Part shown: piece by piece, positions 1-22,939 of the stretch
Layout of the letters: each line of letters begins with the position of its first letter
Numbering within the stretch: position 1 is the first letter of the stretch
DNA from: Halodesulfurarchaeum sp.
GTDB lineage: Archaea; Halobacteriota; Halobacteria; Halobacteriales; Halobacteriaceae
Assembly (NCBI GenBank): GCA_042216015.1
Contig: JBDGUI010000025.1
Coordinates: 1-22,939, forward strand
Direction of reading: 5' to 3'
Length of the DNA: 22,939 nucleotides
The notes under the pieces: generated by a model
What the model saw: the letters and a program-made list of their open reading frames with translations, nothing else
Databases searched by the model: none
Told to the model about the DNA's origin: nothing
Made by a program: the position numbers and the translations under genes

Positions 1-45
1 GGGTCAGTCCGCCGGGCTTAACCCCCCGCTTGCCGAATCGCCGGT

Positions 46-504
46 ATGAACACGTCCATCGACTCGTTTCTCGCCGGAGACCAGCCCCAGCACGTCGCGG
101 CGTTTTTCGCCAGTGACGTGCTCTCCGACGCCGATACCCTCGCCGATCAGGCCTATGCGGAGGCCGCCGGTGAGGGTGTCAGGATCGTCGTGCCGGCGGA
201 CGCGGGCCGGGCGGCATTCGAGTCGGCCTCGGGGATCGATCCGATGGACTTCGCCGGCGAGGCCATGGGAACCGAGGGAAGGATCGCGACCGACCTCACC
301 GCGGGGAGCTGTCCCGGCGAAGGCGAGACCGACCCATCGAGGACGGGTGGGAAGCATTCCGTCCAGGTCGTCTTTGCGTTCGCGGAGGAACAAAACGAGG
401 AGGCGGGGGGCCTCTACGCCGACGGCGACGTGATCCACGCCTACGCGCGGTGTGCCTGTGGCGAAATGTACTCCGATAAGTGGCTCGTCGGGGAGCGCAC
501 GTAG
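46..504 (+). CDS. Conserved haloarchaeal protein, DUF5807-like, possibly metal-binding
   Basis: 152-aa acidic ORF. The C-terminal FAFAEEQNEEAGGLYADGDVIHAYARCACGEMYSDKW resembles the recalled DUF5807 family. Cys/His residues (SCP, H, CxC) could bind a metal. Confidence 0.7.
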   Translation: MNTSIDSFLAGDQPQHVAAFFASDVLSDADTLADQAYAEAAGEGVRIVVPADAGRAAFESASGIDPMDFAGEAMGTEGRIATDLTAGSCPGEGETDPSRTGGKHSVQVVFAFAEEQNEEAGGLYADGDVIHAYARCACGEMYSDKWLVGERT

Positions 505-527
505 GCCCACTCGGATGGGGCGACTTA

Positions 528-1610
528 CTATTCGTTCGCGGGCGGTTCCTCTGGGAGGTTCCAGAAAGCCTTCATGAGGAGCTGCTTTGCCGGCGCGCCC
601 CGGGTCGTCCAGTGGTGGGCGTAGTCCAGCATGTCGTCGTAGATCCGGGGCTTGCAACCGGCCGCCCTTGGATGGCCCCCACCGCCCACCTGGCGGGCCA
701 CCTCGTGGGCGCGTTCGAATCCCTCGGTTCCCCGGATCGAGGCACTGCCCGAGGGCTTGACGATGACGGCCGCGTCCGCACCCTGCTCGCGGAGTTCCTC
801 GGCGACCTCGTTTTGCGAGCATCGACCGTAGGTCACTCCGACGGTCCAGTCCCTGATCTCGTACATCTCCGCGCGGGCGACGGCCCGCTCGATGCGGTCT
901 TCTTTCTCCACGCGCTTTTCGGCGAGAAACTCCTGGACGTCCTCGGGGAAGTCGACGCCGTGGGCCTCGACGATCTCGAGGTACTCCGCTGGATCCGTCC
1001 AGTGTGAGAGGTCGGCGAGGTCGTCCGAGCGTTCGTCCTCCTTGATCCAGAGGTCGTGATCCCTGGTGACCTCGGCCAGTTCGACGAGCTGCGGTGACAC
1101 CTCGGCGTCCAGGGATCGGGCGGCGACGTCCGCCGTGCATTCCGTCGCGCTGTCACCGACGACGAGGTCGACACCGGCCTCCCTGACCGCGGCTTCTGCC
1201 TCCGCGGTCCACTGGTGGTGATCGTACCACGTGACGGCCTCCGCGTGGTCGAGAAGCGCCGCGAGTGGATCGGCGATCGCCTCCGGGTCGTCCGGGGCGA
1301 GATCGCAGATGTAGACCTCCCCGCCGGCCGCACCGAACTCCGCGGCCCGCTCGATGCCCTCTGCGAGTTCGTGGGGGCTCGCGGGGACGAACTCCACGTC
1401 CCCGAGGACGTCTCGAAGGATCGCGACACAGCCCAGCCCATCGGCGTCCGGGTCGACGACCGCAAGCACGTCCGCGCCACTGACGCGCGCTTCGATCTCC
1501 TCCTCTCGTTGCTCCTCGCGGATGTCCTCTGGCACGAAGAATCCCCTGCCCGGCAGCAGCGATTGCCGCTCGGGCGAGAGGTTCTCGTCGTCGATGACCC
1601 AGTCTTGCAT
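528..1610 (-). CDS. DHH/DHHA1 family phosphoesterase (nanoRNase/oligoribonuclease-like)
   Basis: Motifs DPDADG (DxD), ICDL, YDHH and the C-terminal DHHA1 signature GGGGHPRAAG. Acidic composition. Confidence 0.9.
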   Translation of the reverse strand: MQDWVIDDENLSPERQSLLPGRGFFVPEDIREEQREEEIEARVSGADVLAVVDPDADGLGCVAILRDVLGDVEFVPASPHELAEGIERAAEFGAAGGEVYICDLAPDDPEAIADPLAALLDHAEAVTWYDHHQWTAEAEAAVREAGVDLVVGDSATECTADVAARSLDAEVSPQLVELAEVTRDHDLWIKEDERSDDLADLSHWTDPAEYLEIVEAHGVDFPEDVQEFLAEKRVEKEDRIERAVARAEMYEIRDWTVGVTYGRCSQNEVAEELREQGADAAVIVKPSGSASIRGTEGFERAHEVARQVGGGGHPRAAGCKPRIYDDMLDYAHHWTTRGAPAKQLLMKAFWNLPEEPPANE

Positions 1611-1662
1611 ATCGGTGAGTCGGCATCGGCGGGTAAGAAACGTCCGATCCCGCGCCCGGGCG

Positions 1663-2196
1663 TTACCGCCCCTCAGCCAGCCGGATGCTCATCTCCCGCT
1701 CGAAGTCCTCGGCGCCGGTCCCTTCGAAACCGACCTTCCGGTAGAGGTAGGTGGCGGGCTTGTTCCACCGCTCGACGGTCAGCCAGACCCTCTCGACCCC
1801 GTTTTCGGCCGCATGCCCCAGCAGGGCCTCCAGGAGTTTCGTGCCGATTCCGGCGTCCTGGTAATCCTGATGGACGAAGATCGCGAGTTCGTAGGCGCCC
1901 TCGTCGTCCCCGACCAGTGTGGCGTGGCCGATCAGGTCGCCGTCGTGGCTTGCGACGACGTTGTAACAGTCCTGACAGAGGAGGTGATCGAGCCATTCCC
2001 GAATGGCCCCCTCGCCCACCGGGGGGATCCCCTGGGCCCGCTCTGCGGGGTCGAAGTCGGCGTACATCTCGACGAGTCCGTTCAGTTCGTCGTCGTATAT
2101 CTCGATCTCGACCGTTCTCCCCTCCTCGTCGGTCCACCCCATCGGCGGAGTCGGGAACGGGCCGGCTGCCTCCTCGGGATACCGTCTGTCGGTCAT
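1663..2196 (-). CDS. GNAT family N-acetyltransferase (Pat-like protein lysine acetyltransferase candidate)
   Basis: Acetyl-CoA motif A FVHQDYQDAGIGTKLL and motif B NKPATYLYRKVGF. The start overlaps the uspA stop (ATGA, 2193-2196). Confidence 0.9.
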   Translation of the reverse strand: MTDRRYPEEAAGPFPTPPMGWTDEEGRTVEIEIYDDELNGLVEMYADFDPAERAQGIPPVGEGAIREWLDHLLCQDCYNVVASHDGDLIGHATLVGDDEGAYELAIFVHQDYQDAGIGTKLLEALLGHAAENGVERVWLTVERWNKPATYLYRKVGFEGTGAEDFEREMSIRLAEGR

Positions 2197-2561
2197 CTGA
2201 GCAGGGTCACGCTGACGTGGGAGTTGAGCAGGACGAACTCGGCGACGGAGCCGATCCGGATCTTGCCCATCGGGCTCTGCTCGCCGCCGCCCAGCACGAT
2301 GCGATCGAATTCCTCGGATTCGGCGATCTCCACCACGCGGCTGCCCGGATGCCCCTCGATCCGTCTCACGTCAACCTCGGGGAGTGTCCCCTCGACCACC
2401 TCCCGGACGGCCGTCTCGGTCTCGTCCATGGAGCCCTCCCCGTCGGGATGTTCGAGGACGGCGACCGTGAGGTCGTCCCCGACCGATCGAACCCGCTCGA
2501 CGGTCCGCTCGAGCGCTCCGAGCGAGTCAGAACCGGCCTGCAACCCGAACAGCACCTTCAT
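2193..2561 (-). CDS. Universal stress protein (UspA family)
   Basis: 122 aa with IEGHPGSRVVEIAESEEFDRIVLGG and the USP C-terminal motif IGSVAEFVLLNSHVSVTLLR. Confidence 0.85.
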   Translation of the reverse strand: MKVLFGLQAGSDSLGALERTVERVRSVGDDLTVAVLEHPDGEGSMDETETAVREVVEGTLPEVDVRRIEGHPGSRVVEIAESEEFDRIVLGGGEQSPMGKIRIGSVAEFVLLNSHVSVTLLR

Positions 2562-2690
2562 GGGTCACACTGGCCCGGCCGGCGCAAAAGGATTACTGCT
2601 CCCGGCCGTTCGAAGCCCCGGGGATCACTACTCCCTCGAGATCCGGGGAAACCCCGTCACGCTTTTGCGGACCCGCTCGATACAAGCGGT

Positions 2691-3335
2691 ATGGACGAGG
2701 ATCCGGCGGCCGTCACGCCACCCGATCGCCGGGTCAGTGCCGGCCCCGACTCGGTTCGGACCCTCCTTTCGGTCTCGCCCCGCGAACTCGACGAGCGGGT
2801 TCCCGAGGACGTCCGAACGTACGAGCGGTTCACAAAGGTCGACGGCGCGACCTACGAGCGGGTCAACGAGTTCCTTCGGGATCGAACCTACATCACGGCT
2901 CGTGAGTGGGCAATCGCCAGACTCTGTGCGGATTTCCGGACCGAGACGGGCGTCGAGATGACCAAAATCGGCGAGAACCTGCCCGAACTGGTCCCCTTCA
3001 TGACCGACACCTACACCCCACAGGCGGTCAACCAGGCCCGCTCGGCCTTCGAGGACAAGGTCCGGATGGCCGGCGCGACCTTTCTCTATGGGGCGATGAG
3101 CGGCTTCTTCACGGCCGACGAACTCGACGAGGTCATGTACGAGGCGACGGAGGTCGCCAAGTTCCTGCTCGAGGTCGAGGGTGTCGACCTGGCCGTCGAC
3201 GAGGAACTCGAGGGCGAGGAGCGGATCTCCTCGGTGATGCGGGAGGTCCGGGAGGCAAGCGAGGAGCTCCGGCGCGAGGAGCAGACCTGTCCGGAGTGTG
3301 GACATACGTTCGGCGGCGAGAGTGAAGGCCCCTGA
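2691..3335 (+). CDS. Conserved haloarchaeal protein, DUF5806-like, with C-terminal CPxCG motif
   Basis: The real gene is the acidic C-terminal part of track ORF 1215..3335, from ATG 2691. Its core (EFLRDRTYITAREWAIARLCADFRTETGVEMTKIGENLPELVPFM) resembles recalled DUF5806. Ends with CPECG. Confidence 0.75.
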   Translation: MDEDPAAVTPPDRRVSAGPDSVRTLLSVSPRELDERVPEDVRTYERFTKVDGATYERVNEFLRDRTYITAREWAIARLCADFRTETGVEMTKIGENLPELVPFMTDTYTPQAVNQARSAFEDKVRMAGATFLYGAMSGFFTADELDEVMYEATEVAKFLLEVEGVDLAVDEELEGEERISSVMREVREASEELRREEQTCPECGHTFGGESEGP

Positions 3336-3352
3336 CCGGCTGGAACTGGCGA

Positions 3353-4633
3353 TCACCGCACGTTTTTGCCCACCCTGTCTCCGAATGACCCCTCCGCGTT
3401 CGTCGGGTCCGGGCTCTCCCAGACCACCGACCCCCGGACCATCGTCAATTCGGGGAAAATCCCTGTCATTCCCTCGAAGGGAGTCCAGTCGGACTTTCCG
3501 TGGAGGTCCTCGCCCCGAATCTCCCGCGCATCGGCCGGATCGACCACCACGAGGTCGGCATCTGCCCCCGGCTGGATCCGTCCCTTCGAGGGGAGGTCGA
3601 AGATCCGGGCCGGGTTTCTGGCCGTGAGGTCCCGCACCCGCGCGGCGTCGAGTCGGCCGGCACGCACCTCTCGAAGGAGGAGCGGGAGGGCCGTCTCGAC
3701 ACCCGGGACTCCGCTCGGGGCCGACCAGATGTCGGTGTCCTTCTGCTCGCGGGTGTGGGGGGCGTGATCGGTCGCGATCACGTCGACCGTTCCGTCCCCC
3801 ACGCGGTCGTAGACGGCCTGTCGGCGGGTTTCGTCCCGGAGGGGCGGGTTCATTCGCCCGAAGGTCCCCAGCTCCTCACTGTCGTCAGTCGAGAGGAGGA
3901 GGTGATGGGGTGTCACCTCGGTCGTCGCTCCGGCCGCGGCGGCCCGGTCGATCCCCTCCGGGGTGCTCGCATGGGCGATGTGGATCGGTGTGTCGAGTTC
4001 GTTCGCGGCCTCGACGGCCTGGGCGATGGCAACGACCTCGGCCTGGGCCGGTCGATATTCGCTCCAGGCGCCCGGATCCGTTCGATCGGTCACGCGTTCC
4101 TCGAAGTACTCGGCGTTCTCCGCGTGGACCGTCGTCACGACGCCGGCGGCTTTCGCCCGTTCGAGGGCGGCTTCGAAGAGCGATCTCCCGATTCCCATGT
4201 CACCAGTCGAATCGGCGAGGAAGACCTCGCCAAGGGCGAACAGCGGCCGGTCGAACAGTTCGGCCGGCTGCCAGTCCGGCGTGACTCCACCGTTGAGCCC
4301 CCAGTCGACGAGCGAGTCGGCCGCGATCCCGGCCTTCCGGTCGAAACTGGGCCCGTCGACGGTCGGGGGATCGGTGTTCGGCTGGTCGACGACGGTCGTG
4401 ACGCCACCGACCGCCGCCGCCCGGCTCCCGGTCCGCCAGGTCTCCTTCTCGGGGAACCCGGGCTGACGGAAGTGGACGTGGACGTCGATCATGCCCGGGA
4501 AGAGCCACTTGCCACGCAGGTCACAGAGCGTGTCACCGTCGAGTTCGGATCCAACGGCTCCGATTTTCTCGCCGTCGATCGCGACGTCCCGCTCGCGGCC
4601 GTCGGGCAGCGTCGCGTTCCGGAGGACGCGCAT
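3353..4633 (-). CDS. pyrC: Dihydroorotase
   Basis: Amidohydrolase motifs PGMIDVHVHFRQPG, DQPNT, HAE, HIAHAST, EVTPHHL, MNPPLR, ATDHAPH, PSGVPGVET. ATG 4633 preferred because a TTTAGG box lies about 27 nt upstream. Confidence 0.9.
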   Translation of the reverse strand: MRVLRNATLPDGRERDVAIDGEKIGAVGSELDGDTLCDLRGKWLFPGMIDVHVHFRQPGFPEKETWRTGSRAAAVGGVTTVVDQPNTDPPTVDGPSFDRKAGIAADSLVDWGLNGGVTPDWQPAELFDRPLFALGEVFLADSTGDMGIGRSLFEAALERAKAAGVVTTVHAENAEYFEERVTDRTDPGAWSEYRPAQAEVVAIAQAVEAANELDTPIHIAHASTPEGIDRAAAAGATTEVTPHHLLLSTDDSEELGTFGRMNPPLRDETRRQAVYDRVGDGTVDVIATDHAPHTREQKDTDIWSAPSGVPGVETALPLLLREVRAGRLDAARVRDLTARNPARIFDLPSKGRIQPGADADLVVVDPADAREIRGEDLHGKSDWTPFEGMTGIFPELTMVRGSVVWESPDPTNAEGSFGDRVGKNVR

Positions 4634-4755
4634 GGGCACCCTTCCCGTGGAACCGGCCTAAAGGTGCCGGGAGCGGGCCGGCTGTCCGGTCGCACTTGGG
4701 CGCCGGTGGCGACCGGGACCGAAGGGATGAATCCGACTCGACGCCAAATCCGCCC

Positions 4756-5577
4756 ATGGTTTCGCTGGGACCGGCTGCTCTCACCCCCTTCCCGCGCGTG
4801 GCCCGGTACAACTCGCCCTACCGGGCCCACCGGGACGGCCAGGCCATCGACCTCTACCCCGGCACAAATGAGGCCCCGAGCCCGGTCGCCGGGACCGTGG
4901 TCGAGACGCGAACGACCCGGGCGCCGAGCCGTTCGTACGCCGCGGACGAGGATCACCTCATCGTCGTCGATACCGGGTCCGAACTCGCCCGAATCCTCCA
5001 CGTCGACCCCATCGTCGAACCGGGTGAGACGATCGATCTGGGCGAGACATTCGGCACACTCGTCCGCTCGGGGTACTTCGCCCCGTGGGTCGACAACCAC
5101 GTCCACCTGGGATTCCGGGAGTACAGCAGCGATCCGATCCGGGCCAGCGGCTCGCTCCCCGTTTCCCTCGACGTTCCGTTCGGGAGCGTAACGTGGGACG
5201 GAACCGGCACGGTCCGGGAGGTCGGTGACACCGACGCGATTCTCGACACCCCCGTCCATCCCGCGTCTGGCGAGCGGTTCGTCGGAATCGCCGACGATTC
5301 GGGGCAGCGAATCCTCGATGGAGGGATTCCACACTACGAGACTGGCGGGGTGCATTCGGTCGACGGCGATGGAGGCAGGGGACCGACTTCCCTCCTTGGG
5401 ACCGAACTCGCCACCGGATCCGGGACCGTCGAATGGAACGACGTGACCGTCCGTGCGAACGGCGAAGTAATCACCGGCCTGTCCTTCGTCCTCGGTCGGG
5501 ACGACGCGAGTGCGAAACTCATCTGTCCGGACGTCGAGTTCGCCGTCGGCGACCCTGTTTCCGTGAGGATCGAGTGA
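4756..5577 (+). CDS. Hypothetical protein with M23/LytM-like zinc metallopeptidase motifs
   Basis: HRDGQAIDL (H...D), SPVAGTVV, ILHVDPIVEPGETI..GETFG and NHVHLGFR (HxH), in M23 order. Start taken at ATG 4756 rather than the track's TTG 4696. Confidence 0.6.
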   Translation: MVSLGPAALTPFPRVARYNSPYRAHRDGQAIDLYPGTNEAPSPVAGTVVETRTTRAPSRSYAADEDHLIVVDTGSELARILHVDPIVEPGETIDLGETFGTLVRSGYFAPWVDNHVHLGFREYSSDPIRASGSLPVSLDVPFGSVTWDGTGTVREVGDTDAILDTPVHPASGERFVGIADDSGQRILDGGIPHYETGGVHSVDGDGGRGPTSLLGTELATGSGTVEWNDVTVRANGEVITGLSFVLGRDDASAKLICPDVEFAVGDPVSVRIE

Positions 5578-5594
5578 GCCCGTTCTCCTCCCTC

Positions 5595-6167
5595 TCAACG
5601 GAACTCGACGTCCTCGCTGGTGACCGTCTCGCCGAACACCCAGTCGGCGTGCTCGAGGGCGTAGTCCCGGTGGTCGGGATCGACGTAGCCCACGGCATCG
5701 GCCACGAGAACGGGCTTGAAGTCCCGCAGCGCGGCGCTGGCTGCCGTGTGCAGCACACAGACGTTGGCGAGGGTGCCGACGAGAAGCAGATCATCGAGGC
5801 CGTCCTCCGCGAGGAATTCCTCGAAGGAGGTGTCGTAGAACGCGTCGTAGGTGTGCTTCTCGAGGACGTGATCCTCCTCCTCCACGCGAAGGTCCTCGAC
5901 GAGTTCGGCACCCCAGGTTCCCTCGATGACGTGTTCGCCCCAGCGCTCGAACTCGTCGGTGTAATGGGTGTCTTCGAACTGGTCCTCGGTGTGGACGTCA
6001 CGGGTGAACACGACCTGAACCCCCGCTTTCCGGCCCCGGGCGAGCAACCGGGTGATCGGGTCGATCGCCCGCTCGCTGGGTTCGGCATAGAGCGCCCCGT
6101 CGGGGTGGCAGAAGTCCTTTTGCATGTCCACGACCACGAGTGCCGTCGTGGCTGGATCGAACTGCAT
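5595..6167 (-). CDS. Isochorismatase-family cysteine hydrolase, probable nicotinamidase (PncA-like)
   Basis: From ATG 6167 (MQFDPATTALVVVDMQKDF). Catalytic D/K/C in VDMQ, EKHTYDAF and GTLANVC. Metal-ligand motifs DVH and WGEH. pncB lies 2.2 kb away. Confidence 0.8.
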   Translation of the reverse strand: MQFDPATTALVVVDMQKDFCHPDGALYAEPSERAIDPITRLLARGRKAGVQVVFTRDVHTEDQFEDTHYTDEFERWGEHVIEGTWGAELVEDLRVEEEDHVLEKHTYDAFYDTSFEEFLAEDGLDDLLLVGTLANVCVLHTAASAALRDFKPVLVADAVGYVDPDHRDYALEHADWVFGETVTSEDVEFR

Positions 6168-6267
6168 GGGGATCGATAGGGGCTGGAGGGTCAAAACCGT
6201 TGATTCGATCCGTGCGGTGATTGCCCCGGGCGGCAGGATTTTCAGGCCGCCTCGCCCAGAGGGGAAC

Positions 6268-7863
6268 ATGCGTCGGGCCTTCGCCGTCGTGATGGTCGCC
6301 CTGCTTCTCGCTGGCGCTGGCTGTGTCTCCGCACCGGCACCGGCCCAGCCGGCGGCGTCCACGGCACCCGATTCGACGCCGGATCCTGCCGGTGGAACCA
6401 CGACTGCACCGGTCGACCCGCCAACCTTCAACGCCACCCCGACCGACGATCCACCCCCCGATCCCGAAACCGACCGGCTTGGGTGGGAGAACGGCTACTG
6501 GCACAACGAGACCCTCGCGGTCGACCCGGATGACGGTCTGGACCGCGCCGAACTCGAGGCCGTGGTCGGACGGGCCCAGGCACGGGTCGAGGCGATTCGG
6601 CACCTCGAATTCGAGGTATCCGTCCACGTCCGGATCATCGATCGGGAGAAGTGGCGAAATCGGACCACGGGCGGATCCGGGGCCACCGTGAACCAGCGTC
6701 TTCACCAGGACGTCAAGCTCGAGGCCCTCTTTTTCGTGGGGGAGCAGGAGAGTGCGATCAGCCAACAGGAGGAGAACCGGGCGACGGGCGTGATGGGGTA
6801 TTACGTACCGGGATCACACAACATCACGATCGTCTCTGACGGCGGGGATACCCTGGAGATGAACGAAGTCACCCTCGCCCAGGAACTCTTCCATGCCGTC
6901 CAGGAGCAGCACTTCGAGGTTTCGACGTGGAACTACGACACCGAGGAGGAACGCAACGCCGCCCTGGGGATCATCGAGGGGGACGGGAACTACGTCGATT
7001 ACCTCTACGAGCAAACCTATGCGGGCTCCCTCGTCATGCCCGTGCAATCCGGTGGGGGTGGCGGTGGCGGGGGAGACCGTCACATCGGGCTGTTCGCCCT
7101 GCGTTACCAGCCCTACAGCGACGGGCCATCCTTCGTTCGGGACATTCGGGAGACGTCCGGGTGGGCCGGGGTGAACGCCGTCTACGAGAATCCACCCGAG
7201 AGCAGCTCACAGACCATCCACCCGGCGCGATACCCGACGAATCTCTCGACGGAGGTCCACATCGAGGATCGCTCGACGGCGGAGTGGTGGGTTCCCGACC
7301 AGGGGAAGGGGAACGTCGACTACGCGGAGTTCGGCGAGGCCGGCCTGTACGCCATGCTCTGGTACCCGAGCTTCGCCCGCACGTCGGAAACCGGCTCCGT
7401 CACGAACGTCGTCATTCCCTACCGTCACTTTTTCCGGACCGAGGGCGAACTCGACGCGTACAATTACTCCCATCCAGTGACGACCGGGTGGCGGGGGGAC
7501 AAGCTGCTCCCCTATCGTCGCGAGAATTCCGCCGCAACGCACGAGACGGGCTACGTCTGGCGGATCGAGTGGGCGACCGCAACCGACGCCCGCGAGTTCC
7601 GCAGGGCCTACCTCGAACTCCTCCGTCACCACGGCGCGACGGCGGTCGACGGGAGTGAAGCCAGATACCGCATCCGGACCGGGCCGTTTGCCGACGCCTT
7701 CTCCGTGACACGCGAGGGGGCAACCGTGACGATCGTGAACGCCCCGACCATCGGGGACCTTGACGACGTTCACAACCAACCGGATAGCGGTCGACGATTC
7801 CTCCGCGGCGACCGAGCGCTCCCACGGCCTATTTATCCGATCCGACCGTCTGTTCCAGCATGA
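6268..7863 (+). CDS. Hvo_1808-like surface lipoprotein with zincin-like motif
   Basis: From ATG 6268: signal peptide MRRAFAVVMVALLLAGAGC with lipobox Cys, then a Pro/Thr linker. Family-like PPDPETDRLGWENGYWHNE, TLAQELFHAVQEQHF, IIEGDGNYV, GWRGDKL and GYVWRIEW. Confidence 0.75.
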   Translation: MRRAFAVVMVALLLAGAGCVSAPAPAQPAASTAPDSTPDPAGGTTTAPVDPPTFNATPTDDPPPDPETDRLGWENGYWHNETLAVDPDDGLDRAELEAVVGRAQARVEAIRHLEFEVSVHVRIIDREKWRNRTTGGSGATVNQRLHQDVKLEALFFVGEQESAISQQEENRATGVMGYYVPGSHNITIVSDGGDTLEMNEVTLAQELFHAVQEQHFEVSTWNYDTEEERNAALGIIEGDGNYVDYLYEQTYAGSLVMPVQSGGGGGGGGDRHIGLFALRYQPYSDGPSFVRDIRETSGWAGVNAVYENPPESSSQTIHPARYPTNLSTEVHIEDRSTAEWWVPDQGKGNVDYAEFGEAGLYAMLWYPSFARTSETGSVTNVVIPYRHFFRTEGELDAYNYSHPVTTGWRGDKLLPYRRENSAATHETGYVWRIEWATATDAREFRRAYLELLRHHGATAVDGSEARYRIRTGPFADAFSVTREGATVTIVNAPTIGDLDDVHNQPDSGRRFLRGDRALPRPIYPIRPSVPA

Positions 7864-8279
7864 TATCTACCGTTCTCGTTCCGATGGACGACTCGGAGAT
7901 GTCCGCCCAGGCCCTGCGATACGCGCTCGATTCGTACCCGGAGGCCGAGGTCACCGTCCTGCACGTCGTCGGCGAGCCGTCGCCGTTGATGGGTGAGGCG
8001 ACGGGGCTGGCCCTGGCCGAAGACATCGACGAGGAGGCCGAAGAGATCGCCGAGCCGATCTTCGAGTCGGCCCAGGAGATCGCAGCGGAGACCGACCGGA
8101 CGATCGAGACAGTCGTCGATCTGGGGCATCCGGCGCGGGCGATCCTGAATCGGGCGAAGAACTTCGACACGGTGGTGATCGGGGCACACGGGGGATCGCT
8201 CAGGGATCGACTCCTCGTGGGCAACGTGGCCGATCGGGTCTTCAAGCGCTCGCCGGTCCCGGTCGTCTCCGTCCGATAG
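7860..8279 (+). CDS. Universal stress protein (UspA family)
   Basis: VLVPMDDSEMSAQALRYA, GHPARAIL and VVIGAHGGSLRDRLLVGNVADRVFKRSPVPV. A TTTAT box at about 7832-7836 lies ~27 nt before the ATG. Confidence 0.92.
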   Translation: MISTVLVPMDDSEMSAQALRYALDSYPEAEVTVLHVVGEPSPLMGEATGLALAEDIDEEAEEIAEPIFESAQEIAAETDRTIETVVDLGHPARAILNRAKNFDTVVIGAHGGSLRDRLLVGNVADRVFKRSPVPVVSVR

Positions 8280-8352
8280 TGGGGCCAGAGAGCAGGGTTT
8301 TTCGCCCGGGCCGTGGTAAGGCCACCATGCACACCCATGGGAGGCGTCTCGG

Positions 8353-9513
8353 ATGACCGACTTCGACATCATCCCGCCGGAGAAAATCGCCTCCGGCGAG
8401 GCGACCGACGCCTACTTCGACCGAACCGTCGAGACCCTCGAGGCAGCCGGTCGGAATCCGCGGGTCGTCGCGGAGGTGACCGCCGATCAGTTCTCCGACG
8501 GGGAGTTCGAACTACTCGCCGGCCTCGAGGACGCCGTGGCGCTTCTCGAGGGCCACCCGGTCGACGTCTGGGCCCTCCCGGAGGGGACGCTCTTCGACGG
8601 TGGGCCGGTCATGCGGATCGAGGGGAATTACCTCGAGTTCGCCCGCTTCGAGACCTCCCTCCTCGGCTTTCTCTCCCACGCGAGCGGAATCGCCACGCAC
8701 GCCATGGAGGTCGCAGAGGCCGCCGGCGAGACCCCCGTGTTGAGCTTCGGAGCCCGTCACGTTCACCCCTCGATGGCCGGCGTCGTGGAGCGTTCGGCCC
8801 TGCTCGGTGGCATGGACGGGTTCTCACACGTCGCCGCGGGGGACCTCCTCGGCCGGGAGGCGAGCGGAACGATGCCCCACGCACTTTTGATCTGCTTCGG
8901 TCGGGGCAATCAGGAGGCGGCCTGGCGGGCCTACGACGAGGCCGTCTCGCCGGACACCCCGCGGGTGGCACTCTGTGATACGTACTCCGACGAGGTTGAC
9001 GAGGTGCTCCGGGCCGTCGAGACGCTCGGAGCGGACCTCGACAGCGTTCGGCTGGACACCACCTCCTCGCGCCGGGGCGATTTCGAACGCATCGTCCGGG
9101 AGACCCGCTGGGAACTCGAGGCCCGCGGGCACGATCACGTCGACATCTTCGTGAGCGGCGGGCTGGGTCCGGCGGACCTCCGCAATCTCCGGGAATACGT
9201 CGACGGCTTCGGGGTAGGCGGGTACGTGAGCAACGCCGATCCCGTCGACTTCGCCCTCGACATCGTCGAGGTGGAGGGCGAACCGGCGGCAAAGCGCGGG
9301 AAACGCTCGGGGAAAAAGCAGGTCTATCGGACGCCGGACGGCGGCCATCACGTGACCCTTATCGACCGTGTCGGTCCGTCCGGCGGCACGGCACTGCTGG
9401 AACCCGTGATCGAGGACGGGACGGTGGTCCGGGAGTTCGACCTCGACGCGGCCATCGATCGGGCCGAGCGCGACAGGGACCGCGTGGACCCGTTCACCGA
9501 TCCCGGCGCGTGA
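8353..9513 (+). CDS. pncB: Nicotinate phosphoribosyltransferase
   Basis: ATDAYF, FETSLLGFLSHASGIAT, SFGARHVHP, SGTMPHAL (phospho-His motif), LCDTY, VRLDT, FVSGGL, FGVG, AKRGK. Confidence 0.92.
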   Translation: MTDFDIIPPEKIASGEATDAYFDRTVETLEAAGRNPRVVAEVTADQFSDGEFELLAGLEDAVALLEGHPVDVWALPEGTLFDGGPVMRIEGNYLEFARFETSLLGFLSHASGIATHAMEVAEAAGETPVLSFGARHVHPSMAGVVERSALLGGMDGFSHVAAGDLLGREASGTMPHALLICFGRGNQEAAWRAYDEAVSPDTPRVALCDTYSDEVDEVLRAVETLGADLDSVRLDTTSSRRGDFERIVRETRWELEARGHDHVDIFVSGGLGPADLRNLREYVDGFGVGGYVSNADPVDFALDIVEVEGEPAAKRGKRSGKKQVYRTPDGGHHVTLIDRVGPSGGTALLEPVIEDGTVVREFDLDAAIDRAERDRDRVDPFTDPGA

Positions 9514-10534
9514 GGTGCACGTCAGCGGGCGAAATGGTGGCCCTGACCGATTCGCCCACGGCGAGTCGACCCGCCACATCCCTGTCGACCGACGCCGTGA
9601 GCCGGTCGATCCCGGGTCCCTCGAGCACGACCGTCGCCCCGGTGTTGCGGGTGCGAATCCGCGACACCGAACAGGAAATCGTGTTCCGGTCGCCACCCGG
9701 CATTCGTGCGTTGGGATCGAGCTCGATCGCTTCGGGGTGAATCGCCACGGACACCGGTGCCTCCGGCGGGTTCCCCGCGGCCTCGATTTTCGTCCCGCCC
9801 ACCTCGAGGACGGTCCCGGTCCCGTTCGCCTCCACTACCGACGCCGGATAGCAGTTCTCCATCCCGAGGAACTCGGCGACGAAGGCGTGTTTCGGCCGCT
9901 CGAAGACCGCCTCGGTCGGCCCCTCGCGGACCACATCGCCGTCCTCGAGGATCGCGAGCCGGTCGCCGACGATCGCGGCCTCTGCCTGGTCGTGGGTCAC
10001 GTAGACCACCGGAATGCCCAGGTCCGCGAGCACGTCACGGAGATCGAGCCGCAGCCGGCGACGAATGGGAGCATCGAGACTCGAGATCGGTTCGTCGAGC
10101 AGCAGGACCGTCGGTTCGGAGACCAGCGCCCGCGCCAGGCCGACGCGCTGGGCCTCCCCACCCGAGAGGCTCTCGGGATTCCGATCCAGGAGATGTTCGA
10201 TCTCGAGGAGCGACGCCGTGGATTCGATGGGCCCCGATTCTCCCGCGCCGAATTCGAGATTCTCCCGAACCGAGAGGTGAGGGAAGAGCGCGTAGTTCTG
10301 GAAGACCATGCCGACCGAGCGGTCCTCCGGCGGTCGGGTATCGATGCGCCGGCCGTCGACGCACACCCGTCCTGAATCGGGGGATTCGAATCCCGCAACC
10401 AGGGAGAGAAGCGTGGACTTGCCGCTTCCCGATGGCCCGAGGACGGCCGTGACCCCCGGTTCGACGGTGAGGGAGAGCGGCCCGAGTGTGAAATCCTCGT
10501 AGCGCCGTTCGAGGCCGTCGAGTATCAGGGTCAT
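9494..10534 (-). CDS. wtpC: Tungstate/molybdate ABC transporter ATP-binding subunit (WtpC/ModC-like, C-terminal TOBE)
   Basis: Walker A GPSGSGKS, Q-loop VFQNYALFPHL, signature LSGGE, Walker B LLLDEP, H-loop VTHD and an OB/TOBE-like tail. ATGA overlap with the permease. Confidence 0.85.
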   Translation of the reverse strand: MTLILDGLERRYEDFTLGPLSLTVEPGVTAVLGPSGSGKSTLLSLVAGFESPDSGRVCVDGRRIDTRPPEDRSVGMVFQNYALFPHLSVRENLEFGAGESGPIESTASLLEIEHLLDRNPESLSGGEAQRVGLARALVSEPTVLLLDEPISSLDAPIRRRLRLDLRDVLADLGIPVVYVTHDQAEAAIVGDRLAILEDGDVVREGPTEAVFERPKHAFVAEFLGMENCYPASVVEANGTGTVLEVGGTKIEAAGNPPEAPVSVAIHPEAIELDPNARMPGGDRNTISCSVSRIRTRNTGATVVLEGPGIDRLTASVDRDVAGRLAVGESVRATISPADVHLTRRDR

Positions 10535-11367
10535 CGCGCGCCAAAGGAGAGTCGGTTGCCGGCGAGCTGGAGTGAGAGCACGACGAGGAAACCCAGGACC
10601 AGCAACACGATCACGAGGGGAGTCGTCGCGCTTATTCCGTCCGAGATGAAGGTGACCCAGATCTGGGTCGGCATCGTCGTCGGGTGATAGGCGGTCATCA
10701 TCGTGGCCCCGAACTCGCCCATCGCTCGGGCGAAGGTGAGCACGACGCCGGCGAGGATGCTTCCTCTGGCGAGCGGCAGGGAGACGAGTCGGAACGTCTC
10801 GATCGGTCCCTTCCCGAGGCTGCGGGCCGCCTGTTCGATTTCCCGATCGACGGCGGCGAATCCTGATCGGGCCGTGATGACGACGAAGGGCGAGGCGACG
10901 AAGGTCTGGGCCAGCACGATGCCGAAGTAGCTATCCGTGAGCGGGATGCCAAGCGACGCCGCGGCCGCCCCGAGTGGAGTGAAGTGGCCGAACCCGGTGA
11001 GGAGCATCACCCCGCCGACCACCGGTGGCATCACGAGGGGCAGGACGACCAGCGCGTCGACGACGACCTTCCCGGGGAAGGTCGTCCTGGCCAGCACATA
11101 GGCCAGCGGGACGCCGAAGACCGTCGCGATGGCCGTGGAGACCGGCGCGGAGAGCAGCGAGTACTTGACCGCATTGAGCACGCCCGGTTCGAGGAAGGCC
11201 CCGAGTCCCAGTCCGTCCCCCCAGGTGAAAAACGACACGAACGGGTAGAGGAGATAGACGAAGAGCACGCCCCCGAGGAGCGCGAAGACCCCGTTCTCGT
11301 GGAGCATCCGTCCGCCGAACCCGTACTCCCCCCGCGAAATCTGCCTGACCGACTCGGCGTAGCTCAT
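10531..11367 (-). CDS. wtpB: Tungstate/molybdate ABC transporter permease (WtpB/ModB-like)
   Basis: From ATG 11367 (MSYAESVRQ), which overlaps the wtpA stop. LPLVMPPVVGG, EAA loop EIEQAARSLG, FARAMGEFGAT and several TM helices. Confidence 0.88.
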   Translation of the reverse strand: MSYAESVRQISRGEYGFGGRMLHENGVFALLGGVLFVYLLYPFVSFFTWGDGLGLGAFLEPGVLNAVKYSLLSAPVSTAIATVFGVPLAYVLARTTFPGKVVVDALVVLPLVMPPVVGGVMLLTGFGHFTPLGAAAASLGIPLTDSYFGIVLAQTFVASPFVVITARSGFAAVDREIEQAARSLGKGPIETFRLVSLPLARGSILAGVVLTFARAMGEFGATMMTAYHPTTMPTQIWVTFISDGISATTPLVIVLLVLGFLVVLSLQLAGNRLSFGAR

Positions 11368-12350
11368 GGGAGCACCTCCGCGGGAACCGCGCCGTGGGGA
11401 TTCGGCAGTCGATCGGGCACGACGAGGCCGTTCTCGGTGAGCAGATCCGGATTCGCGAGCAGGAATTCGACGAACGCCCGTCCCGCCTCGGGATGGGGCG
11501 CCTGCTTCGGGACGGTCGCGGAATACAGGATCGGCCTCCCCTTGACGGTGGTTCCATCCGCGGTTGTGTAGGTCACATCGGCGTAGTGATCCGCGTCTGC
11601 TGGGTTCGAAAAGTCCAGTTCGTCGGGGAGTTCGACATACGGGAGGTCGTGATCGACGGCCATGTTCCTGTACACGATCGCGGCGGCGCGGTTTTTCGAC
11701 TCGATCCCGGCGAGGAGATGGGGTTCGCTCGGATCGACGACGAGGTTCGCGGCGAGGTCCTTCGCGAGTCCCGGTTCGTCGTAGTAGTCCTCGGCCAGTT
11801 CGAACAGCATGACGGCCCGGTAGCCGAGCGGATCGAGGTCCGGGTCCGACCGGGCGATCTCGGCATCTGCCGACCGGAGCACCTCGTACCACGGCTCGCC
11901 GGCCGCGAGCCGTCTGCCGACCTCGGTAGCCGGAGCATAGGCGATCACCAGCGCGTTCGTCGCGAAGACGACGTCCCAGGGGGCGATCGAATCGGGCAAG
12001 CGCTCGCGGAGGAGCGAGGCATCCGCACTCACGACCACGTCGGGGCGTTTCTGTCCATCGAGGGCCATTCGAATGACCGTGTTCGAACCGTGGAACTCCC
12101 CGCGATAGCCGTAATCGCGTTCGGCCTCGAAGGCCGGACCCAGCGTGGACTCGAAGACCGACGCGAGACTTCCAGCGGAGAGGACCGAGACCTTCGTTTT
12201 TCCCCCGAGACAGCCGGCCAGTGCACAGATGGTGCCCGCTCCGGTCGAGGACAGAAACTGCCGTCTGGAAAGTGCCTGCTCACCGGCCCGACCGCTTTTG
12301 GCCTGATCGCCTGCCGGACTTCCGTCGGGCGGACGGGAACCCCCGCTCAT
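11364..12350 (-). CDS. wtpA: WtpA-type tungstate/molybdate-binding Tat lipoprotein
   Basis: Tat motif SRRQFL plus lipobox LAGC. SAGSL, GS, DVVVSAD, RSDPDLDPLGYR, PSEPHL, YRNMA and YVELPDELDFS match WtpA/ModA-class oxyanion binders. Confidence 0.85.
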   Translation of the reverse strand: MSGGSRPPDGSPAGDQAKSGRAGEQALSRRQFLSSTGAGTICALAGCLGGKTKVSVLSAGSLASVFESTLGPAFEAERDYGYRGEFHGSNTVIRMALDGQKRPDVVVSADASLLRERLPDSIAPWDVVFATNALVIAYAPATEVGRRLAAGEPWYEVLRSADAEIARSDPDLDPLGYRAVMLFELAEDYYDEPGLAKDLAANLVVDPSEPHLLAGIESKNRAAAIVYRNMAVDHDLPYVELPDELDFSNPADADHYADVTYTTADGTTVKGRPILYSATVPKQAPHPEAGRAFVEFLLANPDLLTENGLVVPDRLPNPHGAVPAEVLP

Positions 12351-12499
12351 GCGTGTATGTAACGTATTGTGGTTTACTTATGCGTTTTCAAAAACCATTG
12401 AAGGTAACAAATACGCACTCGAGCCCCGCGAGACAACCAAAACCCGTTTCGAATCACCCCGACCGAACGGCTTAGGGGGCTCCGCGTCGAAATTCCGCC

Positions 12500-12838
12500 G
12501 GGTAGCGGACGCCCGACCCCCGTGTCCCGCGTGGACATGAGGAAAGTCCCCCCACCGCCGGACAGGCGATCGGGCACACGCCCGGGACGGGAGACCGTCG
12601 GGCCCTGGAACAGAAACGACACGGCTCCGCTCGACCGATGAGGTGTGCGACACCGCTGCGAGCCCGGGTTCGCCCGGAAAGCGGCGGCAAGCTAACCCGC
12701 CGAGGGCCGACGGCGGAGCATCGATGGAACGGTCATCCCTCGCCGGTGCAAGTTCGCGCGCACAAGGTAGTCCGGCTCGGCGCGAACGCTCAGCCGAATG
12801 TCGGGTCGAAACAGAAGGGGGCTTACGACCCGCAACCC
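12500..12838 (+). ncRNA. rnpB: Archaeal RNase P RNA
   Basis: GAGGAAAGTCC at about 12539-12549, plus GGAACAGAAAC, GGTGCAAG, GCCGAATG and AAACAGAAGGGGGCTTA. P1 GGGTAGCGG/CCGCAACCC, P2 CCCGAC/GTCGGG, P3 GTGTCC/GGACAT. Ends are approximate. A short pyrimidine tract follows. Confidence 0.95.
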
Positions 12839-13040
12839 ACTTTCCTGCAAAGAGCGGGTGCGTTATCCCGTGTTTTCTCCCCGCTGGGCAGGGATCACCT
12901 GTCCCGTGAAGTGGACGAACGTTTATTGCCGAACACCGGGCCAGTGGGGACCATGTCCTGACCGCCGACCCGGAACGGTTTCGCGGGAGCGTGGGAGCCC
13001 GTTCCGGATCTCTTCCCGCCTGTTCGCCAGGGGTCCGTAT

Positions 13041-13170
13041 TTGAAATTCGAATTCGTCGACTGTTCGCCTCCTCCAGCATCTGGAATCCGATTTGCCCAC
13101 CTGATCGTGGCCACCCGGATCTGGAATCCGGATTCTCCAGCGGATCGTTTTCGCCCGGATCTGGAGCTCG
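13041..13170. repeat. Degenerate 40-bp tandem repeat (about 3.25 units) with a palindromic core
   Basis: Units start at 13041, 13081, 13121 and 13161 (partial). Ungapped identity counted by hand: 30/40 (13081 vs 13121) and 24/40 (13041 vs each of those). Confidence 0.7.
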
Positions 13171-13459
13171 AACCCGGGGCCGTCTCTCCCACCGCCTTCT
13201 GGGTTCTTCTCTCGGAGTCCGGACGCGGTGTCGACTGCGAGTCGTGTGTCAGGTCGTCGAAGCGGGCGAGCACGCTCCGGAACCCACCCCAGGTGACGAC
13301 CGTGTTCGGGAAACGAAGTTGTGAACTTCTTGCATAACCGATGGAGGAGAATATTTCTCACTCGCTCCGAAATCGCCCATTATCCGAAAATTCGACGTTT
13401 TCGGGGCAACTCCGCTGCATCGCCAGATTGAAAGCACTCCAGTATTGAGTGAATCGCAC

Positions 13460-14359
13460 ATGGCAGATGTCATTATCATCGGCGGCGGCCCCGCCGGCGC
13501 GAGCGCAGCCATCTACACCGCTCGTGCGGGCCAGGAGACGCTGGTCTTCGACAAGGGCGGGGGCACCACCCGCGACGTGGAGACGATCGAGAACTACTAC
13601 GGGTTTCCGGAGGGCACGACCGGTCCGGAACTCGTCGAACTCGGACACGAGCACGCCGAACGATTCGGCGCGGCGTTCCTCGAGGAGGAGGTCATCCGGG
13701 TCGGTCAGGAGGGTATGCGCTACAGCGTCGAGACCGAGAGCGGCGAGTACACCGCCGAAGGGCTCATCATCGCCACCGGCGGCTCGTACAAGACCCCCGG
13801 AATCCGCTACATCGAGGACTACGAGAACCAGGGTGTCTCCCACTGCGTCGAGTGTGATGCCTTCTTCTTCCAGGATCAGACAGTCGGGGTCGTCGGCGCG
13901 GAGAATTACGCCGGCAAGGAGGCCCTGCTCCTGCTCGATTACACCGACGACGTGACCCTTTACACCAATGGCGACGACCTCGCGATGGACGAACACCTCA
14001 AAAAGCGTCTCGAGCGCGAGGGCATCTCGATCGTGACCGATTCGATCGACCGCGTCGAGGGCGATGACGAACTCGAACGCGCAGTCTTCGAGGCCGGAGC
14101 CGAGGTCGCACTCGACGGACTCTTCGTCGCCGTCGGACAGGCCGGCGGCCAGGACCTCGCGGAGATGCTCGGCCTCCCGACCGACGGGAACTACATCGAC
14201 GTGGACGAGGAGCAACAAGCGGGCATGGAGAAGGTCTACGCGGCGGGTGACTGCATCGGTGGGAACCGGCAGGTCGCCTCCTCCGTTGGCGAGGGGGCAG
14301 ACGCCGCGATCAACCTGCTCGAGGAGCTTCGCGGGGCGACCTACGTGGATTACTCCTGA
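13460..14359 (+). CDS. Thioredoxin-reductase-like FAD-dependent disulfide oxidoreductase
   Basis: FAD motif IIGGGPAGASAAIY, IENYYGFP, IIATG, redox CxxC (GVSHCVECD) and VYAAGDC. Start at ATG 13460. Confidence 0.88.
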   Translation: MADVIIIGGGPAGASAAIYTARAGQETLVFDKGGGTTRDVETIENYYGFPEGTTGPELVELGHEHAERFGAAFLEEEVIRVGQEGMRYSVETESGEYTAEGLIIATGGSYKTPGIRYIEDYENQGVSHCVECDAFFFQDQTVGVVGAENYAGKEALLLLDYTDDVTLYTNGDDLAMDEHLKKRLEREGISIVTDSIDRVEGDDELERAVFEAGAEVALDGLFVAVGQAGGQDLAEMLGLPTDGNYIDVDEEQQAGMEKVYAAGDCIGGNRQVASSVGEGADAAINLLEELRGATYVDYS

Positions 14360-14430
14360 TCGCCTGCGGGTCCGTCCGGTTCGTTGCCGAATGATCACGT
14401 CTAAGGCGGTGGCAGCCATTTGATCGGTGA

Positions 14431-15327
14431 ATGCGAGAGGCGACGCTGGGGGGCCTGATGGTCCTCGTGGCCGCAACGGGATTCGGGACGCTCGCGATCT
14501 TCGGGAAATTCGCCGAGGCAGCGGCTCTGAGTCGCCCGACGCTCCTCTTCTTTCGGTTCACGCTCGGGGCCGCGATCGTCTGGACCGTGTTATTCGCCCG
14601 GAACGATCTCTCGATCCTCTCGGGACGACCACTCTACGCGACGGTGGTTCTCGGCGTCCTGTACGGGCTGCTCACCCTGGCGTATTTCCGGGGACTCGCC
14701 TTCATGACCGCCAGCCTCACCGCGATCGTCTTCTACACCTACCCGATCTTCGTCTTCGGACTCTCCGTGCCGATCCTGAACGAGCGCCTGACCCCGGTTT
14801 CACTCTCGGCGCTGGTCCTCGCGCTCGCTGGAGTCGTTATGGTCATCGGGATCGACGCGAGCCAGGTCTCACTTCTCGGTATCGCGTTCGTCACCGCGGC
14901 CGCGGCGGGCTACGGCATCTACACCGTCGCCGGCCGGGTGCTCACGGCTGATACCGATCCCACCCACCTCACAGCCCACGTCCTCGTGGTCACGGCCCTC
15001 ACCATCGGCGTCCGGTGGGGGATGGAGGGATTCCACCTTCCCCGGACGGCGACACACTGGTGGATCATCCTCGGCATCGGCGTGCTGGGCACCGGAATCC
15101 CGCTCTTGCTCCTCTATGAGGGGCTCGGACGCATCGAAGCGACCCACGCGAGTATACTTGGTACCGCCGAACCTGTCGCGACGGTCATCCTGGGGGTGAG
15201 TATCCTCGACGAGACGCTCACGCTTCGGACGATCCTCGGGGCGGTCCTGATTCTGGGTGGGGTAACCCTCGTGCAAACCTCGCGGAAAAAGCGACAGTGG
15301 CTGCTCGCAAAAGTCGGGCTGCACTGA
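14431..15327 (+). CDS. EamA/DMT family transporter
   Basis: About 10 TM helices in two repeats. LLFFRF, FYTYPIFV..LS..ILNERL and AEPVATVILGVSILDETLT. Confidence 0.9.
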   Translation: MREATLGGLMVLVAATGFGTLAIFGKFAEAAALSRPTLLFFRFTLGAAIVWTVLFARNDLSILSGRPLYATVVLGVLYGLLTLAYFRGLAFMTASLTAIVFYTYPIFVFGLSVPILNERLTPVSLSALVLALAGVVMVIGIDASQVSLLGIAFVTAAAAGYGIYTVAGRVLTADTDPTHLTAHVLVVTALTIGVRWGMEGFHLPRTATHWWIILGIGVLGTGIPLLLLYEGLGRIEATHASILGTAEPVATVILGVSILDETLTLRTILGAVLILGGVTLVQTSRKKRQWLLAKVGLH

Positions 15328-15356
15328 TCGTCCCTTCAGGCAACGTCTGGCCGCTC

Positions 15357-17981
15357 TCAGGGAACGACGACGATCGTTCCGAAGGAGGCCTCGAGCACGG
15401 CGACCTCCTCGCCGGCCTCGGTCCGGTACTCGGTGTTCACCGAGACCATCTCCGGGTCGACCGTCACCGTCGAGCCATCGATGGACACCTCGACGGGCCC
15501 GCCGGAATCCAGCTGGGCCTTGATCGTGTCCGGATCGCTTCCCTCGAGGGCGGCCATGACCCTTCCGGCCTCGTCCCGGAAGGTCGGCCCGATCTGGGCC
15601 TCGTCCGGGTCGACGTCCGTGGCGACCTCCTCGAGGTCGGGCCGTCCGATCGACGTGCGGATCGGGGCTCCAACGGTCTCGCTCAGGTCGTAGGTGTCGA
15701 CGCCGTGCTGTGGTTCCTCCTCGAAGTACAGTTCGACGCGTTCGAGTTCGGCGTTCAGCGCGATCCCCTGCTCGGACTTCCAGGCCCGGACCGTCCGGGC
15801 GGCCTCGGCGATGTCCTCGCCGACGGTCGTGTCACCGTCGGGTGTCTCGGTTCCGGGCCAGTCGGCCCGGTGGACACTCCCCTCGGTCCCCGGCAGGTGG
15901 TGCCAGATCTCCTCCGCGAGGAAGGGGCTGAAGGGCGCGAGCAATCGGACGACTGCCGAGAGCGTTTCGTAGAGCGCTGCCCGGGCGGCGTCACGCTCGC
16001 CCGGCCGGCCGTTGTAGAGTCGGCCCTTTACCAGTTCGAGGTAGTCGTCGGCGAGGTCCTCCCAGACGAACTCCCGGAGGGTCCTGACGGCGATGTCGAA
16101 CCGATTATCGTCCATCGCGTCGGTCATCTCCCCGGTGACGGTCGCGAGGCGGTCGAGAATCCAGCGGTCGGTGTCTCGGTAGGCCGGCGCGGTGATCTCG
16201 GGTGTATCCGCATCGAGGTGGCCGCTGGCAAAGCGGAAGACGTTCCAGAGCTTCGTCAGGAACCGCGAGGCCGCGGTGACCTCTTTCCACTGGAACTGGA
16301 CGTCGGCCCCCGGTTGTCCGCCGACGGCCATCGCCTGCCGGAAGGCGTCGGCGCTCTCCTCCTCGAGCACCTCGTCGGGCGAGACGACGTTCCCCCGGGA
16401 TTTGGACATCTTGTTTCCGTCGGGGCCGAAGACCATGCCGTTGATCAGCGCGGTGTCCCACGGTTTCTCCTCCTCGAGTGCCGCGGTCCGGAGGATGGTG
16501 TAGAACGCCCAGGTGCGGATGATGTCGTGGCCCTGCTCGCGGAGCGCCACGGGCTCGAAGGGCTCCTCCGGCCAGCCGGCGACGTGCATCGCCGAGATGG
16601 AGGAGTCCATCCAGGTGTCCATCACGTCGGTCTCGCCGGACCACTCACCCGCCCCGCACTCGGGGCACGTCTCGATTGCCGGTTCGTGTTCGGTCGGCTC
16701 GACCGGCAGCTCCTCGACGTCGGCGATCTCCCAGTGGCCACAGTCTTCACACTGCCAGGCCGGGATCGGCGTCGCGAAGACGCGCTGACGGGAGATGACC
16801 CAGTCCCAGCTCATCCCCTCGGTCCACTCCTCGAGGCGGGCGTACATGTGCTCGGGAATCCACTCGACCTCCTGGGCCTTCTCGAGGATCTCGTCCTGGC
16901 GGACCTCGACGAACCACTGATCCTTCGAGAGGATCTCGATCGGGGTGTCACACCGCCAGCAGACCCCGACGGACTGCTCGACCGGCTCGCTGTCCACGAG
17001 CAGCCCCTCCTCCTCGAGGTCGGCGGGGATCTCCTCCGTTGCCTCCTCGATCGAGAGGCCCTCGTACTCCCCGGCGAGGTCGTTGAGGTGGCCGTCCTCG
17101 GTGAGCACCGCCCGGAGGTCGAGGTCGTACTCGGCCCACCAGTCCACGTCCTGTTTGTCCCCGAAGGTCGAGATCATCACCGCGCCGGTTCCGAACTCGG
17201 GGTCGACCGCATCGTCGGCGAGGAGTTCGACCTCCTGGCCGATCGGGGGGACCTCGAAGGTGTCACCGACTCGCCCTGCGTAGCGGTCGTCCTCGGGATG
17301 GACCGCCACTGCGCCGGTCGCGGCGAGGAGTTCCGGACGGGTCGTTGCAATTTCGACGTCGTCGTTGTCGATTCCGGGAAATCTGATGGTGTAGAGGGTG
17401 CCCTCCCGGTCCTCGGTTTCGACCTCGGCGTCCGCGATCGCGGTCTGGCAGCGGGGACACCAGTTGACGGGGTGCTCGTCCCGGTAGACGTAGTCCTTCT
17501 CGGCCATCTCGACGAAGGAACGCTGGGTCTTCCCCCAGTAGCTCGGGTCCATCGTGCGGAACTCCTGGTCCCAGTCCTGGGAGAACCCCAGTCGACGCAT
17601 CTGGGTGCGCATTGCGTCGATCTGGTCCTCCGTGTGATTCACGCACATCTGGCGGAACTCCTCCCGAGGGACGTCGGTCCGGTGGATCCCCTGATTCTCC
17701 TCGACTTTCACCTCCGTCGGGAGGCCGTGGCAGTCCCATCCCTGCGGGAACAGCACGTCCTCGCCCTGCATCCGGCGATACCTGGCGAGGAAATCCATGT
17801 AGCACCAGCCCAGTGCGTTGCCGATGTGGAGATTGCCGGTCGGGTACGGGGGCGGCGTGTCGATCACGTAGTCGGTGGCGCCGGTGTCCTCGTAGGCGTA
17901 CACCGACTCCTCGAGCCAGTAGTTCTCCCACTCGGATTCGATCCGCTCGGGCTCGTAGTTCTCGGGGATGTCCTGTGTCAT
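15357..17981 (-). CDS. valS: Valine--tRNA ligase
   Basis: [16 protein letters not shown] (HIGH motif), [34 protein letters not shown] editing domain, [18 protein letters not shown] and KMSKS. Confidence 0.97.
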
Positions 17982-18080
17982 GGGTGGTCATGGAGTCGCC
18001 GCTTCTCGACGGAAACCACACGAGAAACGCGTGTAGTCCTGCCCGCGAGTCTACTCACGTACTACCGCGACGACGCACAT
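17982..18080 (-). promoter_or_regulatory. Structured valS 5' leader with alternative helices (candidate attenuator)
   Basis: Complementary segments (+ coordinates): 18067-18074 with 17995-18002; hairpin 18044-18059; 18030-18038 with 18014-18022; 18021-18029 with 18000-18008. Confidence 0.6.
18051..18080 (-). CDS. Putative valine-rich leader peptide (uORF) of valS, MCVVAVVRE
   Basis: The minus strand reads ATG TGC GTC GTC GCG GTA GTA CGT GAG TAG. Four of the 8 non-initiator codons are Val. The ATG is about 27 nt downstream of a TTTAAAA box. Confidence 0.7.
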   Translation of the reverse strand: MCVVAVVRE

Positions 18081-18103
18081 ACTCGATTCACACGCGCCGT
18101 CGG

Positions 18104-18110
18104 TTTTAAA
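18104..18110 (-). promoter_or_regulatory. TATA box of the leader-valS transcript
   Basis: TTTAAAA on the minus strand in a very GC-rich context. No comparable box sits at the right distance from the valS ATG itself. Confidence 0.7.
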
Positions 18111-18196
18111 GATTGCCGTTGAATCGCCAGTCCCGTTCTGGCGTTTCTCGTGACGGGTCCGGGAGCTTAAGCACCGGGTCGCCCATCATCCCATGT

Positions 18197-19054
18197 ATGG
18201 CCGGTCGAATCCTCGTCACCGGGGCCACCGGGACCGTCGGATCGGCACTGGTGTCATCTCTCCCCGACGAACGGGACCGCCCCCGCGTCGCGTCCCGGAA
18301 TCCGGACCAGGCCGCAGCGTCATTCGAGTGCCCCGTGGAGGCCGTCGAGTTCTCCCTCGAGCGACCGGAGACGTGGGGAGCGACACTCGAGGGGGTCGAT
18401 AGCCTGTTTCTGCTCTGGCCACCCGGCACGCGCGTGGGGTCGGTTACCGAGTTCATCGCTGCAGCGGGGAGAACCGGAGTCGACCACGTCGTCTTCCTGT
18501 CGGTCCTCGGCGCCGAGAAGCTCCCGGTTCTTCCCCACCACCGCATCGAGCGGTCTCTCGGTTCCGCCGACCTGACGGACACTGTCCTCCGAGCGGCATA
18601 TTTCGCCCAGAACCTGACCGGCGTGCATCGCCCAGAGATCGTGGACCGGGATGAGATTTTCATCCCGGCCGGCTCGGGCCGGCTGGGAATCGTCGACGCG
18701 CGGGACGTCGGTGAAGTCGCCGCACGCATCCTTAAGGAGGGGTCCAATCGGAATCGAGCACACACCCTCACGGGACCTGTGGCCATCGATTTCTCTCGTG
18801 TCGCCCGGATCGCAAGTGACGTGCTCGACCGGGAGATTCGATATCCCGACCCCTCCATTCCCAGATTTGCCGCTCGCATGGTGAAACGGGACGTGGCGCC
18901 CGGACTTATCGCGTTCATGATCGGGGAATATACAGTCGCCCGGCTGGGGTTTGCCTCACGAACGACGGACGACGTCGAAGAAATCCTCGGGCGCAAACCC
19001 CGGTCAGTCCGGACCTTCTTCGCCGATCACCGCTCCCGATTCGAGTCGGGGTAA
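18197..19054 (+). CDS. NmrA-like atypical SDR / NAD(P)H-binding protein
   Basis: From ATG 18197: ILVTGATGTVGS, VFLSVLGAEK, HHRIE, LRAAYFAQNL, VDARDVGEVAA, HTLTGP. CTTAAG box at about 18166-18171. Confidence 0.85.
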   Translation: MAGRILVTGATGTVGSALVSSLPDERDRPRVASRNPDQAAASFECPVEAVEFSLERPETWGATLEGVDSLFLLWPPGTRVGSVTEFIAAAGRTGVDHVVFLSVLGAEKLPVLPHHRIERSLGSADLTDTVLRAAYFAQNLTGVHRPEIVDRDEIFIPAGSGRLGIVDARDVGEVAARILKEGSNRNRAHTLTGPVAIDFSRVARIASDVLDREIRYPDPSIPRFAARMVKRDVAPGLIAFMIGEYTVARLGFASRTTDDVEEILGRKPRSVRTFFADHRSRFESG

Positions 19055-19107
19055 TCGATGGCTCGTGGAACCGGAACCATAACGGTCGGGCCCCGAAACG
19101 TTCAGGT

Positions 19108-20001
19108 ATGCAACTGGGGGTCATCGGACTCGGACGCATGGGACAGATCGTCGTCGACCGGGTCCTCGAGGCCGGACACGAGGTCGTGGCCTTCGATATC
19201 GACCAGGGGGCAAGAGCCGACGCGGCGAGCGCCGGCGCGGAGGTCGTCGAATCGATCCAGGGGATCCCGAAGGTGCTCGATCCGCCCCGTCACATCTGGC
19301 TGATGGTCCCGGCGGGCGACCCGGTCGACGCCGCACTCGCCGAGCTCGATCCACTCCTCTCGGCCGAGGACGTCGTCGTGGACGGTGGGAATTCACACTT
19401 CGAGGATTCGGTCGAGCGGGCCGAGCGGATCGAGGCCCGGTACCTCGACTGTGGCACGAGCGGCGGACCGGCGGGGGCCGAGGTCGGTTTCTCGCTCATG
19501 GTCGGTGGCCCCGAGGAGGCCTACACCGAACTCGAACCGGTCTTCGACGCGGTCGCGACCGGACCCGAGGGCCACGAACTGATGGGCCCCGCCGGGGCCG
19601 GCCACTACGTCAAGATGGTCCACAACGGCATCGAGTACGCGCTCATGCAGGCCTACGGCGAGGGCTTCGAACTGCTCGCCGAGGGTCGCTACGACCTCGA
19701 TCTGGAGGCCATCGCCCGGACCTGGACCAACGGCGCGGTCGTCCGTTCGTGGCTCCTGGAACTCGCCGAGGAGTCCTTCCGGGAGGAGGGCTCTGATCTC
19801 GGGAACGTGGCCGATCACGTCGCCGGCGGCTCGACGGGCACCTGGACGGTCCAGGAGTCCCTCGAACAGGAGGTTCCACTCCCCCTCATCTACCAGGCGC
19901 TCGCCGAGCGGTTTTCCTCTCGTGCGGGGCCGCGGCTCTCCCGGCGGCTGGCCAACCGCCTCCGGTATGGCTTCGGCCGTCACGAGGTCAAACGGCAGTA
20001 G
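19108..20001 (+). CDS. gnd: 6-phosphogluconate dehydrogenase, short NAD+-dependent decarboxylating type
   Basis: GVIGLGRMG, WLMVPAG, VDGGNS, DCGTSGG, AGHYVKMVHNGIEY, RSWLLEL and LRYGFGRH. Confidence 0.93.
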   Translation: MQLGVIGLGRMGQIVVDRVLEAGHEVVAFDIDQGARADAASAGAEVVESIQGIPKVLDPPRHIWLMVPAGDPVDAALAELDPLLSAEDVVVDGGNSHFEDSVERAERIEARYLDCGTSGGPAGAEVGFSLMVGGPEEAYTELEPVFDAVATGPEGHELMGPAGAGHYVKMVHNGIEYALMQAYGEGFELLAEGRYDLDLEAIARTWTNGAVVRSWLLELAEESFREEGSDLGNVADHVAGGSTGTWTVQESLEQEVPLPLIYQALAERFSSRAGPRLSRRLANRLRYGFGRHEVKRQ

Positions 20002-20082
20002 GCCCGGCCCGTCGTCTCCCCGGTATCCGCCCGGCTTCGACGATCGGAACGCCCAAAGCGGTCTCCGTCGTTTTCTGTTTCA

Positions 20083-20778
20083 ATGCCACGACCAGGGAGC
20101 GAAGACGCCGGCACCGGGGGGCCGGTGGCGGACGGCGGCGAACCGGCCCTGACCGACCAGCCGATCGAGGCGAGTGCACCCGAGGACTTCGGGCTCGTGC
20201 AGGTCTGGTGGGGGGACGGCAAGGGCAAGACCACCGCCGCGATGGGCATGGGTCTCCGGGCGGTCGGCCACGGCTACCGGGTCCACCTCCTGCAGTTCAT
20301 GAAGGGCGGCACCCAGACCGTCGAGGACACCAGGGGCGAGTACAATGCGATTGCCGCGCTTCCCGGCTATTCCTACGAGAACCTCGGCCACTACGGCTGG
20401 CACCGTCAGGGTGTCGGCCCGGACGAGGACGAACACGCGGCGAAGGCCGAGGCCGGGGTCGAACGGGCCCGCGAGTTACTCGCTGCGTCGGGCGAAGCCG
20501 ATCTCACCGCCCCGCTCGATCCCGAGGGAGGGCCGGATGACGGCGTGCACATGCTCATTCTCGACGAGATCCTCTACGCCGCGAACCGGGGGCTCATCGA
20601 TCCCGAATCGGTGATCGATCTCGTCGAGGCGAAACCGGACGACCTCGAACTCGTGTTGACTGGGGGCCACGAGGCTCCCGCGTATCTCGAGGGCCACGTC
20701 GACCTGATCAGTCACGTCAGCCTCGAGGCTCATCCCTTCGAGGACGGAACCCGGGGACGGAAAGGCACCGAATATTGA
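20083..20778 (+). CDS. Cob(I)yrinic acid a,c-diamide adenosyltransferase (CobA/BtuR/CobO family)
   Basis: Short P-loop WGDGKGKTTAAMG, LQFMKG, ILDEI, ELVLTG and HPFEDG..GRKGTEY. Confidence 0.9.
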   Translation: MPRPGSEDAGTGGPVADGGEPALTDQPIEASAPEDFGLVQVWWGDGKGKTTAAMGMGLRAVGHGYRVHLLQFMKGGTQTVEDTRGEYNAIAALPGYSYENLGHYGWHRQGVGPDEDEHAAKAEAGVERARELLAASGEADLTAPLDPEGGPDDGVHMLILDEILYAANRGLIDPESVIDLVEAKPDDLELVLTGGHEAPAYLEGHVDLISHVSLEAHPFEDGTRGRKGTEY

Positions 20779-20794
20779 TCGGGCGAGGAGTCGA

Positions 20795-21154
20795 TCAGGC
20801 CAGAATGCCGCCGATCGCTCCGCCGATGGCGCTGTCGACGGCCAGGAAGAGCGCAAGCGAGACGGCCAGGACGAACACGCTTCCACCGGCCAGCGGCCCG
20901 AGGATTCCGAAGCCGATCGACCCAACGATCGTTACGACACCGGCCAGGAGGATGGAGACCAGGATCCCGCCGAGGGCCCCCGCCAGCAGTCCGTGCCACG
21001 CACCGCTCCACGTGCCTGAGGCCGCCAGGTAGCCGGCGACGAAACCGCCGAGTAGCCCGGCGGCGAGTTGGCCGAATCCCGGGACCAGCAACCCGACGAG
21101 GCCGACTATAACTTCGACGACGAACCCGATGCCGACCGCCTTCCAGTCCGTCAT
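20795..21154 (-). CDS. Small Gly-rich membrane protein, DUF5518-like
   Basis: From ATG 21154 (MTDWKAVGIGF). Motifs GGFVAGY, GAWHGLLAGALGG and AIGGAIGG. About 4 TM helices. Confidence 0.75.
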   Translation of the reverse strand: MTDWKAVGIGFVVEVIVGLVGLLVPGFGQLAAGLLGGFVAGYLAASGTWSGAWHGLLAGALGGILVSILLAGVVTIVGSIGFGILGPLAGGSVFVLAVSLALFLAVDSAIGGAIGGILA

Positions 21155-21281
21155 CGAATCACCCTGGGCTCGGTGCAGTTCGGCACACCAATCGAGTCCG
21201 CCAGCACACGCCAATACATAACCGGCTGGTTTGCGGGCGTGGACCATCAGCCCGTTAGTCGAATCGATCGCGGATGGCCAC

Positions 21282-21461
21282 TCACTGGCTGAGGTAGCCC
21301 CTATCGATCCCCAATGCCTCGTCGGTCACGAAGGAAGCCTCGTCGCTCAGGAGCCAGGCGACGACCTTCGCTCCCCGATCGGCGAGCGTCTCTGCGGGCT
21401 GTCGTCCGATTCCCGAACTGCCACCCGTAACCACGGCCACCTCGTCGGTGAGTGATACCAT
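21282..21461 (-). pseudogene. Classical SDR oxidoreductase remnant with large in-frame internal deletion (59 codons)
   Basis: Translates to MVSLTDEVAVVTGGSSGIGRQPAETLADRGAKVVAWLLSDEASFVTDEALGIDRGYLSQ*. The SDR N-terminus (TGxxxGIG) is joined directly to the SDR C-terminus (AWLLSDEASFVT...ID.GY). Confidence 0.85.
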
Positions 21462-21556
21462 ACCAACCGATAGGCGTGGGAAGCGCTAACCCCTGTTGGT
21501 CGCGGTGAGCTGGGGAAAACGAGGGGGTTCGACCGGAGACTGTTTCGTGGCGTCCC

Positions 21557-22327
21557 TTAGGCTTCGGCTTCGTAGGTCACGGTCACGTGGGTTCTGATAG
21601 AGACAGGCCCGGAGTCGATTTCGGTTCCGCTCGCAGCGACTGCGAGAGCGGTGGTCTCATAGCTGACGATCGGGCTCCCGCTACTCTGTGTGGTGATCTC
21701 GATCGGACCAGCGATGGTCATGTTGGCCTGGGTGGCGAGGGTGGACGCCTGGGAGTGGGCCTGCTCCATCGCCTCAACGAGGGCCTGGTTTCGAAGGTCG
21801 TTGCGGGTCTTCTCGGTGAGGGTGAAACGGACGTCCTGGACTTCCGTTGCTCCGGCTTGGACCGCCGTGTCGATGGTCTCTCCCACGCGGTCGAGGTCGG
21901 TTAGCTGGACCTCGATCGTCTGGCGGGCGTAGAAGACGGGTTCTGCAGCCCGCTCCTTCTCGCTCGGGAACGGCTCTCTGGAGCGCTCGCCGATGCGGTA
22001 GTCGGTGGTGCGAATGTTCTCATTGGAAAGCCCCATCGCGAGCAGTGCGTCTTTCACGCTCGAGACGTTCTCGGCTACGGCGCTACGGGCGGTGTTCGGA
22101 TCGTCCGCTGTCTGCTGGACGGCAAAGCGGAGGATGGCCTTGTCGGGCTCGGCGCTCTCGGAGCCGGTGGCGGAGACGGTGATGGTGCTGTTCGGTGCGG
22201 GCCGGTCGATTGGCTCTGTCTGCTGTGGCGATACATTCTCGGTGAACGCCATTGCGACACCGGCGGTGCCGGCCCCGGCGATCACGGCGACCGCGATCGC
22301 GACAGTGAGGATCGTTCCACGCTCCAT
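21557..22327 (-). CDS. SIMPL (DUF541) domain secreted protein
   Basis: N-terminal hydrophobic signal. TITVSATGSESAEPDKA, IRTTDYRI, VGETIDTAVQAGA, LRNQALVEAMEQAHSQASTLA and GPVSIRTHVTVTY. Confidence 0.88.
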   Translation of the reverse strand: MERGTILTVAIAVAVIAGAGTAGVAMAFTENVSPQQTEPIDRPAPNSTITVSATGSESAEPDKAILRFAVQQTADDPNTARSAVAENVSSVKDALLAMGLSNENIRTTDYRIGERSREPFPSEKERAAEPVFYARQTIEVQLTDLDRVGETIDTAVQAGATEVQDVRFTLTEKTRNDLRNQALVEAMEQAHSQASTLATQANMTIAGPIEITTQSSGSPIVSYETTALAVAASGTEIDSGPVSIRTHVTVTYEAEA

Positions 22328-22524
22328 ATCTCTCCCATGGCGAGGGAGGGAGGTATAAACGCCGAAGCGTCAAAGGGGCCTTTGGGCCTTCTCGAGTGTG
22401 TGAATCATCTGCTGGGCATGCAGCCTTCTTTGGACATGCTGACCGACGATCCCTTGACCGCCTCGGTCGCTTCTGGGGCTCACGGCTTCGCCGTTCGCCC
22501 ATTCGGCGGCCTTCGGCCGCCCGG

Positions 22525-22633
22525 CTCACGGGACTTCCGTCGGGTCCGCTCAGGTTCCTTCGGAACACTTTGCTCCCCCGACGTAGTCCCCCTCGGTCAC
22601 GTTCGTTCCCTCACGGGACTTCCGTCGGGTCCG
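22525..22633 (+). repeat. Perfect 24-bp direct repeat CTCACGGGACTTCCGTCGGGTCCG (22525-22548 and 22610-22633), resembling the tRNA-Arg 3' end
   Basis: Both copies read directly from the sequence. They match the tRNA's TCACGGG-(TTCAAATC)-CCGTCGGGTCCG with ACTT in place of the T-loop region. Confidence 0.85.
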
Positions 22634-22666
22634 TTTTGACGTATTATTGCGTGTCAGTCAGAACGG

Positions 22667-22671
22667 TTAAA
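22667..22671 (+). promoter_or_regulatory. Probable TATA box of the tRNA-Arg gene
   Basis: GAACGGTTAAA about 27-31 nt upstream of the mature tRNA 5' end. Confidence 0.5.
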
Positions 22672-22697
22672 CCAGTTCACGGTAGAACAATTGATGA

Positions 22698-22770
22698 GGG
22701 CCCGTAGCTCAGTGGACAGAGTCCTTGGTTCCGGACCAAGATGTCACGGGTTCAAATCCCGTCGGGTCCG
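22698..22770 (+). tRNA. tRNA-Arg(CCG)
   Basis: 73-nt cloverleaf: acceptor GGGCCCG/CGGGTCC, D-arm GCTC/GAGT, anticodon arm CTTGG-TTCCGGA-CCAAG, T-arm ACGGG-TTCAAAT-CCCGT. No intron and no encoded CCA. Confidence 0.96.
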
Positions 22771-22854
22771 CTTCTGCGACGATCGAAGGTGAGGAGCGAA
22801 GCGGACACGGGTTTTGAAGTACGGAAAACGCGAGCGGAGCGAGCGTTTTCAGGT

Positions 22855-22877
22855 GGTTCAAATCCCGTCGGGTCCGC
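22855..22877 (+). repeat. Exact 23-bp duplicate of the tRNA 3' end (GGTTCAAATCCCGTCGGGTCCGC)
   Basis: Identical to 22749-22771. An imperfect inverted copy lies between the two, at 22798-22818. Confidence 0.9.
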
Positions 22878-22939
22878 ATACTTCTAATCGCAAGCAAGCG
22901 GCGACTCGAACCCCTCTCGATGACGATATCGCTCAGAGT

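Follow-up and report, generated by a model that had tools for sequence, protein, structure and literature searches.

A candidate leaderless leader-peptide attenuator with tandem GUA codons upstream of valS in Halobacteria

The valS mRNA of Halobacteria likely begins with a leaderless leader-peptide attenuator that would serve as a ribosome-based sensor of valyl-tRNA. We assign this reading a probability of roughly 55%. The candidate element lies in a stretch of 22,939 nucleotides of Halodesulfurarchaeum sp. (contig JBDGUI010000025.1; hereafter the window), where a short upstream ORF (uORF) with two tandem GUA codons precedes the gene for valine--tRNA ligase. Comparison of valS upstream sequences reveals conservation of the uORF together with its promoter geometry, frame signature and codon choice, covariation of a long-range helix (P1), and a recurrent T tract. 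Leader-peptide attenuation is a textbook bacterial mechanism, and the valS element looks like an archaeal variant of it at the sequence level. To our knowledge, how archaea control the levels of their aminoacyl-tRNA synthetases is largely unknown.

Layout of the valS leader and its promoter

The features of the leader in the window are listed below by position. The first-pass annotation had placed the uORF and its peptide MCVVAVVRE correctly on the minus strand.

18104..18119, minus strand: promoter, with the TATA box TTTAAAA at 18110-18104 (read from the sequence) preceded by a BRE-like purine-rich stretch at 18119-18111
18051..18080, minus strand: predicted leaderless uORF MCVVAVVRE*, nine codons plus stop, its ATG being the predicted transcription start
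18067..18074, minus strand: predicted 5' strand of P1 at leader nt 7-14, within codons 3-5 of the uORF (MFE, centroid and RNAalifold)
18060..18065, minus strand: tandem GUA GUA, the proposed sensing codons, invariant in 74 aligned leaders
18057..18059, minus strand: Arg codon CGT after the Val pair (codon counts from 74 leaders)
18044..18059, minus strand: predicted hairpin H1, leader nt 22-27 with 32-37, its loop holding the uORF stop codon
18015..18037, minus strand: predicted hairpin H2, leader nt 44-51 with 59-66, its loop holding the T/C tract (centroid structure)
18022..18027, minus strand: T/C tract TTTCTC, which may act as a pause signal or weak terminator
17995..18002, minus strand: predicted 3' strand of P1 at leader nt 79-86, lying 14-21 nt before the valS AUG
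17992-17990, minus strand: AUG:CAU extension of P1, predicted within Halodesulfurarchaeum
15357..17981, minus strand: valS, valine--tRNA ligase, the presumed regulated gene, with no Shine-Dalgarno (SD)-like sequence at its start

The uORF extends from an ATG at 18080 to a TAG stop at 18053-18051 on the minus strand. The distance from this stop to the valS ATG at 17981 had been given as 70 nt and measures 69 nt. The valS ORF encodes 874 aa, and its product was assigned as valine--tRNA ligase by NCBIfam NF009687 (1013 bits) and TIGR00422. Valine occupies four of the eight non-initiator codons of the uORF (GTC GTC and GTA GTA), the one half claimed earlier. Of the two tandem Val pairs emphasised earlier, GTA GTA alone is conserved, and GTC GTC is confined to the genus of the window and contributes there to an RNA helix.

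Counted from the A of the uORF ATG, the TATA box has its first T 30 nt upstream and its centre at about -27. The same geometry is found in 72 relatives, with a TTTAT-type box at -30..-26 (T at -29 in 72/72), BRE-like enrichment further upstream (A-39/G-37/G-35/A-34/A-33) and a T at -1 of the ATG in 62/72 sequences. It matches the available part of the H. volcanii transcription start site (TSS) table, where TATA centres lie mostly at -28. That the uORF AUG sits at the TATA distance of leaderless mRNAs, as suggested from the window alone, extends to 72/72 sequences, in which it coincides with the predicted transcription start. The valS mRNA is predicted from this comparison to start at the uORF ATG. 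TTTAAAA was also considered as the promoter of a divergent NmrA-like gene. This was rejected, as that gene has a TATA-like CTTAAG 30 nt before its own ATG. A separate valS promoter with the T tract as a second TATA box is unlikely, given the poor TATA match and the lack of a BRE, and the variable distance from the tract to the valS ATG (~40 to 60 nt) also counts against it. The valS start itself is preceded by an SD-like 4-mer within 18 nt in only 7/74 leaders, and positions -12..-1 are 38% C and 31% A. In the H. volcanii dRNA-seq tables, which give locus tags and 70-nt upstream sequences and lack gene names, no valS row was found by valS/valyl, GUA or promoter motifs. A search of the Hadjeras supplement gave a chance peptide match only, and the H. 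volcanii Ribo-seq papers searched make no mention of valS.

Conservation, reading frame and codon choice of the upstream ORF

The upstream regions of valS were compared among 77 species-level sequences with a readable 5' region, that is the window and 76 other Halobacteria genomes. The relatives come from the best 80 of 326 valS relatives, all near Halobacteriales with Haloferacales and Natrialbales not among them, and the sequences span 14 named genera as well as unclassified MAGs. Relatives lacking the uORF or its Val bias had been named beforehand as evidence against the reading, a check that the element withstands strongly. An ATG ORF of 7-13 codons with an in-frame GTA GTA precedes valS in 75/77 sequences, and the remaining two keep a single GTA. 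Away from valS leaders, no short ORF with GTA GTA was found in 573 kb searched on both strands, and 74 of the 77 promoter-positioned leaderless short ORFs in the 573 kb are valS leaders. On both strands of the window, 44 short ATG ORFs of 6-15 codons were counted, two of which consist of at least 50% one residue. The valS uORF is the only one with GTA GTA (1/44). In close relatives, the DNA 5' of the TATA box differs wholly, and the TATA box and leader are kept. By these sequence counts, the occurrence of the uORF is far beyond chance.

The uORF carries the signature of a decoded frame. Its ATG is in frame with GTA GTA in 74/74 aligned leaders, compared to 3/74 with an ATG in another frame, and the spacing from ATG to GTA is 18, 15 or 9 nt, always a multiple of three. 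An in-frame stop follows within five codons of GTA GTA in 74/74 leaders, compared to 9/74 in frame +2, and all three kinds of stop codon are used (29, 23 and 22 leaders). The encoded peptides are diverse, with 49 distinct sequences of 7-13 residues among the 74 leaders and a variable C-terminal tail. They keep a C-terminal core of (Ser/Ala)-Val-Val-Arg. Judged by sequence, the element is conserved as an ORF rather than as a peptide.

Codon choice at the Val pair is strict. GTA GTA is invariant among the 74 aligned leaders. The codon before it is TCG in 47, GCG in 14 and others in 13, and the codon after it is CGT in 60, CGC in 5, CGA in 6, CGG in 1 and another in 2, with a variable third position and Arg retained. 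GTA had been called uncommon in the window, which the counts bear out: it makes up 13/525 Val codons (2.5%) in the 19 predicted genes and 1/69 in valS. Across valS genes, no Val codon is rarer than GTA, with 0.6% of 4891, and GTA-GTA occurs at 0/241 Val-Val pairs. The leaders combine two features of leader-peptide attenuation, a short 5' ORF and consecutive codons cognate to the regulated gene. According to the isoacceptor-charging theory of Elf et al. from 2003, rarely used codons are reportedly not necessarily the most sensitive to starvation. The invariance of the GUAGUA nucleotides could also reflect RNA or protein contact instead of decoding.

Long-range pairing, proposed mechanism and alternative readings

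The 5' half of the uORF is predicted to pair with a segment that spans about -29..-13 relative to the valS AUG, and the gap from the 3' strand to the AUG has a median of 12 nt (74 leaders). This helix, P1, appears in both the MFE and the centroid structure of the window leader, and independently in five clade alignments, including the RNAalifold structure of eight Halodesulfurarchaeum leaders. RNAalifold missed P1 in a mixed Halobacterium/Salarchaeum/Halospeciosus set because the 3' strands were misaligned, and recovered it in a Halobacterium-only set. In a global MAFFT alignment of 71 leaders, the uORF was aligned well and the distal strand was not. P1 covaries between clades according to the sequence comparison. 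Pairing of the uORF with the distal strand reached -18.75 kcal/mol for native combinations vs -15.84 kcal/mol for swapped ones (permutation p=0.00025, 13 representatives). This energy-based swap test was used instead of base-pair counts, which are uninformative in such GC-rich RNA and do not separate native from swapped combinations (14.6 vs 14.2 +/- 0.22). In a CM alignment, 86.4% of P1 cells are paired vs 69.0% in shuffles and both sides change at 17/22 pairs vs 12.3, values reached by 0/500 shuffles each, in an alignment biased by being fitted to the P1 structure and by including seven off-target hits. Within the hairpins, H1 shows one compensatory A-U to U-A change (leader L006), and the H2 pair 47:66 occurs as AU, GU and GC within Halodesulfurarchaeum (RNAalifold). 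The folding energy of the window leader as a whole is ordinary for its composition (z = -0.67; 43/200 shuffles fold as well), and stability by itself is uninformative.

Masking the uORF as by a stalled ribosome raised the modelled unpaired probability of positions -30..-10 from 0.36 to 0.49, with an increase of more than 0.1 in 36/74 leaders and a decrease in 2. For the immediate start region, -18..+6, the modelled accessibility is nearly the same in all three states (free RNA 0.51, stalled ribosome 0.56, ribosome at the stop 0.55), and a ribosome at GUA GUA and one at the stop codon look alike to the thermodynamic model. P1 reaches the ribosome-binding region of valS and leaves the AUG itself uncovered. 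Simple masking of the valS start was dropped as an explanation, the shift from 0.51 to 0.56 being too small to carry the argument.

We suggest the following mechanism. Transcription would start at the A of the uORF ATG, so that a ribosome could load on the 5' end once it has emerged. The ribosome would pass four to six variable codons and then decode the two GUA codons, presumably read by a minor tRNA-Val. The codons just 5' of GUA GUA form the predicted 5' strand of P1, whose partner is located ~13-29 nt upstream of the valS AUG. While occupying the uORF, a ribosome would hold P1 melted. When charged tRNA-Val is scarce, a longer dwell at GUA GUA may keep the SD-less valS start region single-stranded for longer and yield more ValRS. 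When Val-tRNA is plentiful, the uORF would be finished fast, P1 would close and valS initiation would go down. The T/C tract inside the P1 domain is probably a pause site or partial terminator for RNA polymerase, timing or adding to the decision. Beyond the comparative findings, we infer that the uORF is translated and senses Val-tRNA, and likewise the output step, and the direction of the valS response is taken from the logic of synthetase homeostasis.

The output step might be transcriptional instead, with the same Val-sensing leaderless uORF and the T/C tract terminating transcription prematurely, intrinsically or with help from FttA/aCPSF1. Whether RNA polymerase reads through into valS would then depend on ribosome occupancy of the uORF, as in attenuation of the trp/his/pheST type, and P1 would form later, on read-through transcripts only, as a lock or stabiliser. 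A tract with TTCT, TTTC or TTTT stands between the uORF stop and valS in 71/74 leaders, located between the P1 strands and resembling a weak haloarchaeal terminator. As far as described in the accessible text of PMC7237163, intergenic terminators of H. volcanii are T stretches ending at C, and T5C gives 95% termination in vivo; aCPSF1 works together with U-tracts according to the available parts of its literature. Most leader tracts are T2-T4 and weaker than T5C. The window has a hairpin of -12.1 kcal/mol with GCG GUA GU in its 5' arm, and this hairpin runs right up to the UUUCUC tract. The tract's 9-mer TTTCTCGTG occurs again on the opposite strand after a clean hairpin (18125-18152). The modelled pairing of the nucleotides just before the tract is 0.68 for nascent RNA free of ribosomes, 0.31 when a ribosome occupies GUA GUA and 0.10 when one occupies the stop. 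Most of the short nascent RNA lies under the mask, which makes this loss of pairing largely trivial. Pairing between uORF and pre-tract sequence does not exceed that of swapped combinations, either in 6 representatives (p=0.079; z below -2 in 7/49) or in a second test with 23 representatives (p=0.068), and a terminator hairpin formed with the uORF does not reach significance between clades. The distance from GUA GUA to the tract varies from 9 to 65 nt, which implies no fixed geometry between ribosome and polymerase. Selection acts on the 3' strand of P1, which is located past the tract, hence read-through transcripts matter. We consider a purely transcriptional output unlikely, if worth keeping in mind. 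The sign of the response could also be reversed: termination triggered by uncoupling at the T tract in an FttA-like manner is possible, in which case a stall would lower valS expression. FttA termination by uncoupling from translating ribosomes is itself an open hypothesis (PMC11616081).

Other readings question valine sensing or the translation of the uORF. The uORF could be translated as a constitutive element that loads ribosomes at the 5' end or stabilises the mRNA, with termination-reinitiation or a shunt leading to valS and GUA GUA kept for pairing or pacing. The conserved frame and stop agree with this, as does P1, which encloses the leader and would bring the uORF close to the valS start. 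With no SD at that start, special ribosome loading may be needed. The first GUA is indeed P1-paired in many clades (RNAduplex, n=71: G 62/71, U 53/71, A 14/71), but the second is mostly unpaired (G 12/71) and equally invariant. Tandem copies of the rarest cognate codon before the Val synthetase gene in 75/77 sequences are moreover a hallmark of amino-acid sensing, and we hold a constitutive role to be quite improbable. Slightly less probable still is an untranslated structured RNA, in which GUAGUACG would be read directly by a trans factor and the ATG and stop would be incidental. Two precedents are the T-box specifier system and the E. coli thrS operator, a tRNA-like structure bound by its synthetase. 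In the valS leader, a tRNA-Val might pair with GUA in the manner of a T-box specifier, or ValRS might bind a tRNA-like operator. In favour of this, none of the GUAGUA nucleotides varies, the motif includes UAC, which is a tRNA-Val anticodon, and the leader is extensively structured with covariation. Such a reading leaves unexplained the ATG at the predicted TSS, in frame in 74/74, indels between ATG and GUA in multiples of three, and the three kinds of in-frame stop at variable positions (74/74 vs 9/74 in the other frame). The flanks of GUAGUA vary uncompensated, both in the codon before (TCG 47, GCG 14, others 13) and in the one after (CGT 60, other 14). The valS leader matches no family catalogued in Rfam: region 17700-18500 has no T-box or other match at E up to 10, and 18 loci searched at gathering score contain no leader family, with RNase P and a tRNA found elsewhere only. 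An anticodon-type stem closing GUAGUAC, as in thrS-type mimicry, is predicted in none of the five clade alignments. Finally, the peptide itself could be a functional micropeptide whose own activity matters, its position before valS being secondary. The retained (Ser/Ala)-Val-Val-Arg core would fit. However, the 49 peptides among 74 leaders differ in length (7 to 13 residues) and tail, their variable residues covary with the RNA partner rather than being conserved as amino acids, and Val is always encoded by GTA, making this reading highly improbable.

Implications and comparison with known systems

Full-text literature searches brought up no attenuator of the leader-peptide or uORF kind from archaea, whether at valS or at another gene, and the main text of Weinberg 2017 names no Halobacteria or valS motif. 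A Val-tRNA-sensing valS leader, which we slightly favour, would give Archaea their first described case of a ribosome-mediated, amino-acid-specific attenuator, acting by dwell on a minor tRNA-Val, helix opening and perhaps read-through of a U-tract. Its conservation in at least 14 Halobacteria genera would then imply regulatory co-transcriptional translation with a eukaryote-like RNA polymerase, and similar sensors might have been overlooked at other synthetase and amino-acid genes in archaea rich in leaderless mRNAs. Functional ORFs of 7-13 codons fall under every annotation cutoff and most Ribo-seq cutoffs. The valS leader offers a test case for regulatory transcription-translation coupling in archaea. 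It also bears on access to SD-less internal start codons in haloarchaea and on U-tract or FttA termination versus translating ribosomes (PMC11616081). Because the element is small and sharply defined, with relatives in Halobacterium, where genetics is established, direct experiments are feasible.

Classical leader-peptide transcription attenuation operates at E. coli trp, his, ilvGMEDA, leu and pheST. The valS leader shares with these attenuators tandem cognate codons in a short leader ORF and a U-rich tract before the structural gene, and the CUA codons of the E. coli leu leader provide a precedent for a rare synonym. Classical attenuation depends on coupling of translation to transcription, a likeness that we propose for the valS leader. 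Classical leader ORFs are SD-initiated, whereas the valS uORF is predicted to be leaderless. Classical systems also rely on a defined terminator/antiterminator pair, for which the uORF:pre-tract pairing of valS leaders falls short of significance (p=0.079 and 0.068). Archaeal RNA polymerase does not require a hairpin for termination. The dominant conserved structure of the valS leader is, unlike in classical attenuators, a long-range helix to the gene start. Bacterial T-box leaders, present at valS and further synthetase genes, are untranslated RNAs that bind uncharged tRNA directly. They resemble the haloarchaeal element in the gene concerned, in the proposed response to tRNA-Val charging and in a GUN codon within a structured leader. 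The haloarchaeal leader differs in having no Rfam T-box match and in a frame signature that points to decoding by ribosomes. In ermC, which is bacterial and SD-dependent, the drug and the nascent peptide induce a stall in the leader ORF. A stalled ribosome remodelling the pairing and freeing a downstream start is what we propose for valS too, except that the valS stall would depend on the supply of charged tRNA.

Leaderless leader peptides of ~10 residues precede synthetase and amino-acid genes in Deinococcus deserti, as reported in the available parts of PMC4007540, which also describes trp attenuation. The D. deserti leaders share with valS a TSS at the leader start codon (predicted for valS), two cognate residues (e.g. 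two Cys for cysS) and the position upstream of the cognate synthetase gene. They are bacterial, with predicted transcription attenuation by bacterial terminators and an SD-bearing gene, and those parts of the source contain no deep comparative or covariation analysis. By analogy, the closest proven relatives are the leaderless polycysteine sORFs of mycobacteria, the 'Cys ribulon' of Canestrari et al. According to the available text, ribosomes stalled in the sORF block a structure that sequesters the following gene's ribosome-binding site (10.1101/834739). Both systems, as far as that text goes, have a leaderless ORF at a 5' AUG (predicted for valS) with a run of codons for the sensed amino acid. 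In both, the leader is duplexed with the ribosome-binding region of the next gene, which a stall would prevent, and the output is downstream translation, an inferred step for valS. The mycobacterial system, so described, is bacterial with an SD-bearing target, whereas the valS case is archaeal with an SD-less start. The targets are metabolic operons in mycobacteria and the cognate synthetase in Halobacteria. Compared with this account of the mycobacterial Cys tract, the valS leader has two codons of one rare synonym, a helix that ends ~12 nt before the AUG and a conserved T tract inside its structured domain.

Valine codons and promoters upstream of valS

The valine--tRNA ligase (ValRS) gene valS is preceded on the minus strand by a TATA box and a short upstream open reading frame (uORF), whose coordinates and sequence are as the first-pass annotation had proposed.

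Features of the valS upstream region
18110-18104, minus strand: TATA box TTTAAAA, read from sequence
18080 (ATG) to 18053-18051 (stop), minus strand: uORF MCVVAVVRE, nine codons, read from sequence
18074-18067 with 18002-17995, minus strand: helix P1, leader nt 7-14 with 79-86, from predicted folding
17981 (start), minus strand: valS, 874 codons, valine--tRNA ligase by Pfam and NCBIfam
18197 (ATG), plus strand: NmrA-like gene, divergent from valS

The valS product matches NF009687 at 1013 bits and also TIGR00422 (NCBIfam). The proposed layout stands, with a gap of 69 nt between uORF stop and valS ATG instead of the claimed 70 nt, and the TATA-to-ATG distance of about 27 nt holds if counted from the centre of the box. 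A separate TATA-like box, CTTAAG, stands 30 nt 5' of the NmrA-like ATG, and the TTTAAAA box is thus assigned to the valS side. The region at 18166-18199 (+), with CTTAAG at 30 nt and GT before the ATG, matches the leaderless geometry of the uORF, so the 215-nt divergent intergenic region carries two back-to-back leaderless promoters.

Valine accounts for four of the eight non-initiator uORF codons, the half that had been claimed. GTA is indeed uncommon, with 13 of 525 Val codons over the 19 predicted genes of the window and 1 of 69 in valS. Of the window's 44 ATG frames with 6-15 codons, only two consist of at least half one residue, and among these GTA GTA occurs in the valS uORF only. Only one further short ORF of the window is placed leaderlessly behind a promoter: MHTHGRRLG at 8327 (+), which lies just 5' of a quinolinate phosphoribosyltransferase-like gene (8353-9513) and is without tandem codons. 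A tRNA-Arg(CCG) is encoded near the window end at 22698-22771 (+).

Conservation and signs of translation

A ValRS protein scan with one genome per species yielded 326 relatives, of which the best 80 were compared. The closest are Halodesulfurarchaeum MAGs (80-92% protein identity), followed at 60-71% by Natronomonas, Halococcus, Halorussus, Halorientalis, Halomicrococcus, Halobacterium, Halospeciosus, Haladaptatus, Salarchaeum, Halapricum, Salinibaculum, Halomarina, Halovenus and unclassified Halobacteria. All fall near the order Halobacteriales. Four loci (L060, L069, L074, L077) lack the valS 5' end, leaving 76 loci and the window. The first-pass annotation had suggested looking for a Val-enriched uORF upstream of relatives' valS, and tandem GTA GTA was found in 75 of 77 leaders, a single GTA in two and neither in none. 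The window and 73 loci have a short ATG frame with in-frame GTA GTA, and so does the Halodesulfurarchaeum MAG locus L076. There, MRAVAVVRE (L076:2171-2200, +) lies about 330 nt before valS, behind a run of N where the leader is masked or unassembled. The two single-GTA leaders, from MAGs, read GTA GCA (L039:2407, +) and GCA GTA (L065:1890, +) and retain promoter, frame, Arg CGA, stop and T tract; they are natural single-codon variants.

The uORF mostly lies 75-120 nt before the valS ATG, and farther in a few long leaders. In loci L034, L067 and L008 (leaders of 237, 166 and 197 nt) a further 60-130 nt separates the full ~103-nt element from the chosen valS ATG, which may reflect an insertion into the leader or a ValRS extended at its N terminus; in L008 another in-frame ATG stands 48 nt before the chosen one. 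The eight closest genomes share no related sequence 5' of the TATA box, and TATA box, uORF and the ~100-nt leader are retained. In 573 kb from 81 sources, with both strands searched, every match to ATG-(2-6 codons)-GTAGTA-(0-5 codons)-stop falls in one of these valS leaders. The same 573 kb hold 77 short frames (5-16 codons) at leaderless distance behind BRE/TATA, and 74 of these are valS leaders. RNA genes near valS in relatives include an archaeal RNase P RNA downstream in Salarchaeum (L030:7305-7618, -) and a tRNA gene upstream of the Halococcus salifodinae leader (L064:77-149, -).

Anchored on the uORF ATG, T occupies -29 in 72/72 leaders within a TTTAT-type box at -30..-26, preceded by a BRE-like pattern (A-39, G-37, G-35, A-34, A-33; 72 leaders), and T occupies -1 in 62/72. 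Among the H. volcanii TSS table rows examined, the TATA centre lies mostly at -28 from mapped starts. The A of the uORF ATG is hence the predicted first transcript nucleotide. In every leader the distance from ATG to GTA GTA is divisible by three, at 18 nt in 61 of them, 15 nt in 12 and 9 nt in 1. An ATG within 24 nt upstream of GTA GTA is in frame in 74/74 leaders and in another frame in 3/74, and a stop within five codons past the pair is found in frame in 74/74 versus 9/74 in frame +2. Stop codons vary in position and identity (TAG 29, TAA 23, TGA 22), which points to a stopping function, and not a stop sequence, as the conserved trait. The peptide is unconserved: it comes in 49 versions, 7-13 residues long, with only a (Ser/Ala)-Val-Val-Arg core in common. 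The conserved Val pair is GTA every time. In the valS genes of these genomes GTA makes up 0.6% of 4891 Val codons, and 0/241 Val-Val pairs are GTA-GTA. The third base of the following Arg codon varies (CGT 60, CGC 5, CGA 6, CGG 1). As judged from sequence comparison, geometry, frame, stop, peptide and codon choice together bear the marks of a translated regulatory frame whose particular codons, and not its product, are important.

Predicted pairing of the uORF with the valS start region

Immediately 5' of GUA GUA, the uORF codons are complementary to a segment close to the valS start and are predicted to form a long-range helix with it (P1); in many clades P1 also takes in the leading G and U of the Val pair. 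This pairing places the variable uORF codons under constraint. RNAalifold, run separately on five clade alignments, predicted P1 in each: Natronomonas (11 sequences) and, with 8 sequences each, Halodesulfurarchaeum, Halorussus, Halobacterium and Haladaptatus/Halomicrococcus (in part). Between clades both strands change with complementarity retained, and native partners pair better than swapped ones (-18.75 versus -15.84 kcal/mol; permutation p = 0.00025; 13 dereplicated representatives). A Natronomonas-only covariance model matches the leader, from the uORF ATG, in 47 loci and the window (E < 1), and also yields 7 weak off-target hits. In the resulting alignment, which leans towards structure because it was fitted to structure and includes off-target rows, 86.4% of cells are paired versus 69.0% when shuffled, and 17/22 pairs change on both sides versus 12.3 (0/500 shuffles attain the observed value in either case); slid registers give 22-42% paired. 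A MAFFT-based Natronomonas alignment gives a smaller effect in the same direction (covariation score 0.212 versus 0.138; 0/500).

The 3' strand of P1 lies at about -29 to -13 from the valS AUG (median gap 12 nt). SD-like sequence is absent at the valS start in 67/74 leaders, and an A/C-rich stretch precedes the start. Within the P1 domain of the window, the loop of hairpin H1 holds the uORF stop codon and that of H2 holds UUUCU, with one compensatory change each within the genus. The window leader folds no better than shuffled sequence (z = -0.67). Another ATG, out of frame, is present 10 nt 5' of the valS ATG (17989-17991, -). The Halodesulfurarchaeum alignment predicts a pairing between its CAU (17992-17990) and the AUG of the uORF, which would seal the 5' end of the folded leader. 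In a mixed Halobacterium/Salarchaeum/Halospeciosus set (L020, L026, L048, L053, L058, L073, L080, L021, L030, L036), RNAalifold instead predicts a local hairpin (leader nt 1-31) in which the second GUA and the Arg codon are the partners of uORF codons 2-3. This hairpin may be an alternative to P1 and would conceal the sensing codons.

Proposed control of valS by a leader peptide

The valS leader element is most likely an attenuator of the leader-peptide kind, in a form suited to leaderless translation. A ribosome loading on the 5' AUG would have to unwind P1 before reaching GUA GUA, and while waiting there would keep P1 from forming. Scarce charged tRNA-Val for GUA would prolong the wait and leave the stretch before the SD-less valS start open; with plentiful charged tRNA the nine codons would be completed fast and P1 would close. 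We infer this direction, from shortage to more ValRS, solely from the homeostatic reasoning behind synthetase control in bacteria. Thermodynamic modelling lends modest support. With the uORF masked as by a stalled ribosome, the probability that -30..-10 is unpaired rose from 0.36 to 0.49 under energy parameters for 37 C and moderate salt, from which the haloarchaeal cytoplasm differs. The increase exceeded 0.1 in 36/74 leaders, with a decrease in 2/74. The immediate start (-18..+6) moved only from 0.51 to 0.56, and a ribosome placed at the uORF stop codon had the same modelled effect.

For the window, a transcriptional version, in which a T tract would act in termination, is an attractive alternative. 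T stretches ending at C are reported as the intergenic terminators of H. volcanii (PMC7237163), and 71/74 leaders carry a T/C tract with TTCT, TTTC or TTTT inside the P1 domain. A window hairpin with 5' arm GCG GUA GU ends exactly at UUUCUC, and the 9-mer at this tract recurs after a clean hairpin nearby on the opposite strand. However, pairing of the uORF with the pre-tract segment is no better than with swapped partners (p = 0.079 and 0.068), and the distance from GUA GUA to the tract varies from 9 to 65 nt. Uncoupling-triggered termination, hypothesised for FttA (PMC11616081), would make a stall lower valS, so that sequence cannot settle the sign. The opposite-strand site, a 6-bp GC-rich hairpin followed by TTTCTCGTGA (18125-18152, +), lies between the valS TATA box and the NmrA-like gene. 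The window has just two copies of the 9-mer TTTCTCGTG, one there and one in the valS leader (18027-18019, -), a count reached in 1/100 shuffles. The site may be an antisense-transcription terminator or share a terminator-type motif.

Explanations dispensing with valine sensing fare less well. An untranslated RNA bound by tRNA or protein is disfavoured by the frame signature of ATG, spacing and stop; it is also disfavoured because no relevant Rfam family matched the window leader (E up to 10) or the leaders of 18 loci (gathering score), and because GUAGUAC is without a covarying stem around it. A constitutive uORF cannot explain the codons, as it leaves their cognate, rare and tandem nature unaccounted for, and a functional micropeptide is contradicted by a peptide that is too variable.

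Searches of openly readable full texts, without their PDF supplements, yielded neither an archaeal leader-peptide or uORF attenuator nor a report of an archaeal valS leader. The accessible text of two H. volcanii Ribo-seq papers treats uORFs in general with valS unmentioned. The main text of a 224-motif survey names no such motif; PDF supplements, among them the motif lists of the survey and the small-ORF tables, could hold an unnamed record. On present evidence, the attenuator would be a new, archaeal and leaderless form of control known from bacteria. Leaderless polycysteine sORFs of mycobacteria follow the same logic, shown experimentally there; ribosomes stalled in the polycysteine sORF are reported to block a structure sequestering the next gene's ribosome-binding site (10.1101/834739). 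Another bacterial precedent is D. deserti, described as carrying leaderless leader peptides of ~10 residues with two cognate residues before synthetase genes (PMC4007540).

Follow-up and report, generated by a model that had tools for sequence, protein, structure and literature searches.

How archaea match the levels of their aminoacyl-tRNA synthetases to tRNA charging without T-boxes is, to our knowledge, an open question, ribosome-mediated attenuation being a textbook bacterial mechanism. The question is raised by the valS locus of a Halodesulfurarchaeum sp. contig (JBDGUI010000025.1; the window, i.e., the whole stretch analyzed here, comprises 22,939 nucleotides). An initial annotation of this DNA, made from the letters alone, had proposed that a short valine-rich open reading frame (uORF) at the start of the valS transcript is translated leaderlessly and senses the charging of Val-tRNA. 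Does this leader, then, carry a ribosome-read valine sensor, and on which step of valS expression would such a sensor act?

Sequence features of the valS leader

The product of 15357–17981 (minus strand, 874 aa) was identified as valine–tRNA ligase by the NCBIfam models PRK13208 (1013 bits, cut-off 738) and TIGR00422 (857 bits, cut-off 612). The tree described below placed it in a group referred to here as clade A or type A, which is our own label for the ValRS group of the source locus. Reading toward the valS ATG (17981) on the same strand, a TATA-like box of sequence TTTAAAA is found at 18104–18110, and a uORF at 18080–18051 with the codons ATG TGC GTC GTC GCG GTA GTA CGT GAG TAG (MCVVAVVRE). 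Its ATG lies 30 nt from the first T of the box and 23 nt from the box end, and, judged by sequence and conservation, is the predicted 5′ transcript end. The uORF was present as initially described, and it recurs in relatives (see below). Its stop codon is separated from the valS ATG by 69 nt, and four of its eight non-initiator codons specify Val. A further, out-of-frame ATG at 17991 was not conserved, being seen in 3 of 19 aligned leaders.

TATA-spaced intergenic uORFs are rare in the source genome: a scan of 1,394 putative genes, whose coding mask missed the valS uORF itself, gave 13. The claim that GTA is an uncommon codon held for the genome as a whole, where it makes up 3.5% of the Val codons in 622 long acidic ORFs; in the same ORFs, GTAGTA accounts for 11 of 2,027 Val-Val dicodons. 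The genome has one tRNA-Val each with the GAC, CAC, and TAC anticodons, Val-tRNA(UAC) being the only one whose anticodon matches GUA. The nearest named relatives of the source are Halodesulfurarchaeum MAGs, at 83–92% identity.

Conservation of the uORF in clade A

A ValRS search of 151 Halobacteria genomes returned a close group (32 genomes, 61–100% identity) and a distant group, and a tree of 54 ValRS proteins consisted of two deeply separated clades, A and B. Clade A was sampled at 110 loci, namely the best 30 from the 151-genome search and, out of 598 candidates, the 80 best. An AUG uORF at TATA spacing and with a Val motif was found at 81 of the 110, and at 81 of the 84 readable core-haloarchaeal loci. 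These 81 include the source locus and reduce to 79 distinct leaders. The 29 loci without a uORF call comprised 19 from non-Halobacteria (four Marine Group IV-like, two of them assigned from the tree and the other two from similarity, and 15 from other taxa), six of a basal Halorutilales-like branch in which no leader was seen, one masked locus, and three core loci. The latter, which lack an intact leader among the 84 readable ones, are L148, L197, and L153, in the last of which a degenerate frame starts with GTG and contains one GTA. The valS uORF is real and conserved. GC-rich DNA often contains short ORFs, and the fold of the source leader is not unusually stable, as would suit a chance ORF in intergenic DNA, but such an origin is refuted by this conservation, besides a dRNA-seq 5′ end at the AUG (see below), and may safely be set aside.

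What is conserved, however, is narrower than the Val-enriched uORF that had been expected across Halobacteriales: the uORF and its GTA pair were borne out, overall Val richness was not. The clade A uORFs are 7–14 codons long, and the tandem GTA GTA occurs in 77 of the 79 distinct leaders. Its last GTA is codon 8 in 63 leaders and codon 7 in 13, and the codon after the pair is CGN in 75 (CGT 61, CGC 5, CGA 5, CGG 4). The codons before the pair vary freely, for instance MGLMSSVVR, MSAIRSVVRGP, and MRVELAVVRV. Of the two Val pairs pointed out initially at the source locus, GTC GTC is lineage-specific and lies in an RNA helix; hence, the conserved signal is the GTA pair, at 18060–18065 (minus strand; here codons 6–7, followed by CGT, and unpaired in the predicted fold). 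The signal of the valS leader is, in other words, a fixed pair of GTA codons together with a putative RNA switch, and not overall Val richness.

The rule by which leaders were picked needed a V-V, V-R, V-I, or V-G dipeptide, and no GTA codon. When a check was seeded by GTAGTA[CT] alone, the farthest ATG within 30 nt was in frame at 67 of 75 sites, and a stop codon followed 3–7 codons after the first GTA at 71 of 75. The uORF frame was also kept across 3-nt indels. A TT(T/A)(T/A)-type box starts 29–33 nt before the uORF AUG in all 79 leaders (at −30 in 57), a spacing that is partly due to construction, as the leaders were chosen by such a box. The leaders span 75–240 nt. A genome-wide search of 56 family genomes with the pattern ATG-N(9-24)-GTAGTACG did not discriminate, as its reversed control gave matches at a similar rate.

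Both Val codons are near invariant at their third position (GTA, not GTN), and GUAC contains the UAC anticodon triplet. Both facts would agree with GUAGUACG being an RNA-level site, recognized either by uncharged tRNA-Val in a T-box-like manner or by ValRS through tRNA mimicry, with the frame incidental. Such mimicry by an mRNA site for a synthetase operates in E. coli thrS. For valS, we consider this improbable. An incidental frame would not call for an AUG at the transcription start site (TSS), for a frame preserved through indels or for a stop close by, and in the codon that follows the pair the third base is variable. Moreover, an Rfam scan of 17800–18300 (E up to 5) returned only a chance snoRNA match, and no T-box or known leader. 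Sister uORFs, as the Ribo-seq list for H. volcanii discussed below has it, are translated.

Start of the valS transcript

In the supplement of PMC6161675, valS of H. salinarum NRC-1 is placed at 1908841–1911486 (minus strand). The unfiltered dRNA-seq TSS list given there has a signal of 10,120 at 1911586 and of 57 at 1911487, with 7–28 at three sites between them, so that the dominant valS 5′ end in this list is 100 nt upstream of valS. In the matching genome of our set (G023, locus L028), the divergent gene is likewise 284 nt away, and the ValRS stretch differs from the published one at one residue (compared by eye). The uORF AUG of this locus is located at exactly −100. Since both the NRC-1 5′ end and this AUG are at −100, the main valS transcript starts on the uORF AUG, where the initial annotation had expected it. 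At the source locus, transcription presumably starts at the uORF AUG as well.

The same list gives signals of 8,296 for metS (leaderless), 533 for alaS, and 24 for aspS. A high valS signal was considered as a sign of premature termination and was rejected, as metS reaches 8,296; the size of a TSS signal does not itself show attenuation. No transcript ends can be read from the Logan contigs X1, X16, and X22, and a text-term look-up in the Gelsinger 2020 supplement gave no hit.

Folding of the leader and the predicted helix P1

In the minimum free energy (MFE) fold of the source leader, GUCGUCGC (18067–18074, minus strand, within uORF codons 3–5) pairs with GCGGCGAC (17995–18002, −21 to −14 before the valS AUG). 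These are the putative 5′ and 3′ strands of a helix that we refer to as P1, both resting on this fold and on the duplex tests with cognate and swapped partners given below. GUAGUA is left unpaired, and UUUCU falls in a hairpin loop. Two further hairpins are predicted by the fold on the same strand: a lineage-variable one over the Arg-Glu-stop codons (18044–18059, CGUGAG / CUCGCG), and a short one at 18017–18033, whose loop presents the U-rich tract UUUCU(C) (18027–18022). The stability of the fold as a whole equaled that of shuffled sequences (z −0.01).

Across the relatives, uORF codons 2–8 are predicted to pair with the region from about −31 to −10 relative to the valS AUG; the two strands vary in concert. 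The mean duplex energy for the 79 leaders was −19.4 for cognate, −16.1 for non-cognate, and −14.2 for shuffled partners; in 57 leaders of the 79 the cognate pairing surpassed the non-cognate mean, and in only 25 was it within the best 5%. When one leader was taken per peptide class (45 classes), the cognate mean was −17.7 against −14.2 ± 0.43 kcal/mol for permuted partners and was reached by 0 of 10,000 permutations, a significance that is overstated because kin are not independent. A control pairing against the valS coding sequence gave no cognate advantage. For the source leader itself, the cognate partner was not better than the non-cognate ones (−15.5 vs −16.1). RNAalifold, run on a MAFFT alignment of 19 Halobacteriaceae-like leaders, gave five conserved pairs with no compensatory change; as the pairs were few and lacked covariation, pairing was tested per sequence instead, as above. 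Comparative pairing supports the predicted helix P1.

The best P1 partner ended at −14 to −9 in 38 of the 79 leaders, and at −25 to −1 in 62. According to the accessible part of PMC7261190, the footprint of the haloarchaeal ribosome extends 12 nt upstream of the P site; the −14 to −9 position of these 38 partner ends matches the 5′ edge (−12) of an initiating ribosome so defined. A Shine-Dalgarno (SD)-like word precedes valS in one of the 79 leaders.

When a ribosome was masked at the Val codons, the predicted unpairing of −30 to −11 rose from 0.32 to 0.49 (78 leaders), with a gain above 0.15 in 43 of the 78. A ribosome masked at the stop codon gave 0.47, nearly equal to the stalled state. The unpairing of −10 to +3 was unchanged by masking (0.62 in all states, 78 leaders), and so P1 abuts the valS start and does not bury it. 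Since the stop-codon ribosome opens P1 almost equally, the dwell time on the uORF, and not the exact position of the ribosome, would set the output.

That any uORF ribosome opens P1 about equally would also be expected of a translated uORF that serves as a constitutive device for ribosome delivery or damping, by termination and reinitiation onto valS, with no valine sensing; with SD-like words so scarce, valS may need some such other route of ribosome recruitment. This explanation accounts neither for the use of cognate codons by each synthetase concerned (Val, Phe, Trp, Thr, Ile; see below) nor for the fixing of the rare GTA in two distant ValRS clades, and we hold it to be quite unlikely.

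The U-rich tract and RNA reads

A TT[TC][TC] tract occurs within 40 nt of the uORF stop in 74 of the 79 leaders. Among 78 local folds, 61 placed it in the loop of a hairpin, a count made without a shuffle control. In the accessible part of PMC7237163, the intergenic termination motif of H. volcanii is a T stretch plus TC, which the post-stop U-rich tract of valS resembles. The same valine sensor could, then, have the fate of the transcript as its main output: the tract would be used for termination or for cleavage by aCPSF1/FttA once the ribosome leaves, and a stalled ribosome would shield the tract or refold the RNA, giving read-through into valS. aCPSF1 acts with U-tracts, as far as the sources accessible to us describe it.

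Reads of the RNA run X21, one short-insert library of unknown preparation with 84 reads, bear on this point. Upstream of the AUG the depth was ∼1, across the first 40 nt it was ∼40, in the remainder of the leader 15–21, and in valS 0–7; 27 reads ended at L028:1860, in a UUU tract 8 nt past the uORF stop. Such ends fit termination or cleavage at a T stretch plus TC, and the 41-nt pieces could equally be nuclease-trimmed RNA or mark a ribosome sitting on the stop codon; neither a start nor an end site was formally called there. Transcript fate as the main output is further weakened by the finding that the tract begins under the Val-stalled ribosome in only 0–8 of 78 leaders, and by the TSS signal of valS, which is unexceptional beside that of metS. 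For the pheS leader of H. volcanii, a text-term look-up in the Berkemer supplement gave no internal 3′ end, and the fixed position of P1 beside the valS AUG would be left without explanation. We regard transcript fate as a possible main output, and a tentative one.

valS leaders in clade B

Clade B was sampled at 60 of about 105 genomes with a valS of this type. A GTA-bearing uORF leader was found at 37 of the 60 loci (12/12 in family f4, 21/24 in f5, 3/3 in f7, and 1/21 in f2); the other 20 f2 loci had no valS leader and look leaderless. The clade B design consists of a GTA-codon uORF of 16–33 codons, followed directly by a G-rich hairpin and a C/U-rich tract. As these leaders are longer and built differently from those of clade A, a separate origin is suggested. 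The 5′ UTR of H. volcanii valS is 6 nt long in the supplement of PMC4983044 and holds no such leader, which explains why the model species hid the valS leader.

The clade B leaders (L034–L049, L214–L249) read V-F-V(GTA)-G or GTA GTA GGG, with a GGGGC/GCCCC hairpin over the stop codon. In f5, a conserved TTTCGACGGATGTATTGT block comes after the hairpin and the C/U tract, and valS has an SD-like GGCGGTGA.

Cognate-codon uORFs before other synthetase genes

If the uORF of valS gauges its cognate amino acid, similar uORFs might be sought before other synthetase genes, as the initial annotation had suggested. Five genomes were searched per family (for ileS, 10 loci), and cognate uORFs were indeed found for several. 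An FGFF-type uORF precedes pheS in five of five genomes (four read off, and G072 by eye). In the source genome it is MLAESASGMHGVGETPRSQGFGFFFGA (G000:C4, plus strand), located 118 nt before pheS (L099) and ahead of pheST. A WRW uORF precedes the short type of trpS in three of three genomes and the long type in G068 only (1/5), an ACA-bearing uORF precedes thrS in two of five, and an ATT ATT uORF precedes ileS at 1 of 10 loci. In up to five genomes each, no cognate uORF was seen before leuS, metS, alaS, aspS, cysS, hisS, serS, proS, or tyrS.

Two of these uORFs have counterparts that are already catalogued in H. volcanii. The supplement of PMC4983044 puts the 5′ end of pheS at the AUG of its uORF, and the Ribo-seq list in the supplement of PMC10117724 (Hadjeras 2023) includes the uORFs of both pheS and trpS, which the accessible main text of that paper does not name. 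HVO_2948A (before pheS) and HVO_A0126A (before trpS) appear in Table 2 of PMC4983044 (Babski 2016) with no interpretation as sensors. They, too, are short uORFs that carry cognate codons (GFGVFF and WRW, respectively) in the leader of a synthetase gene, the pheS one being leaderless. In the accessible parts of PMC4983044 and PMC10117724, they are catalogued as small proteins and not read as amino-acid sensors. If the valS reading is true, it would provide a function for such small ORFs.

Several smaller features of these genes may be noted. The trpS WRW uORFs (L086, L088, L090, L092) share a conserved ADS/VDS tail. The thrS uORFs of L065 (G072) and L067 (G062) are the TATA-spaced MVGVRFTGAFARF and MAGVYFTGRAFARF, each having just one ACA codon for Thr; in the three remaining genomes of the five, thrS is leaderless. 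The ileS uORF of G047 (L051) has 30 codons, ends in SSIIAGQ, and is followed by a hairpin and a C/U tract, like clade B valS. In the same genome, argS (L123) is preceded by a TATA-spaced 21-codon uORF, MRFVSERACSGAFGKAFSRLP, that has two Arg codons and ends 10 nt before argS; it was not seen in the four other genomes. ProRS-like proteins were of two types (L075, L076 vs L077–L080), the source genome (G000) having only an MRRS-type match and G062 both.

Proposed mechanism

We consider it very probable that the valS leader is a valine sensor, with either translation or transcript fate as its output. In support of this, a rare GTA pair is held at a near-fixed place, the frame and a close stop are kept, and a GTA leader is also present in clade B. 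The sensor interpretation of the initial annotation was likewise supported, as the conservation of the uORF and its GTA pair, the H. salinarum TSS, and the cognate uORFs at other synthetases all agreed with it. Translation as the first output takes the larger share of this reading: that the leader is a leaderless, ribosome-read valine gauge acting mainly on the translation of valS seems to us about as probable as its opposite. Against it stand the unremarkable P1 and fold of the source leader, the lack of compensatory pairs, the unaffected −10 to +3 region, and the absence of the leader in H. volcanii.

A gauge of this kind would work as follows. Transcription starts at the uORF AUG, as seen for H. 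salinarum and presumed at the source locus, and a ribosome would load at the transcript's 5′ end, as was observed for the H. volcanii Phe and Trp uORFs. With ample Val-tRNA(UAC), the ribosome would pass GUA GUA, reach the stop codon, and leave. Codons 2–8 could now base-pair with the sequence immediately ahead of the valS AUG to form P1, which would end at the 5′ edge of the initiating-ribosome footprint, and initiation on valS would be damped. The untranslated RNA may subsequently undergo cleavage or termination at the U-rich loop thus exposed, as a secondary site of control. When charged Val-tRNA is scarce, the ribosome would dwell at codons 7–8 and probably cover the whole 5′ strand of P1; the valS start would stay open, and more ValRS would be made.

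We lean slightly toward a broader statement, according to which haloarchaea have a set of leaderless, ribosome-read gauges (Val, Phe, Trp, and some Thr and Ile). The Val gauge would have arisen twice, in the two ValRS clades, each time on the rare GTA and with a different RNA architecture, and a start lacking an SD would be controlled by a long-range helix, with cleavage or termination in a U-rich loop coupled to it. If true, the gauge set would be a form of archaeal attenuation without the bacterial terminator.

Comparison with known systems

The pheM-pheST, trpL, ilvL, and hisL leaders of E. coli are leader-peptide transcription attenuators, in which cognate codons read tRNA charging as the signal. 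What the valS leader has in common with them is a leader peptide of cognate codons that precedes a biosynthetic or synthetase gene. Unlike them, the valS uORF is not led by an SD, and neither a stem plus U run nor an alternative antiterminator was found: there is no terminator-like site on the minus strand in 17900–18250, and the U-rich tract of valS is short and mostly in a loop. An archaeal output through the U-tract and aCPSF1 is possible. In Gram-positive bacteria, valS is controlled by the T-box riboswitch; the target gene, and presumably the signal, are the same, but the haloarchaeal leader is ∼100 nt long and opens with a conserved reading frame. The trp leader of Methanothermobacter is said to have a two-codon minigene, a possible precedent.

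The best reading of the locus is that of a putative valine-sensing attenuator resembling the leaderless polycysteine sORFs of mycobacteria (Ms5788A, the ‘Cys ribulon’; Canestrari et al., 10.1101/834739). As these are described in the accessible part of that report, both have a leaderless short ORF at the head of the transcript, a pair of adjacent cognate codons can be enough, a duplex beside the downstream start is blocked by the stalled ribosome (predicted for valS), and several loci follow one logic. A duplex test of the mycobacterial type gave both the pairing of the uORF with the start region and its opening on masking, weakly in the source sequence. Sequestration of an SD by the duplex was not found in the 79 leaders, SD-like words and the accessibility of −10 to +3 being as given above. 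The valS leader differs from the accessible description of the mycobacterial systems in being archaeal, in targeting an aminoacyl-tRNA synthetase, and in having no SD to hide; in addition, its predicted duplex stops 9–14 nt short of the AUG, its uORF has settled on one rare codon (GTA), and there is an extra U-rich loop.

A search of mostly open full texts, with bioRxiv supplements outside its scope, found no description of a valS leader or of amino-acid-sensing leader peptides in archaea. In the accessible parts of PMC7261190, PMC11456600, PMC7531240, PMC8116511, PMC13675443, and PMC12186497, archaeal uORFs are generic or absent. The valS leader is probably a new archaeal variant of leader-peptide attenuation, its regulation being predicted from sequence comparison. 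It makes archaeal attenuation, the structural control of leadered initiation without an SD, and the gating of aCPSF1-type termination by a stalled ribosome testable in a tractable setting, namely a leader of ∼100 nt with two sensor codons, a start mapped in the genetically tractable H. salinarum, and a predicted helix that covaries naturally.

Sequence around the valS locus

Just upstream of the valS TATA box and on the opposite strand, a terminator-like hairpin with a T-rich tail is located at 18125–18143 (plus strand), at the start of the region of the NAD(P)-binding gene on the convergent side. A gnd gene lies near valS at the source locus (19108–20001). Marine Group IV-type ValRS (L169, L173) falls inside the leader-bearing haloarchaeal clade A, yet is leaderless, and its valS adjoins gnd-like sequence.

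Follow-up and report, generated by a model that had tools for sequence, protein, structure and literature searches.

A conserved upstream reading frame with paired rare valine codons before valS in Halobacteriales, a possible ribosome-mediated attenuator

The valyl-tRNA synthetase gene (valS) in the window, the whole 22,939-nt stretch of DNA that was analysed, is preceded by a short upstream open reading frame (uORF) whose core, two consecutive copies of the rarest valine codon followed by a rare arginine codon, recurs in at least four families of the Halobacteriales. Comparison of the leaders supports the uORF with its frame and rare cognate codons, a U-rich motif beyond its stop codon and a recurrent long-range helix. 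On this comparative basis the interpretation of the uORF as a valine sensor is well supported, and it is proposed, tentatively and at somewhat under an even chance, that the leader acts as a ribosome-mediated attenuator sensing Val-tRNA(UAC). The features concerned are collected in the table; all coordinates refer to the minus strand, and leader RNA nucleotide n corresponds to window position 18081-n.

Table. Positions of valS and of its leader features in the window
Feature	Positions	Strand	Basis or remark
valS (valyl-tRNA synthetase, 874 aa)	15357..17981	-	Pfam tRNA-synt_1 2e-95, Anticodon_1 9e-36
Helix (a)/P1, 3' strand GCGGCGAC (nt 79-86)	17995..18002	-	ends 13 nt before valS AUG
Hairpin (c), GACUACACG / CGUGUGGUU	18014..18038	-	fold; U-rich motif sits in the loop
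U-rich motif UUUCUC, candidate for weak terminator or pausing site	18022..18027	-	motif count and likeness to Haloferax sites
Stop hairpin CGUGAG-UAGA-CUCGCG (nt 22-37)	18044..18059	-	in minimum-free-energy (MFE) fold; begins in Arg codon, uORF stop in loop
uORF, predicted leaderless, MCVVAVVRE* (9 codons), ATG 18080 to TAG 18053-18051	18051..18080	-	sequence and comparison
Invariant core GTA GTA CGT (rarest Val codon twice, rare Arg codon)	18057..18065	-	8-mer and codon counts
Helix (a)/P1, 5' strand GUCGUCGC (uORF codons 3-5, nt 7-14)	18067..18074	-	MFE fold; pairing check
TATA-like box TTTAAAA	18104..18110	-	first T 30 nt before uORF ATG; read from sequence

The valS product is 92% identical to a Halodesulfurarchaeum sp. 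counterpart, and alignment of related leaders places the conserved start of the gene at 17981; an AUG at 17991 proved to be out of frame and unconserved. The comparison drew on the best 80 of 326 valS loci, among which there were no Haloferacales (Haloferax included) or Natrialbales. Four loci (L060, L069, L074, L077) came without upstream DNA, leaving 76 that had it, and L076 was excluded from the leader set for its Ns. Among the 40 lineage representatives and in alignment A2, L038 was omitted owing to an uncertain valS start; L034, L067 and L008 were kept out of A2 by their length, and L034 was also excluded from footprint masking, leaving 39 representatives, as the motif finder gave no hit there.

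Equivalent ORFs of 7-13 codons with an in-frame GTA-GTA-CGN core are present at 74 of the 76 loci with upstream DNA, and the exact 8-mer GTAGTACG occurs at 72 of the 80, always immediately 5' of valS. According to this summary count the CGN codon is invariant; a tally of the codon after GTA-GTA in the 74 gives CGT 60, CGA 6, CGC 5, CGG 1, TGC 1 and TCG 1. The two exceptional loci retain an ORF with a single GTA (L039, MDRSSVAR*; L065, MGRPPAVR*). Spacing from ATG to GTAGTA is 9, 15 or 18 nt, so that the pair is always in frame, and the uORF stop, for which TAA, TAG and TGA are all used, falls at lineage-specific positions 0-4 codons past the arginine. GTA makes up only 29 of 4880 valine codons (0.6%) in 73 valS coding sequences and 4.1% of those in 18 long ORFs of the window, while CGT makes up 5.0% of arginine codons in the same 73 coding sequences. 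The valine pair nevertheless shows zero synonymous changes in 74 of the 76 loci, whereas the arginine codon does vary synonymously, and the remaining 71 valine codons of these uORFs are GTG, GTC or GTT and never GTA. From family to family the N-terminal residues change, as would be expected of a leader peptide. The conserved core is the pair of GUA codons and not the GUC pair. Against the attenuator, the invariance of GUAGUAC could alternatively stem from a motif acting at the RNA level. The window has no second aminoacyl-tRNA synthetase gene on which the cognate-codon rule could be checked.

A TTTA/T-type box begins 29-31 nt 5' of the uORF ATG in 73 of 74 leaders, the ATG itself is invariant and has T at -1, and the consensus upstream of the uORF reads AnGnGAAnnTTTAT...GTATG, with haloarchaeal TATA/BRE motifs identified after PMC4983044. 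Because the ATG lies about 30 nt past the TATA box the uORF would be leaderless, the transcript most likely starting with the A of its AUG or right beside it. Haloarchaeal mRNAs are mostly leaderless (PMC7261190), and a table of Haloferax small ORFs contains no valS entry among the entries listed (PMC10117724). From the position of the ATG relative to the TATA box, the T at -1, the conservation of frame and stop codon and the synonymous variation of the arginine codon, translation of the uORF is predicted, and the comparative data make a translated sensor very likely.

An earlier note on this DNA had described four mutually exclusive helices in the leader, and each of the pairings can indeed be found in the window RNA. 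Helix (a) joins nt 7-14 with nt 79-86 over 8 bp (one G.U; -12.7 kcal/mol as an isolated duplex), helix (b) pairs GUAGU at nt 16-20 with ACUAC at nt 44-48 (5 bp, -3.2 kcal/mol) and surrounds the stop hairpin, helix (c) pairs nt 43-51 with nt 59-67 and can be extended to 10 bp (42-51/59-68, three G.U), and helix (d) pairs nt 52-60 with nt 73-81 over 9 bp (one G.U). Their mutual exclusivity did not hold up, as it stems only from (b) and (d), neither of which is conserved; the free MFE structure accommodates (a) and the stop hairpin together with (c) in a 6-bp form. Helix (b) has no equivalent outside Halodesulfurarchaeum, and the invariance of its 5' strand precludes covariation; helix (d), 77.5% paired overall, keeps its central C-G pair in one of eight Halodesulfurarchaeum leaders. 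Nor does the folded leader stand out from dinucleotide-shuffled controls: the MFE of -38.2 kcal/mol compares with -35.5 ± 3.7 kcal/mol (n=200; z -0.74), 38 of the 200 shuffles being as stable, and the four helices of at least 8 bp compare with 1.86 ± 1.31 (n=2000), 10.7% of shuffles having at least four. For the 5' segment of the uORF, 8 of 30 same-length windows of valS coding sequence are as good a pairing partner as its own leader, and the covariation observed within the genus was matched by 69-236 of 500 shuffles.

Individual elements are nonetheless kept within the genus. Helix (a) is 100% paired in the eight Halodesulfurarchaeum leaders, three pairs being altered one-sidedly, to wobble; the stop hairpin is 97.9% paired and includes one compensatory change from A-U to U-A (L006); and one pair of hairpin (c) is A-U in two, G.U in two and G-C in two of the eight. 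By-eye reading of the alignment indicates that CAGCAC/GUGCUG could be used in L003 and L006 instead of the (c) pairing. Hairpins of other sequence occupy the same place at the stop in Natronomonas and Halorussus, and visual inspection of the L024 fold points to a corresponding hairpin in Haladaptatus.

Comparison between families lends helix (a) partial support: equivalent helices, termed P1, recur above controls, but P1 is not universal and the energy of (a) is unexceptional in the window. Pairing of a lineage's own 5' and 3' partners averages -18.97 kcal/mol against -16.48 kcal/mol for cross-lineage partners, a value reached by 0 of 5000 permutations; 12 of 40 representatives outdo 29 or more of 30 coding-window controls, and a 7-mer complement occurs in 13 of 40 versus 6.7 ± 2.2 in shuffles. 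The Natronomonas-type P1, which includes GUAG of the first valine codon, covaries with a score matched by 3 of 500 shuffles, one of its pairs being distributed as GC5/AU3/CG2. In 24 leaders chosen for having P1, the helix begins at nt 4-6, directly past the uORF AUG, and its 3' end precedes the valS AUG by 12 nt in the median (7-144 nt overall), falling within 7-18 nt in 19 and within 25-144 nt in five. P1 is absent or unconvincing in L064, L078, L017 and L051. Modules located 44-144 nt from the valS AUG (L034, L062) suggest action at a distance, and the leaders of L067 and L008 are likewise long. RNAalifold returned zero consensus pairs from a MAFFT alignment of 70 leaders, because helix registers vary between families, and a mixed alignment of Halobacterium, Salarchaeum and Halospeciosus gave merely a 4-bp local stem.

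Downstream of the uORF the window lacks a long U-tract, as had been noticed before, with at most three consecutive U in UUUCUC. What had been overlooked is that UUUCUC is the window's version of a conserved U-rich motif, which extends to U5-U7 in relatives (U5CUC in L033, U7 in L068). Of 40 representatives, 35 carry the pattern TT[TC]T[CG] no more than 60 nt past the uORF stop, compared with 3.2 ± 1.7 in shuffles; control windows from valS coding sequence contain it in 8.8% of cases. The motif resembles the intergenic termination motif of Haloferax, reported as a T stretch plus TC; with T5C, termination in vivo reached 95% (PMC7237163). A scan of 17800-18400 found no bacterial-type terminator (a G+C-rich hairpin followed directly by at least 5 U within 8 nt) on the minus strand; the sole match in that interval lies on the plus strand, at 18125-18143. 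Between the uORF stop and the U-run there are from 1 to 35 nt, depending on the representative, which rules out a constant ribosome-to-polymerase spacing between valine codons and U-run, and in six lineages the U-run lies too near the valine codons to accommodate ribosome and polymerase simultaneously, which counts against an attenuator. A terminator-like hairpin between the uORF and the segment before the U-run (nt 12-20/44-53) was considered and rejected, as it was found in 20 of 40 representatives against 16.9 ± 3.0 in shuffled tails. It is gapless before UUUCUC in the window (window z +1.22) and is also seen in Haladaptatus, and its own partners score -11.25 kcal/mol against -10.58 kcal/mol for cross-lineage partners, a marginal result (278 of 5000 permutations). 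A search for the T-box riboswitch (RF00230) gave no match in the window at gathering score and none at E≤10 in 17930-18200; as read by eye, UGGN/UGGU tetramers and a UCCA past helix (a), examined with tRNA mimicry or a T-box in mind, were unconserved beyond a few genera.

In the mechanism proposed here, the pioneer ribosome would translate the uORF, 9 codons long, during synthesis of the leader. The tandem GUA codons should be readable by tRNA-Val(UAC) alone and, because GUA is almost unused elsewhere, the speed at which they are decoded would report charged tRNA-Val(UAC) and, through it, the activity of ValRS or the supply of valine. With fast decoding, the ribosome would get to the stop codon and depart, allowing the uORF to pair with the distal strand in helix (a)/P1; this closed leader would expose the U-rich site, and transcription or transcript survival would be cut at UUUCUC, either intrinsically or via aCPSF1/FttA. 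A ribosome stalled on GUA-GUA would occupy the 5' strand and melt the stop-codon hairpin, giving an open leader and more full-length, translatable valS mRNA. This is the direction of regulation that we infer. A transcriptional output is preferred here as a possibility well short of even, and an output at translation, through the helix adjoining the start site, appears only slightly less probable.

Modelling of the ribosome footprint gave a divided answer. The expectation that a stalled ribosome would break (a) and (b) and favour (c), opening the start region, agrees as far as these helices go with the window RNA, where masking of the stalled footprint abolished (a) and (b), allowed the 10-bp form of (c) and left nt 79-86 unpaired, but the outcome was inconsistent across the 39 representatives. 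In these, accessibility of the valS start was 0.64 with the RNA free, 0.71 with the ribosome stalled and 0.69 with it at the stop, and accessibility of the U-run was 0.61, 0.55 and 0.55, with no consistent change in either. For lineages with a strong post-stop hairpin (e.g., L063), simple geometry predicts that stalling would yield more hairpin, not less, which again counts against an attenuator.

The specific set of four helices in the window could be chance complementarity in a G+C-rich leader, with selection acting only on the uORF and short motifs. This is unlikely, although it agrees with the unremarkable MFE and helix number relative to shuffles, with the equal pairing of the uORF segment to 8 of 30 coding windows, with the lack of conservation of (d) and with genus covariation within the shuffle range; it does not readily accommodate the complete retention of (a) through wobble-compatible changes, the compensatory substitutions seen in (c) and in the stop hairpin, or the enrichment of equivalent long-range helices in other families. 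A purely translational attenuation resembling that of erm and cat, the main reading in the earlier note, in which P1 limits ribosome access to valS, a stall on the valine codons opens P1 and transcription is unaffected, is less probable still. It draws on the usual placement of P1, directly past the uORF AUG at one end and, in 19 of the 24 leaders chosen for P1, 7-18 nt before the valS AUG at the other, a spacing likened to the ribosome 5' edge 12 nt before the P site in Haloferax (PMC7261190). The stalled footprint also releases nt 79-86 in the window RNA, and an SD-like GGAGUGA apparently lies beside the P1 3' strand in some Haloarculaceae leaders, as seen by eye and unquantified. However, the valS start region is mostly unpaired in all modelled states, P1 ends short of the start codon and leaves the AUG uncovered, and in five of the 24 leaders chosen for P1 the predicted helix is far from it. 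Such a scheme would also leave the conserved U-rich motif without a role, and P1, once formed, should hinder leaderless initiation at the uORF, so that only the first ribosome could sense.

It is improbable that the leader is constitutive, without valine-specific control, the uORF serving to recruit ribosomes, shield the 5' end or couple ribosome to RNA polymerase and the rare codons merely slowing translation. The prevalence of leaderless mRNAs in haloarchaea (PMC7261190) would make a 5' AUG the default means of ribosome loading, the modelling gave no consistent structural switch and the last of the three conserved codons, CGT, specifies arginine, for which it is rare, rather than valine; but such a view is hard to square with the rarest cognate codon occurring twice and never being replaced in 74 of 76 lineages, upstream of the gene that encodes the very enzyme that charges the tRNA in question. 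Far less probable is that the 9-mer GGUAGUACG is an RNA recognition element in which the ORF is incidental, its ligand being ValRS (through a UAC-presenting mimic, as in E. coli thrS), tRNA-Val (in a T-box-like manner) or another protein. The 9-mer is kept at the nucleotide level beyond the needs of the peptide, holds both GUA (codon) and UAC (anticodon) and is often predicted to be unpaired (mean 0.45 versus 0.42 for all positions). This explanation, however, leaves the invariant 5' ATG, the frame and the independently kept nearby stops unneeded, and no T-box or other Rfam match was obtained even at E≤10. Furthermore, the UAC is not in a conserved 7-nt hairpin loop and is preceded by G, unlike tRNAs, which carry U33 before the anticodon.

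The attenuator proposed here may be compared with bacterial systems. Ribosome-mediated transcription attenuation is classically represented by the trp, ilv and leu leaders of E. coli and, for an aminoacyl-tRNA synthetase, by pheM-pheST; the leu leader uses the rare cognate codon CUA. These attenuators have an ORF led by a Shine-Dalgarno sequence, a defined terminator/antiterminator pair and a hairpin followed by a long U-tract. The valS leader would share with them a short ORF, tandem rare cognate codons and a decision made by ribosome position, but its uORF is predicted to be leaderless, no conserved terminator/antiterminator pair was found and its U-rich site is short and variably placed. 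T-box riboswitches, the usual control of valS in Firmicutes, read tRNA directly without a ribosome, using a conserved Stem I, specifier loop and T-box sequence. Like them, the valS leader as proposed would use a cognate leader codon to couple synthetase expression to cognate-tRNA charging; unlike them, it has no Rfam match, and its uORF features would be superfluous in a T-box.

Closer in architecture are the leaderless leader peptides with two cognate codons predicted before aminoacyl-tRNA synthetase genes of Deinococcus deserti, among them a 10-aa cysS leader with two Cys, in a report that also describes trp attenuation (de Groot et al. 2014, PMC4007540). As there reported, they resemble the valS leader, as predicted here, in their 5'-terminal AUG, length of about 10 codons, two cognate residues and predicted attenuation of a synthetase gene, and both cases are predictions from sequence. 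They differ in operating with bacterial RNA polymerase and terminators, whereas an archaeal TATA/BRE promoter and no bacterial-type terminator are found here, and in that the valS uORF uses the rarest synonymous codon, invariant across families. Leaderless polycysteine uORF attenuators in mycobacteria, which control downstream genes by cysteine (bioRxiv 10.1101/834739), are likewise short ORFs rich in codons for one amino acid, but as described they are bacterial and precede cysteine-related operons rather than a synthetase gene. With respect to output, archaeal termination occurs at U-tracts, aided by the factor aCPSF1/FttA (PMC8716108) or not, and the Haloferax sites described (PMC7237163) share with the valS leader a T stretch followed by C/TC and an intergenic setting; those sites lie past genes, whereas the valS candidate is inside a 5' leader. 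By analogy, short leader U-runs would suit leaky, tunable termination. A literature search found no regulated 5'-leader termination site coupled to a uORF in archaea.

The same search found no archaeal case of ribosome-mediated attenuation and no account of an archaeal aminoacyl-tRNA synthetase gene sensing its own product. Ribosome-mediated attenuation is a textbook bacterial mechanism that depends on coupled transcription and translation. The valS leaders may represent leader-peptide attenuation in Archaea, conserved in four or more families of Halobacteriales, a proposition that we regard as a little short of evenly balanced: a pair of the rarest codons would read the charging of one tRNA-Val isoacceptor, with output through a helix abutting the start site, a U-tract (helped by aCPSF1/FttA or not) or both, and with no need for a bacterial terminator hairpin. 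The element is simple, conserved, about 100 nt long and present in tractable relatives such as Halobacterium, so that several questions become directly testable: whether a pioneer ribosome communicates with archaeal RNA polymerase, whether termination at U-tracts or by aCPSF1 can be regulated, and how leaderless initiation and downstream initiation without a Shine-Dalgarno sequence interact. It also provides a search rule for further archaeal regulators, namely a TATA box, an ATG at +30, a short ORF and rare cognate codons.

The window derives from a haloarchaeon whose ValRS is 92% identical to a Halodesulfurarchaeum sp. counterpart, and its valS leader carries a short upstream ORF (uORF; MCVVAVVRE*) with tandem GTA valine codons. 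Comparison was made with the best 80 of 326 valS loci from a scan of genome contigs (numbered from L001), all of them from Halobacteriales and none from Haloferacales or Natrialbales. By NCBI taxonomy they include Halobacteriaceae, Natronomonadaceae, Halococcaceae and Haladaptataceae, with further record titles Halovenus, Halapricum and Halorientalis. Four loci (L060, L069, L074, L077) begin within valS, without upstream DNA, leaving 76 usable. GTAGTA lies in frame inside a short ORF at 74 of these 76 loci, and the two exceptions keep the ORF and a single GTA (GTA GCA in L039, MDRSSVAR*; GCA GTA in L065, MGRPPAVR*). Of the best 80 of 326 loci, 72 contain the exact 8-mer GTAGTACG, always on the valS strand and directly upstream of the gene, with a second copy elsewhere only in L015; the exact 9-mer GGTAGTACG occurs in the window only at 18058-18066.

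Among the 74 leaders, the uORF ATG is invariant, with T at the preceding position, and is separated from GTAGTA by 9, 15 or 18 nt only, every value a multiple of three. The codon 3' of the GTA pair encodes Arg in 72 of the 74, with synonymous variation (CGT 60, CGA 6, CGC 5, CGG 1), and the uORF stop follows 0-4 codons past it in all cases, at a lineage-specific position and with all three stop codons occurring. Because these nearby stops lie in G+C-rich DNA, the stop must be maintained. N-terminal residues vary by family (MRVVA-, MSAMVS-, MRLTAS-, MDVVPS-, MRVELA-, MDRSS-); thus, the peptide as such is not conserved. The invariant ATG, the frame, the stops and the Arg synonymy are evidence for the uORF being read.

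The most telling feature is which codons are used. Of the 4880 Val codons in 73 valS coding sequences, 29 (0.6%; per-genome median 0) are GTA; the corresponding figures are one of 69 for the window valS and 24 of 591 (4.1%) for 18 long window ORFs. The conserved uORF pair is nonetheless always GTA GTA in the 74 leaders, and the other 71 Val codons in uORFs are GTG (35), GTC (30) or GTT (6), never GTA. CGT is likewise rare, at 5.0% of Arg codons. GUA is decoded only by tRNA-Val with U34 under the wobble rules; an RNA gene search found no tRNA-Val gene within the window.

A TTTA(T/A)-type box begins 29-31 nt ahead of the uORF ATG in 73 of 74 leaders, with a BRE-like GAA upstream of it, both being haloarchaeal promoter motifs described in PMC4983044. 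This spacing would place the predicted transcription start at or beside the A of the uORF ATG, and most Haloferax mRNAs are leaderless (PMC7261190, in part). Alignment of relatives' leaders sets the conserved valS start at 17981; the out-of-frame AUG at 17991, replaced by ATA in L005-L007 and not conserved among relatives, is probably not used as a start.

Several other features lie around these leaders. Within 18165-18197 (+), GCTTAAGC stands ~28-30 nt ahead of the NmrA-like gene ATG (18193/18197), a spacing which suggests leaderless expression for this divergent gene too. At 18125-18153 (+), in the interval separating the NmrA-like gene from the valS TATA box, the terminator-like hairpin CGCCAG-TCCCGTT-CTGGCG has TTTCTCGTGA directly after it; the 9-mer TTTCTCGTG is identical to the valS leader U-rich block (nt 54-62) on the opposite strand, and by eye it is missing upstream of valS in L001 and L002. 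In a few genomes an extra 50-300 nt sets the uORF module off from valS (L034, 1353-1497; L067; L008; L076), consisting in L034 of repeated GGACACCCGGACAGAC-like units and including a run of Ns in L076. Repeated GTTTAGG...CCTAAAC-like inverted motifs with T-runs, some 60-150 nt ahead of the valS TATA box in L026, L028, L030 and L036 (Halobacterium, Salarchaeum), may be a neighboring gene's terminator or a regulator site.

Features of the window and its valS leader (RNA nt 1 = window 18080); pairing percentages are from genus alignment A1, the window plus seven Halodesulfurarchaeum leaders
Feature	Position	Strand	Details
RNase P RNA, archaeal	12501-12837	+	Rfam RF00373, 150.9 bits, full length
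valS	15357-17981	-	874 aa; Pfam tRNA-synt_1, 2e-95
valS leader RNA	18080 down to 17979	-	RNA nt n = window 18081-n
uORF	18080-18051	-	
AUG 10 nt upstream of valS start	17989-17991	-	out of valS frame; opens alternative-frame ORF 17263-18021
U-rich motif UUUCUC	18027-18022	-	window sequence
Helix (a)	RNA nt 7-14 / 79-86	-	8 bp, 1 G.U; 100% of cells paired; three changes on one strand only, to wobble; none on both
Helix (b)	RNA nt 16-20 / 44-48	-	5 bp, 0 G.U; 97% of cells paired; 5' strand invariant GUAGU
Stop hairpin	RNA nt 22-37	-	97.9% of cells paired; one compensatory A-U to U-A (L006); stems CGUGAG/CUCGCG (window), GUGG/CCGC (Natronomonas), CGUUG/CGGCG (Halorussus)
Helix (c)	RNA nt 43-51 / 59-67, extendable to 42-51 / 59-68	-	9-10 bp, 3 G.U; 76-97% of cells paired; one pair AU in 2, GU in 2, GC in 2
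Helix (d)	RNA nt 52-60 / 73-81	-	9 bp, 1 G.U; 77.5% of cells paired; central C-G pair in window only (1/8)
NmrA-like gene, divergent from valS	start 18197	+	gene annotation
tRNA-Arg(CCG)	22698-22771	+	tRNA/Rfam annotation

The four complementarities that the earlier note had proposed for the window leader, helices (a)-(d), were all found where it placed them. They do not exceed shuffled controls: the 104-nt leader has an MFE of -38.2 kcal/mol vs -35.5 +/- 3.7 (z -0.74), 38 of 200 dinucleotide shuffles fold as well, and its four helices of at least 8 bp compare with 1.86 +/- 1.31 in 2000 shuffles, 10.7% of which contain at least four. Eight of 30 equal-length valS coding windows pair with the uORF 5' segment as well as its own downstream leader does. 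Helices (a)-(d) are not beyond chance for G+C-rich sequence. Because the unconstrained MFE contains helix (a), the hairpin with the uORF stop in its loop, which helix (b) encloses, and (c) in a 6-bp form, all at once, the proposed mutual exclusivity depends on (b) and (d) and holds only through them. Covariation in the genus leaders was not significant, its values being reached by 69-236 of 500 shuffles, with little power in eight close sequences, and helix (b) is unable to covary because of its invariant 5' strand. The stop-in-loop hairpin, begun in the Arg codon, recurs with other sequences between genera, including CGUCU/AGACG in Haladaptatus, identified by eye on the fold of L024.

Across families, RNAalifold on 70 leaders returned nothing, the helix registers differing between families. 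Alignment-free tests do favor a long-range helix, P1, that recurs among lineages and joins the uORF to a distal leader segment; helix (a) is the window's version of it. Own 5' and 3' partners pair at -18.97 kcal/mol vs -16.48 for cross-lineage partners, a result reached by 0 of 5000 permutations. With 30 coding windows per genome as controls, z averages -1.0, and 8 of 40 lineage representatives (leaders clustered at >80% similarity) beat all the controls and 12 of 40 at least 29. The 7-mer whose 3' end is the first GUA has a full complement in 13 of 40 representatives vs 6.7 +/- 2.2 in shuffles. Where present, P1 begins at nt 4-6, directly after the uORF AUG. In 14 Natronomonas-type leaders it takes in the GUAG at the first Val codon, whose partner is CUAC, and is 94.7% paired vs 25-43% with the partner slid 1-3 columns; one pair is GC in 5, AU in 3 and CG in 2, and the covariation score of 0.158 was reached by 3 of 500 shuffles, which relatedness alone can exceed. 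Halorussus has an 8+5 bp version, and P1 is missing or unconvincing against coding-window controls in L064, L078, L017 and L051.

The second recurrent element is a U-rich motif, TT[TC]T[CG]. Of the 40 lineage representatives, 35 carry it no more than 60 nt past the uORF stop, whereas 1000 shuffles gave 3.2 +/- 1.7 with a maximum of 9, and it is present in 137 of 1560 (8.8%) 60-nt valS coding windows; it extends to U5CUC in L033 and U7 in L068. Intergenic termination sites of Haloferax volcanii show a T stretch and conserved TC, with termination at a C, and insertion of T5C caused 95% of transcripts to terminate in vivo (PMC7237163, in part). The earlier note is right that the window lacks a long U-tract, having UUUCUC only, but it overlooks the short U-run as part of a conserved terminator-like motif.

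The leader is built like the leader-peptide attenuators of bacteria. A terminator scan around it found no bacterial intrinsic terminator on the valS strand. The nearest match is the leaderless leader peptides predicted ahead of aaRS genes in Deinococcus deserti, where that of cysS has 10 aa with two Cys (PMC4007540, in part). T-box identity was rejected, Rfam searches giving no T-box match. Neither a valS uORF nor archaeal leader-peptide attenuation was found described in open-licence full-text literature, although a subscription-journal account is possible; two Haloferax papers (PMC4983044; PMC10117724) mention uORFs in general terms only.

Several results go against any simple structural switch: a proximal terminator-like hairpin between the uORF and the segment before the U-run was not above controls in lineage representatives, masking of the ribosome footprint, a check advised earlier, changed accessibility inconsistently across representatives, and the spacing from uORF stop to U-run varies from 1 to 35 nt. 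An alternative, proposed in the earlier note, is translational output at the valS start via P1. The position of P1 argues for it: in 24 leaders hand-picked for having the helix, P1 stops short of the valS AUG by a median of 12 nt (range 7-144), and in Haloferax the ribosome extends 12 nt from the P site to its 5' edge (PMC7261190, in part). The conserved U-run, and uORF modules 44-144 nt from the valS AUG in L034 and L062, with long leaders also in L067 and L008, speak for action at a distance.

The sensor, a predicted leaderless leader peptide with a decoding rate that would be set by charged tRNA-Val(UAC), is well supported by the comparative sequence evidence. For the output, attenuation is favored: ribosome release would let the leader close via P1, and in the closed leader the U-rich site would become accessible for termination or cleavage, while a ribosome stalled on GUA-GUA would hold the leader open and yield more full-length valS mRNA.
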